64,000 nucleotides of DNA from positions 704,001-768,000 of the forward strand of contig CAXXFL010000005.1 of the NCBI GenBank assembly GCA_963674965.2, read 5' to 3'. Source of the stretch: a bacterium (GTDB lineage: Bacteria > RBG-13-61-14 > DATKZS01). Shown here piece after piece: positions 1 to 64,000 of this stretch (positions within the stretch are counted from its first letter, which is position 1; every line of letters begins with the position of its first letter). The notes under the pieces were generated by a model, which saw only the letters and a list, made by a program, of their open reading frames with translations, ran no database searches and was not told the origin of the DNA. Position numbers and translations under genes: made by a program.

Positions 1-898
1 GCACGCGGGCGGCCCGCCACCTCAGAACCAAAAGCTCGCCGAACTCGTCGCTGACGGGAGCGCTGACGTAGATAGTGTCGTCGTTGCCCACGACCTTATT
101 GCCACGCCGCTCCTCCCGGCCGTACAGGTTGTTCCAGACCGGAGGGTTTTGGGGCCCTCCCAGTAGTTCCTTTTTGGACCGCGCTTCCATAAGAAAGGAA
201 CCAAGCACGGAAGTGGCCCCACGTAAATAGATCATTCGCGAAAGCGCCTTCTCGGGACAGCGGCATTTCCCGTCCTCGTCGTATACGGCCACCCGGGGAG
301 GGGGCACGGCCCCATAAGCGCCGAGGGGATGGCCTTCCCTGTAGCCCATGCCCTCGTCGGGCAGGTACACCCGATACCCCAGAAACGCGGCCTTGTTGGG
401 CTTGCCTTCATTGGTCAACCCGGCGTATAGCGTATTGGCCGGACGCTCGCCGGCCGGCGGCCCCTCCATGAGCACGGTGATCTCGTACTCGCCCAGGTAT
501 TCGCCGCTTCTGGCGGTCCCGGCCACGAATGGGTTAACGCCGGAGGAGGGAACGATTTCATAATCGCGGATGGCGTCGATGGGCCTCAATTTCTCGTCGT
601 AAACGTTTATCGAGATATACCGGGCGTGGGGAAACTGGGACTTCATTACCAGGCGCTCGCCGGGTTTGACCCTCGCGGCGAAACCGTGGTAATTGGCGTT
701 GAAATCCGCGGGGCCCATGTCGTTGGACTCCGGACCCGGCTTGCACATCATGGCGCAGGAGCATCCATCCTCCCGGGTAACTCCAACCCGCTTCTCGCAA
801 CTCGTGATCAAAAGAAAAGACGCCAAGGCGACGGCCATGAAACCAGCCGTCCATAATCGGCACAAATGACGCGGAGTAATTCTTGCAAACTTTTTCAT
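1..898 (-). CDS. Putative lipoprotein of unknown function, runs off the left edge of the window
   Basis: Absent from the ORF track. Manual translation from ATG 898 (AAGGAG RBS upstream) reads MKKFARITPRHLCRLWTAGFMAVALASFLLITSCEK...FPHARYISINVYD... and stays open to the edge; lipobox-like ITSC. Confidence 0.75.
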   Translation of the reverse strand, partial: MKKFARITPRHLCRLWTAGFMAVALASFLLITSCEKRVGVTREDGCSCAMMCKPGPESNDMGPADFNANYHGFAARVKPGERLVMKSQFPHARYISINVYDEKLRPIDAIRDYEIVPSSGVNPFVAGTARSGEYLGEYEITVLMEGPPAGERPANTLYAGLTNEGKPNKAAFLGYRVYLPDEGMGYREGHPLGAYGAVPPPRVAVYDEDGKCRCPEKALSRMIYLRGATSVLGSFLMEARSKKELLGGPQNPPVWNNLYGREERRGNKVVGNDDTIYVSAPVSDEFGELLVLRWRAARV

Positions 899-1330
899 AA
901 TGCTCTCCTTGTCAGGGTCAGCGGTAACTTTTTTCCCGGCCGCGACTTTGACTATTTTATCCCATGGCCCCCATCCGGCGAAAGGCGGCGGCAAGACTCG
1001 CCCGGTTTGGCCACCCTGGGAGGCCGCCTTTATTGGTATTGGGCGCGAACGAGTGGGTGAGCGGAGCGAACGGGCTTGGCGCCTCGAGGCTTGTCGAAGC
1101 GGCAGGGCCACACGCCGCTAGAATCTGCCGCCTTGACCGTTGATCGGCGACGGGCGAAACCGGGTCCGTTTCTTCATAAACAGGAGGGGGATTTAATCCT
1201 TAGGCGCGGGAAGGAAAGGCCAATGTATGTCAAACCGCGAGCGTGACCCCTCCCTCGGCTTTCACGGGGGAGGGCCGTAATCGCGGCGGCAGAAAGGAGA
1301 GGCATGATCGGTCCTCTTTGGTTTTACCGG

Positions 1331-1519
1331 TCAGGACTCGTCTTTTTCCGTGTTTTTCTCGCTCACCTTTTTATAGATCATCACGAGAAGGACGATGATT
1401 ATGACGTTGAAAAGGACGGTAAGGCCAAGATCGAAGGCCTCCATAAAGCCCAGCGGCCTTATCATGTCCTTTAATTGATTTAGCACCAAAGCCAGGTAGT
1501 TGTACTGTTCCGGGGTCAT
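1331..1519 (-). CDS. Small single-TM membrane protein
   Basis: GGAGGAG RBS before the ATG; one hydrophobic segment followed by a Lys-rich tail. Confidence 0.65.
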   Translation of the reverse strand: MTPEQYNYLALVLNQLKDMIRPLGFMEAFDLGLTVLFNVIIIVLLVMIYKKVSEKNTEKDES

Positions 1520-1649
1520 TTTACTCCTCCAACGAGACGGCGATATCCGGCCGAGATGGGCTGGATTTTACAGGATGCCCGGTCCTGTAGTCAAGAAAGG
1601 CGGCGGCCAATATGGCCTCAATCCGCCCGGGATTAAAAAGGCGCCCATC

Positions 1650-1991
1650 TTACCCGCTCGCCAGTTTTTCGTACATGGCCTTGGCCTCGGGCGAGAACTT
1701 GTGGAAGCGCTCGAGGGTCTGGCAAGGGCCGTCCCCGCATTCGGCGCAATTCTCGAGGTCCCGCTCGCGGCAGCACTTTCTCACCCCGCAGCTATGGCAA
1801 TAGCCGATCAATACGCCACCCTCGGACTTGCAGCCCTCGCAATTAATGTCCTCCGGCTTCATCTCGAGCCCGAACTTTTTCGAGTACATGGCCGCCGTCT
1901 TCGCCCTGGCCTCGTCGTCGTCGTCCCGAGTGGCGATAAAAGTCGGACAACTCGAGCAAACAAGTCCGCAATATGCGATCATCTTCGACAT
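1650..1991 (-). CDS. DUF3795-like Cys-rich protein
   Basis: AYCGLVCSSCP, CEGC, CGVRKCC, NCAEC..PC pattern. Confidence 0.85.
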   Translation of the reverse strand: MSKMIAYCGLVCSSCPTFIATRDDDDEARAKTAAMYSKKFGLEMKPEDINCEGCKSEGGVLIGYCHSCGVRKCCRERDLENCAECGDGPCQTLERFHKFSPEAKAMYEKLASG

Positions 1992-2006
1992 GATTTCCCC
2001 CCTAAG

Positions 2007-3407
2007 TTAAATTCGATCAGCCATTATATAAACCCATTCAACCTGAATATATACAAAAAGCAGTAATAGCAAAAGAGCGGCTATTCTTTTTTTTCTGCCG
2101 GCGGGCAAAAGAGAAGTCAGCTTTTGCCTGAAGGTCGCTCCATTGGCCTTGGCGGCCCGAGCGAGCATATCGCAGGCGAACAAGGCGAGAATGGGGGTTA
2201 TGGGAGCGTGGTAGGTGGGATGAGAAAAGGAAATCCAGTAGGGCGCGGCGTATAGGAATATGGAGATAAGTCCCAGGATTTTAAGATAATTGTACCCCTC
2301 CTCTTCTCGCGGCGGCCCGAGAAAAGCCAGAATGGAAAAACAGGCGATAAAAAAATAAAAAACGTTGTCCAGGAGGATCAGCGAAAACCCGAACGTTTTT
2401 CCGGCCCCTTTCGACTTGATAAGGAAACCGCCCAAAAACGTGTCCATGGCGAAGAAGGCCCGCGCCCGGTTGGCCGTCCTTACAAGGAAAAGATCGGGAC
2501 GGCCGAATATATGGGAAAGGGCATGCTTGGCATATTGTTTCTCTTCTTCCTCAGAGGGAAAGGCCCGGATGGATTTGACCATTCGCCGATAACCCTCGGG
2601 GGCCAGTCGATCTGTCCGGGAACCGAAAATCCAGGTCTTGTAAAGAGGCGTATAGGGGTTGTTGCCCCTGAAAAAATTAACGTTGTTATACTTGTTGATA
2701 AAGGTGAAATAGCCCGACACTTCGCTTGCTTTCATGCACCATGTAAAAATCAGGGCGAAAGAAATAAGAGCGGCAATGCCGGCCGACCAGGTCCTGCCGG
2801 AAAGATACGCCGCCCCTATCGGTAACGCGGCCGTAAGGATGAGGCTCGAGGGCCTGGCCAAGGAGAGCAGCCCAAGGAAGAGGCCAAGAAGAGTCCAACT
2901 AAGAACGGAGGGCTTTTGGATGGCCCTCGTTCCAAGGTAAAGGGAAATCAATAATAAAGCCCCCGTCGGAAGCTGAGTAAGCGGAGTAATCGAGTAATAG
3001 ATAAAAGAAGGATAAAAAGCGAAAATAAATAGGGCCAGGTTGGACGTCGTCTCGCCCATGAACGTCCTCGATATCCTCCTCAACCCAAAACAAAGCGCCA
3101 GGTAGTAAACCAGCATGGACGCGCGTCCAATTAAAAAACCCGAGCCGAATATGCGATAGAAAAGAGCCAGATGAATAGGGACAAGGGGAGGAAACCAGGG
3201 AATGAAATCCCGTCCGGATAAAAGGTTATAAGCCATCTGGTCGTAATCCTCAGCGTCACTAATGAAAGGTTCGCCGCGAATGAAGATAATGATGGCCAGC
3301 CGGACAACCAGACCCGCCGCGACAATCAACAAGCCAACGCGGGGAGACGAAAAAATCTCCGTTCGACTTATATATGGTCCGCCCTTTTTATTATCGGCAT
3401 CCATCAT
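2007..3407 (-). CDS. GT-C fold (ArnT/PMT, GT39-like) membrane glycosyltransferase
   Basis: Many TM helices; SDAEDY after TM1; PPLVP, LARP and NFFRGNNP motifs. Confidence 0.75.
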   Translation of the reverse strand: MMDADNKKGGPYISRTEIFSSPRVGLLIVAAGLVVRLAIIIFIRGEPFISDAEDYDQMAYNLLSGRDFIPWFPPLVPIHLALFYRIFGSGFLIGRASMLVYYLALCFGLRRISRTFMGETTSNLALFIFAFYPSFIYYSITPLTQLPTGALLLISLYLGTRAIQKPSVLSWTLLGLFLGLLSLARPSSLILTAALPIGAAYLSGRTWSAGIAALISFALIFTWCMKASEVSGYFTFINKYNNVNFFRGNNPYTPLYKTWIFGSRTDRLAPEGYRRMVKSIRAFPSEEEEKQYAKHALSHIFGRPDLFLVRTANRARAFFAMDTFLGGFLIKSKGAGKTFGFSLILLDNVFYFFIACFSILAFLGPPREEEGYNYLKILGLISIFLYAAPYWISFSHPTYHAPITPILALFACDMLARAAKANGATFRQKLTSLLPAGRKKRIAALLLLLLFVYIQVEWVYIMADRI

Positions 3408-3498
3408 CGATCGGCAAAAAATCCTTGTATGGATTGTCGGCCCATCACAGTATAGCAGAATTGGCCCGTGAGGCTAAATGGACGTTAAGCCCATCCGA

Positions 3499-3530
3499 TT
3501 GCGGCCATCCCATAAGTCCAGTATTATAAT
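3499..3530 (+). promoter_or_regulatory. Candidate sigma70 promoter for the nth operon
   Basis: TTGCGG-N17-TATTAT with an overlapping TATAAT at 3525-3530. Confidence 0.4.
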
Positions 3531-3555
3531 TATCGACTAAGCGATTGATTTAACA

Positions 3556-4239
3556 ATGAGAAGACCTAAATCCGACGGGGAGAGGAGAGAGCTGATCGAG
3601 TATATCGACTCGAGGCTTCTCGAGGAATATGGAGACAAGATACCGAGCGAGCCGAGGCCCGATCCTCTCGACGAGCTGGTGCTGACGATTTTATCGCAAA
3701 ATACCAATGACGTGAACCGTGACCGTGCTTATAATAAACTAAGGGGCCGTTTCCCGAAGTGGGAGGACGTGCTCGATGCCCCGGTTGAGAAGATCGAGGA
3801 CGCCATTCGGGTGGGCGGCCTGGCGGGTCAGAAGTCAACGAGAATAAAAAGGATTCTCGGGGAGATCAAGGAAAGGGAGGGTAAGCTGAACCTTTCCAGG
3901 CTTTGCTCCGTTCCCAATGAAGAGGCCCTCGGGTACCTTTATTCCTTCAAGGGGGTGGGAGAGAAAACGGCGGCCATCGTTATGCTTTTTTGCTGTGACG
4001 TACCGGTCTTTCCCGTGGACACCCACATTCATCGCCTGTCGGGCAGGCTGGGGCTTATCGGGCTAAAAGACGACGCGGCCAAGGCCCACCGGAAAATGGG
4101 AAAGCTGGTACCGGAGAATATTATGTACCGGTTTCATATCAACCTTATCGAGCACGGCCGGGCCAGGTGCTCGGCCAGGAAACCCGATTGCGCGGCCTGT
4201 TGTCTAACCGAAAGGTGCCCGTCGTCGGGCAAGGTTTAA
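3556..4239 (+). CDS. nth: Endonuclease III family (HhH-GPD) DNA glycosylase
   Basis: ILSQNT, GVGEKTA HhH, VDTHIHR, C-terminal CxxxxPxCxxCxxxxxC Fe-S motif. Confidence 0.85.
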   Translation: MRRPKSDGERRELIEYIDSRLLEEYGDKIPSEPRPDPLDELVLTILSQNTNDVNRDRAYNKLRGRFPKWEDVLDAPVEKIEDAIRVGGLAGQKSTRIKRILGEIKEREGKLNLSRLCSVPNEEALGYLYSFKGVGEKTAAIVMLFCCDVPVFPVDTHIHRLSGRLGLIGLKDDAAKAHRKMGKLVPENIMYRFHINLIEHGRARCSARKPDCAACCLTERCPSSGKV

Positions 4240-4241
4240 TC

Positions 4242-7200
4242 ATGCAAAAAGCCTACGCGAACATCGAGGCCGAGGTCGAGAGGGTAAGACGCCGAAGGGT
4301 GACGCTCAGACGGCTTCGAGCGTCTTTTATTTTCCTCTTCGCCTTTACCGCGATTTTCACCCTGGCCCTCTTCCTTCTTCCCTCCCTGGACGGATGGCTT
4401 CGGGTGGGGGCCCGCGTGGCAGCTCTGGCTTCACTATTCATCGGCCTTGTCGCCTGGGCCGCCGGCCTGGCTTACGTTCGGGAGACGGCGGACTCCGCGG
4501 CCAGGTCCATCGAGAGGGCCAATCCCCACGCGAGCAACGACCTTATCAACGCCGTCCAGCTTACCAGGGCCATGGACGATCCCGGCCCGGCCGGGTCCTT
4601 CAGCCGGGCCCTTTTCGAGAAGCATCTCGAGAAAACCTCCGAGCTCATGCCCGAGCTGGACCTGGCGGCGGCCGCCCCCGCCCGCGTCCTTAAAAGACCC
4701 GCGGCCCTCGCGGCGGCGGCGGGCCTTGTTTTATTGACCCTTTGCGTCCTTTTCCCGGACCGCGCCGGGCTCGGCGCCTCCTCCTTGTTCACGGACTCAT
4801 TCAAGCCCGGGGAAACTGCTGACCAAGCCGCCCTGCCCCTGACCCTGGGAGACTTCACCCTAAGCTATCAGTTCCCCGAGTACAGCGGGATCGAGCCCCA
4901 AACCGTGGCCCACGCCAACGGCGACGTGGCGGCTTTAAAAGGAACGGTCGTCGCCATCCAGACCTCGTCGCTCGAGCCCCTGCGGAGCGCTTCCCTTATA
5001 ACCAGCGCGGGCACGAGCTACGCCATGGAGGTCGAGGACGAGACGACCCTCAAAACCGAGTTGGCCCTTTCCGAGGCGGGCACGTATTTTATCGAGGGCG
5101 TGGGCAAAAAGGGAGAGAAGCGCGCCGAGCCGGCCTCCCATCGGCTGCTTGTGGATGAGGACCTTCCGCCCCGGGTCAGCCTTCTTATCCCCGCGGCGGA
5201 CCTCGAGATAGCCGCCGAGGACAACCTGCCTCTTACTTACGAGGCCTCGGACGACTTCGGGCTTTCCCGGACCGAGCTTGTCTACCAGAGGGGCGGCAAG
5301 GAAACGCGTCTTCCCATCCTCAGCTTCAAGGGCGCCGACAAGAAGGAACTAAAGGACGAGCATGAATGGCCGCTCGGCCCGGAGAAGTTCCAGCCCGGGG
5401 ACCGGATCGCCTTTTTCATCGAGGTCACGGACAACGATGAAGTGTCGGGCGGCAAGTCGGCCCGGAGCGATACTCGGGTGCTCGAGATATTCAGCGCCAG
5501 GAAGGAACACCGGAGACTGCTGGCCAGGCAGGACGAGCTTCTCGACGCCATGATCGACCATCTGGCCTCCCACCTGGTTTCCTTTCTCGACGACAGGGCC
5601 CCGGGCGTGGACGCGTTGCCCTCGGAAAAGAAGATGCTCGCCCAGGCTTCCGAGCTGGTTTCATTCATTCGCGGTCTCCGCTCCGAGATCGAGGAGGACG
5701 AGCTGGCCGAGGAACTGGTAATGGACGCGCTTTCGGAAATGGCCGCTCGCTATTCCGCGCTCATCGGGGAAAGGTCCCAGTTGATAGAGGGCTTGTCGGA
5801 GCTGAGCGGGCCGGCGCGGGAAATCCTCTTCGGGCTGCAGGACGACTACCGTGCCGGGCTCGAGTTCGATATCGTTTACCTGGACAAGCTGGTCAAGAAG
5901 CAGAGGGTTGACGACCTCATGGAGGAGGCCGACGACCTTTACAAGGCGCGGGCCGACCTGGCGTCGCTTCTGGATGAATATAAAAGGACGGGCGACCCGG
6001 CCCTCCTCGAGGAGCTTCGCCAAAAACTGGAGGAGCTGCAGGAGGCCTTCGCCAACCTCCAGCGCAGAATGGCCGAGGCCAGGAAGGGCATGCCCGAGGA
6101 GTTCGTGAACGCCGAGGCCGCGTCGGACGAGTCCTTGGGCGGCCTGGCCGAGGAAATGGAAAAACTGCGCAAGGCCCTGGCCGACGGCGACGTGGAAGAC
6201 GTGATGGACATGGCCGACCGGTTCCTCGACATGATGGACCAGTGGATGACGGGGCTCGAGGAAAGCGCCACCGAGCTGAGCGACGTCATGTCTCGGGAGA
6301 TGATGAGGGAGCTCGGCGAGTTCACCGACCGGGTCTCGGACATGGCCCAGCGGCAAAAGCACATCGAGGAAGGGCTGCGGGAACTCTACGAGGGCGCCAT
6401 GCAGAACTCGCCCGAGCGCGAGGCCTTCGAGAACGCGAAAAGCGAGGTGGCCCAAAAGCTGGCCGAGGCCGACTCGAGCATCAACGACGCCATGAACGCC
6501 ATGAGCAGCCTCAAGCCGGGCGGCTCGAGGGGCTATCGGAGCCTGACCAGAAAACAATGGGAGGAAAGGCGGGCGGCCTCCTCCTCCTTGAACTCCATAC
6601 GGCGAGAGTTGAAAAACGCCCGAGAGGACCTGGCGAACAACGAGTTCGAGAAGGCCCTCCAGACTACGAGGGCGATGCGGGAGAAACTCGAGCGGACCAG
6701 GGACTTCATCGAGGAGGCGGCCGAGCGCGACGACGCGGGACCGAAAAAGCACCGGGAGAATTTCCAGGGGTCCTGCGACCGGGCCGGCGGCTCCATGGCC
6801 GGGGCGATCGAGGGCATGGAGGAGCTGATGGAGTCATCCTCCGTCTCGCTCTCGCCCGAGGGCCAGTCCATGCTCGAGGAGCTAAGCGGACTGCAGGAGG
6901 CCGTGAGGCAGGACGCCCAGCGGACCATGCAGGAATACGGGGAGTTCCGGGAACGGGTTTCATCCTTGCCCGAGTCGGTGGGACAAGACCTCGAGAGCGC
7001 CGGGCAAAAAATGCGGGACGCCCTGGGCGAGATATCCGCGGCCGACCCGGCTGGGGCCATGACTCCCGCCCGCGACGCCAGGAAACACCTCGAACAGGCC
7101 CTGGACGGTTTGAACAACGCCAAGAGCAAGATGGGACAGGGCATGATGATGGGCTCGGGCTCGATGAGCATGCCCTCCGGCCGCTCGAGCAGGAAGGGCG

Positions 7201-7367
7201 AGGACGGCAGGGAGGGGATGAACGAGGAAAACTTCGAGCTTCCCGACGAGGATTTATACAAGGTGCCCGAGGAATTCAGGGAACAACTCCTGCGCGCGAT
7301 GAAGGAGGATTCCCCCGAGGCCTATAAAAACCTGAATAAAGATTATTACGAGAGGCTGGTAAGATGA
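4242..7367 (+). CDS. DUF4175-like large membrane-anchored coiled-coil protein
   Basis: N-terminal TMs, PEYSG, D.PPRV, ASDDFGL, DNDEVSGGK, long helical C-terminus ending YYERL; start moved to ATG 4242 just after the nth stop. Confidence 0.75.
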   Translation: MQKAYANIEAEVERVRRRRVTLRRLRASFIFLFAFTAIFTLALFLLPSLDGWLRVGARVAALASLFIGLVAWAAGLAYVRETADSAARSIERANPHASNDLINAVQLTRAMDDPGPAGSFSRALFEKHLEKTSELMPELDLAAAAPARVLKRPAALAAAAGLVLLTLCVLFPDRAGLGASSLFTDSFKPGETADQAALPLTLGDFTLSYQFPEYSGIEPQTVAHANGDVAALKGTVVAIQTSSLEPLRSASLITSAGTSYAMEVEDETTLKTELALSEAGTYFIEGVGKKGEKRAEPASHRLLVDEDLPPRVSLLIPAADLEIAAEDNLPLTYEASDDFGLSRTELVYQRGGKETRLPILSFKGADKKELKDEHEWPLGPEKFQPGDRIAFFIEVTDNDEVSGGKSARSDTRVLEIFSARKEHRRLLARQDELLDAMIDHLASHLVSFLDDRAPGVDALPSEKKMLAQASELVSFIRGLRSEIEEDELAEELVMDALSEMAARYSALIGERSQLIEGLSELSGPAREILFGLQDDYRAGLEFDIVYLDKLVKKQRVDDLMEEADDLYKARADLASLLDEYKRTGDPALLEELRQKLEELQEAFANLQRRMAEARKGMPEEFVNAEAASDESLGGLAEEMEKLRKALADGDVEDVMDMADRFLDMMDQWMTGLEESATELSDVMSREMMRELGEFTDRVSDMAQRQKHIEEGLRELYEGAMQNSPEREAFENAKSEVAQKLAEADSSINDAMNAMSSLKPGGSRGYRSLTRKQWEERRAASSSLNSIRRELKNAREDLANNEFEKALQTTRAMREKLERTRDFIEEAAERDDAGPKKHRENFQGSCDRAGGSMAGAIEGMEELMESSSVSLSPEGQSMLEELSGLQEAVRQDAQRTMQEYGEFRERVSSLPESVGQDLESAGQKMRDALGEISAADPAGAMTPARDARKHLEQALDGLNNAKSKMGQGMMMGSGSMSMPSGRSSRKGEDGREGMNEENFELPDEDLYKVPEEFREQLLRAMKEDSPEAYKNLNKDYYERLVR

Positions 7368-8995
7368 TTAATAAAAAAAGCGCGCGAGCGATGGTCGCGG
7401 TGGCCACGTTGATCGTGGCCGCGATGATGGTCGGAGCCACGTCCTCGAGGGCGGCCAACCCGAGCGCCGCCGTTCTCATGTCCATCGGTTCCCGGGCCCT
7501 CCAGACCTGGGACTACCGCGAGGCCGGGCGCGTCAAGGACGAGCTGGCCCGGCTGGCCGAGTCGGGCGACGAGACGGCCAAGTCCATCGACGCCTCGTAT
7601 CGGGCGGACTACGGCTTTTACACGGGCGACTACGCCTCGGGCCGGGACGCCATGAACGAACTGGCCGCCCTCCGCGAACTGAGCGATTACGAGAAGTCCT
7701 TTCGCGACCGCCTCGCCGGCCTGGCCGAGACCTGGGACGGGGCGGTCGAGGCCCGCTCGGACCATTTTAGATTGAGGTACAAGCCGGGTCGGGACGAGGT
7801 CCTGGTCGAGCCCGCCCTTTCCACCCTCGAGAAGGCCTACGCGGCCCTCACCTCCGACCTGGGCGTGGCGCCCGCCGACCCGGTGCTGGCGGAGGTGTAT
7901 CCCAGTTTCGAGAGCTTCGCCAACTCGACGGGCCTGACCATGGAGGAACTCGAGGACTCGGGGACCATCGCCATCTGCAAGTACAGGCGGCTCATGATCA
8001 ACACCCCCCGCCGCACGCGGCAAGGATACTCTTACCGCGACACCCTTTCCCACGAGTTCGTCCATTTCCTCATCTACCAGAAATACGGGCCCGACATCCC
8101 CATCTGGCTGCACGAGGGCCTGGCCAAGTACGAGGAACTGAGGTGGAGGAAGGACGAGGGCGGAGAACTGACGCCCACCCAGAAGAGCCTTTTGGCCTCG
8201 GCCCTCCGCCAGGACGAGCTTATCACCTTCGAGCGCATGCACCCGAGCTTCGCCAAGTTCAAGACCCCGAGCCAGGGCCAGCTCGCCTTCGCCGAGGTCA
8301 CCACCGTCGTCGATTACCTGGTGAAGACCGGCGGCTGGGAAAGGGTCTTCGCCCTTTGCGACTCGATCTCTCAAACCAACGATTACCGGTCCTCCCTCGA
8401 GAAGGTCACGGGCAAGCCCTTTGACAAGTTCTGGAACGACTGGATAAAGCACGCCAAGGGCCTGGGCTTCCAGGAGCTTCCGGGCATGGAGATAACGGCC
8501 TTCGAGATCATGAAGGGCGAGAAGGGCCTCGAGGACGAGGAGGAAATCGGCGACGAGGGCGTGGCCGAGGAGGACCTGGCCTCGGGTGACGAGTGGCGCT
8601 ACGCCCGGATCGGCGACCTGCTCCGCGACAGGGGACACTACCGCGCCGCCGGCGTCGAGTACGGGAAGGCCCGGGAACTGGCGCCCTACTCGATACGCAT
8701 ACTCAACAAGCAGGGGATATGCTATACCCTGGCCGAGGACTACGAGGCGGCCCTCGAGCCCCTCGAGACGGCCATCGAGCTGGCCCCCGGCTACGGCTCG
8801 AGCTACGTCAACCTGGGCCGGGCCCTTTACAAGCTGGGCCGCTACGCCGAGGCGGAGGAAGTTTTCGCCAGGGCCCTGGACATCAATCCCTTTAACCCTA
8901 TTCCCTACGGACCTCTCCTGGACATCAACATGAAGGCCGGACGGGAGGACAGGACCGAGAAACTCAAAAGGGACCTGGTCCTGATTTCCAGCTAA
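7364..8995 (+). CDS. Secreted peptidase MA (gluzincin)-like protein with TPR repeats
   Basis: Signal peptide; HEFVH...PIWLHEGLA; C-terminal TPRs; ATGA overlap with the upstream gene. Confidence 0.85.
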   Translation: MINKKSARAMVAVATLIVAAMMVGATSSRAANPSAAVLMSIGSRALQTWDYREAGRVKDELARLAESGDETAKSIDASYRADYGFYTGDYASGRDAMNELAALRELSDYEKSFRDRLAGLAETWDGAVEARSDHFRLRYKPGRDEVLVEPALSTLEKAYAALTSDLGVAPADPVLAEVYPSFESFANSTGLTMEELEDSGTIAICKYRRLMINTPRRTRQGYSYRDTLSHEFVHFLIYQKYGPDIPIWLHEGLAKYEELRWRKDEGGELTPTQKSLLASALRQDELITFERMHPSFAKFKTPSQGQLAFAEVTTVVDYLVKTGGWERVFALCDSISQTNDYRSSLEKVTGKPFDKFWNDWIKHAKGLGFQELPGMEITAFEIMKGEKGLEDEEEIGDEGVAEEDLASGDEWRYARIGDLLRDRGHYRAAGVEYGKARELAPYSIRILNKQGICYTLAEDYEAALEPLETAIELAPGYGSSYVNLGRALYKLGRYAEAEEVFARALDINPFNPIPYGPLLDINMKAGREDRTEKLKRDLVLISS

Positions 8996-9023
8996 ACGTA
9001 TCCGGGCCAGAGTAAAAAGACCA

Positions 9024-10082
<1,059 letters not shown>

Positions 10083-10125
10083 GCCCGATGAGCCGAAAAG
10101 ACAACCAGGAAACGGCGGTGTTCAC

Positions 10126-11061
10126 ATGAGCGGCGCGGCCGACCCCGAGCTCCTGCAAAGAATCAGGGCGCTCGAGCTCAAGGCCAGGGAGGTGGCCGAC
10201 GGGCTTCTGCTCGGCATTCACCACGCGCCCCACCGCGGACGCTCCCTCGAGTTCGCCGAGCACAAGGAGTACTCGCCGGGCGACGACTTGAGGCGGGTGG
10301 ACTGGAAGCTCTTCGCCAAATCGGACCGCTATTACGTGAAGGAGTTCGAGGACGACACCAACGTGACGGCGGTCATGGCCGTGGACGGGTCGGCCTCCAT
10401 GGACTACAAGTGGGAGGGACCGGGCGGACGGGGCAAGAACGGTGGTCCCACCAAGCTGGACCTGGCCCGGACCCTGGCGGGGGCCTTGTCATACTTGCTT
10501 CTTTCCCAGTCCGACTCGGTCGGGCTTATGACCATGGCCGGAAAGATCGTGGACTACCTTCCGCCCCGCGCCAAGCTGGCCCACTTCCACGAGATCACCG
10601 CCAGGCTCGGGGGCCTCGAGCCGGAAAAGGAAACCAACCTGGCCGCGTGCCTGGCCGACCTTTCGACCCGGCTGAAGGAGAGGGCCCTCATCATTATCCT
10701 CTCCGACCTCCTGGACGAACCCGAGCCCGCCATGAAGGCCATAAGGCTCATGAGAAGCAGGAGACACGAGTTGGTAATCTTCCACGTGCTGGACCCGTCG
10801 GAGATCGAGTTCCCCTTCGACCGGCTCAGCCAATTCCACGACCTGGAGGGGCCCCTCAAGCTGCTCGTGGACCCACGGGCCATCCAGAAGGAATACAAAA
10901 AACATTTCTCCGGCTTCCTCGAGAGCGTCAAGGCCGAGTGCGCCGGGGCCGCCATCGATTATACCCTGGCCCGGACCGACCGGGAGCCCGCGTCCATCCT
11001 CAGCTCGTGGCTCATGACCCGGGCCGCCTCCATGGGCTCGAGGGGAAGGCCGGCAAGATGA
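10126..11061 (+). CDS. DUF58 vWA-like protein
   Basis: EFAEHKEYSPGDDLRRVDWK; DGSASM MIDAS; ILSDL. Confidence 0.92.
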   Translation: MSGAADPELLQRIRALELKAREVADGLLLGIHHAPHRGRSLEFAEHKEYSPGDDLRRVDWKLFAKSDRYYVKEFEDDTNVTAVMAVDGSASMDYKWEGPGGRGKNGGPTKLDLARTLAGALSYLLLSQSDSVGLMTMAGKIVDYLPPRAKLAHFHEITARLGGLEPEKETNLAACLADLSTRLKERALIIILSDLLDEPEPAMKAIRLMRSRRHELVIFHVLDPSEIEFPFDRLSQFHDLEGPLKLLVDPRAIQKEYKKHFSGFLESVKAECAGAAIDYTLARTDREPASILSSWLMTRAASMGSRGRPAR

Positions 11062-13199
11062 GCGGCTTGTCCTTTTTGCACGTGGGCCTTCTTTTGGGAG
11101 CGCTGGGAGTGGCCGCGCCCATCATCATCCACTTCATCTTCCGGCGCCGGGCCAAGGTCGTGGGCTTCCCCCCCATGCGCTTCGTTCTGCTCTCGTATAA
11201 AAAGGTGGCCCGGCGGCTATTGCTTCGCGAGTATCTTCTTCTGGCCGCTCGCTGTCTGATGGTATTGTTTCTCGCCCTGGCCCTGGCCGCTCCCGTTATC
11301 AGCCGCGTGTCCCGGGGCCTGGCCCGGGGAGAGAAACCCCTGGCCGCGGTAATGATTATCGACGGGTCCCCCTCCATGTGGAGAAAGGCGGGCAAGGCGA
11401 GCCTTTTCGAGACGGCCAGAGAAACGGCCTCGGACTGGATCGGGTCCCTGGCCGACGGCGACCGGGCCGGCGTGATCGACGCCTCGCGCCTGACCTCGAT
11501 CGGGCTTTTAAAAGACCCGGGTGACGCGATAAAAGCCGTCGGCGAATTGACCCCGTCCTACTCGACCGCCCGCCTGGTCGAGGCCGTTTCTCTGGCCTCG
11601 AGCCAACTGGCCGGGGCCGAGGGCCACGACCGGGTCGTCATCGTCTTTACCGACCTCCAGGCTTCTTCCTGGACCGGGGCCTGGACCGGAGGCGACTCCG
11701 TCCCCATCCGGGTGGTGGACATGTCCGAGGGCCTGGTCCCCCGGAACGTTTCCATTGACGGACTCGAGGTCAAGCGGCGGTCCCTGGCCAGGGAGGAGGC
11801 CGCGATTATAACCGCCAAGATAAAAAACCACGGCGAGGTGGACGAGAGGCGAACGCTGGTCAGGGTCGCCATGGGTGGCCAGACCGCCGCCCAGGGGTTC
11901 GTGGACTTGACCGCGGGAGACGAGGTGGAAAAGGAGCAGGTCATTACCGACGCGCCCGGCGGGGCCGGCGTGGTCACCATCGAGGTGGACGACGGCATGA
12001 CCGCGGACAACTCCGCCTACTTCATGCTCTCGGGCGGGCAGAAGGTCAGGGCGCTGTTGGTGGACGGGGACCCGGGCACGGGATACCTCGAGAGCGAGAC
12101 CTATTTTCTCGAGCAGGCCCTGGACCCGAGGCTGTACGCCAAGTCGAGGGTCCAGCCCGCGGGCGCGACCCCGGCCGAGCTCAACGAGGCCAACCTCGAC
12201 GATTACCAGGTCCTGATCCTGGCCAACGTCGAGGCGGTCCCCCCCCGGACCGCGGCCAAAATAAAAGCTTTCGTCGAGAAGGGGGGAGGACTCCTGTTCA
12301 CCCTCGGCGACCGCGTCCGGGAATCGACCTATAACGAGATATGGAAAGACCTGCTGCCCCGCGAGCTGAGAGGAGTCAAGCTGGCCTACGCCGGGGCCAC
12401 GGGCGCCGACGAGGACAAGGTCATGCATCTTGACTCCTCGATCCTGGCGGGCTCGAGGCATCCGGCCCTCGCCCTCTTTTCCGACCCCGGCCAGGGCGAC
12501 CTGGGACTGGCGGGCTTCTGGAAATATTTCCTCATGCAGCAGGAGGTCGGATCGGAGGGCGAGGTACTGCTTCGTCTGACCGACGGCGCTCCCATTCTGG
12601 TCGAGAAGAAATATGGAAGAGGAAAGGTCATGCTCTTCGCCGGCACGGCCGACAGGGCCTGGAACGACCTTTGCGTGCATCCGACTTACCTTCCCCTTTT
12701 CCAGCAGATCGTCAGGTACCTGGGCGACGCCCTGGTCGAGGAGGACTCGGGAAAAATGGCGGCGGGCGTGGTGCTCAAGATTCCCGTCGCGACCGACGTG
12801 ACGGGCGCCCGGGTGAAGGGCCCGGACGGCGCGGCCCGGGACGCGGAGCTTATCGAGGACGCGGGCAGGAAGAGCCTGCGCGTGGTGGATACCGAGCTTC
12901 CCGGCGTGTATCGGGTAAGGTTCGCTCGAGGGGGGGGCAGGCCGCCGGCGTCGTTTGACGACGAACGGGCCGACGCGACCATCGTCCTCAACCTCGACCC
13001 CGCCGAGTCGGACCTGACCAAGTTGGGAAAGGCTGAAATCGAATCCAGGGTCAAGTCCGGGAACGTGACCGTCACCGCGGCCGACGAGCCCCTCGAGGCC
13101 TCCGGCCAGGAGTCGGAGGAAAAGGTACCCTTCGCCTGGCTCTTCCTTTACCTCATGGTGGGCGCCCTCATCATCGAGCGGGCCTTGATGAAAAGCTGA
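11058..13199 (+). CDS. BatA-domain / vWA membrane protein
   Basis: True start ATG 11058 (MSGLSFL; the ORF-track extension overlaps DUF58); PIIIH..RRR...FP.MRF; DGSPSM; VFTDLQ; ESDL near C-terminal TM. Confidence 0.88.
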   Translation: MSGLSFLHVGLLLGALGVAAPIIIHFIFRRRAKVVGFPPMRFVLLSYKKVARRLLLREYLLLAARCLMVLFLALALAAPVISRVSRGLARGEKPLAAVMIIDGSPSMWRKAGKASLFETARETASDWIGSLADGDRAGVIDASRLTSIGLLKDPGDAIKAVGELTPSYSTARLVEAVSLASSQLAGAEGHDRVVIVFTDLQASSWTGAWTGGDSVPIRVVDMSEGLVPRNVSIDGLEVKRRSLAREEAAIITAKIKNHGEVDERRTLVRVAMGGQTAAQGFVDLTAGDEVEKEQVITDAPGGAGVVTIEVDDGMTADNSAYFMLSGGQKVRALLVDGDPGTGYLESETYFLEQALDPRLYAKSRVQPAGATPAELNEANLDDYQVLILANVEAVPPRTAAKIKAFVEKGGGLLFTLGDRVRESTYNEIWKDLLPRELRGVKLAYAGATGADEDKVMHLDSSILAGSRHPALALFSDPGQGDLGLAGFWKYFLMQQEVGSEGEVLLRLTDGAPILVEKKYGRGKVMLFAGTADRAWNDLCVHPTYLPLFQQIVRYLGDALVEEDSGKMAAGVVLKIPVATDVTGARVKGPDGAARDAELIEDAGRKSLRVVDTELPGVYRVRFARGGGRPPASFDDERADATIVLNLDPAESDLTKLGKAEIESRVKSGNVTVTAADEPLEASGQESEEKVPFAWLFLYLMVGALIIERALMKS

Positions 13200-13213
13200 C
13201 GGCGGAGATTTAA

Positions 13214-14131
13214 ATGAGCAAGAAGGATATAAAGAAGGAACCCGGCGAAGGGAACGGAGCGAGAAAAAGGGAGGGCCTTTCCCGACGCGAGGCGGCCCTT
13301 CTTTGCGGGGCCGGGGCGCTGGGCGCCTTCGCCTCTTTAAAAGCCGGTCTCGCCCAGACCGACCCCTTTGGCGACCCGGGAGGAAGGAACGGACGAGGGG
13401 CCAGTCCCTTTCCCAGGCGCTTCGTTCCCCCCGCGGGTCCCGAGGTCCCCGAGCGGCCCACCTTCTTCTGGGCCCAGCTCATGTACGGGTCGGACCAGTC
13501 ATGGAACCCCCATCCCACCGCGTGCCGGAGCCTGATCGAGATCATGGCCCCCCGCGCCAGCGTGCAGGCCTCGCCGGAACGGGTCGACTTGCGGCTCGAC
13601 TCTCCCCGGCTTTTCCGCTACCCCTTCCTGTATTGGACGGGCGACTCCGAGTTCGATCCGCTTCCGTCCGAGCACCTCGAGAGGCTCCGGCTCTACCTCG
13701 AGATGGGCGGCTTCCTCTTCGTGGACGACGCCCTGGCGGCCTCGGGCATCGGGTTCGACAAGTCCTTCCAGCGCGAGTTGAGCAGGATGTTTCCCGGCCG
13801 GTCCCTCCAGCGCCTTCCCGAGGACCACACCGTGTTCCAGTCCTATTACCTCATCGACCGGGTAGTGGGAAGGACCGTGAACCGGCCCTATTTGCTGGGA
13901 CTCGATCAGGGCGACCTGACCATGATTGTCTATTCGGGAAACGACATGGGAGGGTCTTGGGCCAAGGACCGGATGGGCAGGTGGATCGACCCGGTCGAGC
14001 CGGGCGGGACCCGGCAGCGGGAGACGTCCATCCGACTGGGCATTAACATAATCCTTTACGCGCTGTGCGCGAACTACAAAAAGGACCTTATTCACGTGCC
14101 CTTTATCTCCGAGCGCAGGAAGGGGCGGTAG
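13214..14131 (+). CDS. DUF4159 domain protein with a twin-arginine-like leader
   Basis: SRREAALL + hydrophobic stretch; YPFLYWTG, LR.YL..GGFLFVDD, YALC.NYKKD. Confidence 0.85.
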   Translation: MSKKDIKKEPGEGNGARKREGLSRREAALLCGAGALGAFASLKAGLAQTDPFGDPGGRNGRGASPFPRRFVPPAGPEVPERPTFFWAQLMYGSDQSWNPHPTACRSLIEIMAPRASVQASPERVDLRLDSPRLFRYPFLYWTGDSEFDPLPSEHLERLRLYLEMGGFLFVDDALAASGIGFDKSFQRELSRMFPGRSLQRLPEDHTVFQSYYLIDRVVGRTVNRPYLLGLDQGDLTMIVYSGNDMGGSWAKDRMGRWIDPVEPGGTRQRETSIRLGINIILYALCANYKKDLIHVPFISERRKGR

Positions 14132-14135
14132 CGCC

Positions 14136-16454
14136 GTGTTCGATCTTCTCAAGGGCCTGGGCGTGGACGTGAGCGGCTTCGACCGCTGGGGCCTGGCTTT
14201 TCCCGGCCTCGAGGGCGCGTGGCCCTGGATCATGCTGGCGGCGGCCCTGGCCGCGGGCGTCGCCTGGACCTGGTCCTCCGTCAAGGAGGTAACGGGCGCG
14301 AGCAGGATCGGCCTGGCAATCCTTCAGACCCTTATACTGGTCTTGTTGCTCGGGATTTTCGCCCGGCCCGTTATTCGGCTTGGCAAGGCCTCCAAAATCA
14401 AGGACCGGGTGGTCGTTTTGCTGGACGAGTCCGAAAGCATGGGCCTTCCCTCCGGCGACCCGGAACTGACCCGGCTCGAGGCGGCTCGAAAATTCATCGA
14501 CAAGAACGAGGGCTTTTTTGACGACCTCGAAAAGAAGTACGCCGTCTCCTATTTCGGCTTCGACCTGGCCGTGAGAGAGCGCGGCCGCGACCAGTGGCCC
14601 GACTCCCCGGAGGGAAGCGGCACCGACCTTTTATCGGCCCTTTCCCGCTCGGGCGGCGGGGCCTCTCCCCTGGCCGGGGTGGTCATCGTCTCGGACGGAG
14701 CGGACACCGAGCGGATCGGGCGGGCGGCCAGGGACAAGGTGAAAGCGGGCGTGAAAAGGGCGCTCGAGGGTTTTCCCGCGCCGGTCAACTCGGTGTCCCT
14801 CGGCGGGGCCTCGGACCAGGCGGACCTGTCCATCGTCAAGGCGGCCCGCGACGACTACGGTTTCGTCCACAACCCCTTCCAGGTGGTGGTGCGGGTCCGG
14901 TCCGAGGGAGGAGCGGCCGACCGGGTCCCGGTCATCTTCAAGCAGGGGGCCAAGACCTTGGCGAGCAAGACCGTGGTCATTCCCCCCGGCGAGACCGAGG
15001 CCGAGGCCGAGCTTTCCTTTACTCCCCGGCAGGTGGGGGAGTTCATGTTTTCGGTCGAGGTCCCGGCCGTAAAGGGCGAGCTGACGGAGCGCAACAACGT
15101 GGTCCGGTTTCCCCTCAAGGTCCTGCGCGACAAGGTTCGGGTCCTCTTCATCGTGGGCAACCCCTCTTGGGACGAGCGCTTCCTGCGGCGGGCGCTCAAG
15201 AAGAACCCGTCGGTGGACCTGGTCAGCTTTTACATTCTGCGCGAGCACTGGGACGACTACGAGGCGCGTCAACAAGAGGTTTCCCTTATCGCCTTTCCCA
15301 CGGACGAGCTGTTCACGGAGGAGCTCAACTCCTTCGACCTGGTGATATGGCAGAATTTTCGCGGCCCCTTTTACATGTACGGCAAGTACGAGGAGTACAT
15401 GTCCAACCTGTACTCCTTCGTGAGGGAGAGGGGAGGGGCCCTTCTCATGATCGGGGGGCAAAGGGGATACTTCGGCGACGGCCGGCTGGACCCGAAGCTC
15501 CTGGACCTCCTTCCCGTGGTCCCGGTCAACGATGTCCCCAACTACGAGGAGGGCGAGTTCAAGGCCCGTCTGACCGAGGCGGGCAAGCGGCACCCGATCA
15601 TGGAGGTTGGGGAGGGGGGAGACGATCCCTCGGCCGCCTGGGCCGCCATGCCCGAGTTGGAGGGCTACAACCGGGTGGCGGGACCGGCCCCCGACTCGGT
15701 GGTCCTTCTCGAGCACCCCTTCGAGAAGGAGGGGGAAAATCCCTTGCCCATCCTGGCGGTCCGTGAGGTCGGGGAAGGGCGGGTGATGGCGGTCATGACC
15801 GACGAGTCGTGGGCCTGGAACTTCGCCGCCGTTGGCGAGGGTCTTTCCAACAAGCCCTATCAGCGCTTCTGGGAGAACTCGATCCGGTGGCTCCTGCGCG
15901 ACCCGGAGCTGAGGAGAGTGACCCTTGGATCGGACAAGGGCCAGGTGGCGCCGGGCGAACCCGTGACACTGGTCCTCGAGGTGTTGGACGACGGCTACCA
16001 GCCTACGGACGGGGCCACGCCGAAAATCGAGGTGATCGAAAGCCCCGCGGAGGACGCCGAACAAAAGCCCGAGCTGGAGAAGATCGGCGTGGGCAAGTAC
16101 AGGGTCACGATCGCGCCGGCGGCCCAGGGAGGATACAGGCTCCGGGCCTCGGCGACCCTGAACGGAAGGTCCCTTGGCTATGACGACGCCCTCATCGAGT
16201 CCTCACGCGACAACCGGGAATGGATAGACGTCTCGCCCCGGCCCGACGTCCTCGCGGCCATCGCGGCGGCCGCGGGTGGAGGGTCCATATCCTTCAGGGA
16301 CGGGACCGGCGCTCTCGAGTTCAAGGACACGGGCGAGGAGATAATCACGGGAACGATGGACCTTCCCCTTTGGGACAACTGGCCCACCTTTGGCCTTAGC
16401 TTTTCTCTTATGGTCGCGTGTTGGTATCTTCGCAGGAAGTGGGGACTGAGATAA
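14136..16454 (+). CDS. Membrane protein with vWA and glutamine-amidotransferase-like domains
   Basis: DESESM, SDG, PSWDERFLRRAL, FVRERGGALLMIGG, GEGRV...SW.W, C-terminal LRRKWGL. Confidence 0.85.
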   Translation: MFDLLKGLGVDVSGFDRWGLAFPGLEGAWPWIMLAAALAAGVAWTWSSVKEVTGASRIGLAILQTLILVLLLGIFARPVIRLGKASKIKDRVVVLLDESESMGLPSGDPELTRLEAARKFIDKNEGFFDDLEKKYAVSYFGFDLAVRERGRDQWPDSPEGSGTDLLSALSRSGGGASPLAGVVIVSDGADTERIGRAARDKVKAGVKRALEGFPAPVNSVSLGGASDQADLSIVKAARDDYGFVHNPFQVVVRVRSEGGAADRVPVIFKQGAKTLASKTVVIPPGETEAEAELSFTPRQVGEFMFSVEVPAVKGELTERNNVVRFPLKVLRDKVRVLFIVGNPSWDERFLRRALKKNPSVDLVSFYILREHWDDYEARQQEVSLIAFPTDELFTEELNSFDLVIWQNFRGPFYMYGKYEEYMSNLYSFVRERGGALLMIGGQRGYFGDGRLDPKLLDLLPVVPVNDVPNYEEGEFKARLTEAGKRHPIMEVGEGGDDPSAAWAAMPELEGYNRVAGPAPDSVVLLEHPFEKEGENPLPILAVREVGEGRVMAVMTDESWAWNFAAVGEGLSNKPYQRFWENSIRWLLRDPELRRVTLGSDKGQVAPGEPVTLVLEVLDDGYQPTDGATPKIEVIESPAEDAEQKPELEKIGVGKYRVTIAPAAQGGYRLRASATLNGRSLGYDDALIESSRDNREWIDVSPRPDVLAAIAAAAGGGSISFRDGTGALEFKDTGEEIITGTMDLPLWDNWPTFGLSFSLMVACWYLRRKWGLR

Positions 16455-16474
16455 GCCCCGGGCCGTTTGGGCCG

Positions 16475-17329
16475 TCAGTCCCGTCCCCTGGCCAGGGCCT
16501 TGTATTTTTCGATGATCTTGGAAGTGACGGGTCCGATCCTTCCCGATCCCACGGGGTTCCCGTCAACCGACTGGATGGGCGCTATCTCGACGACGGAGTT
16601 GGTCATAAATGCCTCCTCCGCTCCCGCCAGCATGATGGGCGAGAAGAAGTCCCGCCTGATTTTCAGGCCCATGCCCAGGGCCAGCTCGAGGACCACCTTG
16701 CGCGTGACCCCGCAAAGGATGGGGGCCGCGTCGGGCGGAGTAAACAACTGCCCGTACTGAACAACGAAGATATTGCCCGTCGTCATGGCGGCCACGTTGC
16801 CTTTTTCATCCAGCAACATGGCCTCGTCGGCGCCCTTTTGCTCGGCCTCCTGCCTGGCGATCATGTGCGGAAGCCGGTTTAAGGTCTTGTGTTTGAAGAT
16901 GGGGTTGTTGTCGGAGGACCTGATGGAAGTGGACGCGGCGCGGATGGTTTTGACCTCGCCCTCCAAAAAGGACGCGGGAAGGGGCTCGGCCGTTACCAGC
17001 GCCGTGGGCCGCCCGGCCTTGGGAATGCCCATCGAGCCGCCGTGCATTCCCCTGCTGACGGTGATCCTGATCCTGGCGTCGGGACATCCGTTCTTTTCCA
17101 TGAGCGCCTGGGCCGCCTTACCCAGGTCCTCCTCGTCGTCCTGGGCAAGGTTGAGCTCGGCCCTGGACCTGGCCAGACGTTGCAGGTGGTCCTCGAGCCG
17201 GAAGATTTCGCCGCCGTAGGAGCGCATGGTCTCGAACAGGCCGTCGCCAAGGAGGAAGCCGCGGTCAAAGACGCTTACCCTGGCCTCGTCGGCGTTGATG
17301 GTTTTCCCGTTCAGGTACACGAGGGACAA
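16475..17329 (-). CDS. Class IV PLP aminotransferase (IlvE/PabC/Dat family)
   Basis: DRGFLLGDGLFETMR, HKTLN, ILCGVTR, EAFMTNS. Confidence 0.92.
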   Translation of the reverse strand: MSLVYLNGKTINADEARVSVFDRGFLLGDGLFETMRSYGGEIFRLEDHLQRLARSRAELNLAQDDEEDLGKAAQALMEKNGCPDARIRITVSRGMHGGSMGIPKAGRPTALVTAEPLPASFLEGEVKTIRAASTSIRSSDNNPIFKHKTLNRLPHMIARQEAEQKGADEAMLLDEKGNVAAMTTGNIFVVQYGQLFTPPDAAPILCGVTRKVVLELALGMGLKIRRDFFSPIMLAGAEEAFMTNSVVEIAPIQSVDGNPVGSGRIGPVTSKIIEKYKALARGRD

Positions 17330-17339
17330 AGCGCTTTAC

Positions 17340-18437
17340 CTATCCGTCCGAGCTGGATTTGTTTTGGCGCGATTCCAGGGCCATGGCTTTCACGTTCTCG
17401 ACGATCCAGCTTACAACCTTGTCCCGCCCGATTTCACCGGCCCTCTTGCCCCGAAGATAAAGCTGTATGCCCTTGGGCGTTCCCACCGCCCCGACGTCGG
17501 CGTGCCGGGCCTCGCCGGGACCGTTGACGCCGCATCCCATCACGGCCACCCGCAGTCTTTCCGGCACCTGGGCCAGCTTCTTCTCGACGGCGGAGGCGGT
17601 CTTAAAGACGTCCATCCCGGCGCGGGCGCAGGTGGGACAGGCGATGACCTCGACGCCCCTTTCCCGGACTCCCACCGAGGCGAGGATGCCGTAGGCGGCC
17701 CTTATCTCCTCGGCCGGGTCCGCCGCCAGGGACACGCGGATGGTGTCTCCGATGCCCTCGGCCAGGAGCATGCCGATGCCGGCGGCCGACTTGATCAAGC
17801 CGGAAAAGGCCGTGCCCGCCTCGGTCACGCCCAAATGGAGCGGGTAATCCCGGACCCCGCTCATGCGCCGGTAGGACTCGACCGTGGTCATAACGTCCGA
17901 GGCCTTGAGGGATATCTTGATCGCCTCGAACCCCAACTCCTCGAGAAGCTCGACGTGGCTCATGGCGCTCTCGACCATGGCCGCGGGAACGTCACCGCCG
18001 TGCTTTTCCCTTACGTCCCTGGCGATGGAGCCGGCGTTCACGCCCACCCGGATGGGAATGGAGGCGGACGAGGCCGCTCGCACGACCTCCTTGAGGGCCT
18101 TTTTGTTCCGGATGTTGCCCGGGTTAAGTCTCAGGCCGTGGACCCCGGAGTCGATCGAGGCCAGGGCCAGGTTCGGGTCGAAATGTATGTCGGCCACCAC
18201 CGGCAGGGGGGACTTCGAGACGATGGCCGCCAGGGACTTCGCGCTCTCCAGGTCGGGAACGGCCACCCGGATGATCTCGCATCCGGCGCGGGCCAGTTTT
18301 TTTATTTGCCGCAGGGTTTTTTCCGCGTCGCTGGTGGGGGCGGTGGTCATGGACTGGACAACCACTGGCGCGTCTCCGCCGACAAGAACGCCGCCGATGT
18401 TCACCGTTTTAGTCGGACGTCTTTGTGGCCTCGCCAT
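17340..18437 (-). CDS. ispG: 4-hydroxy-3-methylbut-2-enyl diphosphate synthase
   Basis: VQSMT, ADIHF, RLNPGNI, PLHLGVTEAG, CPTCAR, MGCGVNGPGE. Confidence 0.97.
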   Translation of the reverse strand: MARPQRRPTKTVNIGGVLVGGDAPVVVQSMTTAPTSDAEKTLRQIKKLARAGCEIIRVAVPDLESAKSLAAIVSKSPLPVVADIHFDPNLALASIDSGVHGLRLNPGNIRNKKALKEVVRAASSASIPIRVGVNAGSIARDVREKHGGDVPAAMVESAMSHVELLEELGFEAIKISLKASDVMTTVESYRRMSGVRDYPLHLGVTEAGTAFSGLIKSAAGIGMLLAEGIGDTIRVSLAADPAEEIRAAYGILASVGVRERGVEVIACPTCARAGMDVFKTASAVEKKLAQVPERLRVAVMGCGVNGPGEARHADVGAVGTPKGIQLYLRGKRAGEIGRDKVVSWIVENVKAMALESRQNKSSSDG

Positions 18438-18503
18438 ATTTTCTCCGTAAAAGGGACGATCAAAAGCGGATAAGTAAAGCCCCGCTCCTGGCCGCGGAAA
18501 AGA

Positions 18504-18806
18504 TTATTTTTCGTCTTCCGGGTGAAGAGATATTTCGTCGGGATGCTTTTGGGCCCCGGGGATGACGTCGAATTGATGTCCGCAATGCTGACAAACGGAC
18601 CTTCTTCTATCGATGATGTTCTTGCAGTCCGGGCACCTGCGGCCGCTTCTTTTTTTGCGTTTTTCGTTCTCTTTCCTGCGGTGATAGGTCCTTTCGGACT
18701 CGTACTTCTTTTTTTTCGCGAGGATGGCTCCCCTCGCGTACCAGGCAACGGCCATGAGGTAAGCGATCACCATCACGATGAGGGCTATATCCGTCCAACT
18801 AAACAC
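18504..18806 (-). CDS. Small membrane-anchored zinc-ribbon protein
   Basis: N-terminal TM; CPDC...CQHCG. Confidence 0.7.
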   Translation of the reverse strand: MFSWTDIALIVMVIAYLMAVAWYARGAILAKKKKYESERTYHRRKENEKRKKRSGRRCPDCKNIIDRRRSVCQHCGHQFDVIPGAQKHPDEISLHPEDEK

Positions 18807-18957
18807 GCTATAATGCCTCCCCCGTAAAAGTAAAGCGCGTCCCGAAGGCCACGCTTTGACCTTGAAGCCAATCCCGACTCATATGCCGTTAAAAAGGCGG
18901 AAAAATTTACGCCGCTAGATATGGTCTTTCGATTCGGTTAAATTATTATATAGCGTT

Positions 18958-20838
18958 ATGGCCAATAAAATCAAACTTCTTTCCGAGCGCGTGGCCAACC
19001 AGATCGCCGCCGGAGAGGTCGTGGACCGTCCGGCCTCGGTGGTCAAGGAGCTTATCGAGAACTCCCTGGACGCCGAGGCGGGCCGCATCGAGGTCGAGAT
19101 CGGGCGGGGCGGCAAGCGCTCGATCCGGGTTATCGACGACGGCCAGGGCATGAGCCGCGACGACGCCCTGCTTTGCCTCGAGCGCCACGCCACCAGCAAG
19201 GTCCGTAGCGGCGATGACCTTTTCCGCGTCTCGACCCTTGGTTTCCGGGGGGAGGCCATACCCAGCATCGCCTCGGTATCGAGAATGACCCTGGTGACTC
19301 GCGAAAGGGAAGCCGACTCGGGGATATCGGTCCGGGTCGAGGGAGGGACGGTAAAGTCGGTTTCCGAAACGGGGGCGCCCGCCGGCACGGAGATGCTGGT
19401 CGAGTCGCTTTTTTTCAACGTGCCGGCCAGGCGGAAATTTCTCAAGTCCATCGAGACCGAGTTCGGGCATATCGCCACTTTGGTCTCGAACGTGGCCCTG
19501 GCCCGTCCCGAGGTCCACCTTACTCTTTCCCACGACGGAAAGACCGTATTCGACATGCCCGCCTCCAACTCTCACTACGGAAGGCTGCGGCACGCCCTGG
19601 GGGCGGACGCCTTGAGACAACTGGTGGAGGTGGACGAGGCTTTCGGGGACGGGCCGCGCGTTCACGGCCACGTTTCGCTCCCGTCCTATACCAGGAGCTC
19701 GACCAGGAGCCTGCACCTTTTCGTTAACGGCAGGTTCGTGCGCGACCGCCTGATCAACCACGCGGTCTTCGAGGCTTATCGCTCGCTAATACCGAAGGGC
19801 CGTTATCCTTTGGTGGTTTTGTTTATCGACCTTCCCCCCGAGGCGGTCGACGTCAACGTTCATCCGGCCAAGCACGAGATAAGGTTCAGGGACCAGGCCG
19901 GGGTCCACGGCGCCGTGGTCGAGGCCATATCCTCGGCCATAAGGTCGGCGGACAGGGCCCTGGCCGGCGCGCCCGTTTTCAGGCCGGCGGTGGGTAGTGG
20001 TCCCGGCGGTCACCCAGGCCGCGGCCCTTGGCCCGCGGTCCATGGTTCTTCCTGCCCGCCTCGGGAGACGGGAGGGGACCACGCCGCGGATGGAGTAATG
20101 GACGCGCTAAGAAGGTTTGGCGAGAGGATGGAAAGAGGCGAGGTCCAGGCCGGTCCCGGGCTTTTCCGGCGCGAGGTATCGGGGACCGGGCGCCCCACCG
20201 AGGAGGACAATCCCCCCGATGTGGGGGAGGATACCTCCCCGATGGCGACCGCCGGGTTTTCTTTTTCCGACGCCCGCGTGATCGGCCAGGCCGCGGGGAG
20301 CTTCATCATCGTCGAGTCGGAGGACTCGCTGATTATTATCGACCAGCACGCGGCCCATGAACGGATCATGTTCGAGCGCCTGTGGCGCCAGTATAAGGAG
20401 GAGTCGATCGCGCGCCAGGCTTTATTGTTTCCCATAACGGTCGAGCTCAGCCGTGAGGAGGCCGGCCGTATCGAGGATAAACGCGACGCGCTTCTCGAGC
20501 TCGGCTTCGAGGTCGAGCCTTTTGGCGGCGGCACTCTGGCGGTCAAGGCCATACCGGCGGTGCTGGCGGGTTCGGATCCCGAGAAGCTGCTCCTCGAGGT
20601 CGTGGACAAGATGGGAAAATCCCGGGGGGCCGAGGGACTCACGGACCGCCTGGACGAGGTCTTTTCCCTTATGGCCTGCCATAGCGTGGTCCGCGCCAAC
20701 GAGTCTCTTTCCATGGAGGAGATAAAGCGCCTGCTGGCGGCCATGGACGAGGCGGACTTTCCCCGCCACTGCCCACACGGGAGGGACGCCGTGGTCAAGA
20801 TAGGCTTCAAGGAGCTGGCCAGGTGGTTTCAAAGATGA
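18958..20838 (+). CDS. mutL: DNA mismatch repair endonuclease MutL
   Basis: NQIAAGEVV, KELIENSLDA, GFRGEA, DVNVHP.K, DQHAAHER, ACH, CPHGR. Confidence 0.98.
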   Translation: MANKIKLLSERVANQIAAGEVVDRPASVVKELIENSLDAEAGRIEVEIGRGGKRSIRVIDDGQGMSRDDALLCLERHATSKVRSGDDLFRVSTLGFRGEAIPSIASVSRMTLVTREREADSGISVRVEGGTVKSVSETGAPAGTEMLVESLFFNVPARRKFLKSIETEFGHIATLVSNVALARPEVHLTLSHDGKTVFDMPASNSHYGRLRHALGADALRQLVEVDEAFGDGPRVHGHVSLPSYTRSSTRSLHLFVNGRFVRDRLINHAVFEAYRSLIPKGRYPLVVLFIDLPPEAVDVNVHPAKHEIRFRDQAGVHGAVVEAISSAIRSADRALAGAPVFRPAVGSGPGGHPGRGPWPAVHGSSCPPRETGGDHAADGVMDALRRFGERMERGEVQAGPGLFRREVSGTGRPTEEDNPPDVGEDTSPMATAGFSFSDARVIGQAAGSFIIVESEDSLIIIDQHAAHERIMFERLWRQYKEESIARQALLFPITVELSREEAGRIEDKRDALLELGFEVEPFGGGTLAVKAIPAVLAGSDPEKLLLEVVDKMGKSRGAEGLTDRLDEVFSLMACHSVVRANESLSMEEIKRLLAAMDEADFPRHCPHGRDAVVKIGFKELARWFQR

Positions 20839-21779
20839 ACCCCCCAAGGCCCAGGATTTTCATCATCACCGGGCCCACGGCCGCGGGCAAGACCAGGGCC
20901 TCCCTGGCCGCGGCCCACGCCCTCGAGAAGGCGGGGCTAAAACCCGTGATAATAAGCGCCGACTCGGTCCAGGTCTACCGCTACATGGACGTGGGCTCGG
21001 ACAAGCTCGGACCGGACAAAAGGGAGGGGGTCGAGCACCACATGATAGACGTGGTCGACCCGGACCAGACCTTCAGCGCGGCCGACTTCGCCAAAATGGC
21101 GGACGAGATTATCACCCACGCTTCCCGCGAGAACGGCGCGGTGTTGGTGGCCGGCGGCACGGGGTTTTACCTTCGCGTTCTCCTGCACGGACTTTTCTCC
21201 GGCCCGTCCCGCGACCAGGCGCTGAGGGAGAGGCTCATCGAGGAGGCCCGGGAGAAGGGCCTATCGGCGCTGCACGACCGGCTCAAGTCGCTGGACCCGG
21301 AGAGCGCCAGGCGCGTTCATCCCAACGACGGCTCGAGGATCGTGCGGGCCCTCGAGGTTTTCGAGCTGACGGGCCGGGCCATGACCGATCATTTCGAGGC
21401 CCAAAAAAAGGAAGGTCCCCGCTACCGCGCCCTGGCCGTGGGCCTGGAGATGGACCGGGACCTGGTTTACGAGAAGATCAACGAGAGGGTGGACTGTATG
21501 CTGGGGGCCGGGCTGATCGAGGAAGTAAGACGGCTTCGCGAGATGGGCTACGGCCCCGCTCTTCCCAGCCAGAAGGCCCTGGGATACCGGCAGGCCCACA
21601 TGCTCCTTGACGGCCTGATCGGCGAGGAGGAGGCGGCTTACCTGATTAAGAGAGATACCCGCCATTACGCGCGGCGCCAGCTTACCTGGCTGAGGAAGGA
21701 GAATCTCGAGTGGACGCCGGTCGATGAGGTGGAAAAGATAGCGGCCCGGGCCGTCGAGTTCCTGGCGGCGCCTGATTAA
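20835..21779 (+). CDS. miaA: tRNA dimethylallyltransferase
   Basis: GPTAAGKT, ISADSVQVY, GGTGFY, TRHYARRQ.TW; ATGA overlap with mutL. Confidence 0.96.
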   Translation: MNPPRPRIFIITGPTAAGKTRASLAAAHALEKAGLKPVIISADSVQVYRYMDVGSDKLGPDKREGVEHHMIDVVDPDQTFSAADFAKMADEIITHASRENGAVLVAGGTGFYLRVLLHGLFSGPSRDQALRERLIEEAREKGLSALHDRLKSLDPESARRVHPNDGSRIVRALEVFELTGRAMTDHFEAQKKEGPRYRALAVGLEMDRDLVYEKINERVDCMLGAGLIEEVRRLREMGYGPALPSQKALGYRQAHMLLDGLIGEEEAAYLIKRDTRHYARRQLTWLRKENLEWTPVDEVEKIAARAVEFLAAPD

Positions 21780-21805
21780 AGACGCTACCATCCCCTTTAG
21801 GCGGA

Positions 21806-22252
21806 TTGATTTTGACCACCTACTGGAAACCAAGATGGCCCCATACCGTGCTCTTCGGGTCCTACGGGCCGCTCAATTACCGCATCGACGTGGGCCGGGC
21901 CGACGGGTCGTTCACGGTGCGGACCAGGTCGGGGCCGGGCTTTTATCTCTCGCTTGATCGGTCCCGCGATGGCCGGGGGCTCGAGATCCAGGGACCGCCT
22001 TCCGAGGAGGCCCAGGCCACGTGGCTTGGCCACGAGGAATCCAGGCAAAAGCTCGAGCGTCTTCTCAGTCTTCATTTTTCCCGAATTATCGTCACCCCGT
22101 CTTCGATCGAGTGCGTTTGCCGGCCCGCCGAACATGACGTCCTGCCCGAGGGGCCTCAACTGTCATATTGTCTCTCCCTTCTTCACGCCCTGTGGAAAAG
22201 GGTCCCGGAAAAAAGGAGAACGCGCATGGCCGATCAGGAGTATCTGGGCTAG
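21806..22252 (+). CDS. Hypothetical protein
   Basis: Fills the gap between miaA and the next gene on the same strand; no recognisable motif; start uncertain. Confidence 0.5.
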   Translation: MILTTYWKPRWPHTVLFGSYGPLNYRIDVGRADGSFTVRTRSGPGFYLSLDRSRDGRGLEIQGPPSEEAQATWLGHEESRQKLERLLSLHFSRIIVTPSSIECVCRPAEHDVLPEGPQLSYCLSLLHALWKRVPEKRRTRMADQEYLG

Positions 22253-22311
22253 GCTCCGTCCAATCATCCCTTTCGGATCGTCTCGGCGCGTGCTACCATG
22301 TCGGTCGGAGC

Positions 22312-23895
22312 ATGGAAAAGCACTCGAGATACTTTCGGCCCGAAAGCCCGGCCTGGGCCTTCCTCTTTGGAGCCGGCCCGCTGGTCATGGGGTTTTACGG
22401 CGGTCCTCTTTTTATCGACGACGCCTATATTACCTTTCGCTACGCCGAGAACCTGGCCCTGGGCAAGGGGTTCGTTTACAACGCCGACCCCATCCTGGGG
22501 GTTACCACGCCCCTTTACTGCCTGCTTCTGGCGGGGCTGAAATGGCTTGGCGTTCCCATCGAGAGCTCCGCCCTCGCTATCGGGGCCGTCTGTGCCGGGG
22601 CGGCTCCCGTTATAATATGGCTCATGGGCCGGGCCCTGTCTCGGCCCCTGGCCGGGTGGGTGGGCGCGCTTTTGCTTTGCCTTTTCCCCGCGTGGTGGCT
22701 TAACTCGAAGACGGGCATGGAGACCTGTCTGGGAGGCGCCCTGGCCGCGGCCGCGCTTTACGCGTACATAAAGGAGAGGCCGGCGGTCTGCGGCTTTTTA
22801 TGCGGGATCCTCGTGCTTACTCGCCCGGACGCCGCGACCCTGCCCGCGCTGATCTTCCTGGCCCTTTTGGTTCGGAGCCCGGGCAAGGCGGCCTGGTTCG
22901 GCTTTCTCGGCGTTATCTGCCTCGCGCCGTGGGTCGCCTATTCGGCGGCCATTTTCGGCTCCCCTCTTCCGCACTCGCTGGAGGCCAAGAGGCTGATTCA
23001 CTCGTATCCATGGCCCCAGGCCCTGTTTCATTACCTGGCCTGGTTCGGCTATATGAGGGACGCCTCGGAAAGCGCCGGGGCATTGGGACCGGGCCGGATG
23101 GCGCTCGGTCTTTCCATGGGCCTCATGTCTTTCCTTTATCTGGCGGGCCTGGCCCGGACCGTCTCGGAAAAAGGCAAGGCCGTTGTGGCCGCGGCCTGGC
23201 CCATCATCTTCATCGCCTCCTTGGCCCTCACCGGGGTGGGTCCGTTTTTCTGGTACAAGGTACCCGCCCTGCCCATGTACTTTTTCGCCTGCGGCTTCGG
23301 GGTCCTCTGGCTTCACGAGGCGGGAGGCGGGAAAAGGAGTCTCGCGCTTTTCGCCAAGGCCGCGGCCGTCTTCTTCGTCGCGGCGCAGCTTGTAAACGCC
23401 TATCCCATGGTCTCCAGCGCCGGCCGCCGCGCCGAGTTCATCGACAAGGAAAGGGCGCTGAGAGAGGCGGCCCAGGCCGTGGACGAGCGGGTGTCGGAAC
23501 TTGGCTTGTTTCCTGACTCGGTCAAGGTCTACGCCGGCGAGGTGGGCGTGGTCGGCTACGAGCTCGGCCGCTACTTCATGATCGACAGCGCGGGCATCAA
23601 CTCGCGGGAGGTGACCGAGATTCGGCTTCGCGACTGGGAGAGGGCCAGAGCCAATGACCCTAGCCTGGACTGGCGCGACAAGTGGCGGGGCACGCCCGAG
23701 TGGAGCCGGGAGGTGATCGGCAAATTCAAGCCCGACTATATCGTGTCGGACGTCAGGTACGTCCATTTAAAAACGCTGGCCGAGGACCCCGAGTTTCGAA
23801 AGACCTACCTTCTTCTCAAGTCGTGGGACTATAAGGACGGCAAGATCGTGGCGCTCGAGCGAAAACGCCAAGGGCCCGCGAAGGGCCCCGAGTGA
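22312..23895 (+). CDS. GT-C-like membrane protein (AftB-like DDAYI motif)
   Basis: DDAYITFRYAENLA.G.G..YN, G.TTPLY, GMET, LTRPD, GVVGY, IDSAGI; start placed at ATG 22312. Confidence 0.8.
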   Translation: MEKHSRYFRPESPAWAFLFGAGPLVMGFYGGPLFIDDAYITFRYAENLALGKGFVYNADPILGVTTPLYCLLLAGLKWLGVPIESSALAIGAVCAGAAPVIIWLMGRALSRPLAGWVGALLLCLFPAWWLNSKTGMETCLGGALAAAALYAYIKERPAVCGFLCGILVLTRPDAATLPALIFLALLVRSPGKAAWFGFLGVICLAPWVAYSAAIFGSPLPHSLEAKRLIHSYPWPQALFHYLAWFGYMRDASESAGALGPGRMALGLSMGLMSFLYLAGLARTVSEKGKAVVAAAWPIIFIASLALTGVGPFFWYKVPALPMYFFACGFGVLWLHEAGGGKRSLALFAKAAAVFFVAAQLVNAYPMVSSAGRRAEFIDKERALREAAQAVDERVSELGLFPDSVKVYAGEVGVVGYELGRYFMIDSAGINSREVTEIRLRDWERARANDPSLDWRDKWRGTPEWSREVIGKFKPDYIVSDVRYVHLKTLAEDPEFRKTYLLLKSWDYKDGKIVALERKRQGPAKGPE

Positions 23896-24140
23896 ACCCG
23901 TGGAAATCGAATCATACCGGCGATTTTTTCGTCTTATTCCGTATGGCCCATGAAGCGGGCGTCGATCATCATTATTCTTTGCCCGGAACCGGACGTTTGG
24001 TAAAGGTTTGGCCGCCGTCTCCCCCCGCTGGGGAAAAATGAGGGAAGTTCACTTTACAATGGCTTAGTACTGAGTAATAATTCTATTGAGGATTAAGGTA
24101 ATAGAAGACGTAAATATTTTTTGCATAGCGCAAGGCGCCA

Positions 24141-26318
24141 TTGAGCACGCTCCTCATAAGGAAGTATTCCAGGCCCGTTCTTCAGGCGATCGTCTTGCGC
24201 GCGCCGGCATCGCGTGAGCGCGTAAATTTGATAAATATTTTTTCCAGAATGTGGGATTTCCTTCGCTCGATCATCGAAATCGGCGTCAGGTCCGACATGG
24301 GCCCTTCCGAGGCCAAGTACGTCCGTATTATCAACATATGGGTCCTGGCCCCCGTTTTTCTGACTCCCTATTACCTCTTCTTCGCCTTGTACTTTAAGGC
24401 GCCTCTAACGTTTATAATGCTGGCCACCGTTACTTCTTTTACCATGCCGGTGTTGTATTTAAATTACAGGGGCTGGATGAAATTCTCCCGTGCCTACTAT
24501 ATCACGATATGGAACATATATTACTGCGTCGTTTCGGTCACGCTGGGACCCGAGACCCTGACCCATTACTTTATTTTCACCAGCATCGGCGTGGCCATCG
24601 TCATCACGCCAAAGGGGGAGGGCCTTCAGCTTTTCCTGCTCATCGTTCAGAGCCTGATCGCCTATAACATTGCCCGGTATCTTCATCATTATATCCCGCC
24701 GCGTTACGCCTTTACGCCGGGCGAGATGAAATTCATCACCTTGTCCATGGAATACGGTGTTTTGGCCATCATCATCTTTTTCGCCATGGCCGCTCGGGTG
24801 GGGGCCATTTTCGCGGAGGACGAAAACGACCTCCGCTTCAGCTCGATGGCCGAGCTTCTGCCCGAGGCCGTGTGCGAGATAGACGAAAAGGGCCGCTTCG
24901 TCTACATGAACGCCATTTGCAGGGCCCGCTTCGGCGTCGAGCGGGGAGCGGAAAAGGGTTACGCGCTTCAAGATATGGTAGTCGCCGAGGAGGGCGAAAG
25001 ACTCTCGGAGCTTCTTGCCCGGGCTATGAACGGCGACGGGTCCGAGTCGGACGAGTTCACGGGCATCGGTCCCGGCGGCGGCAAATTCCCCATGGCCCTT
25101 TATTGCAAGTCGCGAGTGCTGCTTCGCAAAAAGGCCGGCGTCAGGGCCATCATCATCGATCTGACCGAGCGAAAGCGCCTCGAAACGGAGCTTCTTAACG
25201 CCAAGCGACTCGAGTCTGTCGGGCTTCTCGCCGGCGGCCTGGCGCATGACTTCAACAACATCCTGGTTTCCGTGGCCGGCAACCTTCAGCTCGCCATCCT
25301 GGGCACCGAGCCCGACGAGGAGATTTCCGAATATCTCGAGGTTGCCGAGAAAGGCTGCTTTCGGGCCAGGGAGCTTACGCAGCGCTTCCTTACCTTCTCG
25401 AGGGGAGGAGCGCCGCTTAAAAAGCCGGCCTCGGTCGAGGCCATCGTAAGGGAAGCGGCCGGCATATGCCTTCACGGCTCCGACCTCGAGTTCCATTTCT
25501 CGGCGCCCGATGACCTCTGGTCCATCGAGGTTGACTCGGGCCAGATCGGACAGGTCATCAGCAACGTACTGAGGAACGCCGAGCAGGCCATGCCCGAGGG
25601 GGGGAAGATCATCGTGTCCGCCCAGAACGTGGCCATAGAGAACTCCGAGCCCGGCGGTCTGGAAGCGGGCAACTACGTTCAAGTCTCGATCACCGACGAG
25701 GGCCACGGCATGGATAATGACGTTCTTGCCAACCTCTTCGATCCATACTTCACCACCAAGGAGGAAGGACACGGGCTGGGTTTGGCCATTGCCTTTCGCA
25801 TCGTGAGGAACCATGGCGGGAACATCACCGTGGAAAGCGCGCCGCGAAGGGGGGCCACCTTCCACGTCTTTTTGGGCGCCACCGAGACGGAGCCGGAGGA
25901 GGAAGCGGCCGAGGACCCCGATTTTATTGCCGGAAGCGGCCGGATACTGGTAATGGACGACGATCCCGAGGCCCGGGAAACGGCCGTCAAGATTCTGGAG
26001 AAAACCGGGTACCAGGTCGTCACCGCCAAAGACGGCGAGAGGGCCGTGAACCTCTATAAGGAATACATGGAAAAGGGAAAGAAGTTCGACGTGGCCCTCA
26101 TCGACCTGGTCGTGCCCAACGGCATGGGCGGCGTGGCGACGATCAAGGCCCTTAAAAAAATCGATCCCCAGGTCAAGGCCGTCATCGTGAGCGCCTACTC
26201 CGAGGACGCGGCCATAGGCAATTTCGAAAAGCTCGGCTTCATGGACGCCGTTGTCAAGCCCTACAAAATAAAAGAGATAAGCGCGGTCATCCACGAGGCA
26301 ATGAAAACGCGGCAATAA
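24141..26318 (+). CDS. Membrane hybrid sensor histidine kinase (TM sensor-PAS-HisKA-HATPase-REC); start may be 24249
   Basis: AHDFNNIL H-box, N..RNA, FDPYFTTK, GLGL, REC ILVMDDD...D...KP. Confidence 0.93.
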   Translation: MSTLLIRKYSRPVLQAIVLRAPASRERVNLINIFSRMWDFLRSIIEIGVRSDMGPSEAKYVRIINIWVLAPVFLTPYYLFFALYFKAPLTFIMLATVTSFTMPVLYLNYRGWMKFSRAYYITIWNIYYCVVSVTLGPETLTHYFIFTSIGVAIVITPKGEGLQLFLLIVQSLIAYNIARYLHHYIPPRYAFTPGEMKFITLSMEYGVLAIIIFFAMAARVGAIFAEDENDLRFSSMAELLPEAVCEIDEKGRFVYMNAICRARFGVERGAEKGYALQDMVVAEEGERLSELLARAMNGDGSESDEFTGIGPGGGKFPMALYCKSRVLLRKKAGVRAIIIDLTERKRLETELLNAKRLESVGLLAGGLAHDFNNILVSVAGNLQLAILGTEPDEEISEYLEVAEKGCFRARELTQRFLTFSRGGAPLKKPASVEAIVREAAGICLHGSDLEFHFSAPDDLWSIEVDSGQIGQVISNVLRNAEQAMPEGGKIIVSAQNVAIENSEPGGLEAGNYVQVSITDEGHGMDNDVLANLFDPYFTTKEEGHGLGLAIAFRIVRNHGGNITVESAPRRGATFHVFLGATETEPEEEAAEDPDFIAGSGRILVMDDDPEARETAVKILEKTGYQVVTAKDGERAVNLYKEYMEKGKKFDVALIDLVVPNGMGGVATIKALKKIDPQVKAVIVSAYSEDAAIGNFEKLGFMDAVVKPYKIKEISAVIHEAMKTRQ

Positions 26319-26356
26319 TGCAGGGCAAGTATTCCCGCGAACGATCCGCGCCTTCC

Positions 26357-27397
26357 CTAAGGACTATTACCACCAGGCCCGGCGTCCGTCCGCTCGACGC
26401 GGTCCTCGTCTCCTTCCGAGGGGGGAGAGATAAGGGGCGCCGTGTCCCTGTGGGCGCCGAATATGGAAGCCAGTATACTGACGCCAAGTATTCCCGCGAT
26501 AATGGAAAGGGAAACCACCGTCGGGATGGGATGATGATGGGACAAAAGCATCTTGACGCCCACGAAGGCAAGAAGGAACACGAGCCCCATCTTTAAAAAC
26601 CTGAATTTGTCCATCACTCCGGCAAGGGCGAAATAAAGGGAGCGGAGGCCGAGTATGGCGAAGATATTCGAGGTGAATACCAGGAAAGGGTCCCGAGTGA
26701 CGGCGAAGATGGCGGGAATGGAATCCACCGCGAAAAGCACGTCGCTGCTCTCGACCATGAGAAGGACAAGAAAAAGCGGGGTGACGGCCCTTTTATTTCC
26801 GACCCTTGTAAAGAAACGCTCGCCGTCTATTTCCGAGCTCAGGGGAAACAGCTTGCGGGCGAGCCTAATAAAGGGGTTCTTCTCCGGCTCGAGGTTGTCG
26901 TGACGCTCGATGAGCATCTTGACCGCCGTGAGTATCAGGAAGGCCCCGAAAACGTAGACGATCCAGTTAAACCTCGCTATCAGGGCGGACCCCGCCGCGA
27001 TCATCAGGCCCCTTAAGATCAGAGCGCCTAAAATTCCGAAAAAAAGCACCCTGTGCTGGTACATGCCCGGTACCCGGAAATAAGCGAAAATCAGGGCTAT
27101 CACGAAAATGTTGTCCAGGCTGAGCGACTTTTCGATAACGTATCCCGTGAAGAACTGAAGAGCGGCCTGTTTGCCCGAGAGCTCGTGTCCGATCTCGAGC
27201 CCGACGCCAAAGAGGTGGCGCTCGTACATAAAATATATGGCCACGTTAAAGATCATGGCCAGGGATATCCAGAAAGCGCTCCAAGCCAGGGCCTCCTTGA
27301 CGGCAATGGCGTGGGCCTTGCGGTTAAATACTCCAAGGTCGAGGCCGAGCAGGGCCAGAACAAAAAGAATAAAGCCTATCCAGATTAAAGGATTCAT
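26357..27397 (-). CDS. terC: TerC/Alx family membrane protein
   Basis: IEKSLSLDNIFV, QHRVLFFG, DVLFAVDSIPAIFA, SNIFAILGLRSLYF. Confidence 0.93.
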   Translation of the reverse strand: MNPLIWIGFILFVLALLGLDLGVFNRKAHAIAVKEALAWSAFWISLAMIFNVAIYFMYERHLFGVGLEIGHELSGKQAALQFFTGYVIEKSLSLDNIFVIALIFAYFRVPGMYQHRVLFFGILGALILRGLMIAAGSALIARFNWIVYVFGAFLILTAVKMLIERHDNLEPEKNPFIRLARKLFPLSSEIDGERFFTRVGNKRAVTPLFLVLLMVESSDVLFAVDSIPAIFAVTRDPFLVFTSNIFAILGLRSLYFALAGVMDKFRFLKMGLVFLLAFVGVKMLLSHHHPIPTVVSLSIIAGILGVSILASIFGAHRDTAPLISPPSEGDEDRVERTDAGPGGNSP

Positions 27398-27576
27398 TTG
27401 CCAACCGCCCGCTTGCTACCGAAGCAATGACGTCATCCAAATAAACAAAGTTTAAGAAGCACCGATACAATAACGACAAAAACAACCAAATAAAGAGTAG
27501 TTACCTCTCACCGCGACAATTATATCACAACGGGCTATTAAAGTACGATGATTTTTTTTGTTTTCAGACCCATATG

Positions 27577-27605
27577 TTGACAAGGCGCCGCTTGGGTGCT
27601 ACTAT
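27577..27605 (+). promoter_or_regulatory. sigma70 promoter of the Ni/Co uptake operon
   Basis: TTGACA-N17-TACTAT with TG extended -10. Confidence 0.75.
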
Positions 27606-27622
27606 ATTTTTTATATTGTTAC
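27596..27622. promoter_or_regulatory. Candidate NikR-type operator overlapping the -10 box
   Basis: GTGCTAC-N13(all A/T)-TTGTTAC; resembles Geobacter NikR sites as recalled, not verified. Confidence 0.5.
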
Positions 27623-27639
27623 CAGAAGGGAAAAATTAA

Positions 27640-28429
27640 AATGAGTAAAATTTGGAAAGCGGCTATCGTATTGATGTTTTGCGCCTTTTCCGCGTCGGCC
27701 CACTACCACGCCATCGCGCCGGAAGACTACGGAAAATGGCAAATAAGAAAAGGCGAACAAGTACCATATCAACTTATCTGGGGACACGGATTCGAGCATA
27801 TCTGGTTCAATATCGTTAAGCCCCAGTCCTTCGAGGCCATTGATCCGGAGGGAAAAAAGACCGACCTTATTCCCCTCCTTAAAGAAATCAAGGTCAAGGC
27901 CGTTTCGGGAGAGGAGTTCCTCGCCTACTCCTTCGAGTTGAAGCCCGAGGCCCGGGGAGATTACATCCTTTCCCTGGTGGCCGGTCCCCAATGGGACGAG
28001 GAGGACGGAGTATGGCTTCAGGATTACGCCAAGGCCGTGATGCACGTGCAGGCGGAGATGGACTGGGACCGGGCCGCCGGCACGCCCCTCGAGGTCATGC
28101 CCCTTTCCCGGCCCTACGGCTTTTTGCCCGGCGGCGCTCTCAGCTTTCGCGTTCTTAAAAATGGAAAACCCCTGGCGGGGGTCCGGGTCGAGCGCGAGCT
28201 TTACATGGCCAAGACCCCGGCGGAGAGCGACCTTCCCTCCGAGCCCTTTATCGCCTACTCGGCCAGGTCCAACGCCGCCGGCGAGGTGACCTTTTCCTTT
28301 CCCACGGCGGGCTGGTATGGCATAACGGCCATGGCCGAGCCGGGCGGGAAGATGGCCAAGGACGGCCATGAAGGCCCCGTGGTCGAGCGGGCCACCATGT
28401 GGGTATACGTTTCGCCCAAGCCGGAATAA
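27640..28429 (+). CDS. DUF4198 (NikK/CbiK-like) periplasmic component
   Basis: Signal peptide ending ASA-H; WGHGFE; DYAK; PLEVMPLSRPYG; start ATG 27640. Confidence 0.85.
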
Positions 28430-28454
28430 CGGCGCCGCCGACGGGAGAAGCTAT

Positions 28455-29321
28455 TTGCATATTTCCGACGGGATACTGGCGGGGTCGACCTCGGCGGCCG
28501 GGTTCGTGGCCGCCGGGGGACTCGTGGCCATTGGCCTGGCCAGGTCCAGGGAGACGGATATGGCCAAGGCCGGGCTTTTGACCGCCTCCTTTTTCCTGGC
28601 CAGCCTGGTGAGAATCCCCCTGCCCGGCACCAGCGTGCATCTTCTCCTGGCCTCCCTCAACGGCATCGCCCTGGGGACATTATGTTTCCCGTCCATCTTC
28701 ATCGCTCTATTACTCCAGGCCCTGCTATTCGGTCACGGTGGGGTGTCCTCCCTCGGGGTCAACACGGTTATCATGGCCCTTCCGGCCTATCTCGCGGGAG
28801 TGGCCTTTCGAGCGGGACTCCGGCGGAGCATGAGCGGATGGACGCCTTTTATCGTCAGTCTCGCCGCCTCTTTTATTTTAGCGGCCAAGCTGTCCTTTGA
28901 CGCGCTTTTTTCGGCGGGACTCATCGAGTCGAGCCTGCCCTGGATTTTCGCCGTGCCCAGCGGGGCCGCCGCCGCGCTCCTGGCCTCCCTAACCTTCAAG
29001 TACGCCGTGCCCTCGACGCCCGAGCACAGGTGGGGCTTTGCCATGGGATCGCTGGCCGTATTGGGAAGCGCCTCGCTTTTCTACCTGGTCCTCGCTTTCG
29101 CGCCCCTTTCCGATTACGCGGCCAGGGAGGGCTTCAAGGAACTGGCCAGGTTCGCCTTCGTATCCCACGTGCCCATCATCATCGCCGAGGGCGCCATAGT
29201 GGCCATGCTCATCAAGTACCTGGCCGCGGTCAGTCCCGAGCTTCTCGGGACCTCGGGCAAAAACGGGCGAGCCGACGCCGAGGGGCAAGGCTCGTTTGAA
29301 GCCCGCGAGTCCGCGAAGTAA
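28455..29321 (+). CDS. cbiM: Cobalt/nickel ECF transporter S component
   Basis: TTG start after GGGAG gives the required N-terminus MHISDGIL; TSVHL, LQALLFGHGG..SLGVN, H.PI...EG. Confidence 0.9.
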   Translation: MHISDGILAGSTSAAGFVAAGGLVAIGLARSRETDMAKAGLLTASFFLASLVRIPLPGTSVHLLLASLNGIALGTLCFPSIFIALLLQALLFGHGGVSSLGVNTVIMALPAYLAGVAFRAGLRRSMSGWTPFIVSLAASFILAAKLSFDALFSAGLIESSLPWIFAVPSGAAAALLASLTFKYAVPSTPEHRWGFAMGSLAVLGSASLFYLVLAFAPLSDYAAREGFKELARFAFVSHVPIIIAEGAIVAMLIKYLAAVSPELLGTSGKNGRADAEGQGSFEARESAK

Positions 29322-29361
29322 TATACCCTTAATCCCGTTACTTTATCTGAAGGGGAGTCAA

Positions 29362-29973
29362 ATGTATTTTCCGGTGGATGCCCTATTGATGAAAAAGCCG
29401 CGTATCCTGGTTTTTGCCGCTATTATTTTAGCGGGTTTGTTTCCGATGATGGCTCTCGCTCACGCCGCGGGCGGCGACGCCTACGTGGTGGAGGGAGGAA
29501 AAATCCTTATCGAGGGCTGGATGGGAGGCAACGAGATACCCGAGCACGCTACGGTAAAAGTCCTTAGCCCGGACGGTTCCCTGGTCTTCGAGGGGAAGAT
29601 GAATGAGGGAAGGGCCGAGTTCTCGCCCGAGAAGGCCCTGCGATATAAAATCATCATCGACATGGGAAACGGACACGGCAAGACCTTCGACCTTCATCCC
29701 GACGAGCTGAAAAAGCTCGAGTCCGCCTTGGCCGGGAAAAATGAGCAAGGCAAATCCGTGCCAAAGCCTGAAGGGGTATCGAAGGCGGAGCCTCCGAGGC
29801 AAGTCTCGCCGCCCCCGCCCCGGAGGTCGCCGGGAGGGTCCGGGTTCGATCTGGCCATAAAGGCGATCATCGGCCTCCTGGTCATCACCCAGATCGTGAC
29901 CCTTAGCCGGCTTCGGGACCTTACAAAAGAAGTACGCGAGTTAAAGGAGAGCGCGAAAACGGATGGCCGCTGA
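29362..29973 (+). CDS. CbiL/NikL-like accessory component
   Basis: GGGGAG RBS; signal peptide ending ALA-H; G.GH motif; Pro-rich linker and C-terminal TM; lies between cbiM and cbiQ. Confidence 0.65.
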   Translation: MYFPVDALLMKKPRILVFAAIILAGLFPMMALAHAAGGDAYVVEGGKILIEGWMGGNEIPEHATVKVLSPDGSLVFEGKMNEGRAEFSPEKALRYKIIIDMGNGHGKTFDLHPDELKKLESALAGKNEQGKSVPKPEGVSKAEPPRQVSPPPPRRSPGGSGFDLAIKAIIGLLVITQIVTLSRLRDLTKEVRELKESAKTDGR

Positions 29974-30751
29974 TCTCGGCTCACACTCTCACGATCACTC
30001 TCATTTTCCAGGCGAGCGCCGTCCGCTCGTCATCGACCGGGTGCATCCCAGTTGCCGGCTGGCAAGCGCCTGCGCCTGGATCGCCCTGGCCGCCGTTTGC
30101 AGGGACGCCTGGATTCTGTCCATGATCATGGCGGTCTGGACTTTGCTGGCCCTGGCTTTCGGTCCCGCGCCGGGCCAGACCCTGTCCAGGATGGGCGGCC
30201 TGGCGCTGGCGCTTTTGCCGGCGTGGGCGATACTCCCTCTTTTCGGGGATGGAGAGGGGTTCGAGCTTATGGGCCTTGGCTTTCATTTCTCCGGACTTTC
30301 CTCCGCGGCCGCTCTCCAGGCCAAGTCCACGGCCATACTCGCCATGGTGCTTTTCCACGGCGGCGATACGCCCTGGAACAAGTGGGTGTGGGGCGCGAGA
30401 AAGATCGGGGCCCCGAGATCGCTCGTAAGCCTTTTCACCTTCACCCTCAGGTACATGCCCCTCTTGGCTGAGGAGGGCAAAAGGACCATGACCGCCGCCA
30501 GGGCCAGGGGCTTTGACGGGGGCTTCGGAACGAGGGGCTACGCCGGGTACGCGTCCATTATCGGCTCGGGACTGGTTAGAAGCTATCACCGGTCCGAGCG
30601 CGTTACCCGCGCCCTCCAGGCCAGGAGCTTCGGCGGCGACTACCACGTGCTTTCCGAGCCCGATTTGGGCAAAGCCGACTTGGGCTTTACAATTGTTTCC
30701 ATCGCCCTGGCCGCGGCGCCGCTCGCGTATCGGTTCCTTATCGCCGGGTGA
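29963..30751 (+). CDS. cbiQ: ECF transporter T component
   Basis: FTLRY, A.ARGF, RSERV..AL.ARSF. Confidence 0.88.
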   Translation: MAADLGSHSHDHSHFPGERRPLVIDRVHPSCRLASACAWIALAAVCRDAWILSMIMAVWTLLALAFGPAPGQTLSRMGGLALALLPAWAILPLFGDGEGFELMGLGFHFSGLSSAAALQAKSTAILAMVLFHGGDTPWNKWVWGARKIGAPRSLVSLFTFTLRYMPLLAEEGKRTMTAARARGFDGGFGTRGYAGYASIIGSGLVRSYHRSERVTRALQARSFGGDYHVLSEPDLGKADLGFTIVSIALAAAPLAYRFLIAG

Positions 30752-30763
30752 TGGGAGTCCCGA

Positions 30764-31531
30764 TTGAATGAAGTAAATCCACCGGATGCCGGCTCGGTCG
30801 AGATCAGCGGGCTGTCCTATTCCTATCCCGGCGGCATTATGGCCCTCGAGAAGGTTTCCCTCGAGGCGCGGCCCGGCGAGAAGCTCGGCCTTATCGGACC
30901 CAACGGGGCGGGAAAGTCAACCCTGTTCCTTTGCATTCTGGGCCTGGTCGAGGGCTTCATGGGCGAGGTAAAAGTCGGAGGACTGAGCGCGACCGAGAAG
31001 CGCGATCTGGGCCGCCTTCGCCGGGAGGTGGGTCTCGTTTTCCAGGACGCGGACGATCAACTGTTCAACCCGACGGTGATTGAGGACGTGGCTTTCGGTC
31101 CTCTCAACCTGGGCCTTCCCAAAGAGGACGCCCTGCAAAGGTCCGAGACCGCCCTTGCCCAGGTTGGCTTTCCGTCCGAGCTGTTCGAGCGGCCGCCCCA
31201 CATGCTCTCGGGCGGACAAAAACGGCGCGCCGCCATCGCCGGCATCCTGGCCATGGAACCGAGCGTAATCCTGCTTGACGAGCCGACCTCGGACCTGGAC
31301 CCGAGGGGAAGACGGAACCTGGCCCGCCTTCTTTCCTCCCTTCCCCAGACCATGCTTATTGCTTCCCACGACCTCGAGTTCGTGCTCATGACCTGTGATC
31401 GCGTGGCCCTTTTAAACGGCGGCAGGAAGATAACCGAGGGTGAGACGAGGGTCGTCATGGCCGACGAGGCGCTCATGGAGGAGAACCGACTCGAGAAGCC
31501 TCATTCCCTGATCGCGCATAAGCACGGATAG
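30764..31531 (+). CDS. cbiO: ECF transporter ATPase
   Basis: GPNGAGKST, FQDADDQLF, DVAFGP.N, LSGGQ, LLDEPT. Confidence 0.92.
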   Translation: MNEVNPPDAGSVEISGLSYSYPGGIMALEKVSLEARPGEKLGLIGPNGAGKSTLFLCILGLVEGFMGEVKVGGLSATEKRDLGRLRREVGLVFQDADDQLFNPTVIEDVAFGPLNLGLPKEDALQRSETALAQVGFPSELFERPPHMLSGGQKRRAAIAGILAMEPSVILLDEPTSDLDPRGRRNLARLLSSLPQTMLIASHDLEFVLMTCDRVALLNGGRKITEGETRVVMADEALMEENRLEKPHSLIAHKHG

Positions 31532-31543
31532 GGAAGACGGTTC

Positions 31544-32293
31544 TCATTCTTTGTTCTTCTTTTCTTCCTCCGGCGGCGGGGGCGAGACGCGAAGGGCGGC
31601 CCGATCCGTTCCCGTTGCCGTGAAAGCCCGGTTCATCTTCTCGAGGCTGGTCCAGCGGTCAGGGCCGAGACTGGGGTCGTGGTACCTGACCTTGTCCCTG
31701 GTAACGCCAGTCACCACCACGTTATAGCGGCAATAGGGAAGGCTCGAGTCGTCCCTCAAGACGGCCCTCGAAACGGAGAGCATCAGGAAGGACCCGTGAA
31801 GATACCACTTAAGCTCCTCGAAAATATCGGCCCCATGACTAATGAAGTTGGTCTCGGTTAAATAGGGCACGGCCCAGCCAAGGGCCTTCCGGTCGATCCT
31901 CCGACCCGCGTCAGTCCCGTAGCCGGCGGGGGTTTTTCCCTCCACCAGTCCTTTGTAATCCGTCTCCGAGCGGAGCTCGACCTGGTATCCCTTTTGAGCG
32001 AGGATGGGAATAAGCTGGGCCTCGAAGACCCAATAGCCCGGCCGATGAAATATCATGTCCGATACGTCCTCGACGGGAAAGTGCTCGTTGGGCTCGAAAT
32101 AGCCAAGCGCCATCCGGGCGCAGGCCAGTCCGCCGTAAAGGTCCGACCGCGCCGAGTAATAGGGCGCGCTTCTCGAAACCACGTCATCGGCCGGAGTGGA
32201 AGAGCATGGATAAAGCGACGAGGCCGCCAGCAGGGCCGAGGCTTTGATAAAGCCCCTTCTGTCCGGCGCGGGAAAAGCCAGGGCTTTTTTCAT
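31544..32293 (-). CDS. Tat-exported C39/GUCD1-like protein lacking catalytic residues
   Basis: RRGFIK leader; PYYS...GGLACARMALGY; VVVTG...YHDP; GTD near C-terminus. Confidence 0.6.
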   Translation of the reverse strand: MKKALAFPAPDRRGFIKASALLAASSLYPCSSTPADDVVSRSAPYYSARSDLYGGLACARMALGYFEPNEHFPVEDVSDMIFHRPGYWVFEAQLIPILAQKGYQVELRSETDYKGLVEGKTPAGYGTDAGRRIDRKALGWAVPYLTETNFISHGADIFEELKWYLHGSFLMLSVSRAVLRDDSSLPYCRYNVVVTGVTRDKVRYHDPSLGPDRWTSLEKMNRAFTATGTDRAALRVSPPPPEEEKKNKE

Positions 32294-33960
32294 GGCGTCC
32301 AGACTTCCCTCGAGCCAAGGTCCTCGTCCTCCCCGTCGTCGCTCGAGCCGGGGGCCGCGTACCAGTAGACCGTCGCGTTCACGTCAAGGAGCGTGGGCCG
32401 GTGATGGGATATCTCCATGTCGAAGACCACGCGCTCGTCAAAGGGAATGACGTCGAGCACGTGCCAGCGGTATTGGCTTACCACCGCCTTCTTAGCCGTG
32501 GCCCGCGAGACGGCTTCATAGAAAAAGGGAATGGGAAGGGCCTGGTAGATCGCCAATGGCTCCTTGGTGGGAAGGCTGACGCCGTGATAGGCGTGAGTGA
32601 ACTTCATGTACTGAACGCACCAGGCGTACCCGAAATAATCCTCCGTGCCCGTGCCGAAGATGGATGGAAACTCGTCGCCGTCAACCCAGATTTTCTCGTC
32701 CCCCTCGCCCCACCAGAAAAGCTCCATGGGGTTCCGGACGTTCATCTGGAGGCCAACGAAGCTGCCCTTCCCCTTCGCCTCGAGCATCCTCATGTCGCTG
32801 ATCGGGCGGGTCTTGAGGGCGTTGACCTCGCGCCAGTCCGCGTGAAAATACATCGAGTCGCCACGCCAAGCCCGGGGCGAATGGACCACGCGGGCGGTCA
32901 GGTTCAGGCTGACGTCGCTTCTATTGTCGAGGGTTATCCGGGCCGAGCTTTGAAAGGGCATGACCCAGCGGGAAGTAAGGCGGGCGCCGTCGGGCGTCGG
33001 AGTAATGTCCGCGGGAAGCGACCTCATTTCCGGCGCTCCCGGCGAGGACCCGAAGAAGTCTCCCAGCGGTACCCGGACGGAGGGCTGATCCTCCCCGTCC
33101 CAGCGTATGTGGAGGGCGGTTTGTCCCAGGGCCTTGGCCAGGTCCCGGTCCCCGCCGGAGATTTCGATCTCGAGCAGGCGAATGGCCCCGGGTCCCTCCA
33201 GTGAAATCAGCTCGCCCGAGACGCCGGGCGCCAGGCTAAGGTCGACTCTTTCCTCGAGGTCTTCCGGACCCTCGGTAAAGGACGGATCATCGAGCCGGGA
33301 AGCGGTCTCTTCAATTTTGGGTCGCGCCGCCTCGAGTCCGGCCATGGTAAAGGGAACGACCCTTGTCCCCTCCGGATATAACCTCAAGTCAACGTGATAA
33401 TACATCAAAGGCGCCCGGCTTCCCTTTTGTCCGTGCCGATGCGACACGGTAACCTTGATCGACTTGGAAAAAGGCACGGGAAAAATGAAGTTGCCGCCCA
33501 TGGCCCGGCGCCCGGAATAGGCCGGTCCCCAAGGATCGATTTTTCCGCCCAGCAGTTCCTTGCCCTTGGCCTCGATGACCGGCTCCTCCGAACCGTCTAT
33601 ATACACCCGCCAGGTCCGGCCGCCCGGATTGGCCGACCACAGACGGACCAGCGCGCCGGGGCCCTCGGCCTCGGCCATGACGTACTCGTAGCCCCGAGCG
33701 GTCTTCTCGCCCCTTAAGTACTGGCCCAGGTCCACGTTGGCGTGCCAGTATATGGTCTCGCCGTCCTTGATCTTCGAGCCCCGGTCGTAGCTCGAGAACT
33801 GGACCATCCTCGAGCCGTCGGGAAAGGCCCGGGCCAGCCGCTCCAGGTCAACCATTTCATCGAGAAGACCCTCCATGGTGATCTCATCGCCCAAGGCCGA
33901 GCCGGCCGAGAAAAGAATAAGGACCGCGGCCATGAGGTATCTTGCCCGTTTGAAAATCAT
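32290..33960 (-). CDS. DUF2961 / glycoside hydrolase family 172 protein, secreted
   Basis: SSYDR, GPG...RLWS, VPLGDFFG, WWGEGDEKIWVDG, GTGTEDYFG. Confidence 0.9.
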   Translation of the reverse strand: MIFKRARYLMAAVLILFSAGSALGDEITMEGLLDEMVDLERLARAFPDGSRMVQFSSYDRGSKIKDGETIYWHANVDLGQYLRGEKTARGYEYVMAEAEGPGALVRLWSANPGGRTWRVYIDGSEEPVIEAKGKELLGGKIDPWGPAYSGRRAMGGNFIFPVPFSKSIKVTVSHRHGQKGSRAPLMYYHVDLRLYPEGTRVVPFTMAGLEAARPKIEETASRLDDPSFTEGPEDLEERVDLSLAPGVSGELISLEGPGAIRLLEIEISGGDRDLAKALGQTALHIRWDGEDQPSVRVPLGDFFGSSPGAPEMRSLPADITPTPDGARLTSRWVMPFQSSARITLDNRSDVSLNLTARVVHSPRAWRGDSMYFHADWREVNALKTRPISDMRMLEAKGKGSFVGLQMNVRNPMELFWWGEGDEKIWVDGDEFPSIFGTGTEDYFGYAWCVQYMKFTHAYHGVSLPTKEPLAIYQALPIPFFYEAVSRATAKKAVVSQYRWHVLDVIPFDERVVFDMEISHHRPTLLDVNATVYWYAAPGSSDDGEDEDLGSREVWTP

Positions 33961-33985
33961 GCCTTCCTCCCCGGCGTAAAAGGAC

Positions 33986-34579
33986 CTAGTCCACGCCTTC
34001 CTTTGCTTTGTACTTTAAAAGCCGCTCGCGCAGCAATATGCACGCGCCGGCAATATTCTCGAGGTCGCCGTCGTTATATACCGCGGCCGAGACGGAAAGG
34101 GCCTTCCCGCCGGGCGACTCCATATAAATCCTGGCGCTGAAGACTCCCGATTCCTCGTGGGGATAAAGGGGAGATACAAGGACCTGATAGTCCCCGGCCT
34201 CGGCCGCCCCGTAAGGCGGCTTGACCGCCTCCATGTCGCCAAGGACCAGAGATAGCTCGTCGCCGCCTTCTCCCGCCACGCCGGATATAAAGCGCGCCCG
34301 GAACCCGCCGCCGGCCAGGTCCCGCTGGAAGCTGAGTTCGTACTTGGACGGCACGCGGGCCATAAAGCCGTTTATCTCATGGGTCTCGTATTTATCCGCG
34401 CTTATGCGGCCGTCTCCCGAGAGCGCCTCAGCCAGAATTCGAGTCTTCTCGACCGCGATCACCCTGGGGTCCGAGGCCCCCTCCTCGATGGTCTTTTTGA
34501 ATCCAAAGCCGACAATCCCGAAAAAGGCCGCCAGGCCCACGTAAAATACGGCCAATAAAATCTTTCGCGTTTTATCCAT
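33986..34579 (-). CDS. Membrane-anchored hypothetical protein
   Basis: N-terminal TM; co-oriented within the operon. Confidence 0.65.
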   Translation of the reverse strand: MDKTRKILLAVFYVGLAAFFGIVGFGFKKTIEEGASDPRVIAVEKTRILAEALSGDGRISADKYETHEINGFMARVPSKYELSFQRDLAGGGFRARFISGVAGEGGDELSLVLGDMEAVKPPYGAAEAGDYQVLVSPLYPHEESGVFSARIYMESPGGKALSVSAAVYNDGDLENIAGACILLRERLLKYKAKEGVD

Positions 34580-34644
34580 CTTGCCTTTTCCCCTTAATTT
34601 ATCACCCGTTGCCGCTTAAGAAAAGACCGGCGGCCGGCCGGGTC

Positions 34645-36348
34645 CTAAGGTCGGTCTTCCGCAACCGATCCTTTCCTCACCATGATCTTTATGCTCCCGA
34701 AGCGGGCGGCTTCTTCATAGGCGGCAAAGAGGTATCCCTCCATGGCCTTGGCCTGCGGCTCGAAGGCCACCCTTTTGATATGTTCTCCTTCCACTCGGAG
34801 GACCGCCACTTTGGGCTTTTTCTCCTCCAGGTCGGCGATGGTTTCCATCAGTATCCGCTGGTTGAAAACCTCGTAGTTGAAGAAAAGGTAGTAGGTCGCG
34901 GGCGAGCGGCCGGCCAGAGGATAGAGCGCCAGGTCCCAAGGATAGACGAATATCCCGTCGTCGGGCGCGGCGTTGGCGTCTATCCAGTCCAGGGCGCCCT
35001 TTAGCTCGAGGGCCTCCTCGGGCGAGACCCGGATCAGCTCGAGACCCGGGTAGTCCACCTTTTCGGTCTGCCGCCATTTGGGGCCCATGGCGTAGCTCAT
35101 GTAGGGCGTGGAAAGATCGAGCCAGATCCCGGCGAGGAAAAGCGCGGACAAGAGGACTAGGCCCATTTTGTGAAAACCCCGGCCGCTTTCGTCCCTGGAA
35201 AGGCGCCTGAGAAAAAGGCCCGCGAAAAAAACAAAACCGCTCGAGCCGATTAGAACGTGACCAAGGTCGACGCTGGACAATAAAGATACCGCGAATAAAA
35301 GGCCGGCGTAGGTCCTGAGTAGTATCCATCTTTCGTTCGGCTCGCCTTTTTCAGTCCGGGTCAGGAAAATAAAGGAAGTCGATACCAGGGCGGCCAGGTA
35401 AGGGGCCGTAACCTGCCAGGGCCAGGCTTGCCCCGCGATAAGAAAGATTAGCGCGCCAAGAGCGAAAAGAAGAGGCGCGGCGTACCAGGGCGATCGGGAC
35501 CACGAGATTATACGCGTCGCGGCGTAGACGCAGGATACGCCGGCCACGAGGAGTAGGGCCGCTGGTATAAACACCGTTAGAAGAAAGAACTTCTTCAAGG
35601 ACGCGATGCCGCCCAGGCAATAGGCCGCCTCGGACAGGGCGCCGTTAAGGGCCAGGTAGACGAGCAGGATGAACGCGGGCAGGGCGAGTCCGAGTATGGG
35701 CAAAAAGGACCGGCGGACAAGATCGCGCGTCCCGCCCGGTCCTCGGGTAAGAAAGAGCGTTATAGCGGGTAGCGCGGCCGCGGGCAGCCCGAGGGTCTGC
35801 TTGGTCATGGCGGCCATGCCGCCAAAGAGCCCGCCCAGAAATAATAGCCGGGCCTTTCGGTCGTCCATATACCTTATGTAAAAGGCGAGGCTCACGAGAA
35901 GAAAAAACGACGAGTCCAGGTTGTAATGGGGAAATATTCCCAGGGCGACGGAATAAGGAATGTAGAATAGGGCCGGGACCAGGGAATAGGGATAGGACAA
36001 GGTCCGCCGCCCGATATCGAGCGCGATCAGGATGATGGCCATGCCCTCGAGGACCGCGAAAACCCGTCCGGTTATGACGTGGAAACCGAAGGTCTTGATT
36101 AGGGCCGCCTGGATGAAGAAGCCCAGCGGCGTCATATGGGCGTGAAGGTCGAGGTAAGGGACGCGTCCCCTCGCGATCTCGTAGCCCTGGAGCAGGTACC
36201 AGCCCTCGTCGGGCATGTTTATACCCCGGTTGAAAAGGAGAAGGAACCAGACGTCGGCGGCCGCCAGGATGGCGACGATCGTACCGGCGCCTGGTCTTAG
36301 CTTGGAATCAGCCGGGCCTTGCAAGCTCGATCTCCCCGAAAAATGCAT
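34645..36348 (-). CDS. GT-C fold (GT39-like) membrane glycosyltransferase
   Basis: PDEGWY, G.VPY.D, TKQ..G, many TMs, C-terminal soluble domain. Confidence 0.78.
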   Translation of the reverse strand: MHFSGRSSLQGPADSKLRPGAGTIVAILAAADVWFLLLFNRGINMPDEGWYLLQGYEIARGRVPYLDLHAHMTPLGFFIQAALIKTFGFHVITGRVFAVLEGMAIILIALDIGRRTLSYPYSLVPALFYIPYSVALGIFPHYNLDSSFFLLVSLAFYIRYMDDRKARLLFLGGLFGGMAAMTKQTLGLPAAALPAITLFLTRGPGGTRDLVRRSFLPILGLALPAFILLVYLALNGALSEAAYCLGGIASLKKFFLLTVFIPAALLLVAGVSCVYAATRIISWSRSPWYAAPLLFALGALIFLIAGQAWPWQVTAPYLAALVSTSFIFLTRTEKGEPNERWILLRTYAGLLFAVSLLSSVDLGHVLIGSSGFVFFAGLFLRRLSRDESGRGFHKMGLVLLSALFLAGIWLDLSTPYMSYAMGPKWRQTEKVDYPGLELIRVSPEEALELKGALDWIDANAAPDDGIFVYPWDLALYPLAGRSPATYYLFFNYEVFNQRILMETIADLEEKKPKVAVLRVEGEHIKRVAFEPQAKAMEGYLFAAYEEAARFGSIKIMVRKGSVAEDRP

Positions 36349-37090
36349 TTGAATCCTTGAGCCGAAAGTATTCCTCCATGGCCTCGAGGTCCGCCACCAG
36401 GGTGACCGCCGGGTGATCGTGCAGGAAAGTGGCGGGCACGTCCGGAGTGGGCGGAGTAGTAAGCGTTCGGGCCAGTATGCCCGATTTCTCCCAGCCCGTC
36501 ACCACCAGTAGTATTTGTTTTGCCTCCAGGATGGTGGCCACGCCCATGGTGATGGCCCGGGCGGGAGTCGAGTCGATAATCCGAAAGTCGTTCGAGTTCA
36601 CGTCCCTCGTCAGAAGGCTGAGGTCGATGATCCTGGTCCTCGAGTCGCGGGCCGAGCCTGGCTCGTTGAACCCCACGTGTCCGTTCCGGCCCAGTCCCAG
36701 CGCCTGGAGATCGATTCCCCCCGCCCGCCGGATAAGTTCCTCGTAGCGCTCGCACTCGAGGACCGGATCGGGCGCCTTGCCGTCGGGCATGTGGAAATTC
36801 TCCGGCGCTATGTCCACCTGTCCGACCAGGCGGGTGAGCATGAACTCGTGAAAGGAATCGTAATCTCCCTTTCCCACGCCCACGTACTCGTCCAGGTTGA
36901 AGGTGGCCGCTCGGCTCAGGCTGAGGCCCTCCTCCTGGTGGAGCCTGACCAACTCGCCGTAAACGGGGATCATGGTATGACCCGTGGCCAGGCCCAATAC
37001 CAGGTCGGGCTTGTCCATTACCTTCCTTCGAATTATTCGGGCCGCCTCGCGCCCAGCCGAGTGGGCGTCGGCCCTTATTACCGCGCGCAT
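36308..37090 (-). CDS. nagB: Glucosamine-6-phosphate deaminase
   Basis: LGLATG, TFNLDEY, LGLGRNGHVGFNEPG, AITMG; true start ATG 37090 (the ORF-track extension is antisense to the next gene). Confidence 0.95.
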   Translation of the reverse strand: MRAVIRADAHSAGREAARIIRRKVMDKPDLVLGLATGHTMIPVYGELVRLHQEEGLSLSRAATFNLDEYVGVGKGDYDSFHEFMLTRLVGQVDIAPENFHMPDGKAPDPVLECERYEELIRRAGGIDLQALGLGRNGHVGFNEPGSARDSRTRIIDLSLLTRDVNSNDFRIIDSTPARAITMGVATILEAKQILLVVTGWEKSGILARTLTTPPTPDVPATFLHDHPAVTLVADLEAMEEYFRLKDSNAFFGEIELARPG

Positions 37091-37179
37091 GCGTCGCCTC
37101 CAGCCGCTAACCGGCCCGGCCATTATAGACCCGATTCGAGGGGAGCGTAAACCTTTCTCGGCGAAAATCGACATTTGAA

Positions 37180-37209
37180 TTGACCGGGAGAGGCCAGTTC
37201 TGCTAGAAT
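37180..37209 (+). promoter_or_regulatory. Candidate sigma70 promoter
   Basis: TTGACC-N18-TAGAAT with TG extended -10. Confidence 0.45.
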
Positions 37210-37268
37210 AGTCAAGCCGGCGGAAACCGACGGCCCGTCCTTTTGTTACACGCGCAAGGAGGCGCCAT

Positions 37269-37727
37269 ATGGAGATTATCGAGCTGATTGGAAAGGTCCG
37301 TATTTTCCACGGATTGTCCGAGACGGAGATGGAGCAATTCGCCGCCATGAGCGCGGAGGAGATTTTTCCCAAGGACACGGTGATCATCGAGGAGAACACC
37401 GAGGGAAGGGCCTTGTATATTGTCAAACGGGGCACGGTTAGCGTGTCCAAGGTTGACGGCGAGGTCGAGACCGAGCTTACCAAGCTGGTGGCCGGCGAGG
37501 CCTTCGGCGAGATGAGCCTCATCGAGGACGCCAAGACCTCGGCCCGCGTCACCGCTTACAACGAGGTGGAATGCCTGGTTATCGGGCGCGACCCCTTCCT
37601 CGAGCTCATGAGCAGGGATGACTCCATCGCCGCCCGTGTCTACAAGAACTTTACCCAGGTGTTGTCCGAGAGGCTTCGCGCCACTTCCCGCGAGCTTAGC
37701 ACCTGGAAGCCCGACATCGAATTTTAA
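37269..37727 (+). CDS. Stand-alone cyclic nucleotide-binding domain protein
   Basis: LYIV..G.V.V, FGEMSLI...SA.V.A; AAGGAGG RBS. Confidence 0.9.
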   Translation: MEIIELIGKVRIFHGLSETEMEQFAAMSAEEIFPKDTVIIEENTEGRALYIVKRGTVSVSKVDGEVETELTKLVAGEAFGEMSLIEDAKTSARVTAYNEVECLVIGRDPFLELMSRDDSIAARVYKNFTQVLSERLRATSRELSTWKPDIEF

Positions 37728-37753
37728 CTTTAATACCGTTAGGATAGCCATCG

Positions 37754-37780
37754 AGTCCGGTTTTTACGCCGGACTTTTTT
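37754..37780 (+). terminator. Rho-independent terminator
   Basis: AGTCCGG/CCGGACT stem followed by a T run. Confidence 0.65.
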
Positions 37781-37941
37781 ATCCTGCCCCGCCTCCCGCG
37801 CCCGCCATATTTTTGCCACAATTCTCCACTATCTTTCCATTTTTGGGACACGATAAAAGACTATTTATTTTGTATGGTCCTCGTCAAAAGAGATATTTCG
37901 AGACGAGTTAAGCGCAATATTATCCCAAGGAGACCGGGCAG

Positions 37942-38490
37942 GTGAAAAGAAAAGTCATCATCTTAGGGGCGGGAATAGTCTGTATGTCAGTTCTATCATC
38001 GGTGCTCCGTGATAGCCTTTTCCATCTACTGATAAGTTTCGGTCTGGCCGTAATTGCATCTCTTTGCTTTTTGATATTAGCCGGAGTCGGAATTTTGCTG
38101 GGAAAGCGCCTACGCTATGCCCGGACCTTCGCTTCCATCTTTTTTATGCTGTTTTTGGTATGCGCGCCGCAAATGCTCGTCTTTCCCGTCGGCTGGGCTC
38201 TCGAAAAAAAAGACGTTCGAGACGCTAAAAAGTACTGTGAATCTCTCATCCCCAGGCTTGAGGAGTATAAGGAGGCCTCAGGCTGCTATCCCCGGGACGT
38301 CGACATGGTTATCGATCCGTCCAGAAGATTGCCCAGATTATTTCAAGATGATCGTTTGTTCAGCGGCGACGGTTTTTATCATGGCAGTTGCTACGGTTTC
38401 GAGTTTAATTTTGAAGATACAGGTGATATTTTCGGTATGTGCATGTATCACTATTGGAGCTCCGAGGGCGTTTGGTTCTCGGATGATTGA
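37942..38490 (+). CDS. Hypothetical membrane protein (lower GC)
   Basis: AAGGAG RBS + GTG; 3 TMs; LEEYK...G.YP motif. Confidence 0.65.
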   Translation: MKRKVIILGAGIVCMSVLSSVLRDSLFHLLISFGLAVIASLCFLILAGVGILLGKRLRYARTFASIFFMLFLVCAPQMLVFPVGWALEKKDVRDAKKYCESLIPRLEEYKEASGCYPRDVDMVIDPSRRLPRLFQDDRLFSGDGFYHGSCYGFEFNFEDTGDIFGMCMYHYWSSEGVWFSDD

Positions 38491-38553
38491 CGGAAAAGCG
38501 CGAGCCGGGACCGGCCGTTTAATCCGCCGCCAACCCGGAGGGAGACGGACAAC

Positions 38554-39339
38554 ATGGATAAATTGATAATCGCGGTCGCGTCGGCCTTTTTCATCTTTTC
38601 CTTTTCCGCTTGCGTGACGGAGAGGAGCGCCGTCGCGAGCAAGAAAGACCTCACGCCCGCGCCGGGCATATGTACGAGCGAGGAACTCACGCGAATCGGA
38701 GGCAAGCGCGTCTGGCGTTGCTCGGGGGAGACGGCTTTTTTCTATGAGGCGGGCATGGCCATCGACGCGGACGGCGCGCCCAACGCCTATCACTCGGACG
38801 GCTCGAGGGCGCTTTGCTACCTGGCCAACGCGGGCAAGCCCGGCAACTGGTGGGCCCTGGTCACGGACAACGGCCGGCGCGACGGCAATCCCCTCGTACA
38901 GGATGAGGACGACCCATATCCCGGCTTTTATATCTCCATGACGTCCCTCGAGGATAAAACCAAGGACGTGGACGACCCGAGCAGATACGTTAACGCGACC
39001 CAAATCCCCTATATCGTACTTCCCGGCGGCATGGCGGGAGGGGCCGGCCTGGGCGACTACGCCGTCGTCATCAACCGGAAAAACGGCAGGTTGGCCTACG
39101 CCATCTTCGCCGACGTGGGTCCCCGTCACAAAATAGGCGAGGGATCGATCGCCCTGGCCCGGGAACTGGATATCAATTTCTCGTCCAAAAGAGGCGGAGT
39201 TGGCTCGGGGATCAGGTACCTGGTTTTTCCCGGCTCCGGCGACGGCCAACCCAAGTCGGCCGAAACCATCGAGCGGGAAGGAGAGAGGCTCTTCCGGGAA
39301 TGGGGCGGAATGGACCGCTTGAACAAGGCGGTCCCCTGA
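38554..39339 (+). CDS. Glycoside hydrolase family 75 (chitosanase-like) lipoprotein
   Basis: Lipobox FSAC; IDADG, IPYIVLP, LGD, YAIFADVGP..KIGEGSIALA. Confidence 0.85.
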   Translation: MDKLIIAVASAFFIFSFSACVTERSAVASKKDLTPAPGICTSEELTRIGGKRVWRCSGETAFFYEAGMAIDADGAPNAYHSDGSRALCYLANAGKPGNWWALVTDNGRRDGNPLVQDEDDPYPGFYISMTSLEDKTKDVDDPSRYVNATQIPYIVLPGGMAGGAGLGDYAVVINRKNGRLAYAIFADVGPRHKIGEGSIALARELDINFSSKRGGVGSGIRYLVFPGSGDGQPKSAETIEREGERLFREWGGMDRLNKAVP

Positions 39340-39417
39340 GCGGGGATTAACCGCCGGACCCGGACGGTTCTATAATCGGCCCGCCCGGCGGGGCGCTTGG
39401 CTTGAATAGTCTTCCGA

Positions 39418-40030
39418 TCACCTCCACTCGAGTTTTCGCTTCAGGTCGTTGCAATGGGCGTGCGGAAGTTTCCCCATGTGCTGAAGCCGTCCTACCACTA
39501 TGCCGGGAGATATTCCGATCGAACGAGCGAACCTTGTAATCGAGGCTTTACTGAGGGAGTATTTTTTCAGGAATTCACGCATTTCCTCCGGCGGTATCAG
39601 GATTTGGGCCGCGAACGCGTTCGCCCTCGCTTCATGGTCAAAATCGTTTTTATAATTGGGCGAATCCAGAAATATGGTCATCTTGTGCTCCTCCAGCACG
39701 CGCTTGGCTTCATGGAAAAAAGTGAACCAGAGGTGATCGATGGTTTTATACCTGAGGCTCAACTGGATAAGGACCTTGTCAGAAGCAAGTCACCTCGTCG
39801 CACCGCCGGCCTTTATTTTTGGAAGCTCTCATACGAAAACGACCGCGACCCCGCGTTTGGCGCATAGCTCGGTAAGCCGGGGTTCTAATACCTCGGGGGC
39901 AGGACGGTAAGTTTGCGAGCCTCCTTCAGAGCCTTCGTGAAGCCGGGTCCGTCGTAGGGGTCTAGGCAAATTTCCTGGGACGCTTTTTCTCCCGCTTGCA
40001 TCCAGGCCGCCAGAGCGTAGGCGTCGTTGA
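39418..40030 (-). pseudogene. Decayed ImmA/IrrE (HigA-ImmA type) metallopeptidase
   Basis: DAYALAAW...LT, then a frameshift near 39895-39900, then GVAVVFV*ELPK...GATR*L..DK.LIQLSLRYK..DHLWFTFFHEAKR; in-frame TGA at 39829-39831 and 39790-39792; HTH region missing. Confidence 0.85.
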
Positions 40031-40093
40031 AATGTAAACTTTGCGCCGCGCGGCCCGCGATTGACGATGCTTAATTAACTGTTAGAAACCATC

Positions 40094-41347
40094 TTATAGA
40101 ATTATACCTTTAAGTGAGAGGCATTCCCTAACTTCGTTCAATATGGAAGAAGGAACTGGATTTCCGGACAGATCGATAATCATTCCAGGGTCAAAATGGT
40201 GGCCGTACAACGCAAGGTCGCTATAGTCCGGCATTGAATCGCAAAGTCCATCCAGGCTTTTCACTCGGTTATTTGACAGGTTCAAGGTTATAGAATAATA
40301 AGGCAGGTCGGCCAAGTCGGTCAAGTATCCGTTTTCATCAACTAACCCCGAGCAATGACTTCCATGTTCGTCTTCTTTGGCAATGCACTCCCATAAATGA
40401 ATAGGCAGGCTTTTTACCCCGGCCAGACATGAAATATCTTCAATCTTGTTCGAGGACATGTCAATGGTCGCTGGAAAAATATTTTGTTCCTGCATCTTGG
40501 CAAGGGGCGTAACGTCTAAAATATCATTGCCGGAAATGCGTACCTCCTGAATCTTGGGCATGAGCAAAAGGGGAGAGATATCCCGAATACGGTTTTCGCT
40601 CAGATCGATTTTATAAATTTCCCAATGGTTACAAAGCGCCGAGAAATCGCGGATTTTATTTTTCCCCAGGTTGGCCACTCTGAGGAGGGACATTTTTTCA
40701 AGCGCGTCGATCCTTGAAACTCGGTTGTTTGCAAGATTAATCTCGGACATTCTCCCGAGACCGCTGAGAGGGGAGAGGTCGCGGACCTTATTATTTGAAA
40801 GGTCCAGGACCTCTAGGCTCTTCAGGCTGGAAAGAGCGGACAAATCAGAAATCTCGTTATCCCGCAGACTCAGTCCTTTTACATTTTTCAGACCAGATAG
40901 AAAGCCGATATCATTGAGGCCGGTCGAATCGAGATTAAGGTACTCGAGTCCGGAAGCGCCGGACAGGCCGTCGAGGTCCTGAAGGGGATTGAATGAAAGA
41001 TTGGCATCTTGTAATTTCTTTATATCGCGCAAGGGCGAAAGGTCGGATATCTCGTTGAAAGAGATATCAAGCTTTTGAAGATTCACGCAATGCTCGACGC
41101 CGCCAAGGCTTTTTATTCCCCTAAGCGAAAAGGAAATTTCCTTTACCTCGTCCAACTCCCATTTGAAAATTGCGGATGCTTTTTTCTTGTGCTCCCCGGC
41201 AAGGATTGACCAGAAAACGTAACCATGCAATTTAGGGTCTTCGAACCAGACCGGCTTTACATAGAGCCACAAAGTATAAAAGGAAACAGCGAAAGCTATT
41301 CCCAGCGCGGTTAAAACCAAAGTAATGGTTTTTGTTTTGAGCTTCAT
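40094..41347 (-). CDS. Internalin-like leucine-rich repeat protein with N-terminal membrane anchor
   Basis: About ten 22-aa LxxLxLxxNxIxDLSPL repeats; AT-richer than the flanks; current ATG lies inside a MITE end. Confidence 0.9.
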   Translation of the reverse strand: MKLKTKTITLVLTALGIAFAVSFYTLWLYVKPVWFEDPKLHGYVFWSILAGEHKKKASAIFKWELDEVKEISFSLRGIKSLGGVEHCVNLQKLDISFNEISDLSPLRDIKKLQDANLSFNPLQDLDGLSGASGLEYLNLDSTGLNDIGFLSGLKNVKGLSLRDNEISDLSALSSLKSLEVLDLSNNKVRDLSPLSGLGRMSEINLANNRVSRIDALEKMSLLRVANLGKNKIRDFSALCNHWEIYKIDLSENRIRDISPLLLMPKIQEVRISGNDILDVTPLAKMQEQNIFPATIDMSSNKIEDISCLAGVKSLPIHLWECIAKEDEHGSHCSGLVDENGYLTDLADLPYYSITLNLSNNRVKSLDGLCDSMPDYSDLALYGHHFDPGMIIDLSGNPVPSSILNEVRECLSLKGIIL

Positions 41348-41524
41348 GCAAAAGTCCTTTTCTTTGCGGCATAGCCGCTTTGGAGTGCGGTCGCTTGAGA
41401 CCGCTTTCGATGGCCTTGGCTTGACAAGGCCTATTAATACACCGGCTTGCCTCGCGTCAAGCCGCTCGGAAGAAAAGCGGCGTCGAGCCGCCGCACTCCA
41501 AAGCGGGAATTTTGCAAGAGGCTC
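41339..41524. mobile_element. 186-bp MITE, copy 1
   Basis: TIRs GAGCTTCATGCAAAA / GAGCCTCTTGCAAAA; GTTTT direct repeats at 41334-41338 and 41525-41529; internal 16-bp perfect IR 41375-41390 / 41491-41506. Confidence 0.88.
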
Positions 41525-41753
41525 GTTTTGATACGGGATTTTTTCATAGACTCCTTTCTCGCCATGTTCTACTCTATAAACGCCTGAGAAAGAGAAAATT
41601 TTACCGTCGATATCTATTGTGGAATTGAATTATGGCGAGTATATGGCCCGAATGAGAAATAATTGAGGAATATTTAATTTCAGGACAGGGTGAAATTTTC
41701 GCGCCGCCTCGAGGGAAAGGGGCCTATTAATATCTAGGCCCGCCCGCCGCTCC

Positions 41754-42149
41754 TCACGCGCTGACGTCGAGGCGGGCGCCGGGGACGTGGGCGTCGCGGC
41801 CGCTTTCCATGCCGTTGAAGGCGACGCGGTATTTTTTGGACTGGTTGAGCTGGAGCTCGATCCGGTCCTTGTGTTCACGGACCCTTCTAAGGACGTGGGC
41901 CTGGGAATCGATCATCTCCCGCCGTACGGACTCGATGAAGCGAAGCTCTTCCGGCTCCATTTCCTCCTGGTGGCCGCCGTCCCGGACGTTTTCCTCGAGC
42001 CGCCTGATGTTGGCCGCCCGCGTTTTGTATTCCTCGAGCTGGACGCTCAGTCTCGCGTATTCCTCGAGCTCGAGGCTGACCCCGATATTGGTGATGAGTT
42101 CCTTGGTACGATTGAATTCTTCCAGCAACAACTCGCAGAGGTTAGACAT
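41754..42149 (-). CDS. FliT-like flagellar chaperone
   Basis: Helical 131-aa ORF after fliS with a C-terminal xxD motif; call is mainly positional. Confidence 0.55.
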   Translation of the reverse strand: MSNLCELLLEEFNRTKELITNIGVSLELEEYARLSVQLEEYKTRAANIRRLEENVRDGGHQEEMEPEELRFIESVRREMIDSQAHVLRRVREHKDRIELQLNQSKKYRVAFNGMESGRDAHVPGARLDVSA

Positions 42150-42195
42150 CGCTCCGCCGTCCTTTCCGCTATTCCAGCTATGAATGGGGTCCGAA

Positions 42196-42576
42196 TTATG
42201 AGGCCTTTTTGACCGCTTCTCTCCAGCCTTCGGCCAGTTCCTCCCACACTCCTTTCACGTCGAGCAAATGGGCGGGGTCCTTTTCGGTCCTGGCCTTGAG
42301 TATCCTGGAAAGAACGAAAAGATAGATATCGGTAAGACCCTTGGCAAACTCCTCGTCCACTTCCGGCTTGAGGGCGTGGATAAGCTCCTCCACTATGCGC
42401 TGGGCCTTGGCCAGGTTCTGGTCCATGTCCAGGTATCTTTCCTCGGAGAAGGCTTCCTCGGCCTGGTTTAAATCCCTGGTCACTCCCTCGTAGAGCATGA
42501 CCACCAGGCCGGCTGGAGAGGCCGTCGTCACCGAGGCCTCGCGGTAAAGGTTGAAGGGCGCGTTCATGTTCATCAT
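42196..42576 (-). CDS. fliS: Flagellin chaperone
   Basis: Y....V.TASP..LVVMLYEG, KAQ.I..EL, L..IY, L.EGW; start ATG 42576 after GAGGTGG. Confidence 0.93.
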   Translation of the reverse strand: MMNMNAPFNLYREASVTTASPAGLVVMLYEGVTRDLNQAEEAFSEERYLDMDQNLAKAQRIVEELIHALKPEVDEEFAKGLTDIYLFVLSRILKARTEKDPAHLLDVKGVWEELAEGWREAVKKAS

Positions 42577-42588
42577 TTTTTCCACCTC

Positions 42589-43953
42589 TTATGCTCTATA
42601 TATAGATCCGGCCGCAAGATAATTTTGCTGAGCCTGCATCTCGCTTATGAGGGTCTCCAGCGTGGTGAACTTGTGTTTCAAGTTCTTCTCGTACTCGACC
42701 AGCCTGGCCTCGGCCTCCTGAATCTGGTCGTCGAGCTGGCTGATGGACTCGTCAAAACCGGTGGCGCGGTTGGGAATAATTCCCTCCAGCGGGTCGGTTA
42801 TCTGGGTCACTAGTTCATCAATCTTCGTGCCAAGGCCATCGACCGAGCTGGTACCGGTGAACAGTCTTATCAGCTCGTCGAGGTTTTCCTCGGCCACGTC
42901 CTCGAACTCGGTCTCGTCAAGCTCATAGGTCCCGTCGGACTGGGTCTTGAGTCCCAATTCTCCCAGACTGGTGATCCCGCCTCCCAACCCGCTGATAGGA
43001 GTCATGAAAAGCTTTTGGAAGTCCATCTGGATGGACCGTATGGCCGAGTCGCCCGACAAGGGTCCGGCTTCCTTGGTAGTCTCGTTGTAATGGGCCTGCT
43101 TATGGAAGAACTCGGCTATATCGTTATAGGCGTCCATAAAATCTTTTATATTGTCCTTGACCGCGTCCTTGTCGGGCGAGATAACGAGGGCGATTTCCTG
43201 TCCCGCCTCGGTCACGTTGAGAACATCCATGCTCAGGCCGGGAAGAATGTTCTCAATCTCGTTGGTGGCGCTGGCCACGGTGATGCCGTCGACGGTCACG
43301 CTGGCGTCCGCCGCGTCCTGGACCTGGGTAAAGCTCAGGCCCTGGCCGCCGGTAAGCCCGCCGGCGTCGATGGTAATTGCCTGGTCCTCGCCGGTGTCGG
43401 CCGAGCTGATCACCAGTTGGTAGGGCTCGTCACCGCCGGAGTTTATAAGCCAGGCCTTGACGTTGGCGCCGGAGTTGTTAATGGAGTCTACCAGGGAACC
43501 GAGGGTATCGTTCGAGGAATCCACCGTTATATCGGTGGTTTCTCCATCCACGGTAATGGAGAGCGTGCCCGCGCCCACGCTGGTGGCCGTGGTGTCGGCG
43601 TACCCGTTCGAGGTCTCGACCTCGGACTGGGCCACCGAGTTGACCTTGACGTGGTGCGTGCCGGTCGTGGCCTGGCCCGTTATATTGGCCTTGAAATAAC
43701 CCGACTCGCTCATGCTGGACTCGTAGACGTCCCAGGAGGAGCTTTTCTTCAGCTTTTCGGCAATGTCCTCCAAGGCTTGAAGCTTGTCCGAAAGGTCCTG
43801 GAAAAGGTCTTTTTGCTTTTCCATGATGGACTTTCGAGCTTCCAGCTTATCGATGGGCATCCTCTCGAGTTTGACCAGGTTCTCGACTATTCCGGCCGTA
43901 TCCAAACCGGATGCCAAACCTGAAAACGTTATCGCGGGATTTCTGACTTCCAT
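42589..43953 (-). CDS. fliD: Flagellar filament cap protein
   Basis: FSGLASGLDT, A.DA...VDG, F.DAYN, L.GDS, F..LE. Confidence 0.95.
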   Translation of the reverse strand: MEVRNPAITFSGLASGLDTAGIVENLVKLERMPIDKLEARKSIMEKQKDLFQDLSDKLQALEDIAEKLKKSSSWDVYESSMSESGYFKANITGQATTGTHHVKVNSVAQSEVETSNGYADTTATSVGAGTLSITVDGETTDITVDSSNDTLGSLVDSINNSGANVKAWLINSGGDEPYQLVISSADTGEDQAITIDAGGLTGGQGLSFTQVQDAADASVTVDGITVASATNEIENILPGLSMDVLNVTEAGQEIALVISPDKDAVKDNIKDFMDAYNDIAEFFHKQAHYNETTKEAGPLSGDSAIRSIQMDFQKLFMTPISGLGGGITSLGELGLKTQSDGTYELDETEFEDVAEENLDELIRLFTGTSSVDGLGTKIDELVTQITDPLEGIIPNRATGFDESISQLDDQIQEAEARLVEYEKNLKHKFTTLETLISEMQAQQNYLAAGSIYRA

Positions 43954-44016
43954 AACACTCTCCTGGACCGCGAGAATGGCATATCGGCCATCTCGCTTTC
44001 ATGGCCTTATACTTAC

Positions 44017-44043
44017 TTATCGGCTTTTTTCGGGCAATATTTA
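44017..44043 (-). promoter_or_regulatory. sigma28 promoter of fliD-fliS
   Basis: Perfect TAAA-N15-GCCGATAA; the -35 uses the flaG stop codon. Confidence 0.85.
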
Positions 44044-44499
44044 TACCTGTTTGTCAAATAAAAGGCCGTTTAATTCCTCCATGGTTTGCGACAGTTTAAC
44101 CCACTCTTCAGGCGGTATTTGAGCGACTTCCTCGCCGCTTTCCTTGTCCGTGACTTTGATAATCATCCTTTCGTCTTCCGGGTCGAACTGGAATTTCAGA
44201 GCCTGGTTCTTGATCGCCGCGGTCTCGTTCAATTCCTCGAGCTTTCTTTGCATGGCGTTAATCACTTTTTCGTCGTCCACTATATGGGTGGCGCTATCCT
44301 CGGGCCTTGTCTTGTCCGGATCGGTAATTTTTTCCGGGGCCGTCGGGACCACCGCGGAAGCGGAGACTATGGACCCGCCTTCCTCCCCGACCACCTGGAC
44401 CCGGTTGGAAGACGAAGAAGCGGCCTCACTCATCGACTTGATGCGCTGGGCGCGGTCGACCGGAGACTCCTGAGAAGTGGGAGATATCTTGGCTATCAT
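44041..44499 (-). CDS. flaG: FlaG family flagellar protein
   Basis: LKF......IIKV.D.ESGE...QIPPEE......GLLFD. Confidence 0.9.
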   Translation of the reverse strand: MIAKISPTSQESPVDRAQRIKSMSEAASSSSNRVQVVGEEGGSIVSASAVVPTAPEKITDPDKTRPEDSATHIVDDEKVINAMQRKLEELNETAAIKNQALKFQFDPEDERMIIKVTDKESGEEVAQIPPEEWVKLSQTMEELNGLLFDKQV

Positions 44500-44526
44500 A
44501 GCGACCTCCCTCCTTTTTACGTTGCC

Positions 44527-44570
44527 TTGACGGCGTAAAGGGCGGTGCGCGCCCCGCCTCTACGCGTCAA
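44527..44570. terminator. Stem-loop between fliC and flaG (partial terminator or mRNA stabiliser)
   Basis: Imperfect IR TTGACGGCGTAAAGGGCGG / CCGCCTCTACGCGTCAA with no strong U tract. Confidence 0.55.
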
Positions 44571-44578
44571 AGATTTGC

Positions 44579-45415
44579 TTAGCCTTGGAGAAGTCCCAGG
44601 GCTATCTGCGGGTTCATGTTCGCCTGAGACAAGACGCTGATGCCGGCCTGCTGGATGATCTGGTACTTGATCATCTGCGAGGTTTCCTTGGCGACATCCA
44701 CGTCCCGGATTCGTGACTCGGCGGCGATGCTGTTCTCGATGGCGATTCCCAGGTTGTTGATCGTGGTCTGGAGCCTGTTCTGCGCGGCGCCCATTTCGCT
44801 CCTTATATCGACGACCGAGGATATGGCGTCGTCGATGGCGGTCAGGGCGGCGTCGGTGTCGGCGCTGGCCGACGAGCTGATGTCCAGGGTGCTGATTCCG
44901 AGGTCCGAGGCCAGGGCCGAGGTCAGGGTAACCGCGAAGGTGTCCACGTCGGCCGTGGTGCCAACGTCGACCTGGAAGGTGACCGAGGTGGTGGAACCGT
45001 CAAGCAGCTTGGTACCATTGAAATTGGTCGCCTTGGCGATACGGTCGATCTCGTCGGTCAGGGCCTGGAACTCGCTGTCAAGCATGTCCTTCTGGTCGTC
45101 GCTCACCGTCCCGTTGGCGCTCTGCATGGTCAGCTCGCGAAGCCTCACAAGCTTCGAGCTCACCTCATTGAGGGCGCCCTCCGCGATCTGAAGCATCGAG
45201 ATGCCGTCCATCGAGTTGCGGGAGGCCTGCTCCAAGCTGGCCACCTGTGAACGAAGGCTCTCCGAAATCGCGAGTCCAGCGGCGTCGTCGCCGGCGGAAA
45301 CGATCCTTAGACCGGAACTTAACCTGGAAAGCGATTTGTTAAGATTGGTGTTAGCCGTGCTCAGGTTGCGCTGAGCGTTGATTGATGCCGGGTTGTTGTT
45401 GATTACTAATCCCAT
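44579..45415 (-). CDS. fliC: Flagellin (short, 278 aa)
   Basis: INNN, RLSSGLRI..A.DDAAGLAIS, GAAQNRL, SRIRDVD.A.E. Confidence 0.98.
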   Translation of the reverse strand: MGLVINNNPASINAQRNLSTANTNLNKSLSRLSSGLRIVSAGDDAAGLAISESLRSQVASLEQASRNSMDGISMLQIAEGALNEVSSKLVRLRELTMQSANGTVSDDQKDMLDSEFQALTDEIDRIAKATNFNGTKLLDGSTTSVTFQVDVGTTADVDTFAVTLTSALASDLGISTLDISSSASADTDAALTAIDDAISSVVDIRSEMGAAQNRLQTTINNLGIAIENSIAAESRIRDVDVAKETSQMIKYQIIQQAGISVLSQANMNPQIALGLLQG

Positions 45416-45502
45416 TTTAATCCTCCTTTCTTGGCAATACTGAGATCGCCACGATTTATTTTATTTGCTCCTCCTTCGAGTCGCTTTCCTCCTACACTAT
45501 AC

Positions 45503-45529
45503 TTATCGGACCCAATTTGAGATACTTTA
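45503..45529 (-). promoter_or_regulatory. sigma28 promoter of fliC
   Basis: TAAA-N15-TCCGATAA with an A-rich upstream tract. Confidence 0.85.
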
Positions 45530-45580
45530 GAACTTTTTTAAATTTTTATTCTTTTTTTCAACTCCTCTAAAATAAAGATA

Positions 45581-45766
45581 GAGCCTTTTGCATAGGTCCC
45601 GCTTTGGAGTGCGGCGGCTCGACGACGCTTTTCTTCCGAGCGGCTTTACGCGAGGCTAGCCGTTGTATTCTTGGGCTTTTTCAAGCCAAGGCCATCGAAA
45701 GCGCTCTCAAGCGACCACAATCCAAAGCGGCTATGCCGCCAAGAAAGGGACTTTTGCAAGAAGCTC
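45581..45766. mobile_element. 186-bp MITE, copy 2 (inverted relative to copy 1)
   Basis: Ungapped reverse-complement match to 41339-41524 with about 19 mismatches by hand count; GATA direct repeats at 45577-45580 and 45767-45770. Confidence 0.88.
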
Positions 45767-45890
45767 GATAAATAGATGATAAATCCGGGCATTTTATTGA
45801 CGGAGGACTTTGGGGGGAAAGGGGGACGGCTTTTTCGGTAATCGAAATTCAATAGGCCGGGCTCAAGGAACCGCTATTTGCCGAAATAGA

Positions 45891-45921
45891 GAAAAAGTGG
45901 GCCCCGCCAGAAGCGGGGCCC
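45891..45921 (-). terminator. Rho-independent terminator of the GT-HDOD transcript
   Basis: GGGCCCCGC/GCGGGGCCC stem followed by ACTTTTT on the minus strand. Confidence 0.75.
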
Positions 45922-45948
45922 GGTGAAGAAGAAATACACTATATGTAA

Positions 45949-46788
45949 TCAGGCCGCGAAGAGCTTCTTTGCCTCCTCGTAGCTCTGGGTGATGTAGACG
46001 CTTATGTCCTCCAGGTCTTTTTCGCTCATATTGAAAAGCTCCATGGGCTCGAACATGAAAAGATCGATTTCAGGGTCCGGATTGCGAAAACCAATGCCCA
46101 GCTTGCGGCAAAGAACGTTTACAAGAGATATGACCGCGACCCTTTCCTTGACGTCCTCACCGGCCAGGATGAACTCGTGGTGAGCAAGCACCATCTTTAA
46201 CAACTCCTCCTCCATGTTCCAGCGGCCAAGCACCATGGTGCCCACCTCGACGTGGGTAAACCCGAAAGCCTCGGCCTCGGCGTCGATAATGTCCTCCTTT
46301 TCAAGGTCCACCCGGTCCAGCACCCCGCGGTATTCAGGTATCTCTCCCAGCATGACAACCTTGCCCATGTCGTGGAAAAGCCCGCCCAGGTAGACCTCGT
46401 CGGCCCATTTGAAGCCCAGGCGCTTGGCCAGCTCGGCCGACCCGTTGGCCACGCCCATGCTGTGGTCCCAAAGGAGTTGCTCGTGCTCCCCGAAGCTGGG
46501 ATAGAGGTTTCGAAGCGAAGCCGCGAGAAGCAGTTTCTGCAGGTTCCTGTACCCGAGCAGCATAATGGCCTGAGTAAGGGTCTTGGCCGGTTTCCGGGGC
46601 CGAAAGTAGCTCGAGTTCGAGAGCTTTAATATGGACGAACTCATGCCCTGGTCCTGGCTGATGAGCTTGTTAAGCTGGACCGGCGTGGTGTTCTCGTCCG
46701 AGATCATCTCCATTACCTTGACCGCGATTACGGGTATGGTCGGTATGTTCTTGATCTTTTGAGTGATTAGTTGAAGCTTGTCTTCCAT
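45949..46788 (-). CDS. HDOD domain protein
   Basis: IP.IP, DQ.....LKL.NS, AI.LLG, LW.HS, GLFHDMGK, H.EVG....W. Confidence 0.92.
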   Translation of the reverse strand: MEDKLQLITQKIKNIPTIPVIAVKVMEMISDENTTPVQLNKLISQDQGMSSSILKLSNSSYFRPRKPAKTLTQAIMLLGYRNLQKLLLAASLRNLYPSFGEHEQLLWDHSMGVANGSAELAKRLGFKWADEVYLGGLFHDMGKVVMLGEIPEYRGVLDRVDLEKEDIIDAEAEAFGFTHVEVGTMVLGRWNMEEELLKMVLAHHEFILAGEDVKERVAVISLVNVLCRKLGIGFRNPDPEIDLFMFEPMELFNMSEKDLEDISVYITQSYEEAKKLFAA

Positions 46789-46813
46789 TTTATCCCTCCA
46801 TGCGAGCGGCCGG

Positions 46814-49800
46814 TCAGACGGCGGCCGTTTGCTCGTGTTTTCTCGGAATCGTCTCGAGCTTTTCTCCCAGCCCGGGCAGCGACCGCGTTAAATTGGCCGA
46901 GTTCTCCATGAACTTGTCGAACAACATCTCCTGCCCCGAGGCGGCGAGACGCCCGGCCATTTCGGCCAAGACCCCCTCGGCTTCCTCCTCGGTGGCGTTG
47001 ATCTCTATCTCCACGTCCTCTCCCGCCAGTTGGTGGATGAAAAGAACGCCGAGGGACGAGCGGAGAGTGGGCGGATTGATCGCGGCCCAGGTCTCGAGGG
47101 CCTCCACTATCTGTCCCGTGTATAAAAGGGACTCGCCCAGGTACTCGCGGGCGATAAAGGTCCGCTCCGACGCCGGGTCGCCGAAGATGGCCGAGCGCAG
47201 GAACCATTCTCCCGCCCTCTTGAAGTTGCCCGTTTGAAAGAAGACCTCGGCCCCCAGGAACCAGAAAGCCTCATCCTTGGGATGGTCCTTGAGCCAGTCC
47301 GTCAGGCGGGCGAAGCCCCGCTGCGCGTCCAGCCCGGAAAAGTCCACCCGGCAAAGGCCCAGCGCGGAGTCCCGGTCCGCGGGATTGGCCGAGAGCGCCG
47401 TCTCGAAATACTCCCGGGCCTGGTCCAGTTCTCCCCGCCTCAGCCTGACCTCGGCCAGTCCGCGCAGGGCCAGCCAGGAGGTCACCCCCGGCTGGGGCAC
47501 CACGTGCAGGGCCTTGCCGTCGAACTCCCTGCAGGCCTCGAAATGACGGCCGGCCTCTTCCAGGTTTCCCGCGGCCAGGTTAAGCCCGGCCGCCAGGTAG
47601 TGCAGGTTGGGCGTGGGTTTGATCCCGGTTTTAAAGGCCCAGTTTACGACCTCGAGGCCGGCCTGGTGTTCCTTTTTCTTATACAGCTCGAGGGCGTAGC
47701 GGGCGCATATCTCGGCGGAGAAGGGCAGCCGGTTTCGTTTTCCCGGCGCCGCCTCGCGCAGCTTGTCGTATACTTTTGCGATAAGCTCGAGGGCCTCCTC
47801 GTCCGTGGCCCGGTCGCGTCGGTGCTCGGCGTATTTATACCAGGCGTAGAGGTCGTCGGGATTGTCCTTGAGTTGTTTCTGGAAAATCCTCTCGTTCCTC
47901 TCGAATTTTTCCTTGTCCTCCATCACCGGCTCTGAGTAGCCCTTGTGGAGTATCCGGATATCGGTCAGGTCCTTATAACTCAAGCCGTGCTTGATGGCGT
48001 AAGGGGTAAGGGAAGGATGGACCTGCTCGTGTATGGCGCCCTGGAAACGGACCCCCGGCGTCTTGCGGAAAAGACGCAACACCAGGCACTCGAAACTTTC
48101 CTTGTCTTTCCTCAAGTTGGTGATGGGCAGGTAATAGGCCACCGCCTCGGGGTCCTCGACCGCTTGCCGGATCAGGTCGGCCGAGCCCTCTCCCAATACT
48201 TCGTCGGCGTCAAGCACCAGAATCCAGTCGCCCGAGGCGTGGTAAATGGAAACGTTTCTGGCCGCGGAAAAATCATCCTCCCACTCCTTGAGGTAGACCC
48301 GGGCCCCGTATTCGCGAGCTATCTTGGCCGTCCGGTCCGTGCTGCCAGTGTCAACCAATATTATCTCGTCGGCCGCGTCCCTGGCCGCCTCGAGGCACTC
48401 GGCCAGGCAGTCCTCCTCGTTCTTCGCGATCATGCAAAGAGAGACGCGAGGGCGGGAGCCAACCTCGGCCGCCGCCGGCTTGTCCTTTTCGCTTTTTTTA
48501 TCGCCGCCTTCCTGGGACAACTCGTCGACGTTGGCCAGGTGCTCCGAGATGAAGGGCCACTTGTCGATGAACTTTTGCATGTTCTCTTTGAGGAGCGCCT
48601 TGTAATCGATCTTGATGTTCGAGTAAGTCTTGGTGCCGTAGTGGTGTATGAAAACGTCGTTGGCCACCACCGGCTTGTAACCGGCAAAGCGGGTCCTTAG
48701 CGAAAAGTCGTCGTCCTCGAAATTGCCCAGGCCGAACCGCTCGTCCAGGCCGCCTATTTTGAGATAAAGCTCGCGTGGAAAGAGCATGCAAAGACCGACG
48801 ATCATGTTGGTCTCCCAGCGCTCTCCCTTGTGCTTTTCGTGAAAGCGGCCCGCGAACTCGTGCATCTGCTCCATGTTTTTATAATCGAGGCCCTCGAGCT
48901 TCTGGGCGCCCCTGATGAAGTTGCAGCGGGGACCCACCACTCCGACCTTGTCGTCCTCCTCGAAGGGCTGTAAAAGGTGTTTGAGCCAGCCCTTGGTAAC
49001 GACCACGTCGTTATTTAAAAGAAGCATGTGAGTGCCCCTCGAGACGGCCATGCCCTGGTTGCACCCCGCGGGAAAGCCCCGGTTTTCCTTGTTAAATACG
49101 GCCCTTATATCCGGCTGGGCCTTGAGCCACTCGACGGTGCCGTCCTTGCTTCCGTTGTCCACCACCACCAGCTCGTGAGGCTCGGGCGTGTATTTCCTTA
49201 TGCTCTCGACGCACTCCTTCGTATAAGGGAGCTGGCCGCAGGTGAGCATGACGATACTGACCATGGTCTCGGGCCGGGGAACGGCGCGGACAAGGTACTG
49301 ATATACCCTGCCGTCCTCCTCGAGGGTCGAGGCGTCGATGCCCCGTTTCAGTAGTTCCCTGGTCAACCCCTCTGGCCAAAGGCCCATGTCCGAGGTCACC
49401 TGGGCCAGGGCCTCGATCATGTAGCCGCCCGCGACGAAAAAGTCGATAAGACTCGATCGCGTGAAAAAACGAAGATGGGTGCGGTCCAGAATGCCCGCTT
49501 CCCGGTAGTCCCATCTCCCCTCGATCAGGTCACGCAGAACGGACTGGTGCCTCACGTTGGGAAGGCTGGCCACCACGCACCCGCCGGGCGCCAGAAGTTT
49601 ATGGGACTTCTTTATCAATTCCTCGGGGTCCCGAAGGTGCTCGAGTACGTCGGCGAAAACGATAGCGTCAAAGCCGCCTCCGGCCTGGCCCAGCGCCTCT
49701 TCAACGTCGCCGCAAATGACCCGGTCCAGTTTCTCCTCGGCCTTTCGCGCCACGCTCTCGACCAGCTCGACGCCGGTAACCCGGCATTCCCGCTCCTTTT

Positions 49801-49972
49801 TCAGCTCAGCGCCCAAGGCGCCCGATCCGCAGCCCACGTCCAGAATATTGACGGCCTCGGCCGGAATCAGACGCCGAACCTCGGGCCGGGACATCCCGTA
49901 ATAGTTAGTAGGCTTGTCTTGGGATGGCCCCTTTTTTTTGCCGCGCTTTTGACGGTCTTTATTTTTTGGCAT
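46814..49972 (-). CDS. Methyltransferase-GT2-GT2-TPR fusion, probable flagellin glycosyltransferase
   Basis: DVGCGSG and DVLEHL; DNGS.DGT, LNND, FEDDD; DTGSTD, LDADE, IHEQ; C-terminal TPRs. Confidence 0.88.
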   Translation of the reverse strand: MPKNKDRQKRGKKKGPSQDKPTNYYGMSRPEVRRLIPAEAVNILDVGCGSGALGAELKKERECRVTGVELVESVARKAEEKLDRVICGDVEEALGQAGGGFDAIVFADVLEHLRDPEELIKKSHKLLAPGGCVVASLPNVRHQSVLRDLIEGRWDYREAGILDRTHLRFFTRSSLIDFFVAGGYMIEALAQVTSDMGLWPEGLTRELLKRGIDASTLEEDGRVYQYLVRAVPRPETMVSIVMLTCGQLPYTKECVESIRKYTPEPHELVVVDNGSKDGTVEWLKAQPDIRAVFNKENRGFPAGCNQGMAVSRGTHMLLLNNDVVVTKGWLKHLLQPFEEDDKVGVVGPRCNFIRGAQKLEGLDYKNMEQMHEFAGRFHEKHKGERWETNMIVGLCMLFPRELYLKIGGLDERFGLGNFEDDDFSLRTRFAGYKPVVANDVFIHHYGTKTYSNIKIDYKALLKENMQKFIDKWPFISEHLANVDELSQEGGDKKSEKDKPAAAEVGSRPRVSLCMIAKNEEDCLAECLEAARDAADEIILVDTGSTDRTAKIAREYGARVYLKEWEDDFSAARNVSIYHASGDWILVLDADEVLGEGSADLIRQAVEDPEAVAYYLPITNLRKDKESFECLVLRLFRKTPGVRFQGAIHEQVHPSLTPYAIKHGLSYKDLTDIRILHKGYSEPVMEDKEKFERNERIFQKQLKDNPDDLYAWYKYAEHRRDRATDEEALELIAKVYDKLREAAPGKRNRLPFSAEICARYALELYKKKEHQAGLEVVNWAFKTGIKPTPNLHYLAAGLNLAAGNLEEAGRHFEACREFDGKALHVVPQPGVTSWLALRGLAEVRLRRGELDQAREYFETALSANPADRDSALGLCRVDFSGLDAQRGFARLTDWLKDHPKDEAFWFLGAEVFFQTGNFKRAGEWFLRSAIFGDPASERTFIAREYLGESLLYTGQIVEALETWAAINPPTLRSSLGVLFIHQLAGEDVEIEINATEEEAEGVLAEMAGRLAASGQEMLFDKFMENSANLTRSLPGLGEKLETIPRKHEQTAAV

Positions 49973-50012
49973 ATTTTCTCTCCAGGCTAAGGGATAATGC
50001 TACCAAATGAAC

Positions 50013-50029
50013 AAGCACTTTCCGTGCCG
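50013..50029 (-). promoter_or_regulatory. sigma54 (-24/-12) promoter
   Basis: CGGCACGGAAAGTGCTT (GG-N10-GC) about 40 bp upstream of the GT start. Confidence 0.7.
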
Positions 50030-50270
50030 GGAGAAGCCCTTTTTTTAAGCGCTATAAAACGGTAAGTTAACCCGAGGTTTATAACGGAGCGGAGCGTAAG
50101 TAGAGCGATTTATAACTGACGGGAAGATATTTCCCTGACGATTTTTCCCATCCGAGACACAATTTCCCAGAATCGAGATTTGTGCGAATGACTCGAATGA
50201 ACGATTTTTCATCTGACTAATGCTGAATCTGTTTTTTGAAAAACCAGCGGAAAAAACACTGGCTCAGCGC

Positions 50271-52331
50271 CTACCTGATGTAACCCAGCGCCTTTAATTC
50301 CCTTATCTTCTCGGGCGTTAGCTCTTTATCCGGCTTGGCGGGGGCCCTTTTGGGAACGGTTTTTATAAACTCGGTCGTGAGTAATCGGCCCCGTTTTCTT
50401 TCCTCTGGGTCCAGATAGATAAGGTTACTCACCTCGGCCGGGTCTTCGGCCACGTTGAAAAGCTCTTCTTCCTGGGTACCGAAGGTGACCACGAACTTGA
50501 ACTTGCCGAAGTAGGTCGCGAGCCGGCCCTTTTTGTCGTCCCGAAAAGCCATGGCCGCGGCGGCCCAAGGATAGGACGGCTCGGTCACGCGGCTCCCGGC
50601 GGCGTGCATTATCATGTAAAAAATCTTCGCGTTGTCCATCGTTTCGTTATTGTGGCCCGCGCCTAACGAGCCGGGACGCTTGACCATGAGCGGGATATTG
50701 ACAAGCTCGGGAAAGACCTCGGGAGGATGCATGAGACCGCCGCGCTCCCCGAGCAGCTCGCCATGGTCGGAAAGCACGATAATCATGGCGTCATCGAAAA
50801 GGCCCCGCTCATCGAGAGCGGCAAAGAGTCGGCCAAGCTCTCCGTCAAGATATCTTATCTCGGCGTCGTATGAAGACGCTAGATGGGCGCGCTCGATCTC
50901 GCTCAGTTCGCGGCCCTCCTCTTTGCATTTGCGGGCAAAGTCGGCCGGATCCAGGGAGGCCAATTCCGGTACCCGACCTGGAAAAAGGGAAGCCGTCTCA
51001 CCGGGCGGATAATAAGGCTGGTGCGCGTCCATGTAGTTAAGGAATAAAAAGAAAGGCCGGTCCTTATCCAGCGAGTCCAGCCAGGTGAGGGCCTTTTTAT
51101 TGACCTGGCCGGCGCGCATGTAGGTGGTCTTGAAAATAAATAAAAAATCCGCCGACTCTCGAGGCTGGAGCTTTTCCACCACGAAGTTGGAAAGATGGAA
51201 ATGAGCGTCCGATCCCAAAAAGAACGGGTTGTGCTGGTCGTTGAAATACTCGAACCCCTGGTCCATATTATGGTTCCTGCCCGCCAAAAGATAATTGGCC
51301 GACACCGCGCCGCTCCGGTAACCCAGTCCGCCCAGCCTCTCGGCCAGGGTATCGAAGTCCATGGCCAAGGACGGCCAGCCCGGTCCGCCGCCGGGCACGT
51401 TATAAGAGCCGTGAGAAATGGGATACAGGCCGGTGAACATGGAGGCGTGTGAGGGGAGGGTCCATGAAGCCACCGACTCGGCGCGCTCGAATACCTCAGA
51501 TTTTTTCGCGAAGTCCGAAAGGTTGGGGGAGGTATCGAGACTATAACCGAAAGTCGAGAGGTGGTCTCTTCGTACCGTGTCCAGCACGATGAGGATGATA
51601 TTGGGCCGGCCTTTACCCGCCGGTTCGCTTGCCTTGGCCGTAACGGAAGGCGAGGAATCGTAATAAAGCGCCCGACCGCCGCCGAGGTGTATGGCCGCGA
51701 TCAGAGCGATCAGGATAAAAACGGCCAGGGCGTCCGCTTTGAAGGAGGGCCGAAGCCTCGAGCGCGACAGCGAAAGCGCGCCGAGGGATAATGAAAGCTG
51801 GAGCGCCTGGGCGGCGAAATGGAAAGGCTCGGGATACACGAACCGCTCGGGGCACATGATGGCCCAGCAGGGAACGACGATAAAGAGCGCGGCAAAGACG
51901 GCCGCGGGGGTCTTGCCCGCGAACCATTCTCCCCTCACGGCCAGCCAGGATACCAAATATACGATAAAGCAGCCGATCGTAAGAATGGGCACAAGCTGAA
52001 AGCTCAACATGCCCAGCAAGGAAAAAAACATCGCCACCAGGCAGGATAGGGCCGCGCCAATAAGCAGGAAAAGCTGGACCGCGAACTTGTCGCCTTTTTT
52101 CATCGCCGCGGCTTTGATAAGTAAATGCCCGAACAGCCCGGTCAGGAAAAGGGTCATGACGTAAGGCGCGATCGAAATCAGTTGAAGCCGGCGCTCCTCC
52201 TTCCAGAGTACGGCCGTCTGGTCGATAAGGAAAAGAAAAAGACCCGGCACGAGCATAAAAAAAGCCGCCCGCCCCAGCTCGAGCGCCCCGGCCCTGGCGG
52301 GCGCGTCATCTTGATGATCTTTCCATGACAT
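50271..52331 (-). CDS. Membrane-anchored sulfatase/alkaline-phosphatase superfamily protein
   Basis: N-terminal TMs; PNIILIVLDT.R.D, WTLPSHASMFTG, D.H.PY, SDHGE, L.ALGYI. Confidence 0.88.
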   Translation of the reverse strand: MSWKDHQDDAPARAGALELGRAAFFMLVPGLFLFLIDQTAVLWKEERRLQLISIAPYVMTLFLTGLFGHLLIKAAAMKKGDKFAVQLFLLIGAALSCLVAMFFSLLGMLSFQLVPILTIGCFIVYLVSWLAVRGEWFAGKTPAAVFAALFIVVPCWAIMCPERFVYPEPFHFAAQALQLSLSLGALSLSRSRLRPSFKADALAVFILIALIAAIHLGGGRALYYDSSPSVTAKASEPAGKGRPNIILIVLDTVRRDHLSTFGYSLDTSPNLSDFAKKSEVFERAESVASWTLPSHASMFTGLYPISHGSYNVPGGGPGWPSLAMDFDTLAERLGGLGYRSGAVSANYLLAGRNHNMDQGFEYFNDQHNPFFLGSDAHFHLSNFVVEKLQPRESADFLFIFKTTYMRAGQVNKKALTWLDSLDKDRPFFLFLNYMDAHQPYYPPGETASLFPGRVPELASLDPADFARKCKEEGRELSEIERAHLASSYDAEIRYLDGELGRLFAALDERGLFDDAMIIVLSDHGELLGERGGLMHPPEVFPELVNIPLMVKRPGSLGAGHNNETMDNAKIFYMIMHAAGSRVTEPSYPWAAAAMAFRDDKKGRLATYFGKFKFVVTFGTQEEELFNVAEDPAEVSNLIYLDPEERKRGRLLTTEFIKTVPKRAPAKPDKELTPEKIRELKALGYIR

Positions 52332-52432
52332 CGTGGCTCACAGGTATCATAAGGCGAAAATCTTGTCAAAGCATTAAGTAACGCCGATATAGATAAGCCG
52401 AGTCCGTTTACGAGCCGGCGTCGAGTCCGCGT

Positions 52433-53245
52433 CTATTTCTGGGCCGAGGCCATTCGGGCCAGGGCGGCTATGGGCCCGCCGGCCAGCTCGTGGCGGAACT
52501 CCTCGCCGAACTCGAAGCCCGCCTTTTTGCCGACCTCGGCGTCGTGGGACTTGACGTATATCTCGAGAAGCGGCTCGTAGTTTTCCCGGTCCAGTTGAGC
52601 GACCATCTCCTCGTCCGCGCCCGCCGCCAAAAGGGAGAGCCTTAAATCGTCCACGGTGAGCTTCATCTGGGAATCGTGCGCGCAAAGGGCCTCGATCTTT
52701 TTGCCGACGTATTTCGTGGTGTCGACTATTTTGTTGGCGTGGACCGGGTGCTTGGCGAAAAAATACTGCTCGCTCACGAGGTGGGGTTTGAGCCCTTCCT
52801 TTTCATGCTCGGGATGGAAAAGGGGAAAGTGGGAGAAGCCGATCGCCTCGACCGCCGCCATGGCGACCTGACGGTGGTCCTGATGTGACTCGAAGGGCGC
52901 CCAGGGGTCGAAGGTCATGACCGTCTTGGGCCTGTACGTCCTGATCAGCCGGATGAACTTCTCCCGCAACTCGTTCAAGGACACGTCGGCCAGGAAACCG
53001 TCGGGATAATCGAGGAAAACCACGTCCTTCTTCCCGATAATGCGCGCCGCCGCCCGGGCCTCGTCCCTGCTCTGGGGTATGATTTGATCGGGAGTCAGCT
53101 CGAAGGTCCCGCGCTCGTTGTTGGTGGCGATCACCTCGACCACCTCGCGGCCCTCGGCCGCCATTCTGGCGACGGTCCCGCCCGCCAGAAACTCCGTGTC
53201 GTCGGCGTGAGCCACGAGGATCAATACTCCGTTTTTAAGTTCCAT
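52433..53245 (-). CDS. PIG-L family deacetylase
   Basis: AHADD, R.E...AA, LDYPDG, HQDH, H.SQ; true start ATG 53245. Confidence 0.9.
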   Translation of the reverse strand: MELKNGVLILVAHADDTEFLAGGTVARMAAEGREVVEVIATNNERGTFELTPDQIIPQSRDEARAAARIIGKKDVVFLDYPDGFLADVSLNELREKFIRLIRTYRPKTVMTFDPWAPFESHQDHRQVAMAAVEAIGFSHFPLFHPEHEKEGLKPHLVSEQYFFAKHPVHANKIVDTTKYVGKKIEALCAHDSQMKLTVDDLRLSLLAAGADEEMVAQLDRENYEPLLEIYVKSHDAEVGKKAGFEFGEEFRHELAGGPIAALARMASAQK

Positions 53246-53276
53246 GGTTTTCCCCCTTTTTCGAGAAGGTAAATGG

Positions 53277-54809
53277 TTAGGGCGCGCCGGCCCTGGGCCT
53301 GATGGTAAGAGAGCCGTCCGGTCCCATGGGCAGCTCGACGAAGCCGTCCCTTTTAGTATAAGCGAAGACGCGGGCGCCGGTGAAGTCGAAGTCGGGCCGA
53401 GGCGAGAAGAGGTACTCCTTTCCCGCTCTCCGAATGTCGTAAGCCTGGCGGTCCACGAAAACGGGCAGGTCCGGATTCTCGTAAAGCGCCTTGATCCCGA
53501 AGTAGGAGGGGTCTCCATGGGTCCGTATGTCGGTGAGAAGTATGACCTTGGCCCAGGGCTCGAGGGCGGGATACCTCTTCTTCATGCCAAGGTGTATCTG
53601 GCGCGTGGCCCTGGCCGCGTTCATGATGAAGTCGTCGCGCATGTCGGCGCGGTGATTGTAGCCTCCGGCGACGAACAGAATAACCACGTATCCGAGCGCC
53701 AGCGCCCTCGCGGACTTTTGACCGAGCCTTGAGAGAAGATTGTCCAGGCCCAGCCCAACCGACCAGTAAACACCGATGGACGCGAGATGAATGTAATACG
53801 GGTATGAGCGCTTGGTAATGGGCAAAAACATGGACATGCCCAGGCCGAACCAAACCAGGCCGAGAAATACCGGGCGCGGAAAAGACCTCTTCTTGACCGC
53901 GGCCACCACGAGAGCGATCAGGGAAACCAGCGCGGCCAGAGTGTAAACGTACCAGTGATTCTCCCTGCCCAGGGGCGGGGACCCCAGCGAGACGAACAGG
54001 TCCGTCATGTACTCGTCGAAATGGCGAAACACGTGGGATCCCATAAGGCTCATCTCGTAGTCTCCGCCCCCGGGAGGAGGCATTAAGGAGAAGCGAAGGA
54101 CAAGGTATATAATCATGATCGCGTCAAAGGACGCGTGTCTCCAAAGCCTTTGCCGGATGATTTGGGAAACGCGCTTTCCGCCGGACATGCCCTTGGCCAG
54201 ATCGTAAATCCAAAGCCAGACGGGTATCCATATGGCCGACTCCTTGGCCAGAAGCGACGCGCCGTAAAGGAGGGAAGCCGCGGCCAATAGCCAGCCCCCG
54301 GAGCGCCCGCCGCTCTCCTCCTTTCGGTCATGACCAAGAAAAAGGATAACCGAGCCCAGGGCGAGAAGCGCGAGTCCCACTTCCTGAATGCCGGAGATAA
54401 AGGCGATGGGCAAAAAGTTGATGGGCGCCAGGGCGTAAATAAGGCCCGCCCAGGCGGCGGCCCGCTCGTTTCCCGTGATCGCGCGGGAAATTTTCATGAC
54501 CAGAAAAATACATCCCAGGTAGATGGCCATGTTGGCAAGATGGAAGGGGAGAGCGTTCAGGCCGAAGACCTCGTGCATGATCTTGAAGTAAACGTATTGA
54601 GTAAGGGGCCTGTAAAAGAGCCTTCCCTCCGCGGTGGGGTCGAAGGCCCAGCCGATGCCCCTGGTCATGGTCTTCTCGATGCACCACAGGTCGTCGGCCA
54701 CGAAGTAGACGAAGCAGACCGAGACGGTCAGCCCCAGCCAGGCCGCGATAGCGGCGGCCGCAAGGACCTTCGCGTCGGGCCGGGTCCGGCCGGCGTCGCC
54801 CGTTATCAT
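53277..54809 (-). CDS. GT-C-like membrane protein (paralogue B)
   Basis: ADD after TM1, YRPL, FH..N, AKESA, RSYPYY. Confidence 0.75.
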   Translation of the reverse strand: MITGDAGRTRPDAKVLAAAAIAAWLGLTVSVCFVYFVADDLWCIEKTMTRGIGWAFDPTAEGRLFYRPLTQYVYFKIMHEVFGLNALPFHLANMAIYLGCIFLVMKISRAITGNERAAAWAGLIYALAPINFLPIAFISGIQEVGLALLALGSVILFLGHDRKEESGGRSGGWLLAAASLLYGASLLAKESAIWIPVWLWIYDLAKGMSGGKRVSQIIRQRLWRHASFDAIMIIYLVLRFSLMPPPGGGDYEMSLMGSHVFRHFDEYMTDLFVSLGSPPLGRENHWYVYTLAALVSLIALVVAAVKKRSFPRPVFLGLVWFGLGMSMFLPITKRSYPYYIHLASIGVYWSVGLGLDNLLSRLGQKSARALALGYVVILFVAGGYNHRADMRDDFIMNAARATRQIHLGMKKRYPALEPWAKVILLTDIRTHGDPSYFGIKALYENPDLPVFVDRQAYDIRRAGKEYLFSPRPDFDFTGARVFAYTKRDGFVELPMGPDGSLTIRPRAGAP

Positions 54810-56374
54810 TTCTCGTTCCCGCCGCTTTTATCGCCGTCGCGAAACACGGGGAAAAACATTGTGCCGTCGGGGCTGATCCGGCTTTCGGTCAGGCCGCCGT
54901 CCATGGCGTAGGAAAAGAACATGGCCCCCGTATAATTGAAGTCGTCCCTGACCAGGAACCGGATTTCGTTCTCCCGCTCCTCCACGATAAAAGCCTGCTC
55001 GTCGGAATAAACCCTGATCCTTGGGTCCCCGTACAAGGCCCTGACGCCGTAAAGGGCCGGATTCTTTCCCAGCCGAAGGTCGCTGGACATGATGATCCTC
55101 GAGCCAGGCTTAATGGACGGCCTCAGCTTCCGCATCTCCTGGTGCATGATCCGCGCGTGACGCGCCGCGGCCGCTATGTATTCGTTTTCCCGCTGCTCCC
55201 GGTCCCGGTATATTCCCTGGCCCAATATCAGCGCCGCGTACGCGACAAGGGCGAACAAGGCTGGAGTCTTGGCCAGCCGGGCCCTCGCCGCGGCCGCGAG
55301 GTATCCGGCGGTCCAGAAAAACCCCATGGAAGCGAAGGAGACGTAGTAAGGATATGACCGGCCTTTCAGAGGCAGAAAGACCAGAACGCCGAGCCCGAAC
55401 CAGGCAAGTCCCAAAAGGGCCTCCTGGGGAAAGGACCGGCGCTTGTAATAAAGCCAGGAGGAAAGTCCGGCAAGGCCAATGATAAATGCAAGGGCGTGAA
55501 TAAAGTCGTGGGCGCCGCGAGCCGTGCCGGGAACGCCAACCGCCATGAAGACGTCGTGGACGTAGTTGTCCAGGTTATGGACCGGATGGAGGCCGAAGAC
55601 GGACGCCGCGTAATCCTCGTTTGAGGGAGCGGGCAGCCAGATGATTCGGTAGGCGACGTAAAGCGCCAGGACGGCGTCGTAGGCAAGGTGCGTTTTCCAG
55701 ACCGACTTGATGGCGTCCAATAGCCCGGTCCCGTCCCGGCTCCTCGATTTCAAGTGATATATCCAGAGCCATGCGGGAAGCCAAAGGGCCGACTCCTTGG
55801 CCAAAAGAGATAATCCGAAAAAAAGGGGACCCAGGGCCGCCGCGATCCACCGTCTAGGGGCGCTCCCGTCCTCGCTTTTGATCCTCGCCAGAAAGCAAAG
55901 CGCGGCGGCGCAGGCGAGGGTCGTCATCATCACGTCCTGCACGCAGGAGACCCAGTAATAAATCCTGAAATTGAAGGGAGCGGCGACGAAGAACAAAAGG
56001 GCCCAGAGTGAGGCCTCGCGTCCGCGGGTTAATCTTTTCCCGATATGGTAGAAAAGGACCAGATTGAGTCCCGTCAAAAGAGCGTTGATCCCGTGAAAGC
56101 CCGGCGGGAAAAATCCGAAGAGCCTATAGGCGATCCTGAAATAAAGGTCGCGGCTGAGAGGCCTGAAAAATTCGTCGATCGGCCTGAACGGATTCAGCGC
56201 GTCGCCGAGCCTCACGTCCATAATCCGCTCGAGGAAAATGAAGTCGTCCGTGGCGAAGTACGTTCCCGCCGAGAAATAAACGATCATGGCAAAGAAGAGG
56301 GCAATGGCCGCCAAAAGAACGGCCAGGCCGGCCCTTGATTCCGTCGCCCCTTGAATTTCTTTCGCTTCTTCCAT
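54806..56374 (-). CDS. GT-C-like membrane protein (paralogue A); start may be 56422
   Basis: TDDF, FRPL, FH..N, AKESA, RSYPYY. Confidence 0.75.
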   Translation of the reverse strand: MEEAKEIQGATESRAGLAVLLAAIALFFAMIVYFSAGTYFATDDFIFLERIMDVRLGDALNPFRPIDEFFRPLSRDLYFRIAYRLFGFFPPGFHGINALLTGLNLVLFYHIGKRLTRGREASLWALLFFVAAPFNFRIYYWVSCVQDVMMTTLACAAALCFLARIKSEDGSAPRRWIAAALGPLFFGLSLLAKESALWLPAWLWIYHLKSRSRDGTGLLDAIKSVWKTHLAYDAVLALYVAYRIIWLPAPSNEDYAASVFGLHPVHNLDNYVHDVFMAVGVPGTARGAHDFIHALAFIIGLAGLSSWLYYKRRSFPQEALLGLAWFGLGVLVFLPLKGRSYPYYVSFASMGFFWTAGYLAAAARARLAKTPALFALVAYAALILGQGIYRDREQRENEYIAAAARHARIMHQEMRKLRPSIKPGSRIIMSSDLRLGKNPALYGVRALYGDPRIRVYSDEQAFIVEERENEIRFLVRDDFNYTGAMFFSYAMDGGLTESRISPDGTMFFPVFRDGDKSGGNEK

Positions 56375-56589
56375 AACCCGCTCTCGCCGGACGCGAACCC
56401 GCGCTCCGTCCGGACATGCCATAATATATCAACAAGCGCCGTCCGCATAAAGGAAGGGGAGCGTTTGGATTATGGCGGCGCTCGTGTCAGATTATACTTG
56501 GGGTTTACACGGGCGCCCGGGGCGTTGTAAACTTATGATTTAACGGGCGTAGAAAACCATCCAAGAAAAGAATTTTTCAGGAGGTATAA

Positions 56590-57459
56590 ATGGCTTTGTC
56601 AAGGGGCGCGCGCTGGGCGCTTGTTTTTCTAACGGGTCTTGTCTTTGCTACCACGCCCACGGTTTCGGACGAGACCAAGACCTATCGTCCCGAGGGCGCT
56701 CGGGGCGGAGTAATGGTGTCGGTGCCGGAGGGCGAGTACTACGTGGGTTGCAACCGCCGTCGTGACAGGCACTGCGACGCCGACGAAAACCCCTACCACA
56801 AGGTCAAGCTCGACGCCTATTATATAGACCAGTACGAGGTCACCATCGCCCAGTACCGGGAGTGCGTGGAGGAAAAGGTTTGCCGCGCTCCCAAGGAGTA
56901 CAGCGACTTTGACGCCGACGACCAGCCCGCGGTGGGGGTCTCATGGAACGACGCCACGACCTATTGCGAGTGGGCGGGCAAGCGTCTTCCCACCGAGGCG
57001 GAATGGGAGCAGGCGGCCCGTGGACCGGACGGGAACGTTTATCCCTGGGGAAACTATAACTGCGGCTGCGAGTGCGCGGTCCAGGAGGAAAGGCAACTTT
57101 ACGGGTGCGGCAAGGACTCGACCCTCCCGGTGGGGACCGCCAAAAAAGGACAAAGCCCTTACGGGACCTACGACCAGGCGGGAAACGTCTGGGAATGGGT
57201 GTACGACTGGTACGACCCCAAATACTTCGCGAACTCCGAGACGGAAAACCCGAAGGGACCAGAGACGGGAGAGAAGAAGGTCCGCAAGGGAGGAGGGTTC
57301 GCCAACGTGAAAAACTATCTTCGGACCTCGGACAGAAGCCCGGCGCCCCCGGAGATGCTGTCCAATTCCACCGGCTTCCGCTGCGCCAAGACGGCGCCAC
57401 CCGAGCCGGAGGAAAAGGCCGGGGAGATCGAGAAGCCAGAGGCCGGGGAAAACAAGTAG
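56590..57459 (+). CDS. Secreted FGE-sulfatase (SUMF1-like) domain protein
   Basis: YEVT, VSW.DA..YC.W.GKRLPTEAEWE.AARG, AGNVWEW, GFRC. Confidence 0.9.
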   Translation: MALSRGARWALVFLTGLVFATTPTVSDETKTYRPEGARGGVMVSVPEGEYYVGCNRRRDRHCDADENPYHKVKLDAYYIDQYEVTIAQYRECVEEKVCRAPKEYSDFDADDQPAVGVSWNDATTYCEWAGKRLPTEAEWEQAARGPDGNVYPWGNYNCGCECAVQEERQLYGCGKDSTLPVGTAKKGQSPYGTYDQAGNVWEWVYDWYDPKYFANSETENPKGPETGEKKVRKGGGFANVKNYLRTSDRSPAPPEMLSNSTGFRCAKTAPPEPEEKAGEIEKPEAGENK

Positions 57460-57497
57460 CGCGACATGAGCCGGCCGCGGGGCCGGGGGAGGAATAA

Positions 57498-58619
57498 ATG
57501 GAAGACGTCCTTCGACAATCGGCCGTTCTCCAAAACGAGCTCGTCAAGGGCTGGAAGGAGAAAGGCGGCAAAGTGGTGGGCTACACCTGCACGGCCACGC
57601 CCGTGGAGGTCCTCGAGGCCGCCGGCCTTCTGCCCTACCGGATAAGGGCCCTTGGGTCCTCCGAGACCGAGATGGCCGACGCCAGGCTCTCCCGGTTCAA
57701 CTGCAGCTTTTGCCGGTCATGTCTCCAACTCGGGTTGAACGGCTCCTACGACTTCCTCGACGGCATGATCGAGACCAACGGTTGCGACCACCTGCGGGGT
57801 ATGATCGAGAACTGGGAGCGGGCCAAGGGTTTCGGTTTTTTCCATTACCTCAAGGTCCCCCACGTGGTGGACGAGGACTCGATACCCTACTTCGTCGAGG
57901 AACTGCGCATTTACAAGAGGGCCGTCGAGGACCACTTCGACCAGGCCATCTCGGACGAGGCCTTATGGGACCGGATTCAAGCCCGGGACAGGATCGGCGG
58001 AAAGCTAAGGGCCATCTACGACCTGCGCGAGCGCGAGAAGCCGGGCATAACCGGGGCCGAGGCCCTGTCCGTTTTTTTGTGGGCCACGGCCGTTCCTTCC
58101 CAGGCCCTCGAGGATGCCCTTGACTCGATCATCGAGCAAAGGAAAGACCACCGGATCGAAAACTGCCGCGCCCGGCTTCTTCTCGGCGGGGCGGCCACGG
58201 ACGAGGTTGACTTCGTAAGGGAGATCGAGAGCCTGGGGGCCCTGGTGGTGACCGACGCCCTTTGCTACGGGGCCCGGGCCTTCATGCCAAGGATAGAATC
58301 CTCGCCCGGCGGCGACCCTTTTAAGGCCATGGCCGAGTCCTATTTCGAGAAGCTCCTTTGCCCCCGCATGTTCGACGACTTCGCCTCCCGCAGGGACTTC
58401 GTCTTCAAGGCGGTGAAGAGGGCAAAAGTCGACGGGGTGGTGCTCGTGCACAACAAGTTCTGCGACGTTCACGGAGTTGACAACGTGGCCCTCCGGATGG
58501 CCCTCGAGAAGGCGGGCGTGCCCGTGCTTCAGCTCGAGAAGGAATACGGGGCCAAGGCCGACCTGGGCAGGATGAGGACCAGGTTTCAGGCCTTCCTGGA
58601 AAGGATCGAGGGAGATTGA
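57498..58619 (+). CDS. 2-hydroxyacyl-CoA dehydratase / benzoyl-CoA reductase family subunit (BcrC/BzdN-like)
   Basis: P.E...AAG, CSFCRSC, CDH, KFCD, TR.QAFLE. Confidence 0.88.
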   Translation: MEDVLRQSAVLQNELVKGWKEKGGKVVGYTCTATPVEVLEAAGLLPYRIRALGSSETEMADARLSRFNCSFCRSCLQLGLNGSYDFLDGMIETNGCDHLRGMIENWERAKGFGFFHYLKVPHVVDEDSIPYFVEELRIYKRAVEDHFDQAISDEALWDRIQARDRIGGKLRAIYDLREREKPGITGAEALSVFLWATAVPSQALEDALDSIIEQRKDHRIENCRARLLLGGAATDEVDFVREIESLGALVVTDALCYGARAFMPRIESSPGGDPFKAMAESYFEKLLCPRMFDDFASRRDFVFKAVKRAKVDGVVLVHNKFCDVHGVDNVALRMALEKAGVPVLQLEKEYGAKADLGRMRTRFQAFLERIEGD

Positions 58620-60052
58620 ATATGGACGTGAAATCAAAAGGACTCGTCAATAGCCTGCTGCCTCGCCTGGCCGTGGCCCAGTACGTTCCCACTCCCATTC
58701 TGGCCAAGGCCGGTCCCTTGCTGGCGTCCCTCAAGATCGGGCCGCCCGCGATGCAGGCCGCGCTGTCCGGGCTCTTCAGCCCTCAAGCGGGAGAGGCCAC
58801 GGTCCCGTTTCTGAAAATGATATCGACCTGGGTCCTGAACGCCCGCAGGGCGGCCAAACAGGGCAAGAAGGTCTTCCTGGTGCCCTTCAACTTTCCCTGC
58901 GAGATTATCCACGCCTTCGAGGGGGCCGAGCCGCTTACCAGCGAGGTCCTTTCGACCTTCGGTGTGGTGGCCCTGCCCGAGCAGGGCGAGGAATACTGGG
59001 ACATGGCCATGGCCCTGGGACTTCCCGACCATATGTGCTCGGCCAACACCATCGAGCTTGGCTCGATGCTGGGCAGCGCGGACTTCAAACCCCAGGCCAT
59101 CATCTCGTCGGCCCCCGGCGGCTGCGACGTGAACTCGAAGATTCACGAGTTCGTGGCCCATTACCTGGACATACCGCACTTTTTCCTCCAGAAGCCCCCC
59201 GACGACGGCGGCCGGGGCCGGGCCCAGTACAACGTTTATATGCGCGGCCTCATCCGTCGCCTCGAGGACTTCATCGGGGAGAAGCTAAGTGAGGACCGGC
59301 TGAGGTCGGTTCTGACCAAGGCCAACAGGTGCACCGAGCTTTATTACGAGCTTTTCGACCTGCAAAAGGCCGTTCCCTGCCCGGTGCCGAATATTTTTTC
59401 GCTATTCCTTTACGGCGTAAGGTTCACCATGTGGGGGACGGACGAGGGAATCAAGGCGCTCGAGGCCATGGTCAAGGTCTCGCGGGAGCGCCTGGCCAGG
59501 AAGGCCTATCCGGCGGAGAAGGAGATAGCCCGCTGCGTCTGGGCCTACACCAGCTATTATTACGACCTTTACGGTCTTTTCGGGTGGATGGAGGAAAAGG
59601 GCTACTCCCATTTGGGGGACGGGCTCGACCTTTTCTTTCCCCGCATGGTTGATACGTCCAGTATGGACTCGATGATCGAGGGCCTGGCCGAGTCGGCCTG
59701 GAACATGCCCATGACCCGCCAGGTGGGCGCGGAGTCCATGTCCCGCTCCTGGACCGAGGACGTGATATGGGCGGCCCGGGAATTGAACGCCGACTGCGTG
59801 ATCTACTGCGGCCATCACTCGTGCAAGCAGACCTGGAGCGTGGTGTCCATTTTGCGCGAGGAGCTGATGGACAGGCTGGGCATGCCGATCCTGATATTGC
59901 AGGGAGACTCGTGGATCAAGCGCATGACGCCCATGAGCGTGCTCCAGGAGGAGATCGACGAGTTCGTCAAGAACGTGGTGGCCAAGAAGTCCACGCCCAA
60001 GCGCAGCCTTAAAAAACGCCGCCAAAAAAGGATGGAGGAGATGGACTCCTGA
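58616..60052 (+). CDS. 2-hydroxyacyl-CoA dehydratase / benzoyl-CoA reductase family subunit (BcrB/BzdO-like); start may be 58622
   Basis: P.EI, CS, GCD, SCK, GMP.L.L.GD. Confidence 0.82.
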   Translation: MNMDVKSKGLVNSLLPRLAVAQYVPTPILAKAGPLLASLKIGPPAMQAALSGLFSPQAGEATVPFLKMISTWVLNARRAAKQGKKVFLVPFNFPCEIIHAFEGAEPLTSEVLSTFGVVALPEQGEEYWDMAMALGLPDHMCSANTIELGSMLGSADFKPQAIISSAPGGCDVNSKIHEFVAHYLDIPHFFLQKPPDDGGRGRAQYNVYMRGLIRRLEDFIGEKLSEDRLRSVLTKANRCTELYYELFDLQKAVPCPVPNIFSLFLYGVRFTMWGTDEGIKALEAMVKVSRERLARKAYPAEKEIARCVWAYTSYYYDLYGLFGWMEEKGYSHLGDGLDLFFPRMVDTSSMDSMIEGLAESAWNMPMTRQVGAESMSRSWTEDVIWAARELNADCVIYCGHHSCKQTWSVVSILREELMDRLGMPILILQGDSWIKRMTPMSVLQEEIDEFVKNVVAKKSTPKRSLKKRRQKRMEEMDS

Positions 60053-60086
60053 CGCGGCCGGAAGTAATCGAAAGGGAAAGTATCGC

Positions 60087-60875
60087 ATGTACGCTGGAAT
60101 AGACATCGGGTCTCTCACGGCCGAGGCCCTGCTGATAGGGGACGGCGGCATTGTCGGGCATGAGATAATGTCGGTCTTGCCCAACCCGGTTGACTCGGCG
60201 CGGGAGGTAATGGGCCGTCTGCTTAAAGGCAAGGGCCTTGACTGGAAGGACATTGAATATTCGGTCAGCACGGGCTACGGCCGGGAAAAAATCCAGAAGG
60301 AGGGGCTGGCCCAGGAGAACCTCTCCGAGATATCCTGCCACGGCTTCGGGGCCTTCAACCTGGACCGCCAGGTGAGAACGATCGTCGACATCGGGGGCCA
60401 GGACGCCAAGGTGATCAAGGTGGACGGGAAGGGCAAGCTCGAGAACTTCGTCATGAACGACAAGTGCGCCGCCGGCACGGGCCATTTTCTCGAGGCCATG
60501 AGCAGGGCTCTGGACGTGGGTCTCGCCGAGCTCGGCCCGCTGGCCCTGAGGTCGAAAAAGCCCCTCGAGATGAGCAACCGCTGCACCATCTACGTCGAGA
60601 CCGAGGTGATCCATTATCTGCAACGCGGGGCGGCCCGGGAGGACGTGGCGGCGGGCATCACCCAGGCCATGGCCGAGCGGGTGGTGTCCCTGGCCAAGCG
60701 GGTTGTCCCCCAGAACCGGGTGATGATCACTGGAGGAGTGGCCAAGAACGAGGCGGTGAAAAAGGCGCTCGAGCGGGCCCTGGGCATGGCCATAGTCTAT
60801 CCGGGCCTTGATCCCCAGCTTATCGGGGCTTACGGCGCGGCCGTTTTCGCTCGCGGGAAGGGAGGCGGGTCATGA
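60087..60875 (+). CDS. ASKHA-type acyl-CoA dehydratase activase / reductase ATPase subunit 1
   Basis: GIDIGS, TGYGR, DIGGQD.K, MNDKCAAGTG.FLE, C..Y.ETE, TGGVA.N. Confidence 0.93.
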   Translation: MYAGIDIGSLTAEALLIGDGGIVGHEIMSVLPNPVDSAREVMGRLLKGKGLDWKDIEYSVSTGYGREKIQKEGLAQENLSEISCHGFGAFNLDRQVRTIVDIGGQDAKVIKVDGKGKLENFVMNDKCAAGTGHFLEAMSRALDVGLAELGPLALRSKKPLEMSNRCTIYVETEVIHYLQRGAAREDVAAGITQAMAERVVSLAKRVVPQNRVMITGGVAKNEAVKKALERALGMAIVYPGLDPQLIGAYGAAVFARGKGGGS

Positions 60876-61642
60876 TCACCCTTGGCCTCGATATCGGAAG
60901 CCTTTTCTCCAAGGCCGTCGTGCTCGACGGCGACGACATAATCGGCGAGAGGATGATTCCCACCACCGGCAACGTGGCCCGCGAAATCCCGACCCTCATG
61001 GCGGACGCGATCAAGGCCGCTGGACTTACTCGGGACCGGATCGAGTGCGTGGGCGCCACGGGCAACGGCCAGGACCTGGTCAAAGGCGCCGATTTTCGGG
61101 AGGACGTGGTGAACTGCGTGGGCGCGGCCGCCGGGTTCTACGTGCCCCAAGCCGCGTCAGTGATCGACGTGGGCGGCCAGAGTATAACCTCGATCGCCCT
61201 GGACGAGGACGGTGAGGTGGTGAATTTCATGCGCAACGACAAATGCGCCTCCGGCTCGGGCCGGTTCCTCGAGATGATGGCGGCCAAGCTGGGCGTCGGC
61301 ATCGGGGAAATCGACGCCGCCGTCCGCCGGTCCTCCCGGGTGGTCGGGATCAGCAGCCAGTGCGGGGTCTTCGCCGAGAGCGAGGTCATAACCCACGTGA
61401 ACAACGGCGAGGACAAAAACGACGTCATGGCCGGCGTCTGCGCGTCGGTGGCCAAGATGGTGAGCGCCCAGGGAAGGCGGTTCGGCTCGTCCGGCGTCTA
61501 TACCGTCACCGGCGGCGTGGCCAACCTGGACGCCGTGACCCGGATCGTGCATGAAAAGCTGGGCGGCGAGTTCCAGCGCTTCCCCTTTAATCCCCAGTTC
61601 GCCGCGGCCATCGGTGCGGCCCTGTTGGGCGACGCGGACTGA
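60872..61642 (+). CDS. ASKHA-type activase / reductase ATPase subunit 2 (divergent motifs)
   Basis: GLDIGS, TGNG, DVGGQS, RNDKCASGSG.FLE, QCGVFAESE, TGGVA. Confidence 0.9.
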   Translation: MITLGLDIGSLFSKAVVLDGDDIIGERMIPTTGNVAREIPTLMADAIKAAGLTRDRIECVGATGNGQDLVKGADFREDVVNCVGAAAGFYVPQAASVIDVGGQSITSIALDEDGEVVNFMRNDKCASGSGRFLEMMAAKLGVGIGEIDAAVRRSSRVVGISSQCGVFAESEVITHVNNGEDKNDVMAGVCASVAKMVSAQGRRFGSSGVYTVTGGVANLDAVTRIVHEKLGGEFQRFPFNPQFAAAIGAALLGDAD

Positions 61643-61643
61643 G

Positions 61644-62357
61644 ATGGGTCTTTTCGACTCTCCCTTTTCACGGGTCCGGGACTTCATCCGGGAAAAAGAG
61701 GGGTCCGGCGAGCTAGTCCGACTTGAAATGGACGGCCGTCGCTCATGGCCCCGCGGCCAGGAACTGATCCTCGAGGACGAGACCGCCCTCGAATTGGGCC
61801 ATCCCGAAAAAGGGTCACTTTTTTTCCTCGCCTGGACGGAGAACGCCTCGGGTGAGGATGAAGTCATGCTGGTGGGACCGGACCTGCAAAAGATACCGGA
61901 CCGAAGCGCTCCCTTTGCCCTGGCCGTCCTCGTGAGCGGGCAATTCGAGGACGAGTACGACTGCTTCCGCGACCTGCGGGACGAGGTCTTCGATACCAGG
62001 CTGAGGGGCATGGCCTCGCGGGTCATGCCCAGCAGGCAAACCATATGGACGAGGGTCAAGCGGGACGCCCTGGAAAATGGAATGTCCCTTGCCCACCTTG
62101 GCGCGGCCATCATTGACAATCTCAGGGATTTCGAGTTCGTAAGCCGCGTCCAAACGCTGTTCGTTACCTCGGCCAAGGAGGACGTGGAGAAACTGGCGCC
62201 GGCGGCCCTCGAGTCGGACCGCATAGCCCGGGCCATGATCAAGATGACCGAGGAAATGAGCTACGACTGCGAGTCCTGCGAGTTTAGCGACGTATGTGAA
62301 GACGTGGCCGAACTGAAGCGCATACGCGCCAGGCTTGGAAAAGAGGGGCCGGCGTGA
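61644..62357 (+). CDS. Truncated acetyl-CoA synthase (AcsB/CdhC middle domain)-like protein
   Basis: ELG.P, V.LVGPDL, W.RV...A...G..L.HLG, then CESCEFSDVC; start ATG 61644. Confidence 0.65.
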   Translation: MGLFDSPFSRVRDFIREKEGSGELVRLEMDGRRSWPRGQELILEDETALELGHPEKGSLFFLAWTENASGEDEVMLVGPDLQKIPDRSAPFALAVLVSGQFEDEYDCFRDLRDEVFDTRLRGMASRVMPSRQTIWTRVKRDALENGMSLAHLGAAIIDNLRDFEFVSRVQTLFVTSAKEDVEKLAPAALESDRIARAMIKMTEEMSYDCESCEFSDVCEDVAELKRIRARLGKEGPA

Positions 62358-63109
62358 GGCGGACGGTGGTGGGCGTCTGCGGCAAGGGCGGCGTGGGCAA
62401 GACCACGGTCTCGGCCATTCTTGCCGCCGAGCTGGGACGGCGAAAGGAATACAAGTCGCTCGTGATCGACGCGGACCACGCGGCGGGACTTACCATGGCC
62501 CTGGCTTTAAATCCGGAGAGCACCATCAACCGGGCGCGCTCCGAGACCATCGCCGAGATCAAAGAGAAGCGGATGGACAAGAGCGAGTTGGCCATGGGTC
62601 TTGATTATCTTCTTTCCCGGGCCTTGGCCGAGCGGGACAACCTGGCGTTCCTTTCTCTGGGCCGCCCGGAGGAGGTGGGGTGTTATTGCTCGGTCAACTC
62701 ACTATTGCGGGAGGCCATCGAGGTCCTGGCCGGGGGTTTCGACTACGTGCTCATTGACGCCGAGGCCGGCATCGAGCAGGTCAACAGGAAGGTCATGAAG
62801 TCGGTAGATTACCTCCTTCTGGTTTCCGATTCCTCGGCCAAGGCGGTGCGGGTGGCCGAGACCATCCGGGAGGTGGCCGCCGGGACCGCGGGCCAGGGGA
62901 GGGCCGGGCTCCTGATCAACCGGATTAAGGACGAAAGCGAAGTCGCGGAGATTGCCGGGACCACTCGCCTCGAGGTGATCGGGTGGGTCCCCGAGGACGA
63001 GACGGTCAGGCGCCACGATTTCAAAAACCTTTCCTTTTTCGACCTGCCTTCCTGTCCGGCCTCCGAGGCGGTCATAGGCGCTCTAACCGGGGCGGGAGTA
63101 CTGGACTGA
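62354..63109 (+). CDS. cooC: CooC/AcsF-like Ni-insertion ATPase
   Basis: GKGGVGKTT, IDAD, GCYC..N, DAEAGIEQ.NR. Confidence 0.85.
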   Translation: MRRTVVGVCGKGGVGKTTVSAILAAELGRRKEYKSLVIDADHAAGLTMALALNPESTINRARSETIAEIKEKRMDKSELAMGLDYLLSRALAERDNLAFLSLGRPEEVGCYCSVNSLLREAIEVLAGGFDYVLIDAEAGIEQVNRKVMKSVDYLLLVSDSSAKAVRVAETIREVAAGTAGQGRAGLLINRIKDESEVAEIAGTTRLEVIGWVPEDETVRRHDFKNLSFFDLPSCPASEAVIGALTGAGVLD

Positions 63110-63125
63110 AGCGGACACGACTTTA

Positions 63126-64000
63126 TTATCCGATCCTGCCGTTTTCCGCCGGGCCGTAGAGGTTTTCGAACTCGCGTCGGCGCCCGTCTTCATCGACGGC
63201 GAAGCCCTCCAGCCGTCCGCATTTCTGGTAATACTTGAAAGGAAGGGGAGCCAGGTTCACCATCTTGCCGCCCTCGGGCGTGAAGCGCGCCTCGAGGCGT
63301 CCCGAGTTTTCGCGAAGCGTCCATGGCTTGTCCGGCGACCTCGGATCGTGGTCCCATTTGACCGCGTCCAGGAAGGAAATCTTTCCGTCTATCCAGAGGC
63401 AGTTCTCGTTCCAATACTCCTGGTCCCGAGCGTAATAGTCCACGGCGTTAAAGGCGATGGACCTTCCCTCGAGGGTCTTGCCCTCGCCCGTTCCCCAGGT
63501 CCACCTTCTCGGAATGGGCCAGAAGGCCCTGAACTCATCGAGGATCGCGAAGCGCTCATCGGCCGAGTACTCGACCTCCTCGCCTCCCACCCGGACGCGG
63601 CCATCAATGCCCATGACCGTTTTATGCGTGTAGATGTAATGGCGCGGATACAAGGGCATGCTGACCACCAGGGGCTGGAAGCTCTTCAGGTCCTGTTTGA
63701 GCTCGAGATCCATCTGCAGGGAGGGTTTGTTTTTCCCCGCGGGCATTTCGATATTTATCCGGTGGAGTCCATGGTCCAGGTCGTGAATGAACTCCAGGTG
63801 GAAGTTCTTTTGGGAGGAGTAGGTGCGGCCGTTCCACAGGGTCTCGGGAACGCCCGAGTTGCTCGAGTTTCCAACCGCGTCGTACGAGAAGTTATCGCCC
63901 GAGTCCATATCCAGGGCGTAGACGCTCGAGACGGACGCGGCCTTCAGGTCCATCATAATCATACCGAAGTACCATCTGGGGTGGGCAAAGCCGAAGCCGA
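63126..64000 (-). CDS. DUF2804-like protein, start lies beyond the right edge
   Basis: Frame stays open to the window end (GFGFAHPRWYFG...); YTHK, W.W, ENCLW.DG, PW....FTP motifs. Confidence 0.7.
   Translation of the reverse strand, partial: GFGFAHPRWYFGMIMMDLKAASVSSVYALDMDSGDNFSYDAVGNSSNSGVPETLWNGRTYSSQKNFHLEFIHDLDHGLHRINIEMPAGKNKPSLQMDLELKQDLKSFQPLVVSMPLYPRHYIYTHKTVMGIDGRVRVGGEEVEYSADERFAILDEFRAFWPIPRRWTWGTGEGKTLEGRSIAFNAVDYYARDQEYWNENCLWIDGKISFLDAVKWDHDPRSPDKPWTLRENSGRLEARFTPEGGKMVNLAPLPFKYYQKCGRLEGFAVDEDGRRREFENLYGPAENGRIG

Follow-up and report, generated by a model that had tools for sequence, protein, structure and literature searches.

Introduction

The closest described counterpart of the bias reported here is HIP1 (GCGATCGC), a GC-rich palindrome of cyanobacteria that occurs about once per kilobase or more densely. 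In the accessible parts of the two papers used for comparison, HIP1 is over-represented 15- to 300-fold (Xu et al., 2018; PMC5861425), the genome encodes a methyltransferase with specificity for this word or for its core, and a repair model predicts about one site per kilobase (Elhai, 2015; PMC4390886). For CTCGAG itself, the available text of a report on Nocardia describes an orphan methyltransferase with site clusters at the origin of replication (PMC4752239). Avoidance of restriction sites has been called at Kr ≤ 0.78 (Rusinov, 2015; PMC4687349).

CTCGAG was analysed in a 64 kb window (positions 1–64000, the whole stretch of DNA under study), in the genome that contains it and in other genomes. 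A literature search found no paper on CTCGAG as an over-represented palindrome in a genome. The word resembles HIP1, as described in the parts of the papers cited above, in being a GC-rich palindrome, in its density of roughly one or more sites per kilobase and in lying in all frames and between genes, but its enrichment is only 5.27-fold at order 0 and 3.14-fold at order 2.

Sites in the window

CTCGAG occurs 144 times in the window, or roughly once every 444 bp, compared with 27.15 ± 4.65 in 100 dinucleotide-preserving shuffles. The shuffle maximum was 39 and none of the 100 shuffles reached 144. The preliminary description had counted 21 sites in the stretch 4621–8820; the recount gave the same number (positions 4626 to 8797; order-0 expectation 1.39). 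Thirteen are located in a DUF4175-domain gene (4167–7367, + strand; Pfam PF13779, E = 1.3e-18), ten as in-frame CTC-GAG and three as xxC-TCG-AGx, and eight in a gene with Peptidase_MA_2 and TPR Pfam matches (7364–8995, + strand), six and two in the same respective frames. The reported share of five of 21 sites as xxC-TCG-AGx was thus reproduced, the other 16 being CTC-GAG. The codon-pair counts for the DUF4175 gene also agreed on recounting (CTC-GAG in ten of 12 Leu-Glu pairs, CTG in five of eight Leu-Asp pairs); in the gene at 7364–8995 all six Leu-Glu pairs are CTC-GAG. The third-frame example noted near 12925 was found at 12925–12930 (+ strand), where the site reads xCT-CGA-Gxx inside a gene with BatA/VWA Pfam matches (10410–13199) whose frames 0, 1 and 2 hold five, three and two sites.

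Both dense clusters that had been pointed out (1709–1956 and 41994–42074) were recovered by listing the sites. The first comprises four sites in 247 bp (1710–1956; starts 1710, 1752, 1863 and 1951) within an ORF at 1500–2066 (+ strand), three in frame 0 and one in frame 1; a Pfam search with this ORF gave no match. The second comprises four sites in 81 bp (41994–42074; starts 41994, 42033, 42063 and 42069), all in frame 0 of a short ORF that is readable on both strands and has no match in Pfam. Each of its sites is part of a repeated TTCCTCGAGC-like stretch. The AT-richer genes, said to hold zero or one site each, have one (2007–3407, − strand; GC 0.50), none (the ORF at 37942–38490, + strand; GC 0.47) and one (a leucine-rich-repeat gene at 40094–41347, − strand; GC 0.45).

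Genome-wide excess and reading frames

CTCGAG ranks first of the 4,096 hexamers in the whole genome, with 10,762 sites in 6,500,577 bases (1,656 per Mb, or one per 604 bp). The observed/expected ratio is 5.27 at order 0, 4.20 at order 1 and 3.14 at order 2; it is 1.22 at order 3, where tetramers are controlled, and 0.94 at order 4, where pentamers are controlled.

Coding sequences were taken from home-made gene calls (4,493 ORFs that cover 82% of the genome; atypical genes are under-represented among them) and held 10,034 sites, against 3,559 ± 55 after within-gene synonymous shuffling (about 2.8-fold). This upheld the earlier view that leucine codon bias is insufficient to explain the excess. 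Sites reading CTC-GAG in frame account for 73% of the total (7,863 of 10,762) and exceed the synonymous shuffles 2.8-fold (2,836); the other two frames hold 184 sites against 50 (3.7-fold) and 1,987 against 673 (2.95-fold). Strict intergenic DNA (242 kb) contains 130 sites, with 46 expected at order 2 (2.8-fold). Confinement to a single frame, which the preliminary description had named as counter-evidence, was not observed: the excess is present in all three frames and between genes. It is a DNA-level effect.

The in-frame majority would also be expected if the ribosome or tRNAs favoured CTC followed by GAG, i.e. under pure translational codon-pair selection, which we regard as quite unlikely. 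One type of codon-pair bias depends, on the sense strand, on the last base or bases of one codon and the whole of the next, and the preference for NTC-GAG fits it. The logit preferences are +1.82 for CTC-GAG, +1.72 for ATC-GAG, +1.64 for TTC-GAG and +1.34 for GTC-GAG (+1.3 to +1.8 for NTC-GAG and +0.4 to +0.7 for NCC-GAG), so that C, and especially TC, is preferred before GAG. The preference is strand-asymmetric (GTC-GAG +1.34, its reverse complement CTC-GAC −0.06), and the use of GAG tracks the base in front of it (C, 0.90; G, 0.60; T, 0.49). The off-frame and intergenic excesses, however, are of similar fold and lie beyond the reach of such a bias, and the codon-pair excess is 2.4–2.9 across all six codon-score bins, with no dependence on codon adaptation. 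Codon-pair selection can supply part of the frame-0 excess, not all of it. The preference for the half-sites TCGAG and CTCGA, discussed below, has no link to expression, as the same six bins show.

Sub-word structure

The preliminary description had likened the pattern to HIP1-type motif accumulation and had proposed a control for TCGA frequency. With this control the excess nearly disappeared (1.22, then 0.94 with pentamers), and the HIP1-type reading was not sustained. The Karlin Kr of CTCGAG in the genome is 0.965; this statistic and maximum-order Markov models over-correct if the full word itself enriches its sub-words. C to the left and G to the right of TCGA occur independently of each other (21,524 observed, 22,940 expected, ratio 0.94), and in intergenic DNA the ratio of the hexamer to the product of its pentamers is 0.97. 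In a log-linear decomposition the excess was spread across many pair and triple terms, with a six-way term of −0.05. An excess of the full word over its sub-words, as in the HIP1 type, is therefore absent, and the CTCGAG excess carries no word-level HIP1-like signal.

The order-0 enrichment is nested: 1.37-fold for TCGA with neither C before nor G after it, 2.97-fold for CTCGA not followed by G and 5.27-fold for CTCGAG. Words matching five of the six positions are enriched 2.4- to 4.2-fold. No flanking consensus was found around the sites (at most 0.064 bits per position) and extended palindromes around CTCGAG occur at the chance rate only, which rules out a longer consensus, a repeat element or a hairpin.

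Comparison with sister genomes

The sister baseline consisted of 357 kb from four genomes of the same family but other genera, which are distant at synonymous sites. The CTCGAG excess is absent from same-family genomes of equal GC. In the sister genomes the logit preference is +0.90 for ATC-GAG, +0.97 for TTC-GAG and +0.43 for GTC-GAG, but −0.14 for CTC-GAG. Leucine and glutamate codon usage is the same here as in the sisters (CTC 0.27 and 0.32, GAG 0.75 and 0.71, respectively), yet CTC-GAG encodes 61.5% of the Leu-Glu pairs here and 20.3% in the sisters. The largest family-relative change is that of the full hexamer (+1.96 logit, compared with +0.5 to +0.9 for the five-of-six pairs). Both observations tell against an explanation by overlapping half-sites.

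Resident restriction–modification systems

A search for cognate enzymes, as had been proposed, identified an intact operon outside the window with genes for an XhoI/PaeR7I-family endonuclease and a methyltransferase; a Vsr homologue was also found. The endonuclease matches PF04555 (E = 1.8e-89, 299 bits, profile positions 2–190 of 191) and keeps all 72 columns that are invariant among 20 homologues, including Asp86, Glu100 and Lys102, which probably form a PD-(D/E)XK motif. No solved structure was found for this endonuclease family. The methyltransferase (PF01555, E = 2.1e-40; SPPY, beta-class) has a start codon that overlaps the endonuclease stop by 4 bp, and the same pairing occurs in a further genome (G023). 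Its SPPY motif suggests that the modified base is N4-cytosine. Its best PDB match is 2ZIE (T. thermophilus TTHA0409, E = 9e-116), the available description of which states no recognition specificity. As the name of its Pfam family and those of its NCBI homologues suggest, the endonuclease would recognize and cut CTCGAG; the methyltransferase may act on the same site, going by the family of its partner only. No intact XhoI-type system was found in the sister genomes.

The genome has a second orthodox type II system, of the XamI/SalI family (site GTCGAC). Against the published avoidance threshold (PMC4687349), the Kr of GTCGAC (0.605) is below and that of CTCGAG (0.965) above. One genome with two orthodox type II systems thus shows opposite site statistics, GTCGAC being avoided and CTCGAG being the commonest hexamer. 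GC3 is 0.54 and 0.74 for the XhoI-type endonuclease and methyltransferase genes and 0.51 and 0.60 for the XamI-type genes; the latter, the site of which is avoided, are as atypical as those of the XhoI-type operon. Only two orthodox type II systems were found, and that one of them should have the top hexamer as its site also speaks against the half-site explanation; by our rough estimate, unaided chance would produce this coincidence in a few per cent of cases.

XhoI/PaeR7I-family genes are present in at least 585 species genomes. In the 50 genomes with the closest endonuclease homologues the median density is 163 sites per Mb and none reaches 1,656 per Mb. The order-2 ratio of sampled carriers is about 1 (0.8–2.5), compared with 3.14 here. 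Hexamer-level ratios from 15–100 kb samples of other genomes ranged from 0.38 to 1.16 and are noisy. The CTCGAG/GAGCTC ratio across genomes is partly misleading as a measure of enrichment because several high ratios reflect depletion of GAGCTC. Strong depletion of CTCGAG was seen in none of 61 sampled XhoI/PaeR7I-family carriers and in 40 of 385 non-carriers; these raw counts run counter to a simple expectation of restriction avoidance.

The operon bears directly on the idea that CTCGAG is a true HIP-like element in a non-cyanobacterial genome. On this view some 10,800 sites would carry the mark of the methyltransferase, and a repair bias linked to methylation, or selection for a dense methyl self-mark, would create or keep full sites. 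Were this so, the word, and its five-of-six variants by relaxed recognition, would have been driven to one per 600 bp in the genus, and the multiplicative flank effects would be the additive binding energy of a recognizing protein and not a site-blind context bias. Besides the conserved endonuclease and the SPPY beta-class methyltransferase that shares its operon, the sister genomes, which have neither an intact system nor the excess, and the family-relative change, greatest at the full hexamer, favour this idea, as do the encoded MutS and MutL and the density of one site per 604 bp, which is near the roughly one per kilobase of Elhai's model, as far as the available text gives it (PMC4390886). 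We nevertheless consider it unlikely. The hexamer itself is not in excess of what its sub-words predict (0.94; Kr 0.965), the flanks are independent and the five-of-six words are enriched although a hexamer-specific enzyme would not mark them; none of the 50 further carriers is comparably rich, and the 5.3-fold enrichment compares with the 15- to 300-fold given for HIP1 in the accessible text (PMC5861425). No MutH match was found (genome 97.6% complete), and methyl-directed mismatch repair by way of a nickase of this type was rejected. Origin-of-replication clusters of the kind described in the available text on Nocardia (PMC4752239) were ruled out too: the 5.7 kb around dnaA contain no CTCGAG and all of the densest clusters are intragenic.

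Very-short-patch repair was considered as another source of sites. The Dcm/Vsr pair of E. coli carries out T:G to C:G conversion for CCWGG, and a cytosine-5 methyltransferase acting with Vsr could likewise turn T:G mismatches into C:G in the context of CTCGAG. The genome encodes one Vsr homologue (TIGR00632, 102 bits, above the cut-off) and one Dcm-type methyltransferase, and CTT-GAG is the most depleted in-frame alternative (0.18). The two genes, however, are 43 kb apart and neither has an adjoining partner; in particular, no methyltransferase gene adjoins that of Vsr. A Dcm/Vsr signature would have the C-form up and the T-form down on both strands, whereas the intergenic frequency of CTTGAG/CTCAAG is as expected (order-2 ratio 1.02) and genes show an enrichment (1.53) of the reverse complement CTCAAG. 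Relative to the sisters TCGA has risen by 0.90 log2 but TTGA/TCAA has not fallen (−0.03), and the transversion neighbour CTG-GAG has dropped about as much as CTT-GAG (0.47 and 0.35). Because the depletion of T-neighbours is not symmetric, this drive was rejected and is given a very low probability.

Native and acquired DNA

The suggestion that CTCGAG could mark native versus acquired DNA was supported. Of 1,288 windows of 10 kb, 41 fell below the composition expectation and 97% lay above it. The low windows merge into 13 discrete islands (290 kb) with 50 sites where order 0 predicts 80; the largest spans 105 kb and is packed with IS elements, recombinases and defence genes. By gene GC3 the excess is 1.66 below 0.6 and 2.6–2.95 above 0.68. 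On the evidence of this trend and the site-poor islands, sites probably accumulate slowly in native DNA.

Proposed explanation

The account that we favour, somewhat above even probability, is that CTCGAG owes its abundance to the overlap of two favoured half-sites, TCGAG and the complementary CTCGA, together with a lack of site avoidance, and that the operon is not the cause. The half-site preference would be short-range and act on the DNA itself, and would therefore be visible in intergenic DNA; in genes it would be reinforced by the sense-strand preference for codons that end in TC ahead of GAG (Glu). The half-site preference would already be present in the family's sister genomes, and stronger in this lineage. 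It may be driven by a context bias of mutation or repair and not by selection, the mechanism for a TCGAG preference being hypothetical. The full palindrome would be partly suppressed in the sisters, possibly through restriction avoidance, and neutral at the hexamer level here, so that site density would have drifted to one per ~600 bp in native DNA but not in recently acquired islands. The resident XhoI/PaeR7I-type operon presumably methylates all sites, which would be why they are tolerated; its presence may be due to chance or to a tendency of the enzyme family toward genomes in which its site is not avoided.

The finding is a strong lineage-specific bias in oligonucleotide usage and not a new element. 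It shows that an apparent 'iterated palindrome' can disappear when the raw signal is set against half-site preferences and a baseline from sister genomes. In this genome, CTCGAG density distinguishes native DNA sharply from acquired DNA, independently of composition.

Materials and methods

The genome under study (GCA_963674965.2; 6.50 Mb, seven contigs) was the sole member of its genus in the collection, which includes 13 species genomes of the phylum. The window is C5:704001–768000 of this genome. Genes were called with a simple codon-score caller, giving 4493 ORFs that cover 82% of the genome, with atypical genes under-called. As the codon null, synonymous codons were shuffled inside each gene 20 times. 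Carriage of XhoI-family genes was surveyed in a first sample of 401 genomes (the 13 of the phylum and others spread over the domain) and in a second sample of genomes with the closest homologues, in which 50 of the best 80 loci were counted.

Abundance and codon usage

The abundance of CTCGAG reported in the preliminary description was reproduced in every detail: 21 sites in 4621–8820 (1.39 predicted by composition), 16 in the CTC|GAG frame and five in the xxC-TCG-AGx frame; CTC-GAG in ten of the 12 Leu-Glu pairs of the DUF4175 gene (4167–7367, + strand), with CTG in five of its eight Leu-Asp pairs; a third-frame site at 12925; the two clusters it had named; and at most one site in each of its three AT-richer genes. 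The window holds 144 sites against 27.15 ± 4.65 in dinucleotide-preserving shuffles, and 144 was reached in none of 100. Over the whole genome CTCGAG occurs 10 762 times, on average once per 604 bp, and is the most frequent of the 4096 hexamers; it also tops the 64 palindromic hexamers in over-representation (5.27 times composition; AATATT is second at 3.14 times). No paper on CTCGAG as an over-represented genome palindrome was found by full-text literature search.

The excess goes beyond codon usage, as had been argued. Called genes contain 10 034 sites against 3559 ± 55 after synonymous shuffling, the highest z of all 4096 hexamers. It is not confined to one frame, being similar in all three (observed/shuffled 7863/2836, 184/50 and 1987/673) and extending to intergenic DNA, where 1951 short stretches separating called genes (242 534 bases in all) contain 130 sites against 63, 47 and 46 expected under Markov models of orders 0, 1 and 2. 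The codon-pair excess is independent of codon adaptation (2.4–2.9 across six score bins). The signal is therefore real, acts on DNA and occupies more than one frame; translational selection on its own cannot explain sites in off-frames and gaps, or an excess that is flat over codon-score bins. Intergenic over-representation is strongest for hexamers of the TTGACA/GTCAAG and TATAAT types, which are ordinary sigma-70 −35 and −10 boxes.

The favoured unit

The preliminary description had likened CTCGAG to HIP1, the highly iterated palindrome of cyanobacteria. This did not withstand control for sub-words, under which observed/expected fell to 1.22 at order 3 and 0.94 at order 4; Kr (Karlin's measure) is 0.965, within the 'normal' band of 0.78–1.23 given in the restriction-avoidance literature (PMC4687349). 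The flanks of TCGA are independent (left C with right G, 21 524 observed versus 22 940 expected), and TCGA enrichment is graded, from 1.37 times with no flank through 2.97 with one to 5.27 with both. Words matching at five of six positions are enriched 2.4–4.2 times with an outer mismatch and stand at 0.1–1.9 times with an inner one. A log-linear decomposition spreads the excess across many pair and triple terms, with a six-way term of −0.05. Positions flanking CTCGAG carry at most 0.064 bits, with codon periodicity only, and extended palindromes occur at chance rate. The excess is not a word-level, HIP-like signal. The sub-word control, flank independence, graded enrichment and low flanking information identify the pentamer TCGAG/CTCGA as the favoured unit, the palindrome being the overlap of two such units.

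Comparison with relatives

Four genomes of the same family (G001–G004), with equal GC (0.57–0.61), contain 354–639 CTCGAG per Mb versus 1656 in the genome under study. Codon usage is alike (Leu CTC 0.27 versus 0.32 in the sisters; Glu GAG 0.75 versus 0.71), and independence predicts a CTC-GAG share of about 0.2 of Leu-Glu pairs in both; the observed share is 61.5% here versus 20.3% in 357 kb of sister DNA. The sisters' codon-pair logits are +0.90 (ATC-GAG), +0.97 (TTC-GAG), +0.43 (GTC-GAG) and −0.14 (CTC-GAG), versus four similar values here (+1.72, +1.64, +1.34 and +1.82, respectively). Their order-4 CTCGAG ratio is 0.57 (0.38–0.81 per genome) versus 0.94. From these logits and ratios, two changes distinguish this lineage: the half-site preference is up by about 0.7–0.9 logit, and the palindrome-specific suppression of the sisters is missing. 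Since GTC-GAG (+1.34) differs from its reverse complement CTC-GAC (−0.06), the TCGAG preference is partly sense-strand specific, a codon-context component supplementing the DNA-level one in frame 0. Separately, ATCGAT, ATCGAC and GTCGAC are five- to sevenfold under-represented in the sisters (loci L019–L038; r0 0.14–0.20), a depletion absent or much weaker here, which suggests differing restriction histories inside one family.

Restriction, modification and repair genes

The proposed search for METHYLTRANSFERASES and nucleases gave matches. An XhoI-family endonuclease (238 aa, profile covered end to end) lies outside the window on C6, with the genome's single PF04555 match at C6:34989–35558 (E = 3.6e-89). 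It retains all 72 columns invariant in 20 homologues, including D86, E100 and K102, which probably form the nuclease motif; its nearest relatives are annotated as PaeR7I-family endonucleases. Its stop codon is overlapped by the start of a beta-class methyltransferase (PF01555, 295 aa, SPPY motif), whose best solved relative is T. thermophilus TTHA0409 (E = 9e-116; specificity not stated for it). The operon is flanked by secA and a UbiA-family gene. In sister genome G002, the C-terminal end of an XhoI-partner-type methyltransferase and the last two-thirds of an XhoI-family endonuclease are fused directly in one 184-aa ORF (L017 1411–1965, − strand); this ORF looks like a deletion-born remnant of a methyltransferase-then-endonuclease operon such as the intact one in G023 (L016).

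A second orthodox system, also outside the window (C1, about 173.7–176.3 kb; L006 206–2751), comprises a XamI (SalI-type)-family endonuclease (PF09572, E = 9e-110), whose gene overlaps that of an Eco57I-type methyltransferase. GTCGAC, the site that this system presumably recognizes, is clearly avoided, opposite to CTCGAG (Kr 0.605; eight in strict intergenic DNA against 31–63 expected, or 0.13–0.25 of expectation). Other palindromes are severely low by Kr (CAGCTG 0.27, GGATCC 0.29, AGATCT 0.30, CTAG 0.275), which may point to restriction systems that the genome has or once had; GAGCTC has a Kr of 0.77.

One Vsr and one Dcm-type methyltransferase lie 43 kb apart, neither adjoined by a partner gene. 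A Vsr-type drive is unsupported: intergenic DNA has CTTGAG/CTCAAG at the expected frequency, CTCAAG is enriched within genes, and relative to the sisters TCGA rose while TTGA/TCAA did not drop. The genome's MutL C-terminal domain match lies in the window (20281–20709, + strand; C5:724281–724709), MutS is elsewhere, and MutH was not found in the genome.

A cognate XhoI-type system, a change relative to the family that is greatest at the full hexamer, and possible over-correction by sub-word controls speak for a HIP-like reading; against the order-3 and order-4 ratios, Kr and independent flanks, we consider it improbable.

Carriers of XhoI-family genes

PF04555 matched in 16 of the 401 genomes, full-length in 12. 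The genome under study ranks third of the 401 in CTCGAG density and sixth in CTCGAG/GAGCTC ratio. The median ratio is 1.62 in the 11 other full-length carriers versus 0.77 in 385 non-carriers (Mann–Whitney p = 0.012, kinship ignored; 0.13 in a residual-based test). In the second sample (n = 50) it is 1.12 versus 0.77 (p = 0.003), and GAGCTC is equally dense in the two groups. Among the 50 counted carriers none has a ratio below 0.25 (non-carriers, 40 of 385), and ratios above 2.5 are no more frequent (four of 50 versus 44 of 385); carriage is thus associated with non-avoidance of CTCGAG, not with enrichment. The genome under study is an outlier: its density is unmatched among the 50 counted carriers (95th percentile 486/Mb), and its order-2 ratio is 3.14 versus 0.8–2.5 in sampled carriers.

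CTCGAG is nearly absent from G006, G008, G013, G021, G026, G342 and other genomes (1–45 sites in 1.9–2.6 Mb; the control word GAGCTC, 189–733), none with an XhoI-family gene; of the carriers none of 61 is depleted to that degree, against 40 of 385 non-carriers. Rusinov et al. (PMC4687349) report that site avoidance is missing for about half of the orthodox systems on chromosomes, read there as recent acquisition, and that 41 of 47 cases of over-representation are CCGG in Helicobacter, left unexplained there.

Resident and acquired DNA

The remark that CTCGAG could mark native versus acquired DNA held up. Only 41 of 1288 10 kb windows fall under composition expectation (median 5.3 times), merging into 13 islands (290 kb; 50 sites versus 80 expected at order 0). 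The largest, outside the window at C6:275–380 kb (105 kb, L058–L063), has 14 sites versus 27 expected. Its 47 longer ORFs scanned (of 76 called) include one rve-type IS in four copies, transposases of the IS110 and DDE kinds, two serine recombinases, a phage-type integrase, PLD genes and many defence-type genes (SIR2+HerA, GmrSD, SNF2 helicases, AAA_27+metallophosphatase, WYL, Schlafen-AlbA_2 and, near 353 kb, a type IIG enzyme). In called genes the codon-pair excess rises with GC3, from 1.66 (GC3 < 0.6) to 2.22 and then 2.6–2.95. The CTCGAG-poor islands and this rise fit slow accumulation in resident DNA. A 5.7 kb stretch that includes dnaA and its upstream region (C1:1267976–1273721, outside the window) contains no CTCGAG versus the genome average of one per 604 bp.

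Our somewhat favoured explanation is that short-range TCGAG/CTCGA preferences, part DNA-level and part codon-context, which exist in the family and are stronger in this lineage, act jointly with the missing palindrome suppression. By elimination, the driver of the half-site preference is taken to be a neighbour-dependent mutation or repair bias, and the resident XhoI-type system would be a tolerated bystander.

Follow-up and report, generated by a model that had tools for sequence, protein, structure and literature searches.

A MITE with IS5-type ends splits the 5' coding end of a leucine-rich repeat gene and offers an in-frame ATG in its terminal repeat

Start codons at the ends of a mobile element have been described for MITEAba12 of Acinetobacter, where, according to the accessible part of the report, the outward terminal repeat of two copies gives the neighbouring CDS its first four residues, MQQS (PMC6382973). 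[quoted passage not shown] Further searching of the literature for IS ends that supply start codons gave nothing useful.

Here we describe a locus of an uncultured bacterium, contained in a stretch of 64,000 nucleotides (hereafter the window), in which a 186-bp MITE occupies the 5' end of a gene for a leucine-rich repeat (LRR) protein. Judged by the accessible part of its description, MITEAba12 resembles the present element in being a MITE of the IS5-family type with a preference for AT-rich targets (PMC6382973). However, the start codon is a consensus feature in MITEAba12, whereas in the sequences analysed here it is a variant present in 9% of the right ends. Unlike MITEAba12 as described there, the present MITE sits inside a CDS, whose N-terminus is replaced; its hairpin is predicted at -97 as compared to about -25 kcal/mol, and an outward promoter was not detected in our scan, which no internal promoter of the MITE passed either. 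In contrast to REP2 as summarized in the review (PMC3184786), we are dealing with a classical MITE with target duplications and a polymorphic ATG. The principle is not new, having been proposed for other MITEs, and the present case is one more of this kind. Particular here are the insertion inside a CDS, a start codon that coincides with a minority polymorphism of the terminal repeat, and a native start placed such that it could open the hairpin. The features of the locus are as follows.

40094..41347, minus strand: LRR gene as now read, an uninterrupted ORF of 417 aa from the ATG at 41345-41347
41334..41338, minus strand: downstream target duplication AAAAC, now part of K4-T5 in the new reading
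41339..41524, minus strand: MITE of 186 bp with IS5-type terminal repeats and one long hairpin, recognized by its copies, fold and shared ends
41345..41347, minus strand: ATG within the right terminal repeat that shares the frame of the LRR ORF; the variant base 41346 is element position 179, where the consensus has A
41355..41359, minus strand: Shine-Dalgarno-like AAGGA that belongs to the element consensus and precedes the new ATG by 7 nt
41434..41547, minus strand: leftover upstream ORF of 37 codons, running from the native ATG through the entire 5' arm of the hairpin
41477..41494, minus strand: terminator-like inner hairpin GCGGCG-GCTCGA-CGCCGC, followed by TTTTCTTCC; its loop is an IS481-type target in other copies
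41525..41529, minus strand: upstream target duplication AAAAC (GTTTT on the plus strand)
41545..41565, minus strand: native start region with ATG 41563-41565, AAGGAG 41551-41556 and ATG 41545-41547
41629..41658, minus strand: promoter-like site 5' of the native start (TTCTCA, 18 nt, CATAAT), a consensus match only
45581..45766, plus strand: second MITE copy in the window, older, 89.8% identical, with a 4-bp GATA duplication

The MITE ends read GAGCCTCTTGCAAAA and TTTTGCATGAAGCTC, forming terminal inverted repeats of 15 bp with two mismatches in the window copy, which are conserved over 66 copies. A BLAST search of the genome (6.5 Mb, 7 contigs) with the element returned 96 matches. At least 150 bp are covered by 66 of them, all of which represent single loci with recognisable ends, and nine further copies are interrupted. 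A transposase is absent from the interior, which is traversed only by chance ORFs of 43-68 aa. Scanning for the terminal repeats revealed two identical 1373-bp elements bearing the 15-16 bp ends of the MITE. Their 390-aa ORF matches DDE_Tnp_1 (PF01609, 1.1e-14) and DUF772 (PF05598, 1.4e-11), which we take to be the domain pair of IS5-family transposases. Similarity between the MITE and this IS is confined to the ends, about 16 bp each. Likeness to the IS5 family thus comprises the transposase, the length of 1373 bp, the mostly 4-bp duplications and the shared terminal repeats, whereas the MITE departs from its partner IS in its interior of G+C-rich palindromic modules, which also stand alone in related genomes. 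Because of its 66 copies, the shared IS5-type ends, the target duplications and the missing internal transposase, the element qualifies as a MITE belonging to an IS5-type family, its partner IS being assigned by the transposase domains.

The two IS copies (C1:87746-89118 and C6:305099-306471; L048 and L049) show 100% identity and have 15 left-flank bases in common, but their right flanks differ; they may be part of a larger duplicated segment. One of them lies 15 bp from the MITE copy at C1:89133. An Rfam search with the MITE gave two matches at chance level (E 0.13 and 0.15), far below the gathering scores. Outside this genus, homologous MITE copies with 83-85% identity occur in a single further genus of its family, and among the related genomes near-full-length copies were seen in G001 only. 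The G+C-rich inner module (41472-41506, about positions 19-53 of the element) has matches of ~30 bp with 90-100% identity up to class level, for instance 32 in G003 and 16 in G011. Given this difference in distribution, the inner palindromic module seems, from these matches, older and more widespread than the MITE itself.

The 20-nt flanks of the 66 copies have a mean G+C content of 33% as compared to 57-60% for the contigs of the genome, which argues that the MITE family prefers AT-rich targets. With 45% G+C and A-rich first codons, the LRR gene is therefore a natural target for this MITE. Together with the 66 copies, the AT-rich preference makes the family cluster at gene boundaries: some copies adjoin gene starts, such as C4:23555, which sits 37 nt before a lipoprotein-like ORF. 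Targeting of start codons was not seen in the empty sites rebuilt by script, which covered the 43 MITE copies with a duplication of 3-7 bp.

The usual duplication of the family is 4 bp. Both ends are intact in 40 copies, of which 26 show a duplication of 4 bp, five a 5-bp duplication (the window copy being one of them), one each a duplication of 6 bp and 1 bp, and seven have none. Over all copies, 5-bp duplications are found in 8/66, and in most of those the 4-bp reading fails. Thus, the 5-bp duplication is a real minority outcome, and the in-frame reconstruction of the window locus, where only the 5-bp reading fits, is credible.

The native AAGGAG (41551-41556) is followed by a 3-nt spacer and ATG 41547, from which 23 nt, that is seven codons plus AC, lead to the element. 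The native start could also be the in-frame ATG 41565, which as things stand heads an ORF of 43 aa; the LRR gene is therefore cut after codon 7 or, counting from this earlier ATG, codon 13. Upon deletion of 186+5 nt, base 41333 fills the split codon and the LRR frame resumes, whereas deletion of 186+4 nt fails. The empty site rebuilt by the script is a single ORF of 426 aa from ATG 41565 with the junction at codon 13. Past the junction, in-frame ATG or GTG codons are absent from the region of the N-terminal anchor; the nearest start-type codon is a TTG at codon 10, which lacks an upstream AGGA/GGAG core and falls within the hydrophobic segment. Therefore, insertion of the MITE split the coding 5' end of the LRR gene. 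The leftover upstream ORF ends with TAA (41434-41436), which is followed by TAG, the tip of the hairpin.

These results bear out every sequence statement in the preliminary description of the locus, made from the sequence alone. It had identified the element as a MITE with a large hairpin in the leader, and had proposed that removal of 186 bp and one GTTTT rejoins the native AAGGAG-N3-ATG start at 41547, that this start now yields only 37 codons up to TAA 41434, and that ATG 41347 opens the 417-aa ORF in frame, 7 nt past AAGGA. The copies, ends, duplications and fold, the frame arithmetic and the rebuilt ORF agree with all of this.

The LRR protein consists of an N-terminal membrane anchor of 23 residues followed by leucine-rich repeats (LRR_4 match, 2.9e-38). 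Its native N-terminus is MKKSRI, or MARKESMKKSRI if translation starts at the earlier ATG, and the new one is MKL; in both cases the shared KTKTITLVL follows. The swap reduces the N-terminal positive residues from five to three and leaves the anchor and all repeats unchanged. P0001, the closest homologue among the library proteins (34% identity, 93% coverage), is built likewise, its short N-terminus leading into a single hydrophobic anchor with the repeats behind it. Altogether, 3489 proteins of the library had E <= 0.001 among 7999 scored, none of them close. A search of 41 genomes including its own gave matches in 12, the best foreign ones reaching 34-41% identity in the repeats only; no orthologue was found in the 40 relatives, among which the genome is alone in its genus. 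Metagenome contigs contributed one locus with 34% identity, again no orthologue. Five further LRR gene matches are present in the genome itself, but the N-termini of these paralogues have diverged too far to indicate where the native start lies.

The LRR gene is located directly downstream of a flagellar cluster (window 41754-43953, minus strand), which comprises a 454-aa ORF that reads like FliD, FliS (PF02561, 4.6e-30) and a 131-aa ORF without Pfam match. The G+C content of these neighbours is 56-60% as compared to 45% for the LRR gene.

How well would the new ATG serve as a start? The 3' end of the 16S rRNA, CCTCCTTTCT, has the standard CCUCC tail, and AGGA, GGAG or GAGG cores precede the first ATG in 40% of 4997 long ORFs as compared to 16% for internal ATGs. 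Genome-wide, the start of GGAG peaks at positions -12 to -10 (248, 299 and 328 counts) versus 53 counts at -7. The GGA of the element starts at -10 from the new ATG and thus at the modal position of the genome; the AAGGA containing it is present in 34/66 MITE copies. The native GGAG, at -7 from ATG 41547, occupies a position where counts are near background. Thus, the native start may be the poorer site, or translation may begin at ATG 41565. The promoter-like site further upstream is one consensus match found versus 0.7 expected.

For the MITE as a whole, a single hairpin of -96.8 kcal/mol is predicted (z -5.7), and none of 200 shuffled sequences was as stable. Fold prediction for the leader gives probabilities of being unpaired of 0.01-0.07 for both the AAGGA core and the AUG, with the exception of the variant U (1.00). 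When the 5' arm is held single-stranded, the values for AAGGA and AUG rise to 0.13-0.97. The leftover upstream ORF covers exactly the 5' arm and stops at the tip, so ribosomes that load on the native start could open the hairpin. In addition, the inner hairpin with its T-rich tail, which is oriented on the strand of the gene, could stop transcription before the new start is reached.

We tentatively favour the following course of events. An IS5-type MITE very recently inserted into the A-rich first codons of the low-G+C LRR gene, duplicating 5 bp and severing the native start from the body of the gene. Owing to the T at position 8 from the element end, the terminal repeat contains an ATG downstream of the MITE's own AAGGA, its frame being a matter of chance, and the resulting ORF exchanges the native first residues for MKL while keeping the positive stretch, the anchor and the repeats. 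In free mRNA, the new start is predicted to be paired inside the MITE hairpin and would hence be usable only conditionally. Ribosomes loading at the native start would translate the 5' arm and stop at the hairpin tip, and their passage would release AAGGA and AUG on the 3' arm. The insertion, the MITE family, the variant frequencies, the frame and the predicted pairing are observed; that the MITE is transcribed through, that translation of the upstream ORF opens its hairpin, that the ATG is used and that the product is functional is inferred. That the new start is usable and that its T is a chance or inherited variant of the family has, in our estimation, somewhat short of an even chance of being correct.

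If the start is used, the locus would provide a clean natural example of a nearly harmless transposon insertion inside a gene: since the MITE brings along a ribosome-binding site and sometimes a start codon, just a few N-terminal residues would be exchanged. It would then also be a natural system in which to study how ribosomes translate across a very stable leader hairpin and downstream of it. The effect is limited to one gene in an uncultured bacterium. For annotation, the lesson is that the start of the LRR gene as now read lies within a repeat.

The origin of the ATG can be judged from the other copies. Comparison of all genomic copies at this position, as suggested in the preliminary description, reveals a minority variant: the triplet in the right ends (n=66) is AAG in 51, ATG in six, ACG in three and otherwise changed or degenerate in six cases, and in the left ends (n=66, reverse complement) AAG in 55, ATG in two, ACG in two and otherwise changed or degenerate in seven cases. 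The other three element ends in the window indeed read AAG, AAG and AAA, as reported previously. The preliminary description set the ATG of the window copy against these three ends; genome-wide it is not special to this copy, as it recurs at both ends in different backgrounds. The five other right-end ATGs open just 2, 7, 2, 2 and 1 codons. As they are pointless there, no selection is needed to account for the presence of such a triplet at the LRR locus.

A young subfamily of 26 copies, each with at most eight differences from the window copy, gives a finer view. Three of the 26 equal the subfamily consensus, and the window copy corresponds to this consensus plus A179T alone; no other copy is identical to it. 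Only two lineage markers vary more within the subfamily than position 179 does (4/26 copies; three T, one C). T179 is found with both states of position 114, so it arose more than once or was moved by conversion. Judging from these alignments, T179 is a recurrent, apparently neutral polymorphism of the MITE family, which may have been carried in with the element or may have arisen in place. Among ends that face long outward ORFs, no statistical signal of selection for T179 was obtained: where the outward frame 0 offers an ORF of at least 100 codons, the end carries ATG once (the window copy) and AAG twice (C3:448833 right and C7:586811 left), and in one case the terminal repeat is missing (C2:189601 left). 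As a separate observation, the changes at position 179 and its partner position 8 are all transversions, with no transition among the 66 copies: A to T in six and A to C in three right ends at position 179, and T to A in two and T to G in two left ends at position 8.

According to the most serious alternative, the insertion is a fresh knock-out: the gene has been rendered inactive, and its in-frame ATG is coincidental and not used at a meaningful level. The single difference from the young-subfamily consensus indicates that the insertion is very young, in line with the copies that still equal this consensus, and an intact ORF is then expected even for a dead gene since there was no time for decay. 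Hence, the earlier statement that the ORF is otherwise intact is correct as to the 417 uninterrupted codons, but it says little about function. Inactivation is further in agreement with the pointless ATGs at five of the six right ends that have one, with the pairing of AAGGA and AUG inside the hairpin, with the terminator-like structure inside the MITE, and with the low G+C content of the gene and the existence of paralogues; because other LRR genes are present in the genome, loss of this one may be tolerated. However, the frame, the spacing of AAGGA and the preserved charged stretch and anchor fit a working start, and the native start, which persists, would drive ribosomes through the 5' arm. 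On balance, we regard inactivation as possible but rather doubtful.

Adaptive repair in place would require that the element inserted with an AAG end and that a later local A-to-T change was favoured by selection for having made the LRR gene translatable again. This idea draws on the T being the sole difference from the subfamily consensus and on the exact sequence occurring in no other copy, although the missing donor copy could be due to loss or excision. With an AAG end, the LRR frame would lack ATG, GTG and TTG for 94 upstream codons (open frame of 511 aa versus the 417-aa ORF), and the T adds a mismatch that would loosen the stem at the start codon. On the other hand, position 179 is variable in the subfamily, where T recurs or spreads by conversion, and neither an empty site nor an AAG allele of the locus was found that would polarise the change. 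Empty-site alleles, which the preliminary description had proposed to look for, were sought in relatives, metagenome contigs and run contigs, without success. Four public runs, none of them recorded as RNA, contain parts of the stretch as contigs, in which rare variants are dropped; a credible joint skipping the MITE was not among them. One apparent joint, 41190-41657, was regarded as spurious, being present in one contig with 21 letters on its shorter side at a depth of 3.5. Selective repair is thus unlikely in our view, and so is, to the same degree, its full form, in which the consensus-AAG insertion killed the gene and a selected A-to-T change created both the start codon and an unpaired AUG, giving rise to a two-step ribosome relay. 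Accordingly, where the preliminary description had envisaged gene rescue by an exapted element end, the split and the in-frame start behind AAGGA stand, a signal of selection was not found among the copies, and rescue itself is something we infer.

All other readings, even taken together, are very improbable. The MITE might sit in a 5' leader with the true start always downstream, at the TTG of codon 10, just as other copies lie shortly upstream of genes (e.g. C4:23555), but this is scarcely plausible, as a start there falls inside the hydrophobic anchor with neither charged residues nor an AGGA/GGAG core before it, and the rebuilt frame reaches two ATGs, one of them behind a 9-nt match to the anti-Shine-Dalgarno complement. 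A sequencing or assembly error at 41346, named earlier as a way in which the proposal could fail, or a misassembled repeat, to which 66-copy repeats are prone, is the least credible reading of all: contigs of two runs, made with another assembler, cover 40100-41368 with 0 differences, including the T at 41346, and, starting in unique gene sequence, reach 30 nt into the MITE at a depth of 16-21, although both runs probably derive from the source sample and therefore provide a check on the assembly, not on the biology. The third run contained fragments of the LRR gene only, and the fourth MITE-like pieces only.

The MITE is itself a target of another element. A 1449-bp IS of the IS481 family (rve and LZ_Tnp_IS481) has nine genomic copies, all of which reside inside MITE copies and none outside (C1:349055, C1:530327, C1:1033944, C2:628774, C3:274311, C4:18235, C4:240843, C5:401161 and C6:430454; example locus L050). 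The IS copies are 99.8-100% identical to each other, and the MITE backbones hosting them are 91.9-98.7% identical to the window copy. Insertion is always into the loop of GCGGCG-GCTCGA-CGCCGC with duplication of CTCG or CTTG, five copies pointing one way and four the other. From this distribution, the IS looks like an element that is site-specific for the MITE hairpin.
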